Source: Cyanobacteriota bacterium
GTDB lineage: Bacteria; Cyanobacteriota; Cyanobacteriia; Cyanobacteriales; Nostocaceae
Direction: 5' to 3'
Assembly: GCA_046045965.1 (NCBI GenBank)
Contig: JBJOKS010000012.1
Span: 1 to 64,000, forward strand
Length of the DNA: 64,000 nucleotides
Part shown: positions 1 to 64,000 of the stretch, piece by piece
Position numbering within the stretch: position 1 is the first letter of the stretch
Layout of the letters: each line of letters starts with the position of its first letter
Program-made: the position numbers and the translations under genes
The notes under the pieces: model-generated
The model's database searches: none
What the model was told of the DNA's origin: nothing
The model's input: only the letters and a program-made list of their open reading frames with translations

Positions 1-109
1 CTTGAATTGAGATGGTATCTACATCATTCATCTCATTCAAAAAGCTTTCAGAATCTTGAAACAATTCAGAACCAGCAACGTTTAATTCAGAGAGTTGAAT
101 ACTTGCCAT
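1..109 (-). CDS. 5' part of a double-glycine-leader precursor peptide gene (runs off the left edge of the window)
   Basis: Bases 1-127 are identical to 408-534, covering the RBS (AGGAGG) and leader-coding part of the 83-aa ORF; ATG at 109. Confidence 0.75.
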   Translation of the reverse strand, partial: MASIQLSELNVAGSELFQDSESFLNEMNDVDTISIQ

Positions 110-264
110 AATTTCCTCCTAAAAGACTTGAGTTGTGGGAGCGTTAAGTTAGGTTTTACTTAATCGCTATTTCGATTGTGATTAATTGCTGAATTTGCTA
201 GGCTCTCCTGATTAATTACTAATCAAAATAGACCTATCTAGCTGATGATTTGATTACAAAGCTA

Positions 265-516
265 TTAGTAGCCGTAGCCGTGCTTAGAATCATCGCTGAA
301 TGATTTAGCTATAGATACAGCGGTATCAATAGCAAAACCTAATAACACAAATTCCTTACCTTTAATGCTGTAGTCAACTAATTTGGAGAACTGAGAAGCA
401 GCACCACCTTGAATTGAGATGGTATCTACATCATTCATCTCATTCAAAAAGCTTTCAGAATCTTGAAACAATTCAGAACCAGCAACGTTTAATTCAGAGA
501 GTTGAATACTTGCCAT
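265..516 (-). CDS. Putative bacteriocin/RiPP-like precursor with a double-glycine leader
   Basis: Strong SD AGGAGG; leader MASIQLSEL..GSELFQDSESFLNEM..ISIQGG followed by a 45-aa core. Confidence 0.75.
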   Translation of the reverse strand: MASIQLSELNVAGSELFQDSESFLNEMNDVDTISIQGGAASQFSKLVDYSIKGKEFVLLGFAIDTAVSIAKSFSDDSKHGYGY

Positions 517-623
517 AATTTCCTCCTAAAAGACGTGACTTGTCTTCAGTAATTAGAGTTGAACAGTTGAGTTGTCGTTTCCTTAACTGTTACTACTATT
601 TTTATTTAAAGATTTTCCAAAAA

Positions 624-672
624 TCAAGGCTTTGAACACTATTTACAGGACAGAAATAACGTGATTTTGTCT
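624..672 (-). promoter_or_regulatory. Conserved promoter block with imperfect palindrome GACAGAA-N9-TTTTGTC and a TTGA -35-like element
   Basis: Aligns without gaps to 1162-1210 with identical spacing. Confidence 0.55.
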
Positions 673-718
673 TTTTTATCAACTGATATTGTGCTAGTTC
701 AATAAAATTGTCATATCT

Positions 719-754
719 AAAAAAAGAGTGCTTTGATAAAATATCAAAACACCC
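719..754 (-). terminator. Intrinsic terminator downstream of the 78-aa ORF
   Basis: Minus strand GGGTGTTTTGATA-TTT-TATCAAAGCACTC followed by a T tract. Confidence 0.65.
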
Positions 755-825
755 TTTACAAATTAGCTGGATTTTCATGATGGAGCCGTCAAATAATGCC
801 CAATTTTAGTCTTTATAGACAGCTA

Positions 826-1062
826 TTAAAATTCAAATTCTTGCTGCAAAAGGGCATAATTTTCATTTAGCTCTTTCTGCCAGGAATCAATCCTAGTATC
901 TAGTGATTGCAGTCCTGTGGATGAGTTCCTGCGCTCACGTGAAATTGGTTCTCTTCTTCTTCTGATACCACCCTGGATATGATTCATATCTTCAGAATTT
1001 AGGTCATTGAGAATTTCTGTGTCAATGCTTGGTTTTAGGTCATCAATTCTTATGCTTACCAT
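826..1062 (-). CDS. Putative double-glycine-leader precursor peptide with an Arg-rich core
   Basis: SD GGAGGTG; leader ...ILNDLNSEDMNHIQGG followed by IRRRREPISRERR. Confidence 0.65.
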   Translation of the reverse strand: MVSIRIDDLKPSIDTEILNDLNSEDMNHIQGGIRRRREPISRERRNSSTGLQSLDTRIDSWQKELNENYALLQQEFEF

Positions 1063-1161
1063 TTTGTCACCTCCCTAAATACATTTGTGTTGGTAATTAG
1101 TTGAAAAATTGTCAAAATTTTAAAATCCTGTTCTTATATTGTGAATTAGAACCAGATTAAG

Positions 1162-1210
1162 TCAAGGTTTTGAGAACTATTTCCCAGACAGAATTTAAGG
1201 AGTTTTGTCT
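1162..1210 (-). promoter_or_regulatory. Second copy of the promoter block (GACAGAA-N9-TTTTGTC; TTGACT -35-like)
   Basis: Matches 624-672. Confidence 0.55.
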
Positions 1211-1289
1211 GTGAAACTGATAGTTTTTTATAAATCCCAGCTTCTATAACTAAAGGCGCAGTTATTCGTGTCTATACCATAAAAAACAA

Positions 1290-1321
1290 AATTCCCGACT
1301 TTTATAAGAAGTCGAGAATCT
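1290..1321. repeat. Dispersed hairpin repeat (CCCGACTT...AAGTCG[G/A]GA), probably REP/terminator-like
   Basis: Related copies or half copies near 23718-23756, 61323-61334, 62060-62071 and 63831-63862, all at gene 3' ends. Confidence 0.6.
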
Positions 1322-1340
1322 AAACTGCAAATAGTTGGTT

Positions 1341-2840
1341 TTATTTCTGTGCTTGGGTTTGGGAACCGGGAATAGTTACATCTATTGGTGTCACCGTAGC
1401 TGCTAACTGGGTTAATGGTGGTTTAATAGCGGTTTGATTTCCTACTACTAGGGTGACGAGATTTTCTGGTTTGAGGTATTTTTTCGCTACTTTCTGTACA
1501 TCTGCTGTTGTGGTTGCGGTGACAGCTTTTTGATAACGAAACAGAAAATCAGCGGGATAACCATAATATTCGTAGCGCATCAACCGGGATAAAGTTTGGC
1601 TGGGGTCTTGAAAATTGAATACAAAAGAATTGAGAGTAGATTCTTTGGCATAATTTAATTCTTTTGCTGTCACCGGTTGATTTTGGATCCGTTTAATTTC
1701 GGTTTGCAAGGCGTTGACAAATTGTACTGTAGCATCAGAACGGGTTTGTCCACCGGCGATGAACATTCCCGGATAATCGAAACGGGGACTCCAGGAACCG
1801 TATACAGAATAAGCTAAACCTTGACGCGATCGCACTTCATTAAATAAGCGTCCCCCAAACCCATTTAACACCCCATTCATTACATCTAAGGCTGCATAGT
1901 CAGGACTATCGAACTTTCCACCCAGATGTCCCATGAGAATGTTACTTTGGGTGAGTTGGGGTTGGTTGACAAAAAATACACCACCTAAATTAGCTGGTGA
2001 CACTTCTGGTAACTGCGTTTTAGCGATTTTGGGGTTGGGTTTCCAGTCACCTAACTTAGTTTGAATGAGCGATCGCATTTTTTGGGGGTTAAAATCGCCG
2101 ACAATTCCCAAAATCATATTATTGGGATGAAAATATTGCTGGTAGAATTTCTGTACATCCTCACGGCTAATTTTATCCAGAGTCGCATATTCTACTGTGC
2201 GAGCATAAGGGCTATCCTGTCCATAGATTAATTTTCTAAACTCCCGACTAGCGATACTGCTAGGATCATCATTGCGACGAGCAATACCACCCTTAGCCTG
2301 AGTTTTAATCAAATCTAACTTTTCTTGAGCAAAGGCTGGTTCTCGCAACACCTCCGCAAACAACCCAAACACCGTTTCTAAATCTTCAGTCAAACTATCA
2401 AAACTAGCACTACCAGTAGCTTCAGCAATATCGGTTTCTACAGATGCGGCTTTTTGTTCCAAAATCTCATTTAATTGATCAGGCGAATGCTTGATAGTTC
2501 CACCTGTCCGCATCAGTGAACCAACAACATCAGCTAACCCGGCCTGCTCACCTGCTTCCAAACGGCTTCCGGTTTTGACAAGTGTTGTCCCACTTACCAA
2601 AGGTAACTCATGATCCTCCATTAAATAGACAACCAAGCCGTTATCTAGGACAAACCGTTCATACTTAGGTAGCTTAATCTCCGACACAGGCGTAAACTGT
2701 AAATCGGTGTAATGCTTTGCTGCTGCTGTCGCTACCCAAGAAAAATTAAAAGTCAACAAAAAAGCCACAACCAAAGCGGAAATAAACCGCCATCTCTTAG
2801 AAAATTTCAGTGAAAACTTCAAGTTTTTACCCTTCACCAT
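1341..2840 (-). CDS. M16 family (pitrilysin-like) peptidase, non-catalytic-type subunit, secreted
   Basis: M16 C-terminal motifs (SRLFNEVR-like RLFNEVRSRQGLAY); no HxxEH; N-terminal signal peptide. Confidence 0.9.
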   Translation of the reverse strand: MVKGKNLKFSLKFSKRWRFISALVVAFLLTFNFSWVATAAAKHYTDLQFTPVSEIKLPKYERFVLDNGLVVYLMEDHELPLVSGTTLVKTGSRLEAGEQAGLADVVGSLMRTGGTIKHSPDQLNEILEQKAASVETDIAEATGSASFDSLTEDLETVFGLFAEVLREPAFAQEKLDLIKTQAKGGIARRNDDPSSIASREFRKLIYGQDSPYARTVEYATLDKISREDVQKFYQQYFHPNNMILGIVGDFNPQKMRSLIQTKLGDWKPNPKIAKTQLPEVSPANLGGVFFVNQPQLTQSNILMGHLGGKFDSPDYAALDVMNGVLNGFGGRLFNEVRSRQGLAYSVYGSWSPRFDYPGMFIAGGQTRSDATVQFVNALQTEIKRIQNQPVTAKELNYAKESTLNSFVFNFQDPSQTLSRLMRYEYYGYPADFLFRYQKAVTATTTADVQKVAKKYLKPENLVTLVVGNQTAIKPPLTQLAATVTPIDVTIPGSQTQAQK

Positions 2841-2867
2841 TTTTTTATTTCTATCCTCTATTTTTTA

Positions 2868-2946
2868 ACAGGGAACAGGGAACAGGGAACAGGGAACAGG
2901 GAACAGGAAACAGAATTTTTGACTTTTGACTTTTGACTTTTGACTT
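2868..2946. repeat. STRR 7-bp tandem repeats (AACAGGG)n and (TTTTGAC)n
   Basis: Directly visible. Confidence 0.9.
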
Positions 2947-2968
2947 GATTCTCCCCAGTCCCCAGTCC

Positions 2969-4663
2969 TTAACCTTGCTTCGACAACAACTTACCAACGG
3001 TACGATTTTCCGGGGTAAAAGTTGCCTGTGCTACCCGTTGAATATCCGCAGGTGTGACTGCTGCAATATCCTCTAACTGTTTAAACAAATTCCGCCACGA
3101 GCCGGTTTTGACTTCATATTCCAACAACTGCTGCGCCATACCCATATTAGAGTCGAGACTACGCAATAAACCGGCCCTGGCTTGGGTTTTCACACGCTGT
3201 AATTCTGTTGCGGATACAGGTTGTGTTTTCAATTTTTCAATTTCTTTACTGAGAGCGATCGCTAAATCATCAACTGTGTGACCGGGAGCAGTTAGGGCAT
3301 AAAATAACATCAAATTGGGGTATTTATCACCGGGGAAGCCGCTAATACCCTGAGCAGCCAACGCTATCCGCTGTGTTTCTATCAAAGACTTATACAGTCG
3401 TGAAGTGCGGCCATCACTCAATAAACTGCCAATGATGTCATAAACTGCATTATCAGCATCGGTGATACCTGGACGGTGATAACCTTCAAAATACCAAGGT
3501 TGAGAAGGTAGCTCTAAAGTAACTTCCCTGGTTGCAGTTTGTTTTGGTTCTGGGGTAATTTTTGCTTGTGCTTTGGGTTTAGCCTGATAACGTCCAAAGT
3601 AAATTTTGGCTAATTTTTTGACTTCATCAGGGTTAACATCACCAACAACAGCGATGGTTAAATTGCTGGGGACATAGTAATTCTCAAAAAACTGCTTGAC
3701 ATTTGCTGGTGTTAAGTTGCGGATATCTTCGTCATAACCTATTACTGGTCTTCTGTAGGGATGAACTTTGAAAGCAGTATCCACAAATTTTTCCACCATT
3801 GAACCGACGGGAGAATTATCAACTCGCATCCGTCGTTCTTCCAAAATTACATCTTTTTCTTTATAAAATTCTCGAAATACAGGATCTAAAAATCGCTCTG
3901 ACTCCAAAGACATCCACAGTTCCAACTTATTAGCAGGAAAACTATAAAAATAACGGGTAGCTTCGCTGGAAGTAGTGGCGTTTAAACCGACACCCCCCGC
4001 TTGCTCAACAATTTTGCCCATTTCATTTTGCTTAACTAGCTTGACTGCTTGAGCTTCTACTGACTTAAACTCGGCTTCCAACTTTGCTAAGTCGTCTTGT
4101 TTGTTTTTGGTTTTAGCCGTTCTAATTTGAGCATCTAACTGTTCTAAGCGGTCTAGTAATGGTTTTTCGGCTTTGTAGTCGGTTGTACCAATGCGTCTTG
4201 TCCCTTTAAAAGCCAAATGTTCTAAAAAGTGCGCTACTCCTGTTTGTCCATCTGGTTCATCTATGCCTCCAACATCAGCATAGGTGACAAAGGAAACTAC
4301 TGGTGCTTGATGTCGTTCTAAAACAATGAATTTCAAACCATTATCGAGGCGAAATTCTGTTAACTGGTTCACCACCCGATCTAAATAGGGTTGAATAGAA
4401 GTTTGGCTGGGTTGCAGTGCTATAGCGGCTTGGGGAGTCAAACCTAAACAAAATATCATCAACGCCAACGCAACTGACAACAGACGAGTGCCAAAATGGG
4501 AAAAAGGCGATTGGAAATCGCTACTACACAAACGAAGTCCAGATGGTGCGTGGACTGGGGAAATATCTTCGGTTTTCAACCCACGTAGGTGGGTTTTGTC
4601 TGTGTAGCTGTGATTTCCAATCGCTTTGTTTAACCTTAACCAATGCAAAATCGAATGTTTCAT
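2969..4663 (-). CDS. M16 family zinc peptidase, catalytic subunit
   Basis: HFLEH inverted zinc motif; start uncertain (ORF extends to 4771; ATG at 4663 preferred). Confidence 0.9.
   Translation of the reverse strand: MKHSILHWLRLNKAIGNHSYTDKTHLRGLKTEDISPVHAPSGLRLCSSDFQSPFSHFGTRLLSVALALMIFCLGLTPQAAIALQPSQTSIQPYLDRVVNQLTEFRLDNGLKFIVLERHQAPVVSFVTYADVGGIDEPDGQTGVAHFLEHLAFKGTRRIGTTDYKAEKPLLDRLEQLDAQIRTAKTKNKQDDLAKLEAEFKSVEAQAVKLVKQNEMGKIVEQAGGVGLNATTSSEATRYFYSFPANKLELWMSLESERFLDPVFREFYKEKDVILEERRMRVDNSPVGSMVEKFVDTAFKVHPYRRPVIGYDEDIRNLTPANVKQFFENYYVPSNLTIAVVGDVNPDEVKKLAKIYFGRYQAKPKAQAKITPEPKQTATREVTLELPSQPWYFEGYHRPGITDADNAVYDIIGSLLSDGRTSRLYKSLIETQRIALAAQGISGFPGDKYPNLMLFYALTAPGHTVDDLAIALSKEIEKLKTQPVSATELQRVKTQARAGLLRSLDSNMGMAQQLLEYEVKTGSWRNLFKQLEDIAAVTPADIQRVAQATFTPENRTVGKLLSKQG
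4507..4624. mobile_element. Palindromic miniature repeat element within the 5' part of the M16 peptidase ORF
   Basis: 13-bp TIR GCGATTGGAAATC/GATTTCCAATCGC, internal hairpins, related copy at 12322-12436. Confidence 0.7.
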
Positions 4664-4814
4664 AGCAAAAATTAAAGTAAATTTACACTTCTTGAGAATT
4701 GGGTTAATTAGCAAACACAGCGTTAATCTTGTATTAAGCTTTTCGGGCTTTTTGGATTTGATGTTAGACAATATTGCTACAATTCGTGTTCCTGTGATAC
4801 AGCAATAACTACTT

Positions 4815-5429
4815 ATGCGAGTTTTTAATTCTCCCCCACCCTCAGAAGCTCAAACCCGTGGACGCATTCTTCAAGCGGCACAGCGGTTATTTGCATCTCA
4901 GGGATTTGATGGTACTACAACCCGTGACTTAGCACAGGCCGCAGGGGTAGCTGAGGGTACACTCTTTCGTCATTTTGCCAATAAAAAGGCAATTTTGGTA
5001 GAGGTGGCAACTAGTGGCTGGGTGGATATTCTCACAGATTTACTCACAGAATTGAGTGAAATGGGTAGTTATAAGGCTGTAGCCCAGGTAATGCGCCGCA
5101 GAATGTGGAATATGCACAAAAATGTGGAAATAATGCGGGTTTGTTTCATGGAAGTGCAGTTTCATCCAGATTTGCGCGATCGCATTCAAACCGAAGTGAT
5201 TGATAAAATGACCGATGTCGCTGAAGCATTCTTTCAAACGGCAATGGATAGAGGAATCTATCGCCAGATGGATGCCAAATTAGTGGCTAAGGTGTTTTTG
5301 GGAATGTTTGCGATCGCAGGTTTTTCTGATAATACCCTCCTTGAACCTAATGCGTCCCCCCAAGAAATGCAACAAATGGCCGAAGGACTGGCTGATATTT
5401 TCTTAAACGGTGTGTTAGCGAAGGAATAG
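4815..5429 (+). CDS. TetR/AcrR family transcriptional regulator
   Basis: N-terminal HTH (TTTRDLAQAAGVAEGTLFRHF). Confidence 0.92.
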   Translation: MRVFNSPPPSEAQTRGRILQAAQRLFASQGFDGTTTRDLAQAAGVAEGTLFRHFANKKAILVEVATSGWVDILTDLLTELSEMGSYKAVAQVMRRRMWNMHKNVEIMRVCFMEVQFHPDLRDRIQTEVIDKMTDVAEAFFQTAMDRGIYRQMDAKLVAKVFLGMFAIAGFSDNTLLEPNASPQEMQQMAEGLADIFLNGVLAKE

Positions 5430-5458
5430 GGACTGGGGAGATGGGGAGAAAACGAGAT

Positions 5459-5490
5459 AATTATGAATTATGAATTATGAATTATGAATT
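5459..5490. repeat. STRR (AATTATG)n
   Basis: Directly visible. Confidence 0.85.
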
Positions 5491-5934
5491 CTAAATTATC
5501 TTCGCTTGTTGACTCCATTGTTGCACCAACTCAACTGCTGGACACAAATCACGACGCTGGAATGTTGCTACTTGCAAACGCATAATTTGTTTGTGTAATC
5601 TGTGAGTGGGAATTTCCCCTAACTGCGTCACCGAAATCACACCAGCATGAAGTAATAAACCACAATATTGAGTTCCCACACTGGGAAGACGTGCGAGATC
5701 AGCCAAAGCTATCCATTTACTCACATATTGAAGATTTACTTGTAATTTACTGGCTAATGCAAGTTTAGCTGCTGGTGTTTTCCCTTGTTTAACTAAATCC
5801 AGTGTACTTTTAATCTCACAACTTTGCAATTTTAAAAGTTCTTCTTGACTTAATCCTGGTAATTTTTCAATCGGCCAGTCACAAGGTTTTAAGACACTTT
5901 TATTACTTTTAATCTTTATCTGTTTCGTGTTCAT
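5491..5934 (-). CDS. DUF4332 domain protein (HhH-like)
   Basis: WIALADLARLPSVGTQYCGLLLHAGV motif. Confidence 0.8.
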   Translation of the reverse strand: MNTKQIKIKSNKSVLKPCDWPIEKLPGLSQEELLKLQSCEIKSTLDLVKQGKTPAAKLALASKLQVNLQYVSKWIALADLARLPSVGTQYCGLLLHAGVISVTQLGEIPTHRLHKQIMRLQVATFQRRDLCPAVELVQQWSQQAKII

Positions 5935-5964
5935 TACTGCCTTTTAGTAATGTAAATTGCAACT

Positions 5965-6004
5965 GTCAGAATCAGGATGTCCAGGATTTAAGGATGAACA
6001 GGAT
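5965..6004. repeat. Dispersed repeat (TGTCAGAATCAGGATGTCCAGGATT...)
   Basis: Reverse-complement near-copy at about 63050-63090. Confidence 0.65.
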
Positions 6005-6038
6005 AAAAATAGGAATTTCATCATCCCCTGTTTACTGT

Positions 6039-6836
6039 CTACCTATTACCTAATAACTCACCACGCATTACAGTTATAGCTTGTCCAGCTAGAAAAACGC
6101 GCTTCTCACCAGGATAATTAACCTTAACAACACCACCCCGACTAGAAGCTTGATAAGCTAAAAACTCATCTTTTTTCAACTTTTCGCGCCAAAATGGTGC
6201 TAAACAACAATGTGCTGCACCAGTCACCGGATCTTCATCAATACCCAACCCAGGGGCAAAAAACCGTGATACAAAATCATATTCTGAATCACCAATACTC
6301 GTAACAATCACATTAGCAACAGGTAAGTTTTTCATCTGTTGAAAATTCGGCTGCATTTCTCGCACTAATTGAGCAGATTCAACTTCTACTAAATAACCAA
6401 GAGAATTGAGATAAACTGATTTATAAGCAACTCCTAAAACTTCATTTAATTCTGATGTTGATTCTATGGGTTCAGAATGATTTACAGGGAAATCTAACTC
6501 AATCCAATCGCCTTTTAATTTGGCAATTAATACACCACTTTTGCTATAGAAACGGGCTTCTTGATCCAATGATAAATGTCCCTCTGACCATAATACATGG
6601 GCGCTGGCTAAAGTGGCATGACCACATAAAGGAACTTCTACCGATGGGGTAAACCAACGCAAATTAAAACCGTCATTTTGTTTAATTAAAAAAGCGGTTT
6701 CTGATAAGTTCATTTCTTGGGCAACTTTTTGCATCCAGTCGTCTGGTTGGGGAGTTGCTAATACACAAACTGCGGCTGGGTTGCCTTTAAATGGTGTATT
6801 GGTGAAAGCATCAACTTGGGTAATGATTTGGTTCAT
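6039..6836 (-). CDS. PhzF family isomerase
   Basis: VDAFT..F.GNPA, EMNLSET, EVPLCGHAT and EDPVTG motifs. Confidence 0.93.
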   Translation of the reverse strand: MNQIITQVDAFTNTPFKGNPAAVCVLATPQPDDWMQKVAQEMNLSETAFLIKQNDGFNLRWFTPSVEVPLCGHATLASAHVLWSEGHLSLDQEARFYSKSGVLIAKLKGDWIELDFPVNHSEPIESTSELNEVLGVAYKSVYLNSLGYLVEVESAQLVREMQPNFQQMKNLPVANVIVTSIGDSEYDFVSRFFAPGLGIDEDPVTGAAHCCLAPFWREKLKKDEFLAYQASSRGGVVKVNYPGEKRVFLAGQAITVMRGELLGNR

Positions 6837-6925
6837 AATGAGGGTAAGAAGTTAAGATTTAGCTCACGCAAAGACGCAGAGACGCAAAGGAAGAGAAGTA
6901 TCTTTCTATTCTTCAACAAATAATC

Positions 6926-7489
6926 TTAAAAAGCAACATCTTCATAAACATCAGTTAGAGGACAAGAAAAATTCACACTGGTTAATTCTAATTGTTGATT
7001 TCCTCTATAGCTATAAAGAACCCATCTTCCTTCAGAATTGCGCCGAAAACAGTCAACTCGTTGGCGATTTTGACTAACTAAAACATATTCTTGTAAAGTG
7101 TCTAATTCTTGATAATCACTAAATTTATCACCTCTATCTAAGGCTTCTGTAGAAGGTGATAAAACTTCAATGATTAAACTTGGATAGCGTTTAAAATATT
7201 CAAATTGTGTATCTCTTGAATCGCAAGTTACCATAATATCAGGATAATAGAAAATATCTAGAGATTCAATTCTCGCTTTCATATCAGCGACGTAAAGCCG
7301 GCATCCTGTACCACGAATATGATTTCTTAAAAGGGCGACTAAGTTAGCAGTAATTGTTACATGAGCGTCACTAGCCCCAGCCATTGCGTAAATTTGCCCT
7401 TGGATATATTCATGTTTAATAGGGCTGGATTTTTCAGCTTCTAGGTACTCTTCTGGGGAAAGATAGGGGTGAGATTGGCTAAGAGTCAT
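6926..7489 (-). CDS. Uma2 family endonuclease-like protein
   Basis: YPD..V, IIEVLSPSTEALDRGDKF. Confidence 0.92.
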   Translation of the reverse strand: MTLSQSHPYLSPEEYLEAEKSSPIKHEYIQGQIYAMAGASDAHVTITANLVALLRNHIRGTGCRLYVADMKARIESLDIFYYPDIMVTCDSRDTQFEYFKRYPSLIIEVLSPSTEALDRGDKFSDYQELDTLQEYVLVSQNRQRVDCFRRNSEGRWVLYSYRGNQQLELTSVNFSCPLTDVYEDVAF

Positions 7490-7550
7490 ATCAAAAAATT
7501 ATTATATTGATTATTTAGATAATATCATATATGGTGTTACAATATTAGTT

Positions 7551-7886
7551 ATGATTGAGGTTAAGAATATGACTCCGTTAACATCAAAACAACCAGCACG
7601 ACGCGGAAGAATTTTTCCTGAATTGACTATCTCACCAGAAGAATTAGCTAGACGAGAAGCGGAAGATGAAATATTTTATCAACGTTGTCGGGCAATTTTT
7701 GATCGTGTCTGTTCTGAATATATTGAAAGTCACTATGGTTGGTATATTGGCATAGAACCAAATAGTGGGGAATACTTTCTTGCTCAAGATAATATCCAAG
7801 CTCATAAAAAAGTCCTTGAAAAATACCCAAAGGCTAAAAATTATGTATTTTGTCTAAATGAAACAGGAACGACTGGGAGAATATGA
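7551..7886 (+). CDS. Small hypothetical protein, partner of the aspartic protease
   Basis: ATGA overlap with the next gene; start may be at 7569. Confidence 0.7.
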   Translation: MIEVKNMTPLTSKQPARRGRIFPELTISPEELARREAEDEIFYQRCRAIFDRVCSEYIESHYGWYIGIEPNSGEYFLAQDNIQAHKKVLEKYPKAKNYVFCLNETGTTGRI

Positions 7887-8245
7887 TTCAGGGAAATTTT
7901 GGTGGTGAGGGGCAGCTATTTTTTGAGATTGATTTGATTACTGCTGATGGGTTAAATTTGCCTGTAGATGCGATGTTAGATACAGGTTTTACCAAGTTTA
8001 TGGCAATCAATACTCAAGATTTGGATGGACTTGATTGGGTTTTTCTTGGTAATGAACCTATGCAAACAGCACAAGGTGAATCAAGATTTAATATCTATTT
8101 AGGTAAGGTAATATTGGCTGGACAAGAGTATGAAATTCCTGTTCATGTGGGGGATAATATTACAGAAGTTTTATTAGGCTCTGAATGGTTGAAGTTGTTG
8201 CGTTTGGTGGTGGATTTTCCAGAAGGTATTTTGACTTTGGGATAA
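7883..8245 (+). CDS. Clan AA (retropepsin-like) aspartic protease
   Basis: MLDTGF catalytic motif and C-terminal LLG motif. Confidence 0.8.
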   Translation: MIQGNFGGEGQLFFEIDLITADGLNLPVDAMLDTGFTKFMAINTQDLDGLDWVFLGNEPMQTAQGESRFNIYLGKVILAGQEYEIPVHVGDNITEVLLGSEWLKLLRLVVDFPEGILTLG

Positions 8246-8314
8246 TTTTTTATTTCGCGCAAAGATACAAAGGAGCAAAGTCGCAAAGGAAGAATCGTAA
8301 TCTCTTATTATATT

Positions 8315-8394
8315 CGTAGGTTGGGTTAAGCAAAGCGCAACCCAACGTAATAAAATTATAAAGATGTTGGGTTTCGTTCCTCAACCCAACCTAC
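8315..8394. repeat. REP-like inverted doublet (GTAGGTTGGGTT...AACCCAAC)
   Basis: GTAG/CTAC ends; related copies at 14838-14867 and 61770-61866. Confidence 0.75.
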
Positions 8395-8401
8395 ATAACT
8401 T

Positions 8402-9769
8402 TCAAATATTAAAAAATTCCTCATCAAATTCTCCAATTAGTGTTTCTCGAATTTCCGTAAAATCCTGAATTAAAGTAAGAAGTTCTTCCGTTTTTTGCAA
8501 CATTGGAGAATTAGTTTCTTTATCAATATCTCTCAGCTTTTTAATATTATCAAACAAGGTTTGATCAGAATACCATGCCCTTCCAAATAGCGGCTTGATA
8601 ATTTTGAGTTTATTCTTATCTTCCATTAGTTGCTGGATGTGTTGAAGTGTACTTTCAGCAATTTTCAGAGCTTGGTTATGTTCTATTACTACAGGACGTT
8701 TTCTAGCTTTACGATTACGAATGCGTTTTTGTTTGCCTTCAATCTGTTCTTTTAATGCTTGAATTATTTGTTCAGCTTGCTCTTTCTTTTGTTCATTAAT
8801 TTTATTTAATCTCTCCTGTCTTTTTTCACTAGGACTTTTTTCTTTAGGATATTTTTCTAGATAAGCTGCTATAGCTTGTTCTTGATATTCCTTGATATTA
8901 TTGTCAATTTTAAAAGTTTTCGCAAATAATTCGACTAACAATTTTAATGATTCTCTATTTTGATTAACCCATATATAAAGTGGTTCACTTTGTGTATACA
9001 TACCTTTAATGTATAACCTATTTTCTCGCCTACTTTGATAATAGGCTTTCTTATTTTCTCTTTCTTCTGGTGAATTTTTACCTGTTCTTTCTAAAAATCT
9101 CTGTTCTAATTCGTACCTTTTATCATCATAGATACTAATTTTTTCAATTTTTTCTTGAGCATATTTCCCTAAATTACTTGTTTCTAAAGCCTTTTTAATT
9201 CCGATTAAACTACTTTTAACTTGTATAGGAAAATAGCAATCATTCCATTGAATAATTACATCCCATCGCAAACCAACATCTGCAATACTATCAGATGGAG
9301 TTTGAGCCGCAGTAATTCCAGGAAGTGCATTCAAGGCACAACAAATAACATCAACTGTTTTTTGTCCATGTTGATGATTCTTAGTTGTTACGCAATAGCC
9401 TCCAAGAAATTCCTTACACATACTCCCAACAAATTCGGGAGATTGGGAATAGCATTTACCTCGGACACCATACAAATTGCGATCAATTCTACCGGAAAGC
9501 AGGAAACGATTTTTATCATCTTGATATAATTCTAGACACCCGGCACTTTTTGAAAGTTCTATAAGACTGGTAACAAGTGATTCACTTTCTAATTTACATT
9601 CTTTGATTTTTTGCTTCTGTAAGAAAACAAAACCTGTTTCTATCAACAATTTTTGCTGCTCTTTTGTAAGTGACTGCCACCATTTATTAGTAGCAATTCC
9701 ATCATTTATACCTTTCTGCCATTCTAAAATTACATCATTTGGAATGGAAATTTCTAAGTTAGGTGTCAT
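8402..9769 (-). CDS. Hypothetical protein with a PD-(D/E)XK-like motif and a charged coiled-coil C-terminus
   Basis: Long AT-rich ORF; ADVGLRWDVII...PIQVKSS. Confidence 0.6.
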   Translation of the reverse strand: MTPNLEISIPNDVILEWQKGINDGIATNKWWQSLTKEQQKLLIETGFVFLQKQKIKECKLESESLVTSLIELSKSAGCLELYQDDKNRFLLSGRIDRNLYGVRGKCYSQSPEFVGSMCKEFLGGYCVTTKNHQHGQKTVDVICCALNALPGITAAQTPSDSIADVGLRWDVIIQWNDCYFPIQVKSSLIGIKKALETSNLGKYAQEKIEKISIYDDKRYELEQRFLERTGKNSPEERENKKAYYQSRRENRLYIKGMYTQSEPLYIWVNQNRESLKLLVELFAKTFKIDNNIKEYQEQAIAAYLEKYPKEKSPSEKRQERLNKINEQKKEQAEQIIQALKEQIEGKQKRIRNRKARKRPVVIEHNQALKIAESTLQHIQQLMEDKNKLKIIKPLFGRAWYSDQTLFDNIKKLRDIDKETNSPMLQKTEELLTLIQDFTEIRETLIGEFDEEFFNI

Positions 9770-9786
9770 AAGCAAAAGGATGTCTA

Positions 9787-10767
9787 TTATTTTAAATGTT
9801 TAAATTTAGAAATGTCAGAAACAGTAATTTCATATCCAGTTTGATATCCCCATTGATAAAACATCAAATCAATTAAATTTTCTGGTAGTGCTACTTTAGG
9901 GTTAGAATGCTTTATGAAATAACCATTTCTAGAAAATTCTAACTTAATTGTCGATGGTTCATTATGATCAAAAGTTATGCCATAAAGATCCCATATAAGC
10001 AGAACTCCACTAACAGATGAAAAATTACTTTTAATATATTTTTGTACTAATTCTTTTATAAATTTTAACTTTGTAAGTTGAGATTTCAAATTTTCTTCCA
10101 AATCTATTTCATTTGAAATAAGCTTACTTGAAATATCCATTGCAACTAGACCATATACGTCACAATCTAGTTTTTCCCTCCATTTTTTGATTTGTTGATT
10201 TGCTTTGTCAATATTTTTCCTATACCTAGTATCTTCGCTGTCAGAATGTATATATTTACAATCAACAATTAGTGGTATCTTATGATTAGATATTTGTATC
10301 TTAAAATCAGCTAAACCTTCATCTTCAGTCGCTGTCAATATGTATTCTGCTTTATTCATAAACCAAGAACCAAAATAAAGCTCGGTCATCAATTCCTGGA
10401 ACTTATTTGGGTCTTCTATTTGTGATAGGATTGTCTTTCTAACTTTCTCATCACCATAGGTTGCAAATTTTCCCAATGACAAATCTGCAATGTTACCACC
10501 ACTAACTTTGGTTAAAATATAACTATCTAATAATATTGAAGCTAGTTTTGGAATAATATCTTTATTTTTCTCCCAGTCCAAAATGCCATTTTGAGAAATC
10601 ATTTGCTCACAAATTTTGTATTGGATAACTGCTGGGTGTTTGGGTTGTCTTTTAAAAAGTTTTTGTATTCTACTTTCGTCATCATCAAACAGTTTTTCAA
10701 TCAACCGTTTTTGAGCTTCAAAGTATTGGACAAAAGAATTTAGTGTATTGATTATGATTGTTCCCAT
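9787..10767 (-). CDS. Hypothetical protein with a restriction-endonuclease-like (PD-(D/E)XK) motif
   Basis: EL...EGLADFKI...LIVDCKY; ATG at 10767 preceded by AAGGA. Confidence 0.6.
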   Translation of the reverse strand: MGTIIINTLNSFVQYFEAQKRLIEKLFDDDESRIQKLFKRQPKHPAVIQYKICEQMISQNGILDWEKNKDIIPKLASILLDSYILTKVSGGNIADLSLGKFATYGDEKVRKTILSQIEDPNKFQELMTELYFGSWFMNKAEYILTATEDEGLADFKIQISNHKIPLIVDCKYIHSDSEDTRYRKNIDKANQQIKKWREKLDCDVYGLVAMDISSKLISNEIDLEENLKSQLTKLKFIKELVQKYIKSNFSSVSGVLLIWDLYGITFDHNEPSTIKLEFSRNGYFIKHSNPKVALPENLIDLMFYQWGYQTGYEITVSDISKFKHLK

Positions 10768-10865
10768 TTGAGTATTTTCCTTTTGTTTTAGTTCATTAAA
10801 TAAAAACAGGATAAGCAAAACGCCCATCCCCAAAAACCAAATATTAATCGTTGTGCTTCCAAACC

Positions 10866-10990
10866 CGCCCAGAACTGAAGTTCCGGGCTAATAGCCAAAG
10901 TAAACTAAAGTTTACTAAAAGATTTTCATTTCACTTAGTCATCTTTAGATGACTTCAGCTATTAGACAGGGAATTAATTCCCTGTCGGGA
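10866..10990. mobile_element. Palindromic miniature repeat element
   Basis: Nested inverted repeats CTAATAGC/GCTATTAG with terminal hairpins. Confidence 0.55.
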
Positions 10991-11009
10991 TATGGGTTTT
11001 ACTAATAAC

Positions 11010-12293
<1,284 letters not shown>

Positions 12294-12321
12294 TTATCCT
12301 CTATAAAACAAAAAATTACCA

Positions 12322-12436
12322 GGCGATTAGAAATCGCTGCTACACAGGCAAAACCCACCTGCGTGGGTTTTAACTTTTAATTAGTCCGCGTAGGCGGACT
12401 TTGTTTGCATAGCCTCAGAATTATATTCTGAAGGCA
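12322..12436. mobile_element. Palindromic miniature repeat element (same family as 4507-4624)
   Basis: GGCGATTAGAAATCGCTGCTACACA..AAAACCCACCT.CGTGGGTT. Confidence 0.65.
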
Positions 12437-12776
12437 AGGTGCAAGATATAAGTTTGGAAACCTTCACGTACTGTAACAACATTTTCTCACAAGTGGCAAA
12501 TTTTGGCTGTAATTGCCGCATCAGGCAGAATGTGATAGATAAAAAGCGAGAATTTACCAATCACCATTTTTATCCAAGTTGTCATTTTTTCCTACTATCT
12601 GCTATTAGTATTAGGAACAACTGGGCTATTCATGACCATCAACATATTTTATCTATCTTTAGATAGAAATAAAGGTCATTTAAGGGAGATTTGACCAAAG
12701 ATAGATAATATAGTCCATGTGTTGATAATGACTCTATGAGTACCCAAGAATAGATTTTATTCAAGGAGGTTTTTGA

Positions 12777-14366
12777 GTGCGTTTAAAATTTTTAGCTATC
12801 GCAGGTGCAATGGTTATTACTGTTGTATCTGTCCCAAAAGCTACAGCCCAGATTCCTCTTTTTCCTTTCTTACCAACTCCTAGCAGTGTAAATAATGATT
12901 CCGAGAATAAAACTGTTTCTGAATGGATTTATTTAGATGGTCGTCCCATATTTCAAATTGCAGCATCGAAAAAAGATATTTCGGAACGGCTACAAAATAT
13001 CCACCGTAATTTACAAGAAATTAAACACGATTTCTTTAACACATCTACACCACAACTAAATGTGCAAATCCGCAGAATTAATGATTTGCCAGTAATTTAT
13101 GTGAATGATAAATACCTGATGACTGTTACTTCCAATGATGCTAGATTACTTCAGGTAGATTCTGCAACAATGGCTAATCAAATCGCCGGAGATTTGCAGA
13201 CAGAGTTGGAAAAAGCTAGGGAAGAACGCCAAACTTCATCTTTAATATTCCAAGGTAAAATTGCTGGCGGTCTTGCTTTAGCAATGATTTTGTCAAGTTT
13301 ATTAATATATCGTTATCAACGCCGTTCTCAAAAAGACGATGTAGAACCGATTTCCCCCATTGAAGAAATAGAACAACCGATTACAACCCAACTAAATCAA
13401 CAGGAACATCAACATTTAGCAGAAGTTAAAAAGCGCCTATTTCAATTAACGCAAACAGGTATTTGGGGAAGTGGAAGTTTTGTAATTTTGGGTTTATTTC
13501 CCTATACGCGAGCATTACAAATTACCCTGCTTGCAGTTGCCCAAATTCCTGTAAAAGTAGGTATTGTGGTTTTAGGAACTTACGTAGCAATTCGCTTTAG
13601 TTATGCCCTAATTGATAAATTTACCACGACGCTAATTAGCGGTGGTGTTTTATTAAATTCAGAAACTTCTGAACGGATGCAATTGCGAGTTTCCACATTT
13701 TCAGGTGTTACCAAAAGTATCACTACTCTCATCTGGATGGGAGTTGGTATTTTGCTAACTTTGATTTCTTTAGGTATAGATATAGTTCCCTTATTAGCGG
13801 GTGCTGGTTTAATTGGTGTGGCTGTATCTCTGGCTTCTCAGAACTTAATTAAAGATGCCATTAATGGGTTTTTAATTATTCTCGAAGATCAATATGCCCT
13901 TGGTGATGTCATTACTGTGGGAGATGTGGGAGGTTTAGTAGAAAATCTCAATCTGCGAATGACTCAAGTTAGAGATGCGGAAGGACGTTTGATTACAATT
14001 CCTAACAGCGAAATTAAAGTAGTGGCTAATCTTTCTAGTCGCTGGTCACGTGCTGATTTAACTATACCAGTTTCCTACCAAGCCAATATTGATGAAGCTT
14101 TGAATTTAATTGAAAATGTGGCTTTAAAAATGAATCAAGAACCAATTTGGAAACGGCAAATTATCGAAAAACCGAGTATTTTGGGAATTGATAATTTTAG
14201 CGATCGCGGGATGATGATTCGCGTCTGGATCAAAACCCAACCCCTCAAACAATGGGATGTGGCGCGAGAATATCGTCGTCGTCTCAAAATTGCTTTAGAT
14301 CAAGCAGGTATTAGCATTCCACTACCACAACAAGCCATCTGGGTTAATGATGCTAATAGCAATTAA
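12777..14366 (+). CDS. MscS family mechanosensitive channel
   Basis: SLASQNLIKDAINGF..LEDQYALGD; IPNSEI. Confidence 0.92.
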   Translation: MRLKFLAIAGAMVITVVSVPKATAQIPLFPFLPTPSSVNNDSENKTVSEWIYLDGRPIFQIAASKKDISERLQNIHRNLQEIKHDFFNTSTPQLNVQIRRINDLPVIYVNDKYLMTVTSNDARLLQVDSATMANQIAGDLQTELEKAREERQTSSLIFQGKIAGGLALAMILSSLLIYRYQRRSQKDDVEPISPIEEIEQPITTQLNQQEHQHLAEVKKRLFQLTQTGIWGSGSFVILGLFPYTRALQITLLAVAQIPVKVGIVVLGTYVAIRFSYALIDKFTTTLISGGVLLNSETSERMQLRVSTFSGVTKSITTLIWMGVGILLTLISLGIDIVPLLAGAGLIGVAVSLASQNLIKDAINGFLIILEDQYALGDVITVGDVGGLVENLNLRMTQVRDAEGRLITIPNSEIKVVANLSSRWSRADLTIPVSYQANIDEALNLIENVALKMNQEPIWKRQIIEKPSILGIDNFSDRGMMIRVWIKTQPLKQWDVAREYRRRLKIALDQAGISIPLPQQAIWVNDANSN

Positions 14367-14563
14367 AAATTCAAAATTTAAAATTTAACATTGCCAGTAC
14401 ACATCTTAACAAGACAAATCTTGTGGGGTGGGCATCTTGCCTACCCTTGTGTACCTGACTAATATCATCTATCATCTTGACGATATAGTATACTTGTACT
14501 ATAATGAATTCATCGTGTCCGACCTGTAAACGACATCTGGAAGATGGATTCAAGGATATTCCT

Positions 14564-14827
14564 ATGATGAAGCACTATATTCTCAATCTTAATCCAACTG
14601 CCAAGCATGAATGGGATCGTTGTATTTTACGCGATCCTCTGACCGCAAAACGTCCAGATATAGCGAAATTAATTGCTGAAGCGGTAGGTGCGGATACAGG
14701 TAGTTATTTAGTCAGTGTCAATATTGAAGTCACAGTCTTGGAGGAAGCAGCAATACCTCAAGCCGAACAACTTTCTCTTCCCTTTCCAGAAGTGAGCATT
14801 CCTTCGCAAATGCGGGAAGCAGCGTAA
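14564..14827 (+). CDS. Conserved hypothetical protein
   Basis: ORF with plausible composition; ATG at 14564 preferred. Confidence 0.6.
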   Translation: MMKHYILNLNPTAKHEWDRCILRDPLTAKRPDIAKLIAEAVGADTGSYLVSVNIEVTVLEEAAIPQAEQLSLPFPEVSIPSQMREAA

Positions 14828-14903
14828 TTTAACAGTTGTAGGTTGGGTTGACGTAAGGAAACCCAACACCAAATAATTGATAATTCATAATTCCTAATTA
14901 ATC

Positions 14904-16061
14904 TTATTCATGTTTTCTAACTTTTCTTGCTAACAACTCTTGAATTTGCTGATTAATAATATTCACATCAAACCGTTGACTAGCAGTAATTCTAGCATGA
15001 TTGGCGATATTTTGCATCATGTCTTTTTCCTGAACACAATTATTAATTACCTGCGCTAATTCTTGGGGATTATTTGGTGTCACTAAAAAACCATTAATAC
15101 CATCTTCAACTAACTCCATTGCACCACCAGCTTTAGCAGCAACCACAGGTTTACCGCACAGCATCGCTTCAACAATAACTCTACCAAAAGGTTCAGGTGC
15201 AATTGATGTATGAGTAATTAAATTACAAGCTGACATTAATTGAGGAATATCTTCACAAAAACCTAAAAATTTCACTCTATTTTCTAAATTTAAAGCTTTT
15301 ACTTTTTCGTGTAATTCTTTAACATATTCATTTTCACCAAACAAAGCATCACCAACTAAAATGACCGTGACATTTTCTGGACATTCTGCAAGAGCATTAA
15401 TTAAAATATGTTGACCTTTCCAGGGAGCAAGACGGCTAAAATGTCCAACCACAAATTTTTCTGCTAACCCTAATTTTTGCCTTAAAATTTGAGCATCATT
15501 TTCAGAAAGTTCATAATTTTGAAGTTCAAAACCATTATAGACAACTTCAATAATATCTGGTTTTCCTCCAGCTTGAATAAATGCAGTTTTACTAGCTTGG
15601 GAATTAGCAATTACTAAAGATGAAAAACGATTAATTAAAGTAAGAGCGACCCGCAGATTAGTTTTACTAAAATGTTCTGTAGATAGAATATCATGTAAAT
15701 GATAAACCAAAGGACGACGAGCAAAAAAACTCGCTAAAGCACCGACAACCAAAGCTTTTTGAGTATTAGCGTAAATTAAATCATATTGCTTTGCGCGTGT
15801 AACTACTTTATTAATTAAAGGTGTGAGTTTTCCTAAACTAGCTAATGCTGTAAGTAAACTACTTTCTTTTCTAACATTAATAGCTTGAGTGGCTAAAACC
15901 TCTACAGGAATATGATTAGTTTCCAGTAACTTTCTAAAATCACCATCTGCAAATAAACCAACCAAAGAAGTATGAGCGTAGGGTTTAACGATATCTAACA
16001 AACATAACTCAGCACCACCAGGTTTACCACTTTGATCCAAAAACAAAACCTTCATAAACAT
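14904..16061 (-). CDS. GT4 glycosyltransferase (alr3699-like partner of hepB)
   Basis: EPFGRVIVEAM motif; lies downstream of the hepB-like gene. Confidence 0.88.
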   Translation of the reverse strand: MFMKVLFLDQSGKPGGAELCLLDIVKPYAHTSLVGLFADGDFRKLLETNHIPVEVLATQAINVRKESSLLTALASLGKLTPLINKVVTRAKQYDLIYANTQKALVVGALASFFARRPLVYHLHDILSTEHFSKTNLRVALTLINRFSSLVIANSQASKTAFIQAGGKPDIIEVVYNGFELQNYELSENDAQILRQKLGLAEKFVVGHFSRLAPWKGQHILINALAECPENVTVILVGDALFGENEYVKELHEKVKALNLENRVKFLGFCEDIPQLMSACNLITHTSIAPEPFGRVIVEAMLCGKPVVAAKAGGAMELVEDGINGFLVTPNNPQELAQVINNCVQEKDMMQNIANHARITASQRFDVNIINQQIQELLARKVRKHE

Positions 16062-16105
16062 CTTCCTTCATCTGCGTTTATCTGCGTTTATCTGCGTTTA
16101 ATTTA

Positions 16106-17275
16106 TCAATTCTTTTCAGCTAAAATAACTTGCCGTACTTTTTGAGCAATATTAGTCCAGTCATAATTTTTAACTGTATAATTACGACATTCTTCTCTAG
16201 AAGGTAAAGCAATTTTTCTTAACATTACTTGTTCTAATTTTTCAGCAATGCTTTCAGCAGTGGTAGAATTAGTAATTAAATCTGGTGTAAATTCTTGTAA
16301 AATTTCTGGCATTCCCCCTACAGGTGTGCATAAAACCGGAGTACCACAAGCTAAAGATTCAACAATTGCTAAACCAAAACCTTCAAAAGATTGACTAGGC
16401 ATTACTGTTAAATTAGCAGCTTGATAAGCAATTGGTAAATGTTCATCAGGTAAAAAACCTAAGAATTTAACGTTGTTTTCTAGTCCTAGTTCTCTAACTT
16501 GTTGTTGTAGTAAATTTTGAATATGTCCACGACCGGCAATAGCTAACCAAATATCAGGAATTTTGGGTTTAATTGTGGCTATTGCTTGTAATAATTTGTC
16601 AATTCCCATGCGATAAACTAAACGACGGGAGGTAAATAATATCGGTCTGTCAGTTGGCCAACCTAGTTTTTTTCTGGCATCGAGACGGGATAAATTATAT
16701 TGAAAGTGATTAATATCTACTCCACCGGGGATAATATGGATTTTCTCCCAAGGAACTTGATATTGTTGATGTAAAATATTACCGAAAGCTTTACTGAGAA
16801 CAATGAAGCGATCGCAACGATTATAAGTATTTTTTTCTATTAACTGTTGCTTCATCCAAATACTCAATTTTTTATCTACTACTTCTTCCTGACTTTCAGA
16901 AGCCCAAGGACCATGAAAATTAAAAGTAATAGGTACTTCTTTTGGTAAAAGATCCAAAATCGGAAAACTATATAATGCAAAATGTAGATTAATTGCATCA
17001 GGTTGATCTAATCTTGTTTTTTGGAAGTTAGTACGAATTGACCATAATCTTTCCCAAATACGACTATCTGGAGATGCTAAATTATTTAATTTAATTGGTA
17101 CATTTTTTTCCTCTGGTAAACCAACTCCACATAATTCTATCCGGTCTTGATTGATAGCTAATTTATGAGTTAGTTCATAAATATACCTTTCCAACCCTCC
17201 TGGTGTTTTGGGAAACCAACCTGTTCCCAAGGTGAGGATAGATGCTGATGCTAAAGTTTTTTTGTTACCTTCCAC
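16106..17275 (-). CDS. hepB: GT4 glycosyltransferase, HepB-like
   Basis: EGFGLAIVESLACG; FHGPWA.ES; context. The GT4 call is firm, the symbol is tentative. Confidence 0.7.
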   Translation of the reverse strand: MEGNKKTLASASILTLGTGWFPKTPGGLERYIYELTHKLAINQDRIELCGVGLPEEKNVPIKLNNLASPDSRIWERLWSIRTNFQKTRLDQPDAINLHFALYSFPILDLLPKEVPITFNFHGPWASESQEEVVDKKLSIWMKQQLIEKNTYNRCDRFIVLSKAFGNILHQQYQVPWEKIHIIPGGVDINHFQYNLSRLDARKKLGWPTDRPILFTSRRLVYRMGIDKLLQAIATIKPKIPDIWLAIAGRGHIQNLLQQQVRELGLENNVKFLGFLPDEHLPIAYQAANLTVMPSQSFEGFGLAIVESLACGTPVLCTPVGGMPEILQEFTPDLITNSTTAESIAEKLEQVMLRKIALPSREECRNYTVKNYDWTNIAQKVRQVILAEKN

Positions 17276-17969
17276 CTAATTATCTCCTTGACTTCCGCAC
17301 AAGATGAAACTGACTCCTGACTCCATACCTTGATATTTAAGTCTGAACCAATACAATTCTCACAATTGATGATTACAAACATCAATGAACTAACCTGGAA
17401 ATCCGGTTAAAAAATTATCAATCCATCTGTTTATTAAATAAACTAATTTTATATCTAGAGCTTTTACTGTACATAGGAGTTGGAAATTTTACGTTTTCAT
17501 TATTTACAAATTATTTTACTGATAATAAATGTTACTTTTGTAATTAGTCTCTGACAGCAGATGAAGAAAGGTAAAAATAGTAAACATTTCATTTTTTCCT
17601 TTGATAATTACCTATTCACCTTTTAGAATTCAGCATTTTCTCAATGATTGGATCTATCCCTGGACTGAAATTTTTACCAATCCTGTATCATAATTAACTG
17701 GGTTAGCCATGCAATGAAAGTTCTATACCAAAAAATAGAAATAAATATAAATTTAGACAGATTTTACCCAGGATATAAAATATATATTTTTTTGATAAAG
17801 TTTTGATGAAATTACCTGGAAAATAACATTTATTTGTTAGGTTGTTTATGTTTAGTGTTCATAATGAGTGTGTATATTGTCTACTCTACGTTTATTGGAC
17901 ATGGCACAACATATCAAAATAGCAAAAGCATATTAATGTTAATTGGCAATATGCAACCATCGCAATTCC

Positions 17970-20192
17970 ATGAAAAACAGATTCACTTCACAAATTAAAA
18001 AAATCCGTCAACCACTTAATCAAGTTATTAATAATTTACTTCAGAATAGATATTGGCGGAAAAATATAGCTTTCAAAGGTTTATTGGCTTTAACTTTGAG
18101 CTTAGTGGTGATATTCGCAGTCATGACAATTGAAAATGCCACCACTCAAACAGCTACAGCAGGTGCATTTACTTATGAAACTTCTTGGCTTGGGAATACT
18201 ATTGGTAAAGGAAAATTGCGGGTACAAAACAATATAGAGGCAATGTATGTAACAGAAAATGGTCAGATTTATACTAATAGCATTTGGGACGAAGCTGGAG
18301 GAGAAGCGGGAATATATAAAGATGGTAAAGTTATAGGTTTCCTGGAAGACCTTCACGGTTGGTATCGTCTTGGTGGTAAAGCAGTGACAGCCAATAGCAA
18401 ATATATTTATGTTGCTATGAGTCAGGGAGCAATGGGTAATGAAAAAGAAGGTTCTCCACCACAAGGTAAAACTTGGTATTGCGTGAGACGCTATAATTTA
18501 GCGGGAAAACCTGTACCTTTTGCTGGTGGAAATGGCTGGGATAAAAGTATGTTCATTATCAGTGAAAAAGGTGAAGTCACTGGTTTAGCAACTGTTGGTA
18601 ATAAGTTATTTGTCAGTAATGCAGATGCCAACATTGTGCGGATTTTAAATACAGAAACAATGCAGGAAATGGGCAAATTTGCTGTTACAAATCCTGGAGG
18701 AATAGCTATTGATCCACGGGGAACTTTATGGATTATTCAAAATAAAAAAGGTAATACCGCTGGTAAAATTGTTCATTATGACCAAACGGGTAAAAAATTA
18801 CCCCAACAAATTGGAGATGTTGTTGATCCAACAGCGATCGCCATTTATAAACAAGATAGATTATTAGTAGCAGAAAATGGTATCCGTCAACAGGTACTAA
18901 TTTACAACATCAAAAATAAACCTGTACAGGTAGGAACTTTCGGCGCTAAAAATGGCATTTATAGTGGTGTTCCTGGGGAAGTTGGCAATTTAAAACTCTA
19001 TGGTATTACAGCCGTTGGAGCAGATAGCGCAGGTAATCTATATATCAATAATAATGGCTTCAATAGATCAGGAACTGATTTAAGAAAATTTTCCTCATCT
19101 GGAAAACTACAATGGCAATTACTCGGTTTAATATTTGTTGATAATGCCGATACTGACCCCAAAAGCGATGGTGTAAATCTCTTCACCAAACATGAAGAAT
19201 ATTTGATAGATTACAGTAAACCTGCTGGTAAAAAATGGACTTATAAAGCCTACACTTTGAATCCTTTCAAATATCCTCAAGATCCTCGTTTACACACATC
19301 CCCAGATGGTCCCATTTTCCGCCGTATTCAAGGCAAGCCTTTTCTATTTCTTACAGATATGTTTGGCGGCTTTTTGCAAATTTATCGTTTTCAACCAAAC
19401 ACAGATGGTAAAATTGCTATTCCTGCGGGACTGTTTGTGGGAACTAATGATCAAGGTAAAGCAATAAACGGTAATTGGCCTCCACATCAACCAACTAAAG
19501 GAGAATGGATCTGGCGAGATAAAAATGGTAATGGTGCATTTGATCAAAATGAATATGATAGCAGTGAAGATTATCCTTTCATTGGCGGTTGGTGGGTAGA
19601 TACTAAAGGTGATGTTTGGAAAACTTTGCGAACTAAAGATGGTATTCGCCATTATCCTTTACAGGGTTTAGATAGCAAAGGAAACCCAATTTATACCTAT
19701 AGTTCTATGCAAAAGCAAAAGACTCCTAGCATTTTTGGAGATTTGCGGAGGATTGAATATTTCCCCGAAACAGATACTATGTATTTGTCAGGTTTTACCT
19801 TAGATCATCCTTCTGTTGGTGATGATACGGGAGTTGTCGGCTCAGAAATTGCCCGTTTTGATAATTGGAGTCAAGGAAACCGCACTCCTAGATGGCGAAC
19901 TGTAGTTCCCTATGACAACACTGGTAAACGAGAAATTTCTACCGCAGCTATGAGTGTAGCTGGAAATTATGTGTTTGCGGTGACAGTCAAAACAGCAGAA
20001 GTCTATGTTTACAACGCTGCTACAGGAAAACTTGTACACAAATTTGGTCCAGGTCCGGAAGTCGGTAAAGAAAGTGGCTGGGTGGATATCCCCCACGGTA
20101 TTCGGGCTTTTCGCCGTGCTAATGGTGAATATTTAGTGTTTGTGGAAGAAAATTTATATGGAAAGGTGATTATTTATCGTTTCCGAAGTTAA
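17970..20192 (+). CDS. Secreted or membrane-anchored beta-propeller (NHL-like) protein
   Basis: N-terminal hydrophobic segment, repeated P.GIAID/PTAIA blades, WRDKNGNGAFD Ca-binding-like motif. Confidence 0.75.
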   Translation: MKNRFTSQIKKIRQPLNQVINNLLQNRYWRKNIAFKGLLALTLSLVVIFAVMTIENATTQTATAGAFTYETSWLGNTIGKGKLRVQNNIEAMYVTENGQIYTNSIWDEAGGEAGIYKDGKVIGFLEDLHGWYRLGGKAVTANSKYIYVAMSQGAMGNEKEGSPPQGKTWYCVRRYNLAGKPVPFAGGNGWDKSMFIISEKGEVTGLATVGNKLFVSNADANIVRILNTETMQEMGKFAVTNPGGIAIDPRGTLWIIQNKKGNTAGKIVHYDQTGKKLPQQIGDVVDPTAIAIYKQDRLLVAENGIRQQVLIYNIKNKPVQVGTFGAKNGIYSGVPGEVGNLKLYGITAVGADSAGNLYINNNGFNRSGTDLRKFSSSGKLQWQLLGLIFVDNADTDPKSDGVNLFTKHEEYLIDYSKPAGKKWTYKAYTLNPFKYPQDPRLHTSPDGPIFRRIQGKPFLFLTDMFGGFLQIYRFQPNTDGKIAIPAGLFVGTNDQGKAINGNWPPHQPTKGEWIWRDKNGNGAFDQNEYDSSEDYPFIGGWWVDTKGDVWKTLRTKDGIRHYPLQGLDSKGNPIYTYSSMQKQKTPSIFGDLRRIEYFPETDTMYLSGFTLDHPSVGDDTGVVGSEIARFDNWSQGNRTPRWRTVVPYDNTGKREISTAAMSVAGNYVFAVTVKTAEVYVYNAATGKLVHKFGPGPEVGKESGWVDIPHGIRAFRRANGEYLVFVEENLYGKVIIYRFRS

Positions 20193-20228
20193 CAGAAATT
20201 CAATAGGAGGAACGACATTTATTATATT

Positions 20229-20263
20229 CAGTCCAGCTAATTATTTATAGTATAGCTGGGCTG
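20229..20263 (+). terminator. Hairpin after the beta-propeller gene
   Basis: CAGTCCAGCTA...TAGCTGGGCTG. Confidence 0.4.
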
Positions 20264-20621
20264 GTTGATCATTGATTTTTGCCAATTACCAATTACCATA
20301 CTGAAATTTTTATGTTTAATTATGTTGACCTAATTGTGAGACTACTTACTAAATTTGCATTTAATGTAAATAGTATATAGTATAACATTTTTGTTGAGTG
20401 TTCAAAAATGGAATCTTCATATTAATATGGCAAATTTACTAAATCAATAAATATAGCTAACCTTAGATCAATATGATGATAATTACTGGGGGCAAATACA
20501 AAGATTTTTTCAAGTTGGTAATTATTGTTTGAGAAATAATGATGGCTATAAAAATGTTTACTTATAGCTATTTATCATTTGTGCCAAAAATATTACACCA
20601 AAGGTATAGAGAGGAAAAAAT

Positions 20622-21404
20622 ATGCAGAAAACAACCTTGATGCAATTACAAAAACTAATTCCTACAAATTTGTTAAATCAAATTCAATATATCCATGCCA
20701 GTTTACTTTCACAATGGATTTTGCACTGGGGAAGTCAACCCCTAAAATTTAGTGAAGCATCAGCAATGGTTTTTTCTCCCCATCAAGATGATGAAACTTT
20801 CGGTTGTGGTGGAATGATCGCCCAGAAACGACAACAAGGAATAACAGTAGCTGTCACGTTTTTAACCGATGGACGTGGTTCACATGGAACAGATCCAAAT
20901 ATTCAAAATCAAATCATCCAAATTCGTAAAGAAGAGTCTTTAAAAGCATTAGGTATTTTGGGAGTGCAGCCTTCAGAAATTCACTTTTTGGATAAGCAAG
21001 ATGGCACTTTACCAGATTTAAATTCGTCAGAAAGACAACAGACAATAGAGCAGATTTCTAACCTGCTAAAACATTATCAACCAGGAGAAGTTTATGTTCC
21101 GCACCGTAAAGATTGCCATAAAGATCATGAAGCTACATATTACTTAGTTAAAGAAGCGATCGCTCACAGTAAAATTAAAGTAGAACTGCTACAGTATCCT
21201 ATCTGGGTATTTTGGAGAGCGCCATTATTTATCCTCCTGAAATTAAAGGATATTACAGCAGCTTATAGACTCTCAATCACATCAGTACAACAACAGAAAA
21301 AAACAGCGATCGCTGCCTATCCTTCCCAAATAAAAAACTTACCTCGTGGCTTTATTAAACGATTCTTACATTCAGAAGAAATCTTCTTTAAAGCTGAATC
21401 TTAG
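20622..21404 (+). CDS. PIG-L/LmbE family deacetylase
   Basis: SPHQDDE and H.DH motifs. Confidence 0.9.
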   Translation: MQKTTLMQLQKLIPTNLLNQIQYIHASLLSQWILHWGSQPLKFSEASAMVFSPHQDDETFGCGGMIAQKRQQGITVAVTFLTDGRGSHGTDPNIQNQIIQIRKEESLKALGILGVQPSEIHFLDKQDGTLPDLNSSERQQTIEQISNLLKHYQPGEVYVPHRKDCHKDHEATYYLVKEAIAHSKIKVELLQYPIWVFWRAPLFILLKLKDITAAYRLSITSVQQQKKTAIAAYPSQIKNLPRGFIKRFLHSEEIFFKAES

Positions 21405-21408
21405 CTAA

Positions 21409-21493
21409 GACTTACGCAAAAATACTCACACTCTAATTACCATCTATTGTCTGTCTCCTCCGTAGTAAGTTTTTACCTTACTCATGCGTAAGT
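21409..21493. mobile_element. Degenerate MITE-like element
   Basis: Ends ACTTACGCA / TGCGTAAGT. Confidence 0.45.
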
Positions 21494-21549
21494 TATGTTA
21501 CCCATAAATCATCATTTTTGCTAAAAACAATTGCCGTGGAGAAAAATTA

Positions 21550-22662
21550 ATGAGAATCCTACACATTACAAACCATGTCCAAAAAATAGGTAACGGAATA
21601 GTTAATGTAGCAGTAGACTTAGCCTGTTTACAAGCCAAAAAAGGTCTTGAAGTTGCTGTTGCTTCAGCAGGGGGAGAATACGAAACATTATTAACAAATC
21701 ATGGTATTTGTCACTTTCAATTAGATCAATCACGCACACCAGGAAACATCATCAAAGCAGCTTGGCGCTATCAAGAAATCATCAAAGAATTTCAACCAGA
21801 TATTGTCCATGCCCACATGATGACAGGAGTTGTACTCGCAGGAATTTTCAGAAATAGTGGTGAATATAGTTTAGTTTCCACTGTACATAATGAATTTCAA
21901 CGTAGTGCAGTATTAATGGGATTAGCAGATCGGGTAATTGCCGTTAGTCATGCAGTTGCTGATTCCATGATCCGCCGTGGTATCCCAGCCAAAAAATTGC
22001 GCGTAGTTGCTAACGGTACTTTAGGCAGTCCTCGACATAGAAAAATTCAAGATTACCAACCCCTGAAACTGCATCATCCAGCCATCACCACAGTAGCAGG
22101 AATGTATACCCGTAAAGGCATTGGTGACTTAATTGCAGCCTTCAGCCTCATCGCTCAAGATTTTCCCCAAGCCCATCTTTATTTAGTAGGAGATGGACCT
22201 GATCGTGCTATGTTTGAAAGCATGGTTTCAAGCTGCGAGGAACTACGTCAACGCATTCATTTTGAAGGTTTCCAACCAGAACCTCAACGGTATATGTTAT
22301 CCACAGATATCTTTGTTCTCGCTTCACACTGTGAATCATTTGGTTTAGTTTTAACAGAAGCACGAGAAGCCGGTTGTGCAATTGTCGCTAGTGATGTAGA
22401 CGGCATTCCAGAGACTTTAGATCATCGTCAGGCTGGTATCCTAGTACCACCCAAAGATAGCCAAACCTTGGCTAATGCTTTGACACAATTACTCAGCGAT
22501 CGCAAACAATTACAAAACTGGAAATTACGCGCCAAACAAAATCTAGAAAGATTTAGCGCCGTGCGGGTAAGTGAAGAAACATTGACTATATATCGTGAAT
22601 TAACCCATAAATACAACATCATCACCGCCATGAAAACCAGAGAATTCGTAGTAGGTAAATAG
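21550..22662 (+). CDS. GT4 glycosyltransferase
   Basis: ESFGLVLTEA motif. Confidence 0.9.
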   Translation: MRILHITNHVQKIGNGIVNVAVDLACLQAKKGLEVAVASAGGEYETLLTNHGICHFQLDQSRTPGNIIKAAWRYQEIIKEFQPDIVHAHMMTGVVLAGIFRNSGEYSLVSTVHNEFQRSAVLMGLADRVIAVSHAVADSMIRRGIPAKKLRVVANGTLGSPRHRKIQDYQPLKLHHPAITTVAGMYTRKGIGDLIAAFSLIAQDFPQAHLYLVGDGPDRAMFESMVSSCEELRQRIHFEGFQPEPQRYMLSTDIFVLASHCESFGLVLTEAREAGCAIVASDVDGIPETLDHRQAGILVPPKDSQTLANALTQLLSDRKQLQNWKLRAKQNLERFSAVRVSEETLTIYRELTHKYNIITAMKTREFVVGK

Positions 22663-22704
22663 CCATCATCAACTGCGTACAAATCTACCCACCTATCCCC
22701 TATT

Positions 22705-23583
22705 CTATATATCAATCATTTCCTTTTGGCTGAGATACATAGCAATTCCTTTCTCATAATAAGCAGCCTCATTGATAAAAATAGGATAAACAGTAGACTC
22801 TCCCTCATAAAGAATTTCTTTGTTTTCAAAAGTTAGAAAAATTGGATCACCAGGATGCAGAGGTTCATAATCCCGAAATTGAAGATGGGGGTGAATCATA
22901 GCTTGAATCTCCCCATTTTCATTTCTAGGGTAATCAACTGCACCAAGAGATTGATAAAGTGTCAACGTATTCTTAGTTGGCGTAACTTTACCTTGGTTAT
23001 AATCTTCAAAATAGTCCAACACAGCATAAATAAGTTGCTCTGTTTGTTGAAACAATTCCGCATTTAAAATACCTTGAGCTACAGCACCGACCTCTATAGC
23101 AAAACCCAAATCACTTAAAGAACGGAGAAAACCACTATTTCTAGGTTGCTGATGACTATAGACTTTTACCAAAGGATTAATTGCACTCAAATTAGCCGCC
23201 AACTTCAGTAATAAGGGGTGCATATTACCCAGAATAATACATAATCCCATGTTAGCGGTAGTTGTATGTAAATCAATAATTACATCTACCAAATCCTGAT
23301 TTTGTGGTTGCAATATCTGTTGAATTTCCCTAGCTCTTAATTCCTCATAGCTAGAAGTTTTGTCATCTAGTAAATTCTGTCCAGTAAAGCAACGATTTAA
23401 ATCTTTGTCGATGTATCTTCTTCTAGCGGCAATAGCTTTGGGATTACCAAGTAATGAAAAAGTTTCAAAATTTTCTTTCTTGATTAAATCTGGATATTTT
23501 TGAAATTTTTTAACCAGATAAACTCCTATTAATTCATTACCGTGACTTCCCCCCACAATTGCCACCCGATTGATTTGATTCAT
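22705..23583 (-). CDS. Aspartoacylase (AstE/AspA family)
   Basis: [35 protein letters not shown] before ATG 23583. Confidence 0.93.
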
Positions 23584-23820
23584 AATCACCTCATATATAC
23601 GAAAAACTGCCAAAAAGCCGCTTTATTATAAATTAAATTAACCCTAATTAATATTAGTTAATCAGGAGCATTTTGGTAATAAAACATAGCAATGATTATA
23701 TATCATTACGCTATCAAATTCCCGACTTCTCTAATTCTCTAAGAAATCGGGAATCTTTTTGTTCACTAGAGAAACTTTGGGTTCTCTCCTTTGCGGACTG
23801 CTGAATGCTGGCCAGATTAA

Positions 23821-25254
23821 CTATATCTTCATTCCCTGATGTCGATAGTATTTATGTGCTGCCATAGCCATAGCCAAAAAACCCCACATAATCATACCTG
23901 AAACACTTAACATCCCACTATAGATAATCAACTGAGCGCAGGAACTGATACCAATAGCACGAGACGCACTGACAAAACTATCAAACTGACCTTCAGTATA
24001 CTGACTAACACTGACAAGTATCAAGATCAAACCGCCAACATAGGGTATAGCACCGAACCAACCCAAAGTAAAAAACATATCTAAGATGCCACTGTCAATG
24101 ACAACAACCTCAATTTGTCCAGTTTTTTCATTAACTTTCCATGTATTTCCTAAACCACTACCAAGACCAGTAGAAAGGGCTAAATTGAGACTGCGCTCAT
24201 AAGTTGCTGATCGATCCTGAAAACTACTATCTTTTTCCAGATTAGAAAAACTTTCTAAACGAGTAGTCACGACTTTAGAGATAGGTTCAATAGTTACCAA
24301 TGGTACTACACACATAGCCATCACTAAAATGATCATAATTAAGCGCATTTGAATCCGCGCCTTCACAGAACCCAAAATTATAATTATCCCTAATAACCAG
24401 CCACCCCAATTAGTACGTACTTGCGAAAGTAAAAATGACAAATATCCAGCTGCTGAGGCAGGAAAAATTAATGGACCAGAACTGGTAAATAATAATAACA
24501 AACCAGCTTGCATAACTGAACCAAATGGACCAGATGAGTGCAGCGTACTCCAAACCCTCATACCAAAAGGTACAGGATCTCCTGCACTGGTAAACATTTT
24601 TGATTCTATTAGCCAATATCTGTCCCACTCAGGAGCAACCACAAATTGATAGATACCATAGGCTCCTAATATTAAAACACCCCATAAAAATACCCGTTGA
24701 ATGTGCTGACGATAGCTGGGATAATCTCGCCAATTCATAAATAGGTGAAAAGCGAAGATAATGGGACTCAACCAATCCAGAAAACCGCGGATAACAGAAA
24801 TTGGTTGATTGAAAATTAAACCGATCAAACACCCATAAAAAACCCCAATAAAACCTAAAACAAAAGGTAAACCGCCTTGATGAACAGCACGAGGTAAATG
24901 TTTGATAAAAGTAGCAATAGTGACAAATACCACCAAGTATGGTGCAACCAGCATTTGACGGGTGGGGTCCCAACCAATTCGATAGTCAACTAAACGAGTT
25001 AGAAAAGGTGTGAGAAACCAGATCCACCAAGTAAAGCCGATGTAGAGAATGGGATGACGCAAGTATAAAAATACAGCTACCAGTAAAGAGGTGGCGGGAA
25101 AAACTAAGCGTAACAAGCCAGCAGCACCGCCAAAATAGCAAGTTGCTATGAGCAAGAGAAAGCCAGCAATGACTATCCAACTCTGTGCTGCTCTTTTTTC
25201 TGGAGAATAGTTTGATTGTAAAAAACTATTGAAAAGTATTTGTTTGGAAATCAC
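23821..25254 (-). CDS. O-antigen ligase/Wzy-like polytopic membrane protein (alr2841-like)
   Basis: Many TM segments; last gene of the HEP run; GTG at 25254 preferred. Confidence 0.75.
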   Translation of the reverse strand: MISKQILFNSFLQSNYSPEKRAAQSWIVIAGFLLLIATCYFGGAAGLLRLVFPATSLLVAVFLYLRHPILYIGFTWWIWFLTPFLTRLVDYRIGWDPTRQMLVAPYLVVFVTIATFIKHLPRAVHQGGLPFVLGFIGVFYGCLIGLIFNQPISVIRGFLDWLSPIIFAFHLFMNWRDYPSYRQHIQRVFLWGVLILGAYGIYQFVVAPEWDRYWLIESKMFTSAGDPVPFGMRVWSTLHSSGPFGSVMQAGLLLLFTSSGPLIFPASAAGYLSFLLSQVRTNWGGWLLGIIIILGSVKARIQMRLIMIILVMAMCVVPLVTIEPISKVVTTRLESFSNLEKDSSFQDRSATYERSLNLALSTGLGSGLGNTWKVNEKTGQIEVVVIDSGILDMFFTLGWFGAIPYVGGLILILVSVSQYTEGQFDSFVSASRAIGISSCAQLIIYSGMLSVSGMIMWGFLAMAMAAHKYYRHQGMKI

Positions 25255-25274
25255 TTTTTTGGGAATGGGTAATT

Positions 25275-26225
25275 TTATTGAATTATGAATTTTGAATTCT
25301 GAATTCTCAATTGATTTGTTTGCCATCCTTGCCATCGTCCCCGCCAAGATGCTTGCAATTTTTTATTCATAATTGTGCCTTGACTGGGGAAAAATCTCAG
25401 CCATTGAACTAGTCCTATATTTTCCCTTGTACCTATGAATATTGCCCAGAATAAAAAGACAATCCGGCGTAAAGGGGATAGATGTTCTAATAAAACTAGA
25501 GTTTCATTATGAACTAAGTTAGTAAAGGCAATTTCATTAAAATTTTCGCGCTGGTCTTCATCAAAACGTTGGGCTGGATAGTGGTCTACGGCAACACTAG
25601 GATCATAAATAATTTTCCAACCTGCTCGCTTGAGAGTCAAGGTAAATGCCATTTCAAAATGTACCTGTGCGCCAGTACCTCGCATCCTTTGATCAAATCG
25701 TAAATTCCCCATTGCCTGGGTGCGAAAACTCATATTTACACCCTTGAGGATATCAACTTCACGGGGTTTTCCTATTCCTAAATGATGGTTGCCAATTACT
25801 CGCCCAAACCACTGTAAACGGCCAACTGTTAAGCAGGAACCGTCTTCTATCTTTTCGCCTTGGTGTATCCAGTCACGTCCACCTACACCACCTATGCAAC
25901 CATCGCTTTGAAAGTGAGCAGTGATTTTTTCTAGCCAGTCAGGATGGGGAGCAGCATCATCATCAGTAATGGAAAGAATGTCTCCCTCTACTGCTGCTAG
26001 TCCGGCGTTGAGAGCGGCTACTACTCCCGGTTGTGTGACTGTGACAATTTGCAATGGTAGGTTGTGGGGGTGAAATTCCCTCAAGAATTGCCAAGTTTCG
26101 GTATCTGTATCCCGGACTACTACAATTACCTGAGCAACTGGTTTAGTTTGGGCTTGCAGTGCGGTAAGGCAGCGTGATAGGTCTTGAGGACGGCGATAGG
26201 TGGGGATGAGAACTGTGTTCCTCAT
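25275..26225 (-). CDS. GT2 glycosyltransferase
   Basis: VLIPTYRRP and TDDD motifs. Confidence 0.9.
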   Translation of the reverse strand: MRNTVLIPTYRRPQDLSRCLTALQAQTKPVAQVIVVVRDTDTETWQFLREFHPHNLPLQIVTVTQPGVVAALNAGLAAVEGDILSITDDDAAPHPDWLEKITAHFQSDGCIGGVGGRDWIHQGEKIEDGSCLTVGRLQWFGRVIGNHHLGIGKPREVDILKGVNMSFRTQAMGNLRFDQRMRGTGAQVHFEMAFTLTLKRAGWKIIYDPSVAVDHYPAQRFDEDQRENFNEIAFTNLVHNETLVLLEHLSPLRRIVFLFWAIFIGTRENIGLVQWLRFFPSQGTIMNKKLQASWRGRWQGWQTNQLRIQNSKFIIQ

Positions 26226-27342
26226 TTTTGATTAACTCTGCAAATAAATCTAAATAGGTTTGTGCCATCATTGTCCAGCTATGTTGTTCAGCAACTGTGC
26301 GAGCTGCTTTACCCATTTGCTGACATAGTGAATCATCTTGTAAAGATAACAAGGCGGAAGCTAAAGCATTTATGTCGTCTGTATCAGGTAAAATAATTCC
26401 CGCTTCTGGTGTGACTAATTCCGCACCTCCTGTAGCAGCAGCAGTGATGACAGGTAAGCCGGAAGCTAATGCTTCTAACAACACAAGACTGCAAGCTTCA
26501 TATCGTGAAGGAAAAACAAAGAAATCTACAGCCCGCATCATCTCGGCTATATCTCGTCGATATCCCAAAAAATGTACTCGTTCAGTGATGCTCAAAGCAT
26601 TTGCTAATTCTGGAAAGGGACTACCTTCTGTTTTTCCTACTACAGCTAGATGTAAATTGGGAACTTGTACTAAGGCTTGCAGAATTGAATCTAAGTTTTT
26701 TCTAGTTGTGCGAATGTCTCCAGCAAATAAGGCTAAAGTTACATTTTCTGGTAAACCCAATTTTTGCCGAGAAGTCACACCGGGAGAAAATTCTTGTAAG
26801 TCAACTCCATTAACAATAATGCGAATTTTGTCGCGGGGTACACCAATATTAACTAATTCATCAGCTACTTTTGTAGATACGGCAATCACAACTTTTGTTT
26901 GCTGGAAGGCTTGTTTTTCCCAATAGGAATTGAGTGCAGTATATAGCCACTGATATAAACCATATAAATCTCGACGTTGCCGGGAAATATGTACAGGCGA
27001 TCGCCACCAGGAACTATGAACAAAATGCACGGCATTTACATCAGTAGCACCTTTAGTAATTGCACCATTGACTTTAATTAAATCAACTTCCTGCCGATGT
27101 TTTCGCAACCACTCGCCGCTTTTTTGAGCAAACACGAAATTGCGAATAAATTCACTGTTATATCTATTGACGGGAATCTTAATCCAATTTACCAGGCTAT
27201 TTTCTTCTAGTTCAGGTGCTATTTCACTGGCTAATAACGTCAAATGATGACCACGACGAATTGCTTCTAGAGCAACTTCATAATTTACTCGTCCCTGACC
27301 ATCACCTTTTCTGATTTTATGAGTAACAATGCAAAGTTTCAC
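26143..27342 (-). CDS. GT4 glycosyltransferase
   Basis: SRYEACSLVLLEA motif. Confidence 0.9.
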   Translation of the reverse strand: MKLCIVTHKIRKGDGQGRVNYEVALEAIRRGHHLTLLASEIAPELEENSLVNWIKIPVNRYNSEFIRNFVFAQKSGEWLRKHRQEVDLIKVNGAITKGATDVNAVHFVHSSWWRSPVHISRQRRDLYGLYQWLYTALNSYWEKQAFQQTKVVIAVSTKVADELVNIGVPRDKIRIIVNGVDLQEFSPGVTSRQKLGLPENVTLALFAGDIRTTRKNLDSILQALVQVPNLHLAVVGKTEGSPFPELANALSITERVHFLGYRRDIAEMMRAVDFFVFPSRYEACSLVLLEALASGLPVITAAATGGAELVTPEAGIILPDTDDINALASALLSLQDDSLCQQMGKAARTVAEQHSWTMMAQTYLDLFAELIKNEEHSSHPHLSPSSRPITLPYRTASPN

Positions 27343-27394
27343 TCATTACCTCTCTATTTTATAAATTTCTCACCGATAAAAAATAAGTCAATAT

Positions 27395-28387
27395 TTAGTA
27401 AACACTTAGTAATTTATTAGTTAATATTTGCGGTGTAAAACTCAGAGCAAGTGCTATTAAAGTCCGCAAATTAAATCTTTGTTCCTGTAAGGCTTGCCAA
27501 AAATAAGAACGTGCTGCTGTGGTTTGTTGATCTAACATCAAGCCAATTCCTAAAGTTGTATGTGCTTCTAACCATAGCTTTCTAAAATGTGAATGAAACT
27601 GCTGTAAACGTATATCTTCCATAAAGACTTTGTAACAGAAAATTTCACTTTTAGCTTTGCGAATTTTTGCCTGTATATTGCGTCTACCACTGAGCATGGT
27701 ATCTGTTTGCTCATGCTCACGATAATAGGTCAATTTTTCTGGACAATAGTAAACACCATACCCTGATATACAACACAAGTAAGTTAAATATAAATCCCAC
27801 ATTCCCCCAACTTCTGAAGGAATGCTATCCCAATTAATCAAACCATTACGAATTACACAAGCTGCTGCTGTAGCTATACTTTTATCAACTAAACCAATTT
27901 TTTGAAACTCCTGATGAATTCCTAAAGCGATTTGATCACGCTTGTAGCTGCGTGAATTTTCTTCAGTTGCAGCATGATCAATTTCACTCTGAGCATTGAT
28001 AATATATTGGTCACAAAAAGCTAGAATTAAATCAGAATTTGCTTCTAGATGTGGTACAAGTTTGGCTAGAAAATCTTGATGCCACATATCATCATCATGG
28101 AGACTAGCTACATATTTTCCTTTTGCCATTTTAAAGGCATTGATCTGATTATTTAGCATCCCCACATTTTCTGGATGTCGCCAAAATTTAATGCGTGGAT
28201 CAGCAAAAGATTCAACTAAACTTTGAGTATTTTCAGGACTACAATTATCAGAAACAATAATTTCAATGTTTTGATAAGTTTGTTTAATTGCGCTATAAAT
28301 TGCTTGTTTTAGGTATTCTAGTCGGTTATAAGTAGGGATGATAATGCTAACTAGAGGTTCAGGTAATTTATCATTAATAAACATCAT
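27395..28387 (-). CDS. GT2 glycosyltransferase
   Basis: VSIIIPTYNR, DNCS and LHDDD motifs. Confidence 0.92.
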   Translation of the reverse strand: MMFINDKLPEPLVSIIIPTYNRLEYLKQAIYSAIKQTYQNIEIIVSDNCSPENTQSLVESFADPRIKFWRHPENVGMLNNQINAFKMAKGKYVASLHDDDMWHQDFLAKLVPHLEANSDLILAFCDQYIINAQSEIDHAATEENSRSYKRDQIALGIHQEFQKIGLVDKSIATAAACVIRNGLINWDSIPSEVGGMWDLYLTYLCCISGYGVYYCPEKLTYYREHEQTDTMLSGRRNIQAKIRKAKSEIFCYKVFMEDIRLQQFHSHFRKLWLEAHTTLGIGLMLDQQTTAARSYFWQALQEQRFNLRTLIALALSFTPQILTNKLLSVY

Positions 28388-28508
28388 TTCAACTCATTAT
28401 ATTGGCAACAGTGAAAGGAAAGAAATAACCGCAAATAAGATCCAATTGTTTAAGGTTTTTAATTAGCAATTGATAACTGTAAAATTCCCTAAAGATAATA
28501 ATTTCTCT

Positions 28509-29675
28509 TCAGGCTGTTACCAAAGTTACGAATTTATTTTCCTGAGTTAATGGCTGTTGGTAAATTGTTTCCAAGAAACGTAATGCAGTCGGCACTGGAC
28601 TGTAATTTTCAATTGCCCATATTCTTCCTTCTAAAGCAATTCTTTCTAAAATTCCTGGATCATCAGCTATTCTATCTATAGCAGCTTGTACGTTGTCTAA
28701 ATCTATGCCAATATAATGCCGCCAATTTTCAGGCATTACAGGAAGACAAATCCCATATTTCTCAAAATCCAAATGAAAAGTAGTACATCCCGCTGCTAAT
28801 GACTCCCAAAATCGCCAACTATCCCACTGTACAATTGTGTTAGATTTTAATCGTAAATTACTGAGAAGATGCTTACCCATACGATTCATGAAATTGCCAG
28901 GATTCTGAGGCCAACTAGGAATAAAAAAGCCTCCAAAACAAGCACAGGCAGTTGCATTTTTGAGGCGGTTGTAATAAGTTGGATAATGCCTTTTACCTGT
29001 TTGCAACCATTGTAATTCATGATATGCTTCCGCTGAACGTTCATGAGGATTATCAATACTATTATCAATTTCCAAAAGATTACTAATTTGGGGTATGAAT
29101 AAACTAGAACTGATATTCCTAACTGGATGACCTTTTTTCCAATGCCTAAAATTAATCAGAATCTGCTTTTTTCGTTGATCAAAATTGGGGGGTTCCTTAA
29201 GTTCTTGTAAAATGCGATTACTCAAACCAAAAGCCCAAGGATAAAAATTATCTCCATATTTTAGTTTACGGTTATAATGAGTGCGAAAGATCAAATCAAA
29301 CTGCTTAAATTCTGGTCTTTGAATGTATGTCTTGTCATTATCCTCTCCATCCAAATAAACAGTTATATATTGACGTTTGCGGTGAAATAAATTCTCAGGT
29401 AAATCATAATTAATATTAAACCAATTGTTTGCCAAAACTACAAGAGAACAATCATCGGGTGTAATATCTGGTTGATAACGAAATAAATATTTTTCTTCTT
29501 CAGTTGACTCTTGCCAGTAGTTGACATTAGAAAAAAATGATATCCCCAGTTCCCGAAAACCTTCTGCTAAACAAATAAACAAATGTTGAAACTTATCGCC
29601 TGAATTAATTTCTTCTCTGGGGTCACAGAAAAAATATACTTTGCCATTAAATTTATCTGGAAGATTGCTAATCAT
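28509..29675 (-). CDS. Putative GT-B-type glycosyltransferase-like protein
   Basis: C-terminal SWRFWESLAAGC...ILERIALEGR motif; operon context. Confidence 0.6.
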   Translation of the reverse strand: MISNLPDKFNGKVYFFCDPREEINSGDKFQHLFICLAEGFRELGISFFSNVNYWQESTEEEKYLFRYQPDITPDDCSLVVLANNWFNINYDLPENLFHRKRQYITVYLDGEDNDKTYIQRPEFKQFDLIFRTHYNRKLKYGDNFYPWAFGLSNRILQELKEPPNFDQRKKQILINFRHWKKGHPVRNISSSLFIPQISNLLEIDNSIDNPHERSAEAYHELQWLQTGKRHYPTYYNRLKNATACACFGGFFIPSWPQNPGNFMNRMGKHLLSNLRLKSNTIVQWDSWRFWESLAAGCTTFHLDFEKYGICLPVMPENWRHYIGIDLDNVQAAIDRIADDPGILERIALEGRIWAIENYSPVPTALRFLETIYQQPLTQENKFVTLVTA

Positions 29676-29756
29676 GTTTCTCCTATTGATTTAGTTAATT
29701 TTTTTGACATAAACTCAAGATAATTGGATAATTTATTATGAATTTATCCTCATCTG

Positions 29757-31586
29757 TTATCTCACTTCATTTTGGATTTGATAATATTTCCAAAATTTAC
29801 CACGTTGTTTTAGTAATTCTTGATATATGCCTTGTTCCACAATTTTTCCTTGTTCAATCACTACCACTTTATCTGCTTTGGAAATTGTAGAAAGTCGATG
29901 GGCAATCACAATTACTGTTCGACCTATGGTAAATTTATCTAACAATTCTTGAATTACTTGCTCTGTGATTGAATCTAAAGCACTGGTTGGTTCGTCTAAA
30001 ATCAAAATTTCTGGATTTCTTACCAAAGCACGAGCAATAACAATCCTCTGTTGTTGTCCTCCAGATAATTGAATACCATCAGCACCGATTAGGGTATCAA
30101 AGCCTTGAGGCAATTTTTCGATAAATTCTAGAGCATTTGCTAGACGTGCAGCTTCTATAATTTCTGCCTCAGTTGCTGCTGATGTTCCATAGGAAATATT
30201 GTTGCGAATGGAAGTATTGAAAATAAATGTTTTTTGACTAACTATCGCCATTTTGCGGCGCAGAGATTCAATTTCAAATTCCCTTAAATTTACTCCATCT
30301 ATCAGAATTCTTCCGTCTATTGGCTCGTAAAATCTGGCAATTAAATCAGCAAGTGTTGTTTTACCACCACCAGATGCACCAACTAAGGCAATCATTTTCC
30401 CTTTTTCAATCGTCAGCGTAATATCTTTGAGTACCAGATTATTAGGTTCATAACCAAAATTCACAGCTATGATATCTATAACTCGCTGTAATCCATTAAA
30501 CTGAAGATGTCCATTTTGGAAGTAAATTTTATCATCTGTTTTTAAGATATCCTTGATATTTTCTACCGCCCCGGCTTGGGTACTTAAAAAAGCTATCACG
30601 CCATTCAAATCCTGAGTCATTGGCACGATGCGAAACAGCACAAAGAAGAAAGTTAATAAGGTAGAAACTTGCATTAATCCTGTCACTAATGCCACACAAA
30701 TCAGAGTGACCAGAATCATGGTAGCTATACTTTCTGCCAAAGGTCTAACTAGCAGAGAAATCCAATAAACTCTCTTCCAAGCCTTAACTATATTGCCACT
30801 GGCTTGATTATATCGTTGCCGTTCAAATTCTTGAGTATAAAAAGCATGAACTGTGCGTATACCTTCGATAAATTCTAACGCCCTAGAAGTAAAATGATCA
30901 TTATCCTTTGTAATTTGAAAACTACGTTCTCTAATTTGTTTGTTTAATGTTGATAATGCTACTGCTAAAAGACCAAACAACAAAACAGAAATTATTGAAA
31001 GTTGCCATGACAGGACAAACAATGAAATTGAATAAACTGTTAGAGTTAAAGTTCTGGTGACTAAAAAAGCCATCCCGCCAAAAATTTGTCTAATCCTCTC
31101 CATTTCATTGGTGAGAGTATTAATTAATTCTCCAGAGCTTTTTTTGCCAAAATAACTCAGGCTTTGAGCCGCTAATTGTTCAAAAATTCGTTTACGGAGA
31201 TTATCGACTAAATTTATTTCACTAAACTGGATACAAATGTGTCCTAGATAGTTTAATGATGCACGTATACAGGTGGTGATGATGATTAAAGCCGATACTC
31301 GATATAACCGCTCTGTTGCTGAACCATTAATTCCTAAAATCACAATATCAAACCAGTCAATTCCTGTTTTCACAGGTTCAGCACTAGGAGTAGTTAAGCT
31401 TTGTAGAAAAACTAGCAAAAAACCTAAGCCAAACCCTTCAAAACTGGCGGCTAAAGTTGAAAAAACTATAGCTAAAATTGCTGTCAATCGAAAATGTTTA
31501 AATTCTCGTAATATTAAATGATAATTTTGACCAAAACTCGTAGCTTTGAAGATTTTTAATATTGCTGTAGGAAATTTGAGATACAT
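29757..31586 (-). CDS. hepA: ABC transporter (TMD+NBD), heterocyst envelope HepA
   Basis: GASGGGKT, LSGGQQQR, LILDEP; lies downstream of hepC. Confidence 0.88.
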   Translation of the reverse strand: MYLKFPTAILKIFKATSFGQNYHLILREFKHFRLTAILAIVFSTLAASFEGFGLGFLLVFLQSLTTPSAEPVKTGIDWFDIVILGINGSATERLYRVSALIIITTCIRASLNYLGHICIQFSEINLVDNLRKRIFEQLAAQSLSYFGKKSSGELINTLTNEMERIRQIFGGMAFLVTRTLTLTVYSISLFVLSWQLSIISVLLFGLLAVALSTLNKQIRERSFQITKDNDHFTSRALEFIEGIRTVHAFYTQEFERQRYNQASGNIVKAWKRVYWISLLVRPLAESIATMILVTLICVALVTGLMQVSTLLTFFFVLFRIVPMTQDLNGVIAFLSTQAGAVENIKDILKTDDKIYFQNGHLQFNGLQRVIDIIAVNFGYEPNNLVLKDITLTIEKGKMIALVGASGGGKTTLADLIARFYEPIDGRILIDGVNLREFEIESLRRKMAIVSQKTFIFNTSIRNNISYGTSAATEAEIIEAARLANALEFIEKLPQGFDTLIGADGIQLSGGQQQRIVIARALVRNPEILILDEPTSALDSITEQVIQELLDKFTIGRTVIVIAHRLSTISKADKVVVIEQGKIVEQGIYQELLKQRGKFWKYYQIQNEVR

Positions 31587-31647
31587 AAAAATTCGGGAAG
31601 ATAATTTTCAGAATTAAGTGCAGTCGAGCAAAAGAAATGCAATATCC

Positions 31648-32592
31648 TTACATGGGAGCGCGACGGATAAAACGACCAACAGCAGAACCAAATATAATTT
31701 CAAATTGTTGCCAGAGAACTTTCGCTGTTGAATACAACTTAATAGGAGTTTGGCTATGTCGCCAATACAATTTATCAGTTATAGTAGGAGAGCTACCTTC
31801 TAAAGCACTGATGATCAGTTTCTTGCGCCAAGGTTTAACATTTGGTACGGTGGCGTGAGACATAATAGTACCACCAGGAATAAAATCCATTCCATCAGGT
31901 CCAACGGTACTTAAAGGATAAGTATTCAGCATCAATGCTAAGTTTAGATAAGTTTGGTCTCCATAAATATAGGGGTATTGAGAAAAGGTTTTATCGGCAT
32001 AAAGATCCTCTAAATTGGCATATCCTGACATCTCACCCAGTTCTTCTAATTGCTGCCAAATTGTTAGGATAGATTTGTAGTTTTTATGGACACCAATAAA
32101 GCCACTATTGTAGTGATAATCTAACTCACGTTCACATATCAGCCCGTTGTTTTGAGCAAATTCTTTCCATGCTAAACGTTTGGGATGATTTGCAGGAACA
32201 AGATACCAAGAGTCACCACAAAGAGCAATTCCTCGACTCACCCAATTTTCGTAGAAATCCCACCTACACTTATTGACAATATCAGGATCAAAGTAAAATA
32301 AAGCATCAATATCTGGACAATAGCTTTCCCATAATTGGGACATAAAATCAGGCTTATAAAAACCTAGATGCTTTCGGGTTGTTAGCTGCACAAAACGGAT
32401 AGCGCAACCCTCAGAGACAGAAAATTCTTGATAACCATTTCCTGCTTTGAGAGGTTTAGCCCAAGGTGGCAAATTACCACGATAACCAGCCCAACATATT
32501 CCTCGAAACCCTTTGTGATATAAGGAATTTACTAAAGCTCCTACACCATAGTGGTAGTCTTTTTCAAATACAGTACAAATTGCTGTTTTCAT
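31648..32592 (-). CDS. Putative GT-A fold (DxD) glycosyltransferase-like protein
   Basis: YFDPD, YNSGFIG and DQ..LN motifs. Confidence 0.6.
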   Translation of the reverse strand: MKTAICTVFEKDYHYGVGALVNSLYHKGFRGICWAGYRGNLPPWAKPLKAGNGYQEFSVSEGCAIRFVQLTTRKHLGFYKPDFMSQLWESYCPDIDALFYFDPDIVNKCRWDFYENWVSRGIALCGDSWYLVPANHPKRLAWKEFAQNNGLICERELDYHYNSGFIGVHKNYKSILTIWQQLEELGEMSGYANLEDLYADKTFSQYPYIYGDQTYLNLALMLNTYPLSTVGPDGMDFIPGGTIMSHATVPNVKPWRKKLIISALEGSSPTITDKLYWRHSQTPIKLYSTAKVLWQQFEIIFGSAVGRFIRRAPM

Positions 32593-32837
32593 GGTGCTAA
32601 TTATTTTTAACTAATGTACATAATTCCTGGGTTTAGATATCAAAACAGGAAATAACAATCTTCAGTTAGATAAATATTGAACGTTTTTTTTCCTTGAAGT
32701 TTTCATTGGGTTTGGAAAAGGGTTAATGAGTCAGGGTTAAAGGTTTTTTTATCCTTTCCCCTTGAACTACAAAACCCGATAAGTATTGGACTAGGATAGA
32801 AAAATATCTCATTATCCTAGTTTGTATTTCCTGGGAT

Positions 32838-33605
32838 TTATGACAATCTCGCCGGGTTAAATTTAGCATCTATCTGCCATGAGTTTATGACTTCAGGTAG
32901 CGCATCTAAATGTTGCATTTGTGCTTCTATACTTAGATTTACTACATCTTCTAAACACCATGATTGATACCTAATCAAACTCATTTCACCGCGCAAAATG
33001 TTGAATAATTTAGGCAAATTATCTAGACTGTATTTACGCATCCATAAACCCAGTGGTGTAATAGTATGTTTTCTAGTTGCACCAAATTTGTAGGCTCGAA
33101 ATAGTTTACCTTTTTCTCCAATATGCCAATCATAGGAAAATATGAACTTTGGTGATTGAAGCCACATTAATATAATTAATCCCATCATTAAAGGACTAAC
33201 TAATAGCAGCAAAATTAACGCCAAAACCCAGTCAATTACTCTTTGTATAACCCTAAATATTTGATTTTTTGGTTTTGGTAATTGATTTTTAAAAGGTAGA
33301 CGGAGGAATATTGGCTTATTAGCTTGCTCACAGGCATCTGCCCAAAATCTCAGCGCAGCATCACCTAATTGTGGCTCGATAGTTACCAAACTAACCGAAG
33401 AATGTTTTAAACAATCTACTAATAATTGTTTATTCTCTAGTGAAGGTAAATATGGCTCTTGCAAATTTCCAGGAGACTTCACCAATAGCTGACCCCTACG
33501 CCACTTAAGTGTGCAGTATTGCGAGTGATAATTTTGGGGCTGTTGGGGTATAGTGCTGAGTTCTTGTAAATTGGGAACAATGGAAGTTGTCATAGGTCTT
33601 TGCAT
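32838..33605 (-). CDS. hepC: Sugar transferase HepC
   Basis: Bacterial sugar transferase C-domain (MRKYSLDNLPKLFNILRGEMSL) with a Nostocales-type N-terminus; context. Confidence 0.88.
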   Translation of the reverse strand: MQRPMTTSIVPNLQELSTIPQQPQNYHSQYCTLKWRRGQLLVKSPGNLQEPYLPSLENKQLLVDCLKHSSVSLVTIEPQLGDAALRFWADACEQANKPIFLRLPFKNQLPKPKNQIFRVIQRVIDWVLALILLLLVSPLMMGLIILMWLQSPKFIFSYDWHIGEKGKLFRAYKFGATRKHTITPLGLWMRKYSLDNLPKLFNILRGEMSLIRYQSWCLEDVVNLSIEAQMQHLDALPEVINSWQIDAKFNPARLS

Positions 33606-34246
33606 TTATACAGTAGCCAATTACTGAACTGAAAATAGGAGTTCACATTTGTGCAATTCTGTAGATTTGAAGATGTACAGAAAGCAACAAGAAGAGTTAA
33701 GCAAGCCGCAATTAAGATAAATGGTGAGTGAGGAAACTTGGTATTTTCTCTGGATATATCTAGAGATAAATTTCCTTTGGGAATCATCGCTACCTTAATT
33801 TAGTTTAAGGTACTTAATCCTGATGTAGCTATCACCAAAAATTACAAAAGTCCTCTACTCTTAGCCTTTTGACTTTTAGTTTTATCCTCATTTTCTAGAA
33901 TATAAGAAGGAGGAGCATTCACTAAGGATTAAATCAATTCTTTATTTAGTCTTTATTTAGTCTTTAAATAGATTTTCACAAAATATTAAGTTTTGATAAA
34001 TTAAAATTTTTTCAGGGCAGCATGAAAGAAAGTTACACTCAATATTCAAGAATTGAGTTTTTGGTAATTCATCAAATATCCATACTGGTCTGTTCATGAT
34101 AAAAGGGAAATGGGAAAGAAAAAAAGGATTGATTAACCTGATTTTCTTTACCCATAACTTTTTCATTTTCATTTAGCCAAATTTTGACTGGAAAATGCAC
34201 AAATCGAGTATTTTGGAAACAAAATGGAGCAGTGGGAATCATTTGG

Positions 34247-36475
34247 CTATTTTTCCACAAATTCTGGTAGCACTAATTGTTGTTGTTTAACATAAGGAAC
34301 ATAAGTGCTATCAGAGTTAGATACTCCATTAGCCACAACTCCAATTAGATTTAACTTGCTCAACATGGCTGTTGCCTGGGCTAAATGGTTGCGTGTGACT
34401 TTACCAATGCTTGCGACCATGACCACACTCCGACAAGATGAGGCTGTGAGCATAGCATCTACCATACCAATAACTGATGGAGCATCTATGAGTACCAAAT
34501 CATAGTTTTCTTCAAATGCAGCCATCAATTCCATCATGCGTGGAGAACTCAAAAGATGAGCCGGATCTACAGGTATGGGTCCAGCGGTTAAAATGTCAAT
34601 ATAGGCTGAACCTGAGTATTGAACTCCAATTTGATTAGGAAGGGTGACATCACTAGCTAATAAAGTTGATAAACCTTGTTCATTAGGAAGATTTAACTGT
34701 TTGTGTAAGCTAGGATCTCGTAAGTTAGCATCAATTAGCAGGACTTTTTTATGTAAGCGAGCCGCACTCATCGCCAAACCTAAAGTTAAAGCTGACTTAC
34801 CCTCATCTGGTAATGCTGATGTCACCATTAAAGATTTCAAGTCATTCACACGATGGAGAAGTTCTATGTTTTTATAAATCAAATCTAGTGATTCCCAACG
34901 TGGTGGAGATTGTAAGACTTGAATTGTCCAGGGGGCAAGAACTTCGGGTTTACCAAAGGGTAACTTGATAATAGATTCTTTCGGTTTTGCTGGTGGTAAT
35001 TTGGGAGTGGTTCCCAACAAAGGCAGGGCAACTTGTTTTTCTAATTCCGCAGTAGTGTGTACTGAATCATCCGATGCTTCTCGAATAAAGGCGGCAACAC
35101 CACCTAACATGAATCCCACTACTGCACCCAACAAAAGATTTTGTTTGAGATCTGGTCCTAATTTTATGCCTTTTTGTGGTTCTTCTACCACTTCCCAATT
35201 AAATCCACCTTTGGAAAGTTCCTGACGCAATTGCTGTTCTGCTCTTAACAATTGCTCCATTCTTTCCCGACTAAATTGTAATTGGGGAAGTATGCGATTG
35301 TAATAAGCCAAAAGAGAGGGAAAGCGTTTTAATTGCGATCGCAGTTCATTTTCTTTTTGTGCCAAAGTTTGATCACGGGCGCTTAAAGAAACTATATTTG
35401 TCTGAGTCTCTACTAATGCACTGGTCAAATTGAGGTCAATTTCCCCAAGTTGTCCTTGTTCGAGAAGATTTTCTCCAAAACTGAATCCAGTGTTAGACTG
35501 TCTACCTAAAGTTCTACTGACTTCTTTTTGCAAAAGTTCTTTTTGACTCCGAAGCTGTTCGTTGAGCTTCTGCACACTGGGAGTATCATCAGTAAAACGT
35601 AAGCGTTCCTGTGCTAAAGCTAGTTCTGTTTTCTGGATTTCATTAAGTAACCCTTGATAGCGTAAAGACTGACTCAGACGGGAAGAAACCAAGGCATTCT
35701 GAGGTGAACGGTTAAGTTGTTGTTGCAAAGACTTTTGCTTTGCTATAGTTTCTTCATATTGAGAACGAGTTGTTTGTCGCTCTTTCTGAATAGTATTTAA
35801 GGTTTCCTCAATTGCTTTGGCCTGCAACTCTGGATCAATTAAATTCTGATTGCTGCGAAATCTTTGCAAATTAGCTTCAGATGCGTTCACTTCATCACTA
35901 GCTTTTCGTAATTGATCTCTGATAACTTGTAGACCTTTTTGTAAACGTACATCCTGTTGTTCTTTGTTATATTCAACATAAACTTGCCGAATGGCAGTTA
36001 ACACTTTTTGCGTTTTTTCTGGATCGCTATCGCTATAGTCAACTTGAAATATCTTAGTAGCGATATTATCTTCTGGAGTCTTGATTTGAGTTAAGATTAA
36101 GGATTTTCTAATTTCCTGTACAGTGATTGTTGGATATTCTGACTTGAGTTTATCCACTGCTTTTTGGATCAGTCCAGAACTCCGCATTAAGTTAAGCTGT
36201 GTTGCAGTGTCTATAACAATGTTAGAATCTGTGAACTGATTTCCTAGCGTGTCTCCTTCTTTTCTGCCTTGATAGTTAGGTTCTACTAACAGTTGCATTG
36301 TACTTTGGAAGGTGGGCTTTGTTTTTAAAGTTATGATTCCTGCCAAAGCTGTAGAACTCAGAAATACTAACACAACCCAGGGAAATCTCCTGAGCAATAC
36401 AGCAAACATTTGTCCATAACCTGGTTCTTGATCTGCTATGGGATTTATCTGGGTATTTAGACTAGTTTGAACCAC
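34247..36475 (-). CDS. Wzc/GumC-type polysaccharide co-polymerase/tyrosine kinase
   Basis: Two TM segments, coiled coil, TSALPDEGKS, LIDANLRDP. Confidence 0.92.
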   Translation of the reverse strand: MVQTSLNTQINPIADQEPGYGQMFAVLLRRFPWVVLVFLSSTALAGIITLKTKPTFQSTMQLLVEPNYQGRKEGDTLGNQFTDSNIVIDTATQLNLMRSSGLIQKAVDKLKSEYPTITVQEIRKSLILTQIKTPEDNIATKIFQVDYSDSDPEKTQKVLTAIRQVYVEYNKEQQDVRLQKGLQVIRDQLRKASDEVNASEANLQRFRSNQNLIDPELQAKAIEETLNTIQKERQTTRSQYEETIAKQKSLQQQLNRSPQNALVSSRLSQSLRYQGLLNEIQKTELALAQERLRFTDDTPSVQKLNEQLRSQKELLQKEVSRTLGRQSNTGFSFGENLLEQGQLGEIDLNLTSALVETQTNIVSLSARDQTLAQKENELRSQLKRFPSLLAYYNRILPQLQFSRERMEQLLRAEQQLRQELSKGGFNWEVVEEPQKGIKLGPDLKQNLLLGAVVGFMLGGVAAFIREASDDSVHTTAELEKQVALPLLGTTPKLPPAKPKESIIKLPFGKPEVLAPWTIQVLQSPPRWESLDLIYKNIELLHRVNDLKSLMVTSALPDEGKSALTLGLAMSAARLHKKVLLIDANLRDPSLHKQLNLPNEQGLSTLLASDVTLPNQIGVQYSGSAYIDILTAGPIPVDPAHLLSSPRMMELMAAFEENYDLVLIDAPSVIGMVDAMLTASSCRSVVMVASIGKVTRNHLAQATAMLSKLNLIGVVANGVSNSDSTYVPYVKQQQLVLPEFVEK

Positions 36476-36541
36476 TTTTATTATCCTTCTGTGGGAGACA
36501 CTATGGGTAGTTTCCTGCCCCGTAGGGGTAAAACTAACAAG

Positions 36542-37642
36542 TTAAATAAATGAGTGATGCACACCAGAAGCTTGAACAAGAATTTCCTCAACCTTAGTAA
36601 AGAATGCTTGTTCTGAAAAATTATTGACGGCGTGATTACGAATAGTTTCGTAATTCCAAGATATTCCTCTAGCCTCTAATAATGCTGCTTGTAAAGAATC
36701 GGGTGTTTGCCTCTTAAAAAAAACTCCGGTTTTACCAGGTATCTGAGTATCTAATACCCCACCGGCTCCATAAGCAATTACTGGAGTTCCACTAGCATTT
36801 GCTTCTACTGGAACTAATCCATAATCTTCTAAGGCAGCAACAATAATAGACTTGGCTTTAGAAAATAGGTCTTTACGTTCACCATCACTAACATGACCTA
36901 AGAATTCGATATTACCTAATGCCTTGGATTTTAACCGTTCTAGTTCGGGTCCGTCACCTGATATTAATAAATGCCACCCTAACCAATTAAAAGCCTCGAC
37001 TATGATATCAAGACGTTTATAACTTATCATCCGCGCCGATGCCAAGTAGTATTCCTGTTTGGTATCGGAAAAAACAAACTTATTGGTATCAATTGGATAG
37101 TTGATCACAATTGCTTGTTTCCTATAAATTTTTTGAATGCGACGGGCAACAACGCTGGAATTGGCAATGTAGAGGTCTGGTTCCTGAGAATATTTCAGGT
37201 CTACATTTCTCATCATTTCAAATATTTTTTCAATTAAGGGGGCAAAATAGCGATAGTCTCCATACTCTCGTAAATAAGTTTCTGTATCCCATAGAAAACG
37301 AGTGACATTATGACAGAAACAAATGTGACGTGCTTGTGATTTTTTACGCACTGCTTTGGCAAAACTAGTGCTACTACTAATAATTAAATCATAGTCTTGT
37401 AAATCCAATGCTCGAAAGGCAGGAAAGTACAGAGGAGCCATCAAGCGAAAATACTTGGCAGCACCGGGAATATTTTGTAAACAAGTTGTTCTAACTATCC
37501 GTTCACCCAGGTCAATTGTTTTTTGCGGATCATATAAGGATGTGAAAATGTCGGCTTGGGGGTAGCGTTTACAAAGCAATTCAAACACTCGCTCTGCTCC
37601 ACCGCGCTGGGTTAAGTAATCATGGACAAGAGCAATTTTCAT
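36542..37642 (-). CDS. GT4 glycosyltransferase
   Basis: HDYLTQRGGAERV; EDYGLVPVEA. Confidence 0.92.
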   Translation of the reverse strand: MKIALVHDYLTQRGGAERVFELLCKRYPQADIFTSLYDPQKTIDLGERIVRTTCLQNIPGAAKYFRLMAPLYFPAFRALDLQDYDLIISSSTSFAKAVRKKSQARHICFCHNVTRFLWDTETYLREYGDYRYFAPLIEKIFEMMRNVDLKYSQEPDLYIANSSVVARRIQKIYRKQAIVINYPIDTNKFVFSDTKQEYYLASARMISYKRLDIIVEAFNWLGWHLLISGDGPELERLKSKALGNIEFLGHVSDGERKDLFSKAKSIIVAALEDYGLVPVEANASGTPVIAYGAGGVLDTQIPGKTGVFFKRQTPDSLQAALLEARGISWNYETIRNHAVNNFSEQAFFTKVEEILVQASGVHHSFI

Positions 37643-37793
37643 GGATGATGCCTTATATGGGAGTGTTAAATAAATTAGGGGCTGTTTCGTAAGGTGTACA
37701 GATGTTAATAATCTCTCTGTTTATAGCAGTATTATGTCTGTACTAAACCCGTCCTTAGATAGTTACAGGCTGCAACTTAAGTTTGGCAAATGT

Positions 37794-37822
37794 TCGATAG
37801 CTTTGGTCAGCGTAGCTATCGC
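37794..37822. repeat. Small dispersed repeat in a split HIP1-like site
   Basis: Reverse complement matches 53689-53717 at 24 of 29 positions. Confidence 0.6.
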
Positions 37823-38167
37823 ACTCCAAATCTGATTAACTACAAAACCCGCAAGCTTGTACATTAAATGACATTGCTTAATTAGCCATTTATAGTCAGA
37901 GTAATGAGTATAACTAGGCGGATGTAGAGATACCATTGGCAATCGGCGTAAAATCTACTTTATAGATATCTTTATGTTTTGCCTTTGGCTTTTTTTTACC
38001 AGGTAGATACTTTTGAATAAAACTTTAATTTTTACCTGTAAACTCAAGGTGGTAACAGAATATCAGGTAAATTCTAATTTATTTGCTCGTCTTGAACAGA
38101 AATATGAAAATTTGCCAACCCCCTGAAAAAGGGGGCTGAATTTCAGTTTTACTATTGAATTTTTACT

Positions 38168-39481
38168 TTATTTGACAACTGCCAAAGTTTTAGCAGGAGC
38201 AAAATAAGCTGTTTGTTCAGTGCGTAATCTGTCGCAAAGTCTACCTTCAGGTAATTCGACATCATCGTAGGTCAGGACTTGATCTTTATCAATATCACGT
38301 TTTAAGCGACATCCTTCTGCTATCCCCATTGGTAGCAAATTTTGTTGTTGGACAATTTCTGAATTTTCACATTGTCCATAGGTCATGTAATAACCGATGC
38401 CATCAAGAGTTTCTCCGGCTTTAAGATCAATTTTGGCAGTAGCGACAACATCAACAATTGGACCAGCTATAGGAGCAAGCACAGCATCATGAAATAGCAC
38501 TGCACGCGCTACAGAAAGGGGAACTTCAAAATGGCAGAGGTGATAAGGGGTGTAGAAACTATAAAGAGGTCCTTCACCAAGTTTATAAAGATTTAGATAA
38601 TGCCGTTGTTTGGGGTCTTCATGGGTGGCAAAAACAAACACTCCTGGACCCGGTTTTGTGCCAACTACATAATCAACAATGCCACCTAATTCTTTGAGTT
38701 GGTCAACATCATACATTTTGGTCATTTCATCAACATGACCTGTGTATTCATATCCCAACATTCCCCTTTTTGCTACTTTCATTCCTGTGCCATTGGCGAC
38801 TATTGCTTGTTCAAAAGAAATTTTTGTGCCATCAGCAAAACTTGTCACCATTGCGGGATTTTGACCCCAGCGTTGAGCAAAACCAGCTTGGGTGGTAGGG
38901 TTGCGGTAGGGGTCTTGTAAACCTTTAATATTGCCACACAATAAGGGAGTTAAACCGATGCTTTTCACAAAGCGGTACAGGTTCATTTCTACCCCTGGTT
39001 GGTCGCCATCACAAGCTGTTAAAATTACTCCAGCGCGGTCTGCGTGAACTTTGAGGATAGGTCCAATTGTGCCATCTAGTTCTGCATTCATCAAAATTAT
39101 ATGCTTTTGATGGGCGATCGCTCTCATCACCAAATGAGCAGCATATTCAATTGTACCTGTGACTTCAATAATTGCATCTATGCCATCAGCTTCACACAGC
39201 AACATGGCATCTTCGGTAATTGCATATTTACCTTGAATCAGTGCATCTTCTAAATCAACTACACTAGAAACAATATTGCAATCCTCAATTCCTGCTTCTG
39301 AATAAGCTCTTTTAGCTCCATCAATGTGACGGTTAGAAATAGCAACCAATTCCATTCCCGGCACAGAATTGATAATTTGATTAGCAATACCCCGACCCAT
39401 AAAACCAGCACCAATCATTGCTACTTTTACAGGTTTACCTAATGCAGCACGAGCTTGTAAAGCTTGATCAACAATAATCAT
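38168..39481 (-). CDS. NAD(P)-dependent oxidoreductase with a C-terminal SAF domain (homoserine dehydrogenase-like)
   Basis: GAGFMG, GDQPG, FADGTK and AGETLDGIG motifs. Confidence 0.88.
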   Translation of the reverse strand: MIIVDQALQARAALGKPVKVAMIGAGFMGRGIANQIINSVPGMELVAISNRHIDGAKRAYSEAGIEDCNIVSSVVDLEDALIQGKYAITEDAMLLCEADGIDAIIEVTGTIEYAAHLVMRAIAHQKHIILMNAELDGTIGPILKVHADRAGVILTACDGDQPGVEMNLYRFVKSIGLTPLLCGNIKGLQDPYRNPTTQAGFAQRWGQNPAMVTSFADGTKISFEQAIVANGTGMKVAKRGMLGYEYTGHVDEMTKMYDVDQLKELGGIVDYVVGTKPGPGVFVFATHEDPKQRHYLNLYKLGEGPLYSFYTPYHLCHFEVPLSVARAVLFHDAVLAPIAGPIVDVVATAKIDLKAGETLDGIGYYMTYGQCENSEIVQQQNLLPMGIAEGCRLKRDIDKDQVLTYDDVELPEGRLCDRLRTEQTAYFAPAKTLAVVK

Positions 39482-39483
39482 GA

Positions 39484-40029
39484 TTAAACTCCTATTAAAA
39501 TAGATTCTAGTAAAGGCCAATTGCGGTCTTTATCAGACATTTCAGTTGCAGCTAAAGGCCAAGAAATTTCTAAAAGTGGATCATCATAACGCAAACCACG
39601 TTCATAACCAGGAGTGTAAAATTCACCCACTTGATAGACAACTTCTGCACCATCTGTTAAAGTTTGATAGCCATGAGCAAACATTTCTGGTACATATAAA
39701 GCGCGGCGATTTTCTGCCGTGAGTTCTACACCAATATGCGACAAATAAGTTGGAGATTCAGGACGCATATCCACAATTACGTCATAAATTGCTCCTTGAG
39801 TACAACGAATTAATTTTGTTTCTGCTGCTGGGAGAATTTGATAGTGCATTCCTCTCAACGTACCTTTTTTATGATTAAAAGATAAGTTACATTGAGCAAC
39901 TGTTGGCTTTAAACCATGTTCAGCAAATTCTTGAGCGCAAAATGTCCGAGCAAAGAAACCACGATGATCTGGTTTTTCTTCTAAGTCAATAATGAATGCA
40001 CCAGGGAGATTAGTTTGAGTAAAAATCAT
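39484..40029 (-). CDS. rfbC: dTDP-4-dehydrorhamnose 3,5-epimerase family protein
   Basis: DHRGFF, GTLRGMHYQ and FAHGYQTL motifs. Confidence 0.92.
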   Translation of the reverse strand: MIFTQTNLPGAFIIDLEEKPDHRGFFARTFCAQEFAEHGLKPTVAQCNLSFNHKKGTLRGMHYQILPAAETKLIRCTQGAIYDVIVDMRPESPTYLSHIGVELTAENRRALYVPEMFAHGYQTLTDGAEVVYQVGEFYTPGYERGLRYDDPLLEISWPLAATEMSDKDRNWPLLESILIGV

Positions 40030-40115
40030 AGTTTTTCAGAAAAAAGGGAACAGGGAACAGGGAACAGGGAACAGGTAAAAGTTTGTGAAAATTATCCATT
40101 ACTTAATATAATTTA

Positions 40116-40964
40116 CTAGCATTTTCCTCTAGCTTCAGGGATAAATTTTTTATTGGGTTTGATAAAAGTATCATCATTGTATTGAGTACAAAGTTCTGGA
40201 CGCTTCGGTGATTTTGCTGTGTAGACAAAAAATATAGTTGAGCGTTCTTCGCTTCTCACAGTACCATGATGTAAAACATTTCTGGGATCTACAAAAATCA
40301 CAGTTCCTGCTTTTCCTGGACAGGATTTCCAAGCTTTTTTAGAAATAATATTCATCATTTGTAGGTCATTAATTCCTAAGAAATTAGACTTCCACAGTGC
40401 ATAATCAACCCGATAATAATTCCACCACTCTAACGGATTATTAGGCAGGGGTATATATTCAAAAGCGCCGTGTTTTTCTGTCACATCATGTAAATAGATG
40501 ATGACTTTCATCATACGTCGGTCTTCAGAATCTTTATGCCAAAGTAGTGTTTGTAATTGCTGATTATTTGGGAAGTCTTTCCGCACATGAACACCATGAA
40601 AAGCTATAGGTAATCCGATATAGTTTTCTATGATATTTTGCAGCCGTTTTTCAATTCCCCAAGTAAAGAATTCTGGTAAATCTGTAACTGTATAAATCTG
40701 CGGTAAGTTATATCCTGATTGCACATTTCTAGGACTTTCCATCATCGCTGCATAATTTTTAGCACTATCTAACATTTGTGCAGTTGATGGTAATTCTAAA
40801 TTCTCTAAGGAAGTGATGTAAACACCTTCTTTTTTCAGAGTTTGGGCAATTAATTGATCTTCATGAGATAATGCAGGTAAATTTTTTCTTTGTTTAGCCA
40901 GAGATGCTTGATAATCTAGCTCAGAAGTCAGTGTATTTATTTTTTCGTTAAGAGTTTCTAACAT
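40116..40964 (-). CDS. 2OG-Fe(II)/PhyH-like oxygenase
   Basis: WHKD...H triad with GKAGTVIFVD..VLHHG. Confidence 0.75.
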   Translation of the reverse strand: MLETLNEKINTLTSELDYQASLAKQRKNLPALSHEDQLIAQTLKKEGVYITSLENLELPSTAQMLDSAKNYAAMMESPRNVQSGYNLPQIYTVTDLPEFFTWGIEKRLQNIIENYIGLPIAFHGVHVRKDFPNNQQLQTLLWHKDSEDRRMMKVIIYLHDVTEKHGAFEYIPLPNNPLEWWNYYRVDYALWKSNFLGINDLQMMNIISKKAWKSCPGKAGTVIFVDPRNVLHHGTVRSEERSTIFFVYTAKSPKRPELCTQYNDDTFIKPNKKFIPEARGKC

Positions 40965-40983
40965 GAGACTTATACCTAATTGC

Positions 40984-41994
40984 TTATACTTTACTTCGGC
41001 GGGAAATTTGGTTTAATGGCTGATGAGATTCGGCAATTTTCATTTCAGGAGCGGCCATGACTTCAATAGCAGAAATAGCCGCTAGAGCTAAAAAAGGAAC
41101 GACGGTTTTAATAGCCGTAATTGGCCATCTTCTCAAAGCACCTAAGAAAACTCTCAAGTTAACTTCTTGAAAATTATGCACCATCATTTGTGCATAAAAT
41201 CGCTGAGAATACCCTGCATTTTCTTGCAACTTAAAAATCACCTCTGGGAAGTGTTTATATTGCATTAACAGGGCAGATTGTGGCTCTTTTTGCCAATAAC
41301 TCACACCAACAATACATTCTAAATAGGTATCTTTGCTCACAATTACTTTGCCATTAGCAGCACAATACCCGGCTAAATATGCTAAAGAAATCCAATTATT
41401 GATAGCATCTGGCCAAATTTGGAGCGCGCGTTTAACTAAATCAGTTCTATATACTGAAGCCGTCAAGAAAATGACTGCTCCCACACTTTTAGAGAAGCAA
41501 TATTCAAATATTTCTTTACCATCAACCTCACCATCTTCACTATCAGCATCAAACCAGCGATTACCAACTATTGTTGGTGGATGAACAGGTTCACCAGTAA
41601 TTTTATTTCTACCAGAAAAATTGATAAACGCTAATGACAAATTCTCAATAGTTTTAATTTTATCTATTACATAACTAACTGCTTGATCTTGAATTGGATC
41701 ATCATCACCAATCGTCCAAACATATTTGGTGGTTGCAGAATTTAGGCAATAAATGATATTTCTCATTACGCCCAAATTCTTAAAATTTCTATTGGATTTA
41801 AAAGTTATGTTATTGATAGTATTTTGCCATTTTTTGATAACTTCCTGAGTGTTGTCGCTAGAACAATTATCAGAAACTAATATCTCACAATCAGATTCAT
41901 AACCTTTGATAGCTTTAGACAACCACTCTAATTGTTGATCAAGCAAATCCGCACGATTATAGGTAGGAATAGCAATGGTCAGTAATTTATTCAT
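40984..41994 (-). CDS. GT2 glycosyltransferase
   Basis: LTIAIPTYNR, SDNCS and GDDD motifs. Confidence 0.9.
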   Translation of the reverse strand: MNKLLTIAIPTYNRADLLDQQLEWLSKAIKGYESDCEILVSDNCSSDNTQEVIKKWQNTINNITFKSNRNFKNLGVMRNIIYCLNSATTKYVWTIGDDDPIQDQAVSYVIDKIKTIENLSLAFINFSGRNKITGEPVHPPTIVGNRWFDADSEDGEVDGKEIFEYCFSKSVGAVIFLTASVYRTDLVKRALQIWPDAINNWISLAYLAGYCAANGKVIVSKDTYLECIVGVSYWQKEPQSALLMQYKHFPEVIFKLQENAGYSQRFYAQMMVHNFQEVNLRVFLGALRRWPITAIKTVVPFLALAAISAIEVMAAPEMKIAESHQPLNQISRRSKV

Positions 41995-42108
41995 AGGTTG
42001 ACATGATCCAAACAAATCAAATTATTTTTCCCACAATGAATTAAATCAAGAATTACGGATTAAAAGCAGTAAAAAATAGTTGTTACTGCTTTCATCCGTT
42101 ATCAATCC

Positions 42109-43143
42109 TTATTTAGTCCAAAAGAAATCTTTGTCAATTTGTTGAGTACGAATCAGGTACTCAAGCTGTTTTAATCTTGTAAATCCTCTAAACAAGAAAG
42201 TATCTTCAGTCATGTCGATTTGACGGAACAAATCAAATAACTGTTGAGCGCCGCGTTGAGCATTCCAATCACACTTAAAGCCTGGTAAAATTGTATTTAT
42301 TTTCTCAAAAGAAACTCGATAACTACGGTTATCTGAACCATTATTACCAAAGGTTAATTTACAACCAGGGAAAGTATCAGCAATAATTTCGGCAATTTCT
42401 TTAACGCGATAATTATTCTGTGTATCTCCCACATTAAAAACTTGATTGTGGACAATATCTCTGGGTGCTTCTAAGGTACAAACAATGGCTTTGCAAATAT
42501 CCAAAGCATGAACTAATGGCCGCCAAGGTGTACCATCACTGGTCATTTTAATTTCTTTGGTAGTCCAAGCTAAACCAGCTAAATTGTTTAAAACAATATC
42601 AAATCTCATTCTGGGAGAAGCACCAAAAGCGGTAGCATTCCGCATGAAGGTAGGAGAGAAATCATCATCCGCTAATGGTTTAATATCTCTTTCTACTAAT
42701 GTTTTACATTCAGCGTAAGCTGTTTGCGGATTTACAGGTGATTCTTCGGTGACATCACCTTCACTCGCAACTCCATAAACACTACAAGAAGACATATAAA
42801 TAAAGCGACGCACCCCCATTGTTTTCGCTAAATTAGCTAAACGTACAGAACCTAAATGATTAATATCATAGGTAATGTTGGGTGCTAATTGTCCAGTAGG
42901 ATCGTTAGAAAGTTCTGCTTTATGAACTATTGCATCTATACCTTCTAAATCTTCCGGTGTAATATCGCGAATATCTTTGTTGAGGGTTTTAGCTGTGATG
43001 TCAGTCCCGTTATATAACCAACCAACTTTATAAAAACCTGTATCTAGTCCGATAACTTCGTGACCTTTAGCAATTAATAAAGGAGGTAATAAAGAACCTA
43101 AATATCCTTCTGTTCCTGTGACTAATATTTTCATTGTTTTCAA
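42109..43143 (-). CDS. NAD-dependent epimerase/dehydratase (extended SDR)
   Basis: TGTEGYLG, SSCSVYG, YAECK. Confidence 0.92.
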   Translation of the reverse strand: MKTMKILVTGTEGYLGSLLPPLLIAKGHEVIGLDTGFYKVGWLYNGTDITAKTLNKDIRDITPEDLEGIDAIVHKAELSNDPTGQLAPNITYDINHLGSVRLANLAKTMGVRRFIYMSSCSVYGVASEGDVTEESPVNPQTAYAECKTLVERDIKPLADDDFSPTFMRNATAFGASPRMRFDIVLNNLAGLAWTTKEIKMTSDGTPWRPLVHALDICKAIVCTLEAPRDIVHNQVFNVGDTQNNYRVKEIAEIIADTFPGCKLTFGNNGSDNRSYRVSFEKINTILPGFKCDWNAQRGAQQLFDLFRQIDMTEDTFLFRGFTRLKQLEYLIRTQQIDKDFFWTK

Positions 43144-43186
43144 TTCCTTGTTATTGATGTTTTAATCTTTTTGCAACCACCTTTTT

Positions 43187-44131
43187 TTAGATTCTGGCGG
43201 TGGTTAATGATGTTAATTTCATGAATTTTCGCCCTAATCTTCTCCAGAAAGTGTCCCGCCATCCTGACCAAGATGTCATGTCAAGATATTGAAAAAATAA
43301 ATCTTTTTTCGGGTGTTTACACTCTGCTTGTAATCCTGCGTGCCAGGGTTTAGGAGAGCTAATAAAGTGAATAATGTAAGGCTTATGCAGCAGTTCCTCA
43401 TAAACATCTTCTGGGTAAGGACTCTCTTTCCAGGACGAATAATCATATATTCTGGGGAGTTGATTCCATCTCGGATGAATTTCTCGCCATTTACCTGCCA
43501 GAATTGCATTTAGACCATCTTGATCGTTGTATTTTACATATTCTTTATTCTGTTTTATATATTCAATTACTTTTTCTCCTATGTTGTCGCTGCGCCATTT
43601 TTTCAAGTTAATTACTAACATTCCAGCATTAAAATATTTAGAATCTGGATCAATTCCCAATTCTTGATAATTCTTTAATCCATCACAGGTTGATATGTAC
43701 ATCTGGACATCATCCTGAACCGCTAATACATAGTTATCTTCTATAGGAATATTCCATAATTCTTCCAAATTTCCCTGTACTACCATGTCGGTATCTAGAT
43801 AAATTGCTTTTTCACAATCTATGGGTAAAAGTTTAGGAATCAGGAGTCTATAATATGTAGCTGTTGTTAGATGTCCGACCAATACCAAATTATTTAACCG
43901 CGTATCATCTATCGGTAGCCAGGAAATATTAACTTGTGCTGATTTCACAGATTTAGTAATTCTATTTTTGTTATATTTACTAATACCTCCATCAAGAATG
44001 AATAACTCTATCTTGTGATTACTTTTGAAATTTGCAAGTGCTGAACGAATCATGACTGCTAGGGGCATGGCATAGTTATTATCAGCAGCACAGACAAGTG
44101 TAATCGGCTGAAGATTGAAGTTAATGGACAT
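43187..44131 (-). CDS. GT8 glycosyltransferase
   Basis: YLDTD, YFNAGML, DQDGLN and IIHF..PKPW motifs. Confidence 0.92.
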   Translation of the reverse strand: MSINFNLQPITLVCAADNNYAMPLAVMIRSALANFKSNHKIELFILDGGISKYNKNRITKSVKSAQVNISWLPIDDTRLNNLVLVGHLTTATYYRLLIPKLLPIDCEKAIYLDTDMVVQGNLEELWNIPIEDNYVLAVQDDVQMYISTCDGLKNYQELGIDPDSKYFNAGMLVINLKKWRSDNIGEKVIEYIKQNKEYVKYNDQDGLNAILAGKWREIHPRWNQLPRIYDYSSWKESPYPEDVYEELLHKPYIIHFISSPKPWHAGLQAECKHPKKDLFFQYLDMTSWSGWRDTFWRRLGRKFMKLTSLTTARI

Positions 44132-44278
44132 AATGAAAATCCTATAACTAACGTTGTTGAAGATGAAAATATGCTTGACAGCGACTGCAATAATAAGTGA
44201 TTAGGTATAATTTTCTTATTCACTTATTCTGGAGTAAATGAAGAGTATACCTGGTGAATATAGGCTAGATGCAAAAGG

Positions 44279-44439
44279 GAGAGCATCCCAAGAACAGCAA
44301 AAATCACGAGACTGAACGGAAAAAACTTTTAAGCTTTCTTCCCTTTGCGCTCTATGGGTTTTTGGCGTTAAGTTTTTTTATTTCCTGGATCAGTGATCAG
44401 CTCAGATAAAAAGTAAACTTACACATTTGGGATGCTCTC
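44279..44439. mobile_element. MITE-like element
   Basis: 13-bp TIR GAGAGCATCCCAA/TTGGGATGCTCTC. Confidence 0.65.
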
Positions 44440-44462
44440 GATGGCAAGTAATTAATCAAAAG

Positions 44463-45680
44463 TTAATTTTTTACTGCCATTTCTAGGAGGGGAGACTGTT
44501 GGGCAATTTTCTCTACAATTGCTTTGCCAATTTCTAGAGAAGAAGTTGCTGCGGGAGATGGTGCGTTGCAAACATGAATTGAGTTGTCACTTTGGATAAT
44601 TAAAAAATCATCTACTAGAGAACCATTATTCATTAATGCTTGAGCGCGAACTCCTGCATGGGTGGGTACTAAATCTTCGGCTTTAACTTCGGGAATTAGT
44701 TTTTGTAAACTGCTAACAAAGGCCGCTTTACTAAAGGAACGAATTATTTCTTGAATTCCTTCATCAGCGTGTTTTGCTGCTAGTTTCCAGAAACCAGGAT
44801 AGGTGATTACTTCTGCAAAGTCTTTTAAGTCAAAGTCGGTTTTTTTGTACCCTTCACGTTTGAGACTCAAGACTGCATTTGGTCCTGCATGAACGCTGTT
44901 ATCAATCATGCGGGTGAAATGGACACCTAGAAAGGGAAAATCAGGGTTAGGAACTGGATAAATGAGAGTTTTCACCAAATAGCGTTTTTCGGGGGTGAGT
45001 TCGTAATATTCGCCCCGAAAGGGGACAATTTTAGCTTCGGGGTTGGCTTTACCTAATTTTGCAATGCGATCGCTATGCAATCCGGCACAATTAATTACAA
45101 ATCTCGTTTCAAAACTACCCTGGTTAGTTTCTAATACTTGATTTTTCCCACTTTGGAATATTTGTAAAACTTTGGTATTGAGACGTAAATCTCCGCCTTG
45201 GTTTTTAATCAGTTCAGCGTATTTTAAACAAACTTGTTTGTAATTAACAATTCCTGTAGAAAATACCCGAATTCCACCAACACAACTCACATGAGGTTCA
45301 ATTTCTTTGACTTCTTCAGCACTAATTTTCTGCACTGCTATTCCATTATCTAAACCTCGTTGGTAGAGGTTTTCTAGCCGTGGTAGTTCTTGTGCATTTG
45401 TCGCCACAATTACTTTACCACAAATGTCATGTTCAATATCATGTTTCTGGCAGAATTCTACCATTGAGCTACTACCATCACGGCAAAATTGAGCTTTAAA
45501 GCTACCTGGTTTGTAGTAAATTCCTGAATGAATTACGCCGCTATTATTACCTGTTTGGTGAAATGCCCATTGACTTTCTTTTTCTAATACTAAAATCCGT
45601 GCATCAGGATAGCGTGATCCTAACGCCATTCCTGTAGAAAGTCCCACGATTCCCCCACCAATAATGGCAAAATCATACAT
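44463..45680 (-). CDS. lhgO: L-2-hydroxyglutarate oxidase family FAD-dependent oxidoreductase
   Basis: GGGIVG, HQTGNNSGVIHSGIYY, PFLGVHFT, NAPSPAATSS. Confidence 0.92.
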   Translation of the reverse strand: MYDFAIIGGGIVGLSTGMALGSRYPDARILVLEKESQWAFHQTGNNSGVIHSGIYYKPGSFKAQFCRDGSSSMVEFCQKHDIEHDICGKVIVATNAQELPRLENLYQRGLDNGIAVQKISAEEVKEIEPHVSCVGGIRVFSTGIVNYKQVCLKYAELIKNQGGDLRLNTKVLQIFQSGKNQVLETNQGSFETRFVINCAGLHSDRIAKLGKANPEAKIVPFRGEYYELTPEKRYLVKTLIYPVPNPDFPFLGVHFTRMIDNSVHAGPNAVLSLKREGYKKTDFDLKDFAEVITYPGFWKLAAKHADEGIQEIIRSFSKAAFVSSLQKLIPEVKAEDLVPTHAGVRAQALMNNGSLVDDFLIIQSDNSIHVCNAPSPAATSSLEIGKAIVEKIAQQSPLLEMAVKN

Positions 45681-45845
45681 TAGTAATTTTTCCCCAATCT
45701 AAAATTTAAACTTGCTATATCAGCTTTCAGCTATTAGTTGTCAGCTTGTTAGTACACTAAGAATCGCTATTTTAACATCTACTGATTGCTCAAATATTCT
45801 CACTTCTGACTCCTGAATCCTGACTCCTGACTTCTTACATTGCTA

Positions 45846-46619
45846 TTACCAAACCTTCCAAGGAGCTTGATCAGCTTTCCATAGATCCTCTAAGTAATTT
45901 TTATCTCTTAAAGTATCCATTGGTTGCCAAAAACCATTATGTTTGAAAGCTGATAACTCTTGCATATCAGCTAACTTTTCTAATGGTTCTTTCTCCCAAA
46001 CAGTAGTGTCATCAGTAATAAAGTTGATCACTTCAGGTTCTAAGACAAAATAACCGCCATTTATCCAAGCCCCATCACCTTCAGGTTTTTCTCGAAAACT
46101 AGCAATTTTCGTTTGTTCTTGTCCTAGAGAAATTGCACCAAACCTTCCTGCTGGTTGCACTGCGCTGAGTGTCGCTAATGTTTTTTGTTCTTGATGAAAT
46201 TTAATTAATTCCGTGATATTTACATCACTTACACCATCACCATAGGTAAAGCAAAATGTGTCATTACCAATATGTTCTCTAACTCTCTTTAAACGTCCAC
46301 CAGTCATGGTATTATCACCTGTGTTGACTAAGGTAACACGCCAAGGTTCCGCATATCCAGAATGTATACTCATTTGATTAAATCGCATATCAAAAGTCAC
46401 ATCTGACATATGTAAGAAGTAATTGGCAAAATACTCTTTGATGATGTAACCTTTATACCCACAACAGATGATAAATTCATTAATACCATGAGCCGAGTAT
46501 ATCTTCATGATATGCCAGAGAATGGGCTTACCTCCAATCTCAACCATCGGCTTCGGTCTGATACTAGTTTCTTCACTGAGGCGTGTACCAAGACCCCCAG
46601 CCAAAATTACTGCTTTCAT
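45846..46619 (-). CDS. rfbF: Glucose-1-phosphate cytidylyltransferase
   Basis: LAGGLGTRLSEET..PKPMVEIG; GFWQPMDTLRDK. Confidence 0.95.
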   Translation of the reverse strand: MKAVILAGGLGTRLSEETSIRPKPMVEIGGKPILWHIMKIYSAHGINEFIICCGYKGYIIKEYFANYFLHMSDVTFDMRFNQMSIHSGYAEPWRVTLVNTGDNTMTGGRLKRVREHIGNDTFCFTYGDGVSDVNITELIKFHQEQKTLATLSAVQPAGRFGAISLGQEQTKIASFREKPEGDGAWINGGYFVLEPEVINFITDDTTVWEKEPLEKLADMQELSAFKHNGFWQPMDTLRDKNYLEDLWKADQAPWKVW

Positions 46620-47071
46620 GTAATTACCTCAAAGATTTGCTGGTCGGTGATGATTTGAGTTTTTTGGGATGAAGAGGATGCACAAGAAATAGAGAAAAAA
46701 TAAATTTTTGCAAGAATTTAGGAGTCAGTAGAGACGTGCCGCCGGAACACCTCTACAAAACCGAAAAGCTTGTACAGAAGCCATGATGCTTGTATTAATA
46801 ATCTCAACAATAGATACAGCGTTTTGCAGCAAAAGAGTTTTACTGCTGACCACTCACCGCTGTTGTATTTGCTGAAATTCATCATTTCCATAGCTGCAAG
46901 CATCATTCATTCTGTAATTTGAATCCTTGACGAATTTTTATATGTTTTTCTCTACAAAGAATCTAGAAATAATTTAACTGTAAAATGCTGAAAATTTATG
47001 AAGAAAAAGTAAATTTAAAATAAGTTCTCTGTAAAAAAATTATGAATACCAGTATTTAAATTTCAGCTTTA

Positions 47072-47175
<104 letters not shown>

Positions 47176-47251
47176 ACAACAAAAAAAGCAACCAAGATCA
47201 AATCACTAGTACAGGTTGGCGTAAATAAACCAACCATTCTATCAGCAGGGT

Positions 47252-49447
47252 TTAACGGTTGAGAGGGTCAAACATAGTTGAGCTTTGGAATAAAGCATCA
47301 CATCTTTTGGATACAATTACACAAATGCTGCTGAGTGCTTGCTGGTAGTTATCCATGTCTTTTTGTTCCAGGTAAATTTGAGCCGATTTTTCTAAATCTT
47401 CAATGGCTTTTGCTTGGTTTTCTTGAGATTTAGTTTCCCCATATTGGGCTAACTCATAATGAACCATTCCCCGTTTGAGGTAAACCTGAGCCATGCGGGG
47501 ATTGATATTTAATGCTTCGTTAAAATCTGCAATTGCCTGTTTATATATTTGAGTGTAATTACTACTATATTGGGCAAATTGATAACGAGCAAGACCACGC
47601 TGAAAGTAAGCTTCTGCTTTGGAAGTATTAAGTTGAATTGCTTCGGTAAAATCCGCAATTGATTTTTGGTATTCTTGTTGAAAATTCTGGCTATATTTAG
47701 CTATTTGCGAACGAACAATACCTCGTCTGATATAAGCTTCGGTGTCACGCTCATTAATGTTGATAGCAGTATTAAAGTTTTGGATAGCTTTCTTATACTC
47801 TTGGTCAGGATCATTACTATAGTCGGCCAGCATAAAATAGGCATTGCCCCGATTCACAAAAGCTTTGACTTCCTGCGGATTAATTTTCAGAGCTTGGTTA
47901 TAGTCTGCCAATGCTCCTTCATAATCGTTCAAGTTGTAGCGAGCATTGCCACGATTGATATACAGTTTAGAAAAATTAGGATTTTTTTTGATACCTTGGG
48001 TAAAATTTTCAATTGCTTGCTCATAGTCTTGCTTTTGATAAGCAGCATTACCACGGTCATAGTAATCTACAAAAGTGAGACTTTCATCTTGATGAATATT
48101 CTTGTTTTGATTAGGCATCAAGCTTTGTTGAGTGTAAGGATTTTGAGAAACAAAGGGACGAGTAAATTTGATCATTATGTCCAAATACCCCAATAATCCC
48201 AAACCCAACAGGCTAAACATAATAGTATAAAATCTTGATTTGTTGGACTTTTTGGCAGCTTGATAAGCAGAAAAGTTTGGGTTAAATACTGGTTGCCAAT
48301 GATGTAGATGAGATGCGGGAATAGCTGGTCTGCGTACACGAGGAGTATGTGTTGGGCGCTTTCTAGATTTTCGGCGGGGTTTGAGATGTTCCTTAGCAGC
48401 GATCGCCTTCAGTGATGGAAAAGGATCACGTCCACCTAACTGGGCGGTACGTTCACACCAAGGACACTTGTCAAGATGATTATGGTAGAGATGCTGGGGG
48501 TTAACAGCACAAGTAACAAGACTTTCTTCAGCTGTAATTAGGGCTGACAACCAAGTTTGAGCCGTAGGACGTAAATGCGGGTTGTGATGCCCATCCTCAA
48601 AACAACGCACAAACAAATCCCGTAAACCAGGATGGAGCTTTTCCCAAGCCGGTGCTATGGGGGTAGGCAAATAGGGAACTTGTTGCTTTTGACTGTAAGT
48701 AAAATGACCTGCAACTATTCTGGCTTCGTAAGTGGGTGGATCAAACAGACCTTGAAAAATCCCAGAAAATGGGTGAGTTCCTTCCATTAATAATTGAAAG
48801 ATCAGCACCGCTAACCCAAATAAATCATGAGAAATTTCACGATCATATTCAGCAAAAGTTTTATTCTGTAGTTCTGGGGGAGTATACTCTGGTTTACCGA
48901 CTGAACAACGATAGACAATATTTTGCTCTCTTTCACGAACTTGGAATGAGTCTGTGTCTACCAAAGTAACTAAGGCGGCATCACTAACTAAAATATTGGA
49001 CTCATTGACATCACCAATGCAGTATTGACTTGTGTGTAAAGCTGCAAAAGCTGCTGCCAAATTACGGGCTGCCCTGAGTAAATACTGATAATTAAATAAA
49101 GGACAATTTTGACGACGGTTTCCCGGATTATAAAAGTCCATGATCGGCCGCATCCCTCGAATACGCGGCATTAAAAAGCCGATGATACTACCACTGCCAT
49201 CGGCAGCTTGTAACAACTCTTGTGGCCACGCAATGGAAATATGCCCCAAATTAGCTGTTGGGTTTTCTGGGGGGTTGGCAATCATCGCTTGAAGTTTGTG
49301 GGCATGAGTCAGAATTGGCTTATGATAGATTTTGGCCACTAAATTTTCATCTGATGGCACTGCATAGACACAAGCTTCACCGCCACGCCCCAAATTGACT
49401 GTGAGATTGAGAATTTCCGGCTGGGGAAGAGAACGTAGTACCTGCAT
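47252..49447 (-). CDS. Ser/Thr kinase-like (YegI/TerY-P type) protein with a TM helix and C-terminal TPR repeats
   Basis: LGRGGEA, VAKIY, GDVNESNIL, DTDS, GKPEYTPPE; TPR repeats. Confidence 0.88.
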   Translation of the reverse strand: MQVLRSLPQPEILNLTVNLGRGGEACVYAVPSDENLVAKIYHKPILTHAHKLQAMIANPPENPTANLGHISIAWPQELLQAADGSGSIIGFLMPRIRGMRPIMDFYNPGNRRQNCPLFNYQYLLRAARNLAAAFAALHTSQYCIGDVNESNILVSDAALVTLVDTDSFQVREREQNIVYRCSVGKPEYTPPELQNKTFAEYDREISHDLFGLAVLIFQLLMEGTHPFSGIFQGLFDPPTYEARIVAGHFTYSQKQQVPYLPTPIAPAWEKLHPGLRDLFVRCFEDGHHNPHLRPTAQTWLSALITAEESLVTCAVNPQHLYHNHLDKCPWCERTAQLGGRDPFPSLKAIAAKEHLKPRRKSRKRPTHTPRVRRPAIPASHLHHWQPVFNPNFSAYQAAKKSNKSRFYTIMFSLLGLGLLGYLDIMIKFTRPFVSQNPYTQQSLMPNQNKNIHQDESLTFVDYYDRGNAAYQKQDYEQAIENFTQGIKKNPNFSKLYINRGNARYNLNDYEGALADYNQALKINPQEVKAFVNRGNAYFMLADYSNDPDQEYKKAIQNFNTAININERDTEAYIRRGIVRSQIAKYSQNFQQEYQKSIADFTEAIQLNTSKAEAYFQRGLARYQFAQYSSNYTQIYKQAIADFNEALNINPRMAQVYLKRGMVHYELAQYGETKSQENQAKAIEDLEKSAQIYLEQKDMDNYQQALSSICVIVSKRCDALFQSSTMFDPLNR

Positions 49448-49601
49448 AGTGGAATTACGGTTAACAGTGGTTATGGAAAGGGACTGGGGATTGAGTTACA
49501 AACGACCCATTGGATCGTCTCTACGGAATGGAAGATTGGAAAAAGGCTGATCCTGAACCTTACAGCTTGCACCCTAAACCCTACCCAATAAACATTGTTC
49601 A

Positions 49602-50381
49602 TCAATTGTTTAATGCTGCTAATACCAAAGTCAAATCATCATCAGTGCGTTTTGTAATTCTTTCAGAACATAAAAACTTTACTAATTGCTCTTTAGCTAT
49701 CATTTTATCTTCAGCATTGGCTACAAAGTCAAATAAAGGAAAAAAGAATGGTTTATGAGGTTCACCAACCAGCATATTTAAAGCCAGCATTTGTAGTCCA
49801 TCGGTGAGAACACCAATATTAACTATGTTATGACGCAATATTTTGATTTGGGTTGTAGCTAAAGCATCAGGTGAAGTCAAAAATGTGGTTTCATTAATGT
49901 ATTCACCGCTGTTGGGGATAGTTAGCGCCTGTAAGTTACCTGTGCTATCCTTGGCCACAGCTAAACCATCTCCGATTTGAGCTACTGCTGCAATTTTTGG
50001 TGTGGCGATCGCAATAATTAAGGTGGTTGCTAAATCAGATGGCTGATGTTTGGAAACCTCTGCTTCATTTTCTACTGCTTTTTGAGCGGCTAACATCGTC
50101 TGGGTTAGCAGATCACGCAAAAGATGATCATCAGCCAGGATGCTGTGAGTATCTTCGCAGTTCGAGATATGTTCTATTGCTGTTTCTACCGCTATCATCG
50201 CTCCCACTTTTCCCAAAGTTGCTGAACCAGCCCCATCTGCGGCTGCTATCACTAACAGATTATTTGGCAATATCTGCCAATGGTGAGCATCCTGGCACAA
50301 CTGCTGGTTTTTGATGTGGCTAGTCCCACATACAGAAGCGGCTACTATCCGCCATTGAGGAATTTGTTTTGGTGTGTTCAT
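49602..50381 (-). CDS. PP2C-like phosphatase (YegK/TerY-P type)
   Basis: G.SH, CQDA, ADGAGS, TDG and DDDLT motifs; ATG at 50381 preferred. Confidence 0.9.
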   Translation of the reverse strand: MNTPKQIPQWRIVAASVCGTSHIKNQQLCQDAHHWQILPNNLLVIAAADGAGSATLGKVGAMIAVETAIEHISNCEDTHSILADDHLLRDLLTQTMLAAQKAVENEAEVSKHQPSDLATTLIIAIATPKIAAVAQIGDGLAVAKDSTGNLQALTIPNSGEYINETTFLTSPDALATTQIKILRHNIVNIGVLTDGLQMLALNMLVGEPHKPFFFPLFDFVANAEDKMIAKEQLVKFLCSERITKRTDDDLTLVLAALNN

Positions 50382-50569
50382 AAATTTGTTCTCACAGCTA
50401 TAGCAGGTGACAGGTGACAGGGAACAGGTGATCGGTGACAGAGTTGAACGTCTGTTTGTATTTTCAGTTTTGTCCATACCTACTGTACGTTGACACGTTG
50501 GCGTTAACCGTGCGTTAGCACTACAGTTGATGTCCTCACCACCTTGTTTGTTGCTATAACTGCTAACTT

Positions 50570-51244
50570 TTAAACAGACCCCCAACCAATTGGTGGTAGT
50601 GCTACTTGCTCATCTACCTGGGAATGGGAGACGGCTGACATACTCGCAGAAAGCCAAACAAACATTTCAATAAAGTTTAATCCTTGAAGTTTGAGGGGAG
50701 TACGCACCGCTATTTGATTTAAACGGTTCATGTTGGCATTTTCTACTCCTACCGTAAAAAAAGCTACACGTTTATTTGCTTCGTCTCCTTGCAGACGCTG
50801 TATTGCTTGTTCTATAACATCATCTAGCTCACCTTGCGGCTCACCATCTGTAATCATAAATACCCAAGGACGGTAGTACGCAATGCCATTAGCACGATAT
50901 TGGGATTTGCGTTCTTGAATTATTTCTAACGATTTATGAATTCCTGCCCCCATTGTCGTTAGTCCTTGGGCTGTTAGAATAGGTGGGTTGAATTGGTCTG
51001 CGGTGACAAAATCTTGCACAACATTGACATGACTATCAAAAGTAACAATTGCTACTTCCACCCTTCTGGCTGCCAAGGAATTTTTTACCAGTTCATCCTT
51101 AAAAGTCAATAAGCCCTGATTTAAAGCCTCAATCCGTTCTCCTTGCATGGAGCCAGATGTGTCTAGCAATAGCACGCACGGGCAACGAGGTTCAGGGTTT
51201 TCTGCAAATTCTACGATTTCATCTAGTTTTAGTGTATCCAGCAT
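50570..51244 (-). CDS. vWA domain protein (YegL/TerY-like)
   Basis: LLLDTSGSM MIDAS motif, RPWVFMITDGEP. Confidence 0.92.
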   Translation of the reverse strand: MLDTLKLDEIVEFAENPEPRCPCVLLLDTSGSMQGERIEALNQGLLTFKDELVKNSLAARRVEVAIVTFDSHVNVVQDFVTADQFNPPILTAQGLTTMGAGIHKSLEIIQERKSQYRANGIAYYRPWVFMITDGEPQGELDDVIEQAIQRLQGDEANKRVAFFTVGVENANMNRLNQIAVRTPLKLQGLNFIEMFVWLSASMSAVSHSQVDEQVALPPIGWGSV

Positions 51245-51860
51245 AACCTTTTGTGTTATGTTATAGTCCAACGTTTTAATTTCCTTTTCTCAAAGTATAT
51301 AGTTTGCCAGACTAATGCGACTACAAGTATGGTATTTGGCAGTAGATGGATGAAAATTCATCTATCAACCTATTCTCATTAAATAGTCTATTTCAGGAAA
51401 CTTGATCATCACCATATAGTTTAGTTAAAGCCAATTGTTCGGGGGGTGAACATTATTTATTTGGGCGCAGTTACCATCATTTATCTGCAAATAAATAAGA
51501 ATATAATATTCAATATATCCATTGACAATAAATAAGAATTTAAAGATTTTATGTGGAAAATTTGCTAATTATCAACCACTCAGTAAACATAATTAATGCA
51601 GCAATTTGATAATGGACACACTGTAAAAATGAAACCTGATAATTTGTATCACCTTGGCAATACGAACACAGTTGACGGTCTAGTAGTATTATGTAACCAA
51701 AAGAGGGGTAATTGATATAGCTTGAGATAGATATATTAATTTCCTAATCCATAATTAGTTGGTTTATAGATAACTATGAGAAGAAAGACATATTGAATCC
51801 TAACCTGAAATTTATTCTGTCTCCATCCTAAGTCAATTTTTCGGAAAAAACTGTAAAAAT

Positions 51861-53225
51861 ATGAATAATACTGGCACATTTACCAAACTATCTCCTGAAA
51901 GTTTATTAAGACAGTTAACCAATTCTTCTGACACTACTTGTTTACAAGTCCTGAACAATTCAGTGTTATGGTCTATATACTTAGATCAGGGAAAAATCCT
52001 CTATGCCACCCATTCAGTAGAACCCTTTGATAGACTGGAACGGCATCTGCGTCGTCTGGGCCAGCAAATTCCCTTACTAACTAATGAGATTCGTGTACAA
52101 TTACGCATGACGTTTGAAGCTGAGGGTCCAACTCAGTTCAGCGAACCTCGTGATGATAATCCCAGCCAACCGCCGGAATATCAAGCTATTCACTGGCTTG
52201 TTACTGAAAAACATCTACTCTCTCACCATGCAGCATTATTGATTCAAGAGTTAGTCAAAGAAGTGATTGAATCTTTTTTGCTGATTCGAGAAGGAACTTA
52301 TGAATTAACAGCACCAGTTAATAGCTTACCTAAAATTTGCAGGCTGGATGTGGAAAATATCATGGAACGCTGCCACAAGCGGTTACAAAATTGGCAGTCT
52401 TTCGCTCCCCAAATCTCTTCTCCCTATCAGCGTCCATACCTGTTGATTAACAGTAGATTCTATGATAAGCAACTACCAGAACTACAGCAAAATATCACTA
52501 CCTGGATGAAGGGTTTTAGCCTACGTCATTTGGCGGTAATTATGAATCTGGATGAGGTGGAACTGGCTCGAACTTTATACCCACATATCCTTCAGGGTTC
52601 GATTATTTTACATGAACCAGACCCCCCATTTGATAAATTACCTAAAACCTTTGAAGATGTTTTACTAGCTCCTCGATACAGCACAATCAGAATTAATGGC
52701 AAATCGTTTAAGGTAGAAGCATCACCATCCACTACCCTGGGAGAGAACCCTATACCTCAAGTTTCTGCTTTACCAAAAGAAAACCTTGAGCAATCAACCA
52801 TACCAAATAACATACAAGCTGATGGGGAAAACGTAAACGCTGCTACCATAACGGCTAAAAAACCCTACAAAATTATTTCTGTCGATGATAGTCCGACAGT
52901 TCTCAAAGAAATAAGTCGTTGTTTGGAAGATGAAAATGTTGCTGTAGTGACTATTAATGATCCAATCAAAGCGGTGATGTCCATTATTAGGCACAAACCC
53001 GATTTAATTTTGTTGGATCTGAGTATGGCGGGAATTGATGGTTATGAGTTATGCCGAATTATTCGCAATAATTCCATGTTTAAGGAAATTCCCATTATTT
53101 TCGTTACTGGTAGTAAGGGAATTGTTGATAAGGTAAAAGCAAGAATGGTAGGAGCTTCTGGTTATTTAACTAAACCTTTTACTCGTGCTGAATTGTTAAA
53201 GATGATTTTTATGCACTTGGCATAA
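51861..53225 (+). CDS. PatA-family response regulator (PATAN + receiver domain)
   Basis: N-terminal WSIYLDQGKILYATHS PATAN-like region; C-terminal receiver (VDDS, LLD, KPF). Confidence 0.88.
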   Translation: MNNTGTFTKLSPESLLRQLTNSSDTTCLQVLNNSVLWSIYLDQGKILYATHSVEPFDRLERHLRRLGQQIPLLTNEIRVQLRMTFEAEGPTQFSEPRDDNPSQPPEYQAIHWLVTEKHLLSHHAALLIQELVKEVIESFLLIREGTYELTAPVNSLPKICRLDVENIMERCHKRLQNWQSFAPQISSPYQRPYLLINSRFYDKQLPELQQNITTWMKGFSLRHLAVIMNLDEVELARTLYPHILQGSIILHEPDPPFDKLPKTFEDVLLAPRYSTIRINGKSFKVEASPSTTLGENPIPQVSALPKENLEQSTIPNNIQADGENVNAATITAKKPYKIISVDDSPTVLKEISRCLEDENVAVVTINDPIKAVMSIIRHKPDLILLDLSMAGIDGYELCRIIRNNSMFKEIPIIFVTGSKGIVDKVKARMVGASGYLTKPFTRAELLKMIFMHLA

Positions 53226-53230
53226 AAGTT

Positions 53231-53432
53231 ACTGGTGACTGGGGACTGGGGACTGGTGACTGGTGACTGGGGACTGGGGACTGGTGACTGGTGACTGGGT
53301 TATTAACTTCCCTTTCTTCCCCTACCTCCCCTGCTTCCCCTGCTTCCCCTACCTCCCCTGCTTCCCCTACCTCCCCTGCTTCCTTTTCTTCCCCTGCTTC
53401 CCCTACCTCCCCTATTCCCTATTCCCTATTCC
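53231..53432. repeat. Compound STRR array (ACTGG[G/T]G)n, 9-bp (C[T/C]TCCCCT[G/A])n and (CCCTATT)n
   Basis: Directly visible. Confidence 0.9.
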
Positions 53433-53441
53433 CTGAGAACT

Positions 53442-54740
53442 GTGGCACAAGTTGTATTAGAAAACGTTTATAAAAGTTTTCCTCCCCGGAAGGGGGAAAG
53501 TCTGACTACACAACAGTCATCACCAGAAAAAGAGGGTGCAGATAGTATTAATGTCCTCAGACGCATTAATTTAACCATCGCTGATGGTGAATTTATGGTA
53601 TTGGTGGGTCCTTCTGGTTGCGGTAAAAGTACCTTGCTGCGCTTAATAGCAGGGTTAGAGGTGATGACTGGTGGTAATATTTGGGTGGGCGATAGCGAAG
53701 CTGACCAAAAGTATCGCTTAATTAATGATTTACCCCCGAAAGAAAGAGACATCGCTATGGTGTTTCAAAATTATGCCCTCTATCCCCACATGAGTGTTTA
53801 TGACAATATCGCCTTTGGGTTGCGTCGTCGTTTAGGATCTCAAGACACAACTTCTTCACCTCTGGTTCGTCAGTGGGGGGAAAAATTGCTAGTGGGAGTA
53901 ACGAAAAAACTACCCAAAGGACTGCGTTATATTTCTCAAAAAGAACGCACAATAGAACAACAAGTGTTAAATGTTGCCCAATTATTACAAATTGAAAATT
54001 TATTAAATCGCTTACCTAAACAGTTATCCGGGGGACAAAGACAACGGGTAGCATTAGGGAGAGCGATCGCCCGTAACCCCCAAGTATTTTTAATGGATGA
54101 ACCATTATCTAACTTAGATGCTAAATTACGGGCAGAAACCCGCACCCAAATAGTTAAACTTCAGCGTCAGTTGGGAACAACAACAATTTACGTTACCCAT
54201 GATCAAACTGAAGCTATGACAATGGGCGATCGCATTGCCATCATGTATGGCGGACAAATTCAACAAGTTGCCCCACCCTTAGAATTATATAATTATCCTG
54301 CGAATCGGTTTGTAGCCGAATTTATTGGTTCACCACCAATGAATTTTATCCCGGTAGAATTTCACGCACCTTTATTAATTACCCATGCTAATTTTCGCTT
54401 TACCCTCCCAGAAGCATGGGGAAAAGCACTGCAAAAATACGATGGACAAACTGTAATTTTAGGTATTCGTCCAGAACACTTGAGTTTAAGTGTACCAGCA
54501 ACCAAAAATTTACCAGTAAAAGTAGATTTAGTAGAAAATTTAGGAAATGATAGTTTTCTTGCTGTAAGAATATCTGACCCTGATTTAACAAATTCAGATG
54601 GTCAAACCTTACAAGTACGAATTCCCCCAGATAGATTCATCAGTTTGGGTGAGCAACTTTGGTTATCATTGGTTCCTGAAAAACTGCACTTTTTTGACCC
54701 AGAAACCGAGTTAGCCATATTTCCTAAAAGCAGGGAATAG
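53442..54740 (+). CDS. MalK/UgpC-type sugar ABC transporter ATPase (possibly GlsC-like)
   Basis: GPSGCGKS, VFQNYALYPH, LSGGQRQR, DEPLSNLD. Confidence 0.93.
   Translation: MAQVVLENVYKSFPPRKGESLTTQQSSPEKEGADSINVLRRINLTIADGEFMVLVGPSGCGKSTLLRLIAGLEVMTGGNIWVGDSEADQKYRLINDLPPKERDIAMVFQNYALYPHMSVYDNIAFGLRRRLGSQDTTSSPLVRQWGEKLLVGVTKKLPKGLRYISQKERTIEQQVLNVAQLLQIENLLNRLPKQLSGGQRQRVALGRAIARNPQVFLMDEPLSNLDAKLRAETRTQIVKLQRQLGTTTIYVTHDQTEAMTMGDRIAIMYGGQIQQVAPPLELYNYPANRFVAEFIGSPPMNFIPVEFHAPLLITHANFRFTLPEAWGKALQKYDGQTVILGIRPEHLSLSVPATKNLPVKVDLVENLGNDSFLAVRISDPDLTNSDGQTLQVRIPPDRFISLGEQLWLSLVPEKLHFFDPETELAIFPKSRE
53689..53717. mobile_element. 21-nt small dispersed repeat inserted in frame into a HIP1 site
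   Basis: Removing 21 nt restores GCGATCGC and the peptide WVGDRLIND. Confidence 0.7.
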
Positions 54741-54770
54741 GGAGATGGGGAGATGGGGGGAAATATTTAC

Positions 54771-54803
<33 letters not shown>

Positions 54804-54848
54804 TGAACTTTGTTTGGTGTTGAGATTATTAACTATCATTATTGTCGG

Positions 54849-55235
54849 CTATGCCAACTTCTTCTCCCTATGGCTATTACGTACTTCTGTTTTTTGCTTA
54901 CTCCCAACTTCCAGATAAGCTATATCCTTAATTTTTTTGCTCAAGCTGCTAGGTGCTAAATGAGTATCAGACCTTTTCTCAGTTGGTGATGTGGCAATTT
55001 TCAGAGTTTCATTCGGTTGAGAGTTTGACCGACTGTTGCGGGAGTTTTCTTTGAGTAGTCGGTTATAAGTACGGTAAGGAATGTAATGCAGAGGATTGTA
55101 ACCCACAAACCGCAGCATTAACACACAAGCCCAGGAATACTTACCAGCGAGAATAGCTTCTACTACTTGGTCGAACTGCTCAGGATTGATTTTTTTATCA
55201 GGGAGTCCACTATTGCCAGAAATATCTTGATTCAT
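54849..55235 (-). CDS. hetP: Heterocyst commitment protein HetP family
   Basis: EAILAGKYSWACVLMLRF.GYNPLHYIPYRTYNRLLKEN signature. Confidence 0.92.
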   Translation of the reverse strand: MNQDISGNSGLPDKKINPEQFDQVVEAILAGKYSWACVLMLRFVGYNPLHYIPYRTYNRLLKENSRNSRSNSQPNETLKIATSPTEKRSDTHLAPSSLSKKIKDIAYLEVGSKQKTEVRNSHREKKLA

Positions 55236-55526
55236 GGTGAGTTTTAGTTTTATTTCAATGAGGTAAACTAGTCGAGTTTCGCCGAGTGTTATTCTGTCAA
55301 GTGCTATTTACAAACTGCATACAAAAACTGCAATACCAGTCCACCACACCAACATTTATGGGTTGATAATGCGTACCTTCACCCAGCAATTTTGGTTTGG
55401 TTGATTAATAGTTTTGCGGCAGTTGTTGAATTAATTACAGGAATATATTGGTAATAGATGAGTAGCGAATGTTGAAAAATATAGATTCACCTGTTCAACA
55501 GGCACATCCAGAAATTTCGCAACTTC

Positions 55527-56090
55527 TCAGCACTTCCCGTAACTAAGAGTAAAAAAGCTATTGCTAAAACTGCTCTGTTGTGTTCGTTGCATCCAGATAC
55601 TATGGAGCCAAGTTTTAGTTTTCGCAATTTTTACCGCTAACTGGGTCGTTTTCCGTATGTTGGGGAGAAACTTCCATAAACTAACTTTCAAAACTAAGGT
55701 GCTTGGGGTTGCTTGTTCTGCTTTAGCTTTCATCTTCCCCAGGGTCCTAGTCATCCAAGTTGTGATTTGTTTTTCTGGGATGTGACTGACTTGTGCAGTG
55801 TTTCCTGTACACTCCCACATCACAACTCTGGGCAAAATATCTAACTTCTTCTCCCAAACTACATACAGAAGGGCTGAAAGTGCCTTATTCTCGCAGGATG
55901 TTGACTTGTTGCTGTTATTTTTAATTACTATGTCGCTACTTTTTGGTAGGACTGATAAATTTACTTTTGGTGAAAGTACGGAACTTTCTGCAATGGATGC
56001 CTGACGAGAATGTAATTCAGAGTGTTGTCTCTCTAAATTATTTCGTTGGCTTGGTGTTTCGACTGCAATTGACCTGATGATTTGTTTCAT
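55527..56090 (-). CDS. Hypothetical basic Ser/Lys-rich protein between the HetR box and hetP
   Basis: 187-codon ORF with ATG; no recognisable family. Confidence 0.45.
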   Translation of the reverse strand: MKQIIRSIAVETPSQRNNLERQHSELHSRQASIAESSVLSPKVNLSVLPKSSDIVIKNNSNKSTSCENKALSALLYVVWEKKLDILPRVVMWECTGNTAQVSHIPEKQITTWMTRTLGKMKAKAEQATPSTLVLKVSLWKFLPNIRKTTQLAVKIAKTKTWLHSIWMQRTQQSSFSNSFFTLSYGKC

Positions 56091-56596
56091 GACCTGACCT
56101 GTGATTGAAAACCTGACTGTTTTTAATCAAGTCTGTGTGCTGCTTTGCTGTATGACCCTGTTGTGCAGTTTTGTAACCTGGTAGCTTTGGTTGCTGGTAA
56201 AAGCAACTGCTATTGGTTACTTATGTTCTGTGATTTTTGCTGACTCTTGAATGAAAGGTAAAAATTTACCCTCTTTCTCTCATCTAGCAGGTTTAGTAGA
56301 TGCAGTTGTGTCCTTTAAAAATTCCACAAGCTGTAATTCAATAGATTTTCCCTGGATATTATTGTATAACTTACCGCCGAAAATTAGGAAGGCTTTTCAG
56401 TAAAGTCTCATAATTTTCAATTCGGCCGAGAAGATGATTCATATTTGCTTCTCACAAGCTACATTCGTATTTATACTATTTTTTCTCGCCAATGTCATCT
56501 GCCACTTTGGCAGTCTTATAAGTTAAATTTACTGAATATCTCAAAATGTTCATTTAGGCATTGTGCAACTTTGACTTTTGTCCCAAATTTATCAAA

Positions 56597-56623
56597 AAAA
56601 TGAGGGGTGTTACCCCTCATTTT
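56597..56623. promoter_or_regulatory. HetR-binding inverted repeat
   Basis: AAAATGAGGGGT-GTT-ACCCCTCATTTT; the core differs only in the centre from the recalled PCC 7120 hetP site GAGGGGTCTAACCCCTC. Confidence 0.8.
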
Positions 56624-57201
56624 GGGTAATTTAAAAAGTGTATTATGTTTAATTTTTCAGCAAATATTACTATTAAGTAAACCTTGTAAACCTTATAAAT
56701 CAAGAATTTTAGGCATTTTTGTAAAAACTCAATCCTCTATTTTGAGGTAAATTACTCTGAACTGTTTAGTGATTATATATTGTTATATGTTTTGTTTAAA
56801 GGTCTGATCGGAAAATCATTCTAGTTACACCTATCCTCAATAGGAGCTTGTGAATACAGAGTAATAATTGTATAGCAAACAGTCAGATCATCTAGACAAT
56901 AAGTTGTTGCTGATACTATTTTATGATATGCTATATTCAGCATCTCTATCAGACAAAGTTACATACAAGAACACACCCTTAAGCGGGCGTATTAACAAAA
57001 AAAATAACAGGCTTAACCTGCACTTAATCATACAATTACACCGCTAAATAAAAATTAAGCGACAAAATATTATTTTGAATTTATTTACAAATAATTTTTA
57101 GTTTTTATGAAGCAAATTAACCAAGATGATAATTGTCATCTCAATTTTCTTAATTGCAAATGTAAAGGGTTAATTATTATTAGTTGGTATCTAAAGCATT
57201 C

Positions 57202-57215
57202 GTAATAAATGATAC
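57202..57215. promoter_or_regulatory. Candidate NtcA site
   Basis: GTA-ATAAATGA-TAC (GTA-N8-TAC); no clean TAN3T at 22 nt. Confidence 0.35.
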
Positions 57216-58117
57216 TTTGTTTTCAGCCACAATTTAGTCAGGATGGAACAAAGTTGATGAGTAATGAGGTTAGTTGGTCTGGTAATATGCCAAGCTTGAA
57301 GGTTAAGAGGTAATTAACATCGTCTTTGACTTGCCAATCAGAACCAAAGGAGTTAGAATATAATTCCGAATCACCCAAACTCGTTTCTACTGGTAGAGGG
57401 TGAGGCTGCTTGCGAACCTGACTCAATCAATATAACTGCTGCTGCTTTCGCTTTCCCTACATAGACCTAGATTTTATTTTCCAGTGGCTTTTTGTAAGTC
57501 AAAGTTGATAAAACACAATTAACCGCAATATCCTATTGCATCTGACACTAGACCATTGATCATCCTGTGTTTTTTACATAATGTTCTATGGGTGAGATAA
57601 ATTTTCCTGGTGGTGTATTTGGTATTCATTTTTCTAGTTTTCCTTTAGCTCCCTGGTGATAGATGTTTGAAAAATGCTACTAAGGCTTTGTTGTATGGTT
57701 TTACGTTTTTAAAACGACTGTGCTTGTACAAAAAATTTGCTCATCATAGATTTTTTTTCAGGGAATAAATAAACAGGGCATATTTTTAGACATGGTATGG
57801 AGGTTTAAAACTTTCAACTATTATCATTTCTTATTTTTTCTAAGGTTTCCGGGAATAACCGGAAAATAATATCATATTTTACTCGGATTCTTTTATCAAA
57901 AAATAGGCTGAAAACCTACCAACTAAACCCTGAAAACCAAAAAGATTTCAGGTTTACGGTCTTTTAGGGGTGGGAGTTGGTCAAAGACAAATCTTAAGAA
58001 AATGTGTAATTTTTAATTACGGTTTGTCAATAAGCTTATAGGGGGAGATGGGGAGATGGGGAGAATAACTTTCTACCTGTTACCTATTCCCTATTCCCTA
58101 TTCCCTTTTATACGTTA

Positions 58118-60523
58118 TTAAAAACAAAGGTAAACTGCCCAAATAGCCATTGCGCGGAGATATGTACTAGCGCGGAAAGTACCAGCAGAGGTAATAGCTT
58201 CTGGGGTGCGGAATTGTAATCCATTGTCGTATATTTGCCTAACTACAGCCTCAGTTAAACGCAGACCTTCATTTTTCATCCCCATCTGTAATAAAAATGC
58301 AGCCAAACCAAAATTGATACCCGTCCAAACTTCCAGAGGATGAGTAGCGTTAGGGTTTTCAGGAGAACCATCAGGAAGCACACCATTAGCAGCACCAAAC
58401 TTACCATCTTGGAACTTCAAAAAACAGGCCTCATATACAGTAGTTAAAGCAGAAAGGGCGCGATCGCTCGGTACAATATCTGGTAAATTGAGTAAACGAG
58501 CGTAAAACTGCCCACATAACTGATCAGCCATCACCACATGAGAACCACTTTCACTATCCAAACGGTAAAACTGACCATTCCACAGCTTTTCTTGATAAAT
58601 AGGTTTAGCTTGCTGTAACCAACCTTGATAAATTAACCTCCGTTCCTCTGCGTCCTCTGCGCCTCTGCGGTTCGTTAAAATATCACAAATAGCAATGGCC
58701 GCCTCCAAAGCTGCTAACCACAACCCCCCACAATAAGCACTAACACCATTTAACCGCCAATCATCAAAAGTTTGGTCAGGTGCGCCAGAATTTTCTGGAA
58801 TACCATCCCCATCTAAATCAAATTGTTTCACATAATCCAAAGTTTGCACAATGGCATCCCAACATTCTGCCAAAAACTCGATGTCATTGGTAAAAAGGTA
58901 GTCGCGGTATACTTGCAATACAAAATCAGAACCTAAGTCTTTCCACAAATTGCAATCTTGATAAGCGGTATAATTAGTTCTTTCCCAAACGTGTTCATTA
59001 GGTGCGCCTAAGTCGTGGGGTGTAGCACCTGCTACCTTACGGATAGCTTGGGGACTTTCAGCGTTGATGGTGAGATAATAACCGATAATTCTAGTTCTAT
59101 CATCACTTTGGGGAATTGCTCTAGCGAAGGCACGAATTACGGCTTTTTCTAGTTCTGGGTATAACATTAATAACCCGAAAGAACCGTATAACCGCACATC
59201 TAAACTTTCATACCAGCGGTAATCAAAACATTCTAACACTGCAAATTGGCCGATGGGGTCTTTTTCTGTGGCTGCACTCCAGAGAGTACCACCGCTGGTT
59301 AAGTCGTAGAGTTCGTTAAATAAGGCCATTTTCAACCAGTCGGGTAAGTCTTCCCGGTTTAAAATGGGTTGTTGCCAGTTTTGGATTTGCGATCGCCAGT
59401 TATGATATTCTTTCAGTGCAGTAGTCGCAATTTGCCAAGCGTTATCACCACTACAACCAAAAAAGTCTGTATATCTGCGATTATAGTTTACACCTTGAGC
59501 AAATTCTGTAATTGGAAAATCCCAACTTAACACAAAAGGAACTTCTAAAGTTTCTCCTGGTTGCAAAGTGAAACGTACAGCAACAGCAGCACCTAAACGA
59601 GTATTTTCATCTGCGGGAGTTTCATCTAAATAATTAGTTAAAGAACCATCTTGAGAGAAACTATTCCAAATTTCCTCACCATTTCCTAAAGTGTTAAAAC
59701 GAGAATGATAGAATAATTCAACTAGGGGATTTTTAAGAGTAGCAATACACCATGTTCCGTCACCTTCTTGGACAGTTTCATTATTATCAACTCGACCTAA
59801 AACACAACCTAAATATTTATCATCTTCTGCTAACCAATTATAGTTATTTTTGCTTTCTCCCCAACGTGGTTTATATTCATAAACAGGACTACCATCATTT
59901 CTAAATTCCACTTTAGGAGATTTTAAAGAATTGGTAAACCAACCACTCATATTTTCCCAAGTTAGCATAATGCTAATAGTAATTGGTTGGTTTGTTGGGT
60001 TGTGTGCAGTCCATAAAAAAACCGCTACAGGATAACTTGTTTCTTGGTAATTATTAGCCCAGATAGGTGAAAATTGTTCACAGGTTAATTGAATTGGAAA
60101 AACATTTTCATAGACAAACCAACTGCGGGGATAAAGTGCATGATAAGTTCCTGTTTCTTGTGGGGTGGGCATCTTGCCCGCCTCTAATTCTGATACATTT
60201 GAAATATTAGGATACCATTGCCAAGTTTGTAATGTGTTATCTTCTGGGGGTTGGGTGGATAATGCGTAGGTTTTATCTGATGTAAAGATGCTAAATTGAC
60301 AAGCGGGAACGTTTTTAAATGTATGTTCACCGCCGTCTATTTGCCATAAATTGAAGTCTCCGCGTGAGGAACGGCCGATACAACCTGCACCAAAACCACC
60401 TAATGGCATTCCGTGAAATGGTCCATCGTCGAGGTTGCTGGGGTTGCGGACGGTGTAGGGTTTTTCCCATCCTAAACCGATGGGACGTTTCCAGGTGTAG
60501 GGGGGTATTTTTGGGTTGTTCAT
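58118..60523 (-). CDS. GH116 glycoside hydrolase (GBA2-like beta-glucosidase)
   Basis: GMPLGGFGAG.IGR, PDQTFDDW, FRTPEA, YLRAMAIW. Confidence 0.92.
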   Translation of the reverse strand: MNNPKIPPYTWKRPIGLGWEKPYTVRNPSNLDDGPFHGMPLGGFGAGCIGRSSRGDFNLWQIDGGEHTFKNVPACQFSIFTSDKTYALSTQPPEDNTLQTWQWYPNISNVSELEAGKMPTPQETGTYHALYPRSWFVYENVFPIQLTCEQFSPIWANNYQETSYPVAVFLWTAHNPTNQPITISIMLTWENMSGWFTNSLKSPKVEFRNDGSPVYEYKPRWGESKNNYNWLAEDDKYLGCVLGRVDNNETVQEGDGTWCIATLKNPLVELFYHSRFNTLGNGEEIWNSFSQDGSLTNYLDETPADENTRLGAAVAVRFTLQPGETLEVPFVLSWDFPITEFAQGVNYNRRYTDFFGCSGDNAWQIATTALKEYHNWRSQIQNWQQPILNREDLPDWLKMALFNELYDLTSGGTLWSAATEKDPIGQFAVLECFDYRWYESLDVRLYGSFGLLMLYPELEKAVIRAFARAIPQSDDRTRIIGYYLTINAESPQAIRKVAGATPHDLGAPNEHVWERTNYTAYQDCNLWKDLGSDFVLQVYRDYLFTNDIEFLAECWDAIVQTLDYVKQFDLDGDGIPENSGAPDQTFDDWRLNGVSAYCGGLWLAALEAAIAICDILTNRRGAEDAEERRLIYQGWLQQAKPIYQEKLWNGQFYRLDSESGSHVVMADQLCGQFYARLLNLPDIVPSDRALSALTTVYEACFLKFQDGKFGAANGVLPDGSPENPNATHPLEVWTGINFGLAAFLLQMGMKNEGLRLTEAVVRQIYDNGLQFRTPEAITSAGTFRASTYLRAMAIWAVYLCF

Positions 60524-60797
60524 GGTTTTGGGGATGATATTTTTGATGCTAATGCAGGGTAGCTGTTTATGTGGTTTTTTTCAAGTGTTTTGATTTGGAA
60601 ATAACGAACCGCTCCAGACGCAGAGGACGCAGAGAGGAGGAGAGGGTTTTATTTCGCGCAAAGTCGCTAAGGAGCAAAGGCGCAAAGGTTTGGTTGATGG
60701 ATAGTAATTTTAGGGGTTTTGTATGATAAAATAAGGATTGTTTGTTGGAGCATTTGTGAAAATATTGATGTTGAGTTAATTTGAGGTTAATACAAAT

Positions 60798-61316
60798 ATG
60801 ACACAGGAATTAATAGACCTCAGAAATTGTATTTTAGAACAGCGTTATAGTGATGCTTTAGCTATTGTGGATGAGTTGGAGGGGATGAGTAAACAGGCTA
60901 TTATTAGAAATATTCTGTCTTTTGTGAATATTTTGTTAATTCATTTGATTAAAAATCAGATTGAAGAAAGATTAACTAATTCTTGGGCTACATCTATCCG
61001 TAATTCTATTATGGAAATTCACAAATTGAATCTCAAGGAAAATAAAAAATCATATTATGTTGATGTTGATGAATGGGAAGATTTAATTTTAGAAGAAGTA
61101 ATAGAGAAAGCTATTGCTGATGCTAGTGATGAGGTTTTAAATGGTGCATATAATCAATTTCAATTAGAGGAAATGATTGATAAAACGGAGTTGATAGCAA
61201 AAGGTTGTCAATTTTTAAGTTTGACTTATGAACATTCTGCGAAAACTTTACCGAAAGCTATAGCGGAAGTTTTAATACAGTTACCAGGTGGGGAAAGTTG
61301 GTTTTATCGTAAGTAG
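60798..61316 (+). CDS. DUF29 family protein
   Basis: ELEGMSK...LLIHLIK..SW..SIRN. Confidence 0.8.
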   Translation: MTQELIDLRNCILEQRYSDALAIVDELEGMSKQAIIRNILSFVNILLIHLIKNQIEERLTNSWATSIRNSIMEIHKLNLKENKKSYYVDVDEWEDLILEEVIEKAIADASDEVLNGAYNQFQLEEMIDKTELIAKGCQFLSLTYEHSAKTLPKAIAEVLIQLPGGESWFYRK

Positions 61317-61447
61317 TTAAATAAGTCGGGGATCTGGGTATTAATAGTTTTATCATTTTGGTTTTTTGCTTCTTTCCCAAACTTTTGATGTTGGTGGTGG
61401 AGGTGATGATGGTTTTTCTATAATTTCAATACCTTTAATTAAATGTT

Positions 61448-61729
61448 CTATAGATCCTTCCATGCTTCGTATTCCTCTGGATCAAGCCAAACCTTATTTA
61501 ATGATGATTCACTTATTTCTAAAAATTCTTTAACTATTATTTTATCATCATCTATATCAACAGCTTGTAAATTTTTAACTACTTCTAATGGCAGTCCAGT
61601 TAGTTTAACGATAAAATCTAATTCAATACCTTCTCGTAACATATTTACAGCAACTTGGGTTAAACCTTGCTGTACACCTTTTTCCCATGCTTCCTGTAAT
61701 GTTTGCGCTGGAATTGATAGGTTATTCAT
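61448..61729 (-). CDS. Small hypothetical protein: Rpn-like C-terminal segment plus an antitoxin-like tail
   Basis: EKGVQQG...VAVNMLREG...IVKLTGL then SESSLNKVWLDPEEYEAWKDL. Confidence 0.6.
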   Translation of the reverse strand: MNNLSIPAQTLQEAWEKGVQQGLTQVAVNMLREGIELDFIVKLTGLPLEVVKNLQAVDIDDDKIIVKEFLEISESSLNKVWLDPEEYEAWKDL

Positions 61730-61732
61730 ATT

Positions 61733-61903
61733 CCAATACTTTTCGGTTAAACTCAAAACAACGAAATCACGTAGGTTGGGTTGTTCGCGTTAGCGTTGCG
61801 AAGCAATGGAACGAAACCCAACGTTTACAAGGGTTTGTTGGGTTTCCTATCGTCAACCCAACCTACATCATTATATTTTTTGGGCTTAACCGAAAAGTAT
61901 TGG
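61733..61903. mobile_element. MITE (171 bp, perfect 18-bp TIRs, 8-bp target-site duplication)
   Basis: TIR CCAATACTTTTCGGTTAA/TTAACCGAAAAGTATTGG; TTCATATT at 61725-61732 and 61904-61911. Confidence 0.9.
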
Positions 61904-62077
61904 TTCATATTCTTTGTATTTATGTAGTTGTATTTTTGTAACTTGATTATATTGTATCATAATAAAATGATGTTATTTTAATATCATGAGGCATAGCCTC
62001 TATCTATATGGCATTCTCAGTCGGAGACTGGAAGGGGAAGGAGGGGAAATTAATAAATGAAGTCGGGGATCTGAATT

Positions 62078-62923
62078 TTAATCTATCTCAGGTTCAACAC
62101 CTAAAGCACGTAGTTGGGCAATTAATTTTTCTGTTTTTTGTTTTTCCTGTTCTGCACGTTGTTTTTCCTGTTCTGCACGTTGTCTTTCTTGGTTTGCACG
62201 CTGTTTTTCCTGTTCTGCACGCTGTCTTTCTTGTTCTGCTTTTTCTCTTTCCTGTTCTGCGGGAGTTAATACCCAATTACCATTTTGATCATACCATCGT
62301 AACCAAGGCATTTGTACATTTTTATAGCTACCTTCCCAAATTCCTAAACCTAACTCTAACCCAGGAATCCAAAAACGAGAATTAGCATCTGAAGGTGTAG
62401 ATCGCAAAGTTTCAATATAGCGATCGCCTGTCAATTCAAACATTCTAAATTCTGATTGATAACGGTCAAAAATTGCATAATAAGGTATTCTTAAAATCTT
62501 TTCGTAAACTTCCCATTTACCAGGCGGTTTTTCTACATCTCGCAACATTTGACCTAAATCTTCTTTTTCCGTTCCTGGTGATAATAACTCTACCACAATA
62601 TAAGGATTAACAGATTCTTGCCAAACAACATAACTTAACCGCAAATCTCTTTTTTCATATAAATAAGGAACACCCACAACCGCAAACCAATCTGGGCGTT
62701 TATACCACAATGGATGACGAGAATCAAAATAAAGATTCATGTCACTTCCTGTAAATATTTCCTCATTTGGATAATTAGGAGGAATAAAAGTATCTGCTAA
62801 TAATTGTGGTTGTAATAAATGAAATTGATCTGGCAAACCTTTCTCCTCTGGATCTTCGCTAGGAAGATCATACATCGTCGGTAATGTTTCTTTTGCCGCT
62901 AAAGGTGGATCTGTTTGATACAT
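62078..62923 (-). CDS. Uma2 family protein with C-terminal heptad repeats
   Basis: RPDWFAV, VVELLSPGT, (AEQE[K/R]QR)n encoded by 21-bp repeats. Confidence 0.9.
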   Translation of the reverse strand: MYQTDPPLAAKETLPTMYDLPSEDPEEKGLPDQFHLLQPQLLADTFIPPNYPNEEIFTGSDMNLYFDSRHPLWYKRPDWFAVVGVPYLYEKRDLRLSYVVWQESVNPYIVVELLSPGTEKEDLGQMLRDVEKPPGKWEVYEKILRIPYYAIFDRYQSEFRMFELTGDRYIETLRSTPSDANSRFWIPGLELGLGIWEGSYKNVQMPWLRWYDQNGNWVLTPAEQEREKAEQERQRAEQEKQRANQERQRAEQEKQRAEQEKQKTEKLIAQLRALGVEPEID

Positions 62924-63091
62924 TTTTTAATGTCCTAAATATCAAACTTTTGTATTTTAATTATACTCTATCTATATTTGATATTTTTACTATTGGGTGT
63001 ACTTTTATTTTATAAAATCTAAATATTAACAGACAATTTATCAATAACCATCCTGTAAATCCTAAAATCCTGGACATCCTGATTCAGACAT

Positions 63092-63748
63092 TTATTTAAT
63101 ATTTTCTACTTGTGTTTTTAACCAACTCCGAAAATTCCTAATCATTGCCACCTCACCCACTTCTAAACTTGCAGCCAAAAACCGAGGAACTTCTGTATTT
63201 AAAGGTAAATTGGCACAGGTTGGTGAACTATTACAAGGAATATATTTACCATCAGATAAACTATAAATTTGCATCACAGGTTCATCATAACGCCACACTT
63301 CAGGAACACCTAAAGCTAAATAAATCGGTAATTTATCAATAGAAGAACTAGCATAATCAACTTCTATCACTAAATCGGGTGGGGGATCTTGGGTTAAATC
63401 TAAAGTTTTTTTATTTCTCATGATTGGTTCATTTTGAATATAGAAACTAGAATCAGGTTCTACACCTCTCGCTAAATCTTCTCTTTTACAAGTTAATGAA
63501 CCAGTGCTTTTAACATTGAGATTTAATTCCTCAACTAAAGTATCAATTAGCTTTTCTAGTAAGCGTTTATTGTGTTCATGAGGCATTAATGGAGTCATAA
63601 TTTCTAAAATTCCCTGATTATAAGTAAATCTGTTGTTGCGAGTATCACCTGTTTCTAATAAAATCCTTTCAAAAGTATTCCAGGAAATATTATGGAGGAT
63701 GACGCTATTGGTGTGAGTGTTGCTGTGAGTAGGTGCTAGAGTTACCAT
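63092..63748 (-). CDS. Uma2 family endonuclease-like protein
   Basis: EPDSSFY, PPPDLVIEVD, GVPEVWRYD. Confidence 0.92.
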   Translation of the reverse strand: MVTLAPTHSNTHTNSVILHNISWNTFERILLETGDTRNNRFTYNQGILEIMTPLMPHEHNKRLLEKLIDTLVEELNLNVKSTGSLTCKREDLARGVEPDSSFYIQNEPIMRNKKTLDLTQDPPPDLVIEVDYASSSIDKLPIYLALGVPEVWRYDEPVMQIYSLSDGKYIPCNSSPTCANLPLNTEVPRFLAASLEVGEVAMIRNFRSWLKTQVENIK

Positions 63749-63892
63749 AGAAATTCACCTCGCAGTTTTAATTATTCTATTATATCACTTTAGATAATAG
63801 GGAAGAAGAAATAGGAAATAGAAAATAATAAATCCCCGACTTATTTACAAAATCGGGGATCTAAATATGCTCAAATTCTGAAATCTCAACTA

Positions 63893-64000
63893 TTAAGAAA
63901 TATCTTGCAATTCAGCAGTACGAACTGAAAGCACCTGAGTTTGATTTCCTCTTTGTATTTTCACATCCAACATTTCACCCAAACGACTATCTTCCACAAC
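63893..64000 (-). CDS. C-terminal fragment, probably the PDZ end of an HtrA/HhoA serine protease
   Basis: Own translation VVEDSRLGEMLDVKIQRGNQTQVLSVRTAELQDIS*. Confidence 0.6.
   Translation of the reverse strand, partial: VVEDSRLGEMLDVKIQRGNQTQVLSVRTAELQDIS

Follow-up and report, generated by a model that had tools for sequence, protein, structure and literature searches.

Tandem genes for short peptides with a double-glycine (GG) leader are known from cyanobacteria in group II clusters (Wang 2011; PMC3140520), which combine the tandem precursors with a long C39-ABC protein bearing a cNMP domain, HlyD, a SurA/rotamase, a HetP-like gene and M16 peptidase genes. In Nostoc PCC 7120 these clusters list asl1930, CDS10 and asl1933-asl1938. 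Family 1A (Eyles 2021; PMC8153245), which is found in cyanobacteria only, holds 570 peptides from 183 clusters, with a GG leader and with multiple precursor genes ahead of those for an APH kinase and a HopA1 protein; the consulted parts of that paper describe its cores as highly variable and without conserved Ser, Thr or Cys, and its products as undetermined. An APH-fold kinase and a HopA1-fold lyase with the same catalytic residues form the LanK-LanY pairs of class V lanthipeptide and thioamitide pathways (CaoK-CaoY and TsaC-TsaD; PMC9486802, PMC8153245), for which the CaoK/CaoY mechanism has been given and a Cys-containing cyanobacterial type B noted (PMC9486802). A cNMP-C39-ABC exporter also adjoins a HetP-family gene at HetC/HetP of Nostoc PCC 7120 (PMC10986499). 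The literature searched, which included few subscription papers, yielded no characterised product, function or precursor mutant, and nothing in the material consulted demonstrates bacteriocin activity for group II clusters.

By sequence, the locus analysed here is a group II/Family 1A cluster, orthologous to clusters tabulated in 2011 and 2021. A PF17914 protein lies beside an APH/LxmK-like gene, short co-linear GG-leader peptides stand at the head of the operon, and a long C39-ABC protein with a CAP_ED/cNMP domain, HlyD, a SurA/rotamase, a HetP-like gene and M16 genes complete a layout that matches asl1930-asl1938 of Nostoc PCC 7120. We call its three types of precursor p1, p2 and p0. The 93, 73, 83 and 85 aa given by Wang equal the lengths of the HetP-, p0-, p1- and p2-type entries for PCC 7120 in the part of the Eyles table consulted, and from these lengths we infer that they are the same genes. 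Over 80 aa, our p1 shares 75% identity with a peptide at locus L055 that reads as Eyles TAE59458_1; with the p1 peptides of L071 it shares 49-55%, where Family 1A network 1 asks for at least 40%. The p2 peptide belongs to network 8 of Eyles dataset 2; it is less than 40% identical to the listed members, and its core fits their profile (L071, L058 and L082 hold p2-type members listed by Eyles). Exact N-terminal words of p1, p2 and p0 matched 0 rows of the Eyles peptide table, which means that homologues, and not these exact proteins, are found there. The earlier note on this DNA had called the system uncharacterised, which holds for the chemistry, no characterised product having been found, but not for the cluster, whose type and close homologues are tabulated (PMC3140520, PMC8153245). 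The cluster type is described but chemically uncharacterised, and the locus is an ordinary member of it.

The locus differs from these systems in several respects. Within Family 1A, p1 belongs to a sub-family with a conserved core motif, two nearly invariant serines and a fixed order of the three precursor types; the motif is not mentioned in the literature searched, although Figs S26-S29 of PMC8153245 may already show it. Compared with group II, there are two to three p1 copies here and five in PCC 7120, and the M16 pair that Wang linked to the group is near-universal in cyanobacteria. Unlike class V loci, this one has cores without Cys, a GG-type leader with a C39 exporter, and no cyclase, Cys decarboxylase or reductase. 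Finally, in the consulted part of PMC10986499 hetC has neither HlyD nor a GG-leader gene nearby, whereas the present locus has both together with modifying enzymes.

Precursor genes at the contig end

The window, by which we mean the whole stretch of 64,000 nucleotides, is positions 1-64000 of contig C12 in an assembly of 107 contigs, and its first base is the first base of that contig. The complete p1 gene (265-516, minus strand; Shine-Dalgarno AGGAGG at 522-527) encodes 83 aa, with a leader of residues 1-38 ending in GG (403-516) and a Cys-free core of 45 aa (268-402) that carries K52-x-x-E55 and K71-S72-F-S74 and is predicted to be helical. A terminator-like hairpin (723-757, minus strand; consensus match only) separates the p1 array from the precursor-like gene p2 (826-1062, minus strand; Shine-Dalgarno GGAGGTG at 1068-1074), whose 78 aa comprise a leader of residues 1-32 ending in GG, an Arg-rich segment and an amphipathic, heptad-like tail. 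At the contig edge, an open reading frame at 2-109 (minus strand; Shine-Dalgarno AGGAGG at 115-120) is the leader part of a further gene, p1a, whose GG and core lie on contig C77 (7443-7691). The co-oriented small genes with clear Shine-Dalgarno sites, the IQGG ending of both complete leaders and the absence of Cys from the p1 core, all pointed out in the earlier note, are borne out, and the p2 core also lacks Cys.

A leader profile of the kind that the note had proposed, made from 30 sequences of other genomes, recovers both p1 (E 4.7e-15) and p2 (E 2.4e-4) when the 75,067 stop-to-stop segments of this genome are searched with it. The leaders of p2 and p1 share 14 identities in 32 aligned residues, a score reached by 0 of 500 shuffles, and are homologous; their cores are unrelated, the score being reached by 151 of 500 shuffles. 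The p2 core, polar and Arg-rich and then amphipathic, scores 21.4 bits against a profile of 34 other p2-type cores (shuffle maximum 7.7). Judged by these comparisons, p2 represents a conserved gene type distinct from p1, has a leader of its own, is of the Eyles network 8 type and stands as the conserved first gene of the array. Contig C77 carries p1', 92% identical to p1, and p0, of 71 aa, with a core homologous to that of p1 (0 of 500 shuffles reach the score). No Cys occurs in the p0, p1 or p2 core. The p1 core has a hydrophobic stretch of 15 residues between the invariant Glu and Lys, as in a hydrophobic amphipathic helix, and AlphaFold2 models it as one helix (residues 43-77, mean pLDDT 66.8).

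Pfam and NCBIfam hold no family for p1, p0 or p2. Their named GG-precursor families (CTB, Nif11, NHLP and others) gave no match over cut-off for p1, p2 matched lantibiotic leaders below threshold throughout, and the precursor models had 0 matches among 67 p1-type members. The ESM Atlas returned unnamed cyanobacterial clusters only (best value 0.95 for p1, and 0.86 for p2, a lead only), with the CTB family low at 0.81-0.82, and Foldseek found no match in the PDB for the low-confidence, two-helix model of p1. CTB bacteriocins studied under P limitation (PMC9846622, seen in part) were considered and belong to another family. A promoter scan performed at chance (5 found, 5.2 expected). Contigs from two RNA libraries (X6 and X7) cover p1 and p2 but not the intergenic DNA around 600-800 and 1200-1300, which is covered by DNA runs; contigs cannot show transcription, as DNA may be present, so this pattern is a weak hint only.

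Bases 408-534 are an exact copy of bases 1-127, with the first mismatch at 128, as the earlier note had stated, and the note had named an assembly artefact as a possible source of this identity. The length of 127 does come from the assembly: exact 127-base matches elsewhere are found at 129 of the 214 contig ends, which indicates the overlap used by the assembler, and window bases 1-127, with which one copy of the tandem unit opens in the window, are also the last 127 bases of C77. The identity itself is real and longer, since window 236-534, a whole p1 gene with its ribosome-binding site, equals the end of C77 over 299 bp. Because this stretch takes in the core, and because p1a and p1 have 0 nucleotide differences across leader and core, the duplicated unit is the whole gene unit of 407 bp. 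The duplicated leader with unrelated cores that had been proposed does not stand: the p1a core is identical to that of p1, and p2 does not carry the duplicated leader.

The spacer at 128-235 differs at 8 bases from the matching spacer on C77, so that it derives from real reads and not simply from copying by the assembler. It is the sole evidence in the source genome for a third tandem copy of p1 type and, by sequence, may be either such a copy or a strain variant. We compared 8 of 23 sequence runs of related strains at the locus, none of which exactly matches the window strain. Single contigs connect a spacer of the C77 type, by way of one p1 gene, to unique sequence of the window (X6, 173-582; X5, 137-585), and C77-type letters stand at bases 228-233 in 6 of 6 covering runs among the matches listed for the 8. 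This implies that the related strains carry p1' plus one p1. Contig depth is unusable as proof of p1 copy number. The interior of p1 arrays is broken or filled with N in other assemblies too (L034:10517-10864, L090, L078, L084 and L119), which indicates that p1 copy numbers are often under-counted.

On its other side the array is flanked by a pair of M16 peptidase genes (1341-4771, minus strand), of which only the upstream one has HxxEH, followed by a terminator-like hairpin matched by consensus only (1289-1321, minus strand). This constant flank of the cluster was considered as a dedicated maturation protease and rejected as a specific link: the pair occurs in 37 of 41 genomes, including 14 of the 16 that belong to other families and lack a kinase match. 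Being near-universal and single-copy, it is a neighbour and probably not a dedicated part. Tandem 7-bp repeats (AACAGGG, TTTTGAC, AATTATG) occupy intergenic DNA at window 2867-2944 and 5459-5492, and we take them to be typical of Nostocales STRR elements.

Kinase, lyase and exporter genes

The earlier note expected a transporter and modifying genes to the left of the window, and this is where they lie. Contig C39, C77 and C12 are linked in that order by exact 127-base overlaps, and the same gene order is contiguous in relatives. Beyond the window the run continues on C77 with p1a, p1', p0, an APH-fold kinase, a HopA1-family protein and a HetP-family gene; on the opposite strand follow PpiC, HlyD and an ABC transporter. 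The coding sequence of this transporter spans C39 and C77 with an in-frame overlap, its N-terminal cNMP and C39 peptidase domains being at the end of contig C39.

The HopA1-family protein matches PF17914 (E 5e-66), and its only PDB match is the lyase 9DK1 (E 4e-7). It keeps the lyase motif R...K-x9-R-x6-Y with spacing 31/10/7, compared with 32/10/7 in CaoY, whose catalytic residues are Arg187, Lys219, Arg229 and Tyr236 (PMC9486802). The kinase matches the LxmK model at E 3e-21, its 75.8 bits being far below the equivalog cut-off of 315, and has no sequence match in the PDB; the motifs HNDLKLNN and DWE are kept here and in most related loci. By these motifs the two proteins are a putative LanK/LanY-like pair. 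The HetP-family gene scores 100.5 bits against NF037966 (cut-off 45), HlyD is over its cut-off, PpiC matches rotamase, and C39, cNMP and ABC membrane domains are all matched, with the Cys, His and Asp motifs of the C39 domain kept. We found no cyclase, Cys decarboxylase or reductase among the ORFs of the locus; a genome-wide LanC search gave 0 matches, but its control gave none either.

The genome has 6 matches to other C39 proteins. It also has a second kinase/HopA1 pair (L053:9176-11547, G000:C15), which adjoins a TnpB-like gene and beside which no precursor was found; its kinase falls in a different clade that is well supported and occurs throughout the family, and the pair may have a non-RiPP substrate. 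Given these other C39 proteins and the second pair, pairing by proximity is not proof. An HTH gene (L003:13015-13680; HTH_32/33/28, IS630-like domains) lies directly upstream of the exporter, is 58-94% conserved in related clusters and is probably a domesticated regulator.

Gene order and core conservation in related loci

We surveyed 19 loci of related genomes together with the second kinase/HopA1 pair of the source genome. The kinase was matched in 23 of 24 genomes from within the family and in 2 of 16 from other families. Cores of p1 or p0 type occur in 12 of the 19 loci, and the kinases of these loci group with the C77 kinase: the 13 kinases beside such cores form one clade (support 96/89) among 32 rows. 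A GTDB scan with a p1 leader word then gave 176 relatives, and the analysis covered the best 78 loci in a ranking by likeness to p1; they hold 371 precursors (253 p1, 41 p0, 35 p2 and 42 untyped). Since loci were selected by a p1 word and core types were assigned by profiles built from the same families, the conservation figures that follow are inflated.

In the best 78 loci the gene order is the M16 pair, p2, one to seven p1 genes, p0, kinase, lyase and HetP, after which the exporter genes come head-on. In 55 of the 71 loci that contain p1/p0 cores, the next genes downstream, inside the 8-kb flank, are the kinase and the lyase, and the precursors share the strand of the kinase; of the same 71, p0 is found in 41, p2 in 33, an M16 gene in 38 and an aldo-keto reductase in 0. 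By sequence, many genera share p2, p1 and p0 as three constant types whose order does not change. In the DNA examined, the other 16 of the 71 are without enzymes: 3 are cut by contig ends, and 13 appear to be satellite arrays of p1-type genes with no kinase, lyase or exporter nearby (L087, L096, L099, L103-L105, L108, L113, L117, L126, L128, L129 and L131).

The p1 core is Cys-free, is predicted to be helical and has the motif K-x-x-E-x15-K-S-[FY]-S. An alignment of 234 distinct p1 cores gives a conservation of 98, 95, 93, 99, 99 and 99% for K, E, K, S, F/Y and S, and the exact K-x-x-E-x15-K-S-[FY] is present in 204; Cys occurs in 2 of the 253 p1-type cores, and the Ser/Thr fraction is moderate (0.15-0.18). 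Residue G37 is invariant across 67 p1 sequences, so that the GG position, whose loss in homologues the earlier note would have counted against its proposal, is conserved. For the 54 loci with several p1 copies, core identity is 0.81 within a locus and 0.44 between loci, compared with 0.90 and 0.70 for the leader. With a threshold of E 1e-22, a profile of full-length p1 finds matches in 93 of 200 family genomes and in none of the other 107. In an order-wide draw it matches 6 of 7 family genomes and 0 of 143 others, kin not being independent, and in the genomes searched the p1 family is confined to the heterocyst-forming family.

Some further peptide genes came to light in the same surveys. Sister clusters (L045-L049, L051, L052, L123 and L130) have Ser/Thr-rich, Cys-free cores, a second PpiC and, after the lyase, an extra gene of 337-354 aa that in L047 is an aldo-keto reductase; this gene is a candidate new dehydroamino-acid reductase. 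An orphan gene (L002:1364-1579, G000:C3) joins the same type of leader (E 6.5e-9) to a His-rich core beside a HAD-like gene, with no enzymes nearby, and possibly encodes a metal-binding exported peptide. Two tandem small genes with GG-type leaders (G000:C42:15182-15889) have cores ending in NK-x-x-T-V-D-[YF]-S; genes like them sit between PpiC and HlyD in L037, L085, L093 and L097, and one gene of this type reaches E 0.008 with the leader profile.

A proposed pathway and its alternatives

We consider it probable that window bases 1-1062 are the first genes of a conserved Nostocales array that continues to the kinase/lyase pair and the C39 exporter, and that this array yields secreted, Cys-free helices with dehydrated serines. 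Within this explanation the gene content, order, catalytic motifs and core conservation are those observed above, and the processing is inferred; as no characterised cyanobacterial kinase/HopA1 pair or product was found, every step of it is drawn by analogy to actinobacterial enzymes. The shared leader helix would dock on the LanK-like kinase, which would phosphorylate core serines, most likely the nearly invariant ones of K-S-[FY]-S, and the HopA1/LanY-like lyase would eliminate the phosphate to give dehydroalanine; the pair on C77 thus probably works like CaoK-CaoY and TsaC-TsaD. The absence of Cys, cyclase and reductase from the locus implies that the dehydroalanines would stay as they are and that no lanthionine or AviCys rings would form. 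The cNMP-C39-ABC protein would then cut after GG and export the core through HlyD, with PpiC assisting. By this analogy the product would not be a lanthipeptide but likely a GG-cleaved, exported helix with dehydroalanines. The near-identity of the p1 copies suggests that they serve gene dosage rather than diversity, while p0 would be a divergent paralogue of the p1 core and p2 a distinct, constant partner peptide that shares the export signal. One report does not favour this pathway: the PCC 7120 homologue asl1933, which is specific to heterocyst formers, is not expressed after nitrogen step-down, according to the part of PMC4365693 consulted.

The peptides could instead leave through the C39 transporter unmodified, like class II bacteriocins or EbfG-like surface peptides, with the kinase and lyase acting elsewhere, for example on the adjacent HetP-family protein, or only phosphorylating. 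The unremarkable Ser/Thr content of a core that is a hydrophobic amphipathic helix, the 13 satellite arrays, and the kinase/HopA1 pair that forms its own clade and lacks adjacent precursors in the same genome are all consistent with this, and in S. elongatus GG peptides have a part in biofilm formation (PMC12267927, seen in part). We nevertheless judge it unlikely: in 55 loci the precursor genes immediately precede the kinase gene on its strand, conservation of the two terminal serines reaches 99%, and the clade of a kinase follows the type of core beside it.

Conservation of the cores also bears on the remaining readings. In a prochlorosin-like library, one leader would have been copied onto unrelated, fast-changing cores to give many compounds, much as the earlier note inferred from a constant leader with variable cores. 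Leaders are indeed more conserved than cores between loci, the p1 and p2 cores are unrelated, and Family 1A as a whole is described as highly variable in its cores (PMC8153245, seen in part), but the copy at 1-127 belongs to a gene whose core is identical to that of p1, cores within a locus resemble each other far more than cores of different loci, the motif and the order of types are fixed, and even the p2 core fits the profile of its own type. The whole gene was duplicated, and for this locus a variable-core library is largely refuted; we give it hardly any credence. Alternatively, the small proteins might stay inside the cell or bound to its membrane and regulate heterocyst development together with the HetP-family protein, with the GG leader as a relic or a docking tag. 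Their confinement to the heterocyst-forming family would fit such a role, as would the listing of asl1936 and asl1937 as Nostocales-specific (PMC2823733) and the advanced commitment that follows deletion of asl1930 (as cited in PMC9045159), both sources having been covered in part. The GG at a fixed position and the adjoining HlyD and C39 exporter with intact catalytic motifs speak against it, and the 107 family genomes with no match imply that the p1 family is not part of a universal heterocyst programme; we regard this role as very improbable.

Returning to the pathway of dehydration and export that we favour, a more far-reaching version of it can be put together, which we think quite unlikely to be right in all its parts. 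About half of the heterocyst formers would make a dosage-amplified, modified peptide from a fixed chromosomal locus, as a developmental or envelope-building signal and not as a weapon. Its Cys-free helix would form lysinoalanine cross-links between the invariant Lys and the dehydroalanine of K-S-F-S, with p1 (1-10 copies) as major subunit, its paralogue p0 as minor subunit and p2 as an Arg-rich helical partner, and it would be functionally tied to the co-located commitment regulator Asl1930. If true, it would give cyanobacterial LanK/LanY pairs their first product.

What is new here is that Family 1A, known for its variable cores, conceals a large sub-family in which core motif and gene order are fixed and which reaches nearly half of the 200 Nostocaceae-level genomes searched. 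The motif names Lys52, Glu55, Lys71, Ser72 and Ser74 of p1 as residues for a biochemical test, and asl1930-asl1938 provides a locus in a model organism for the first such test of a cyanobacterial LanK/LanY pair. In these cyanobacteria, the locus may also link a peptide pathway with a heterocyst-commitment gene.
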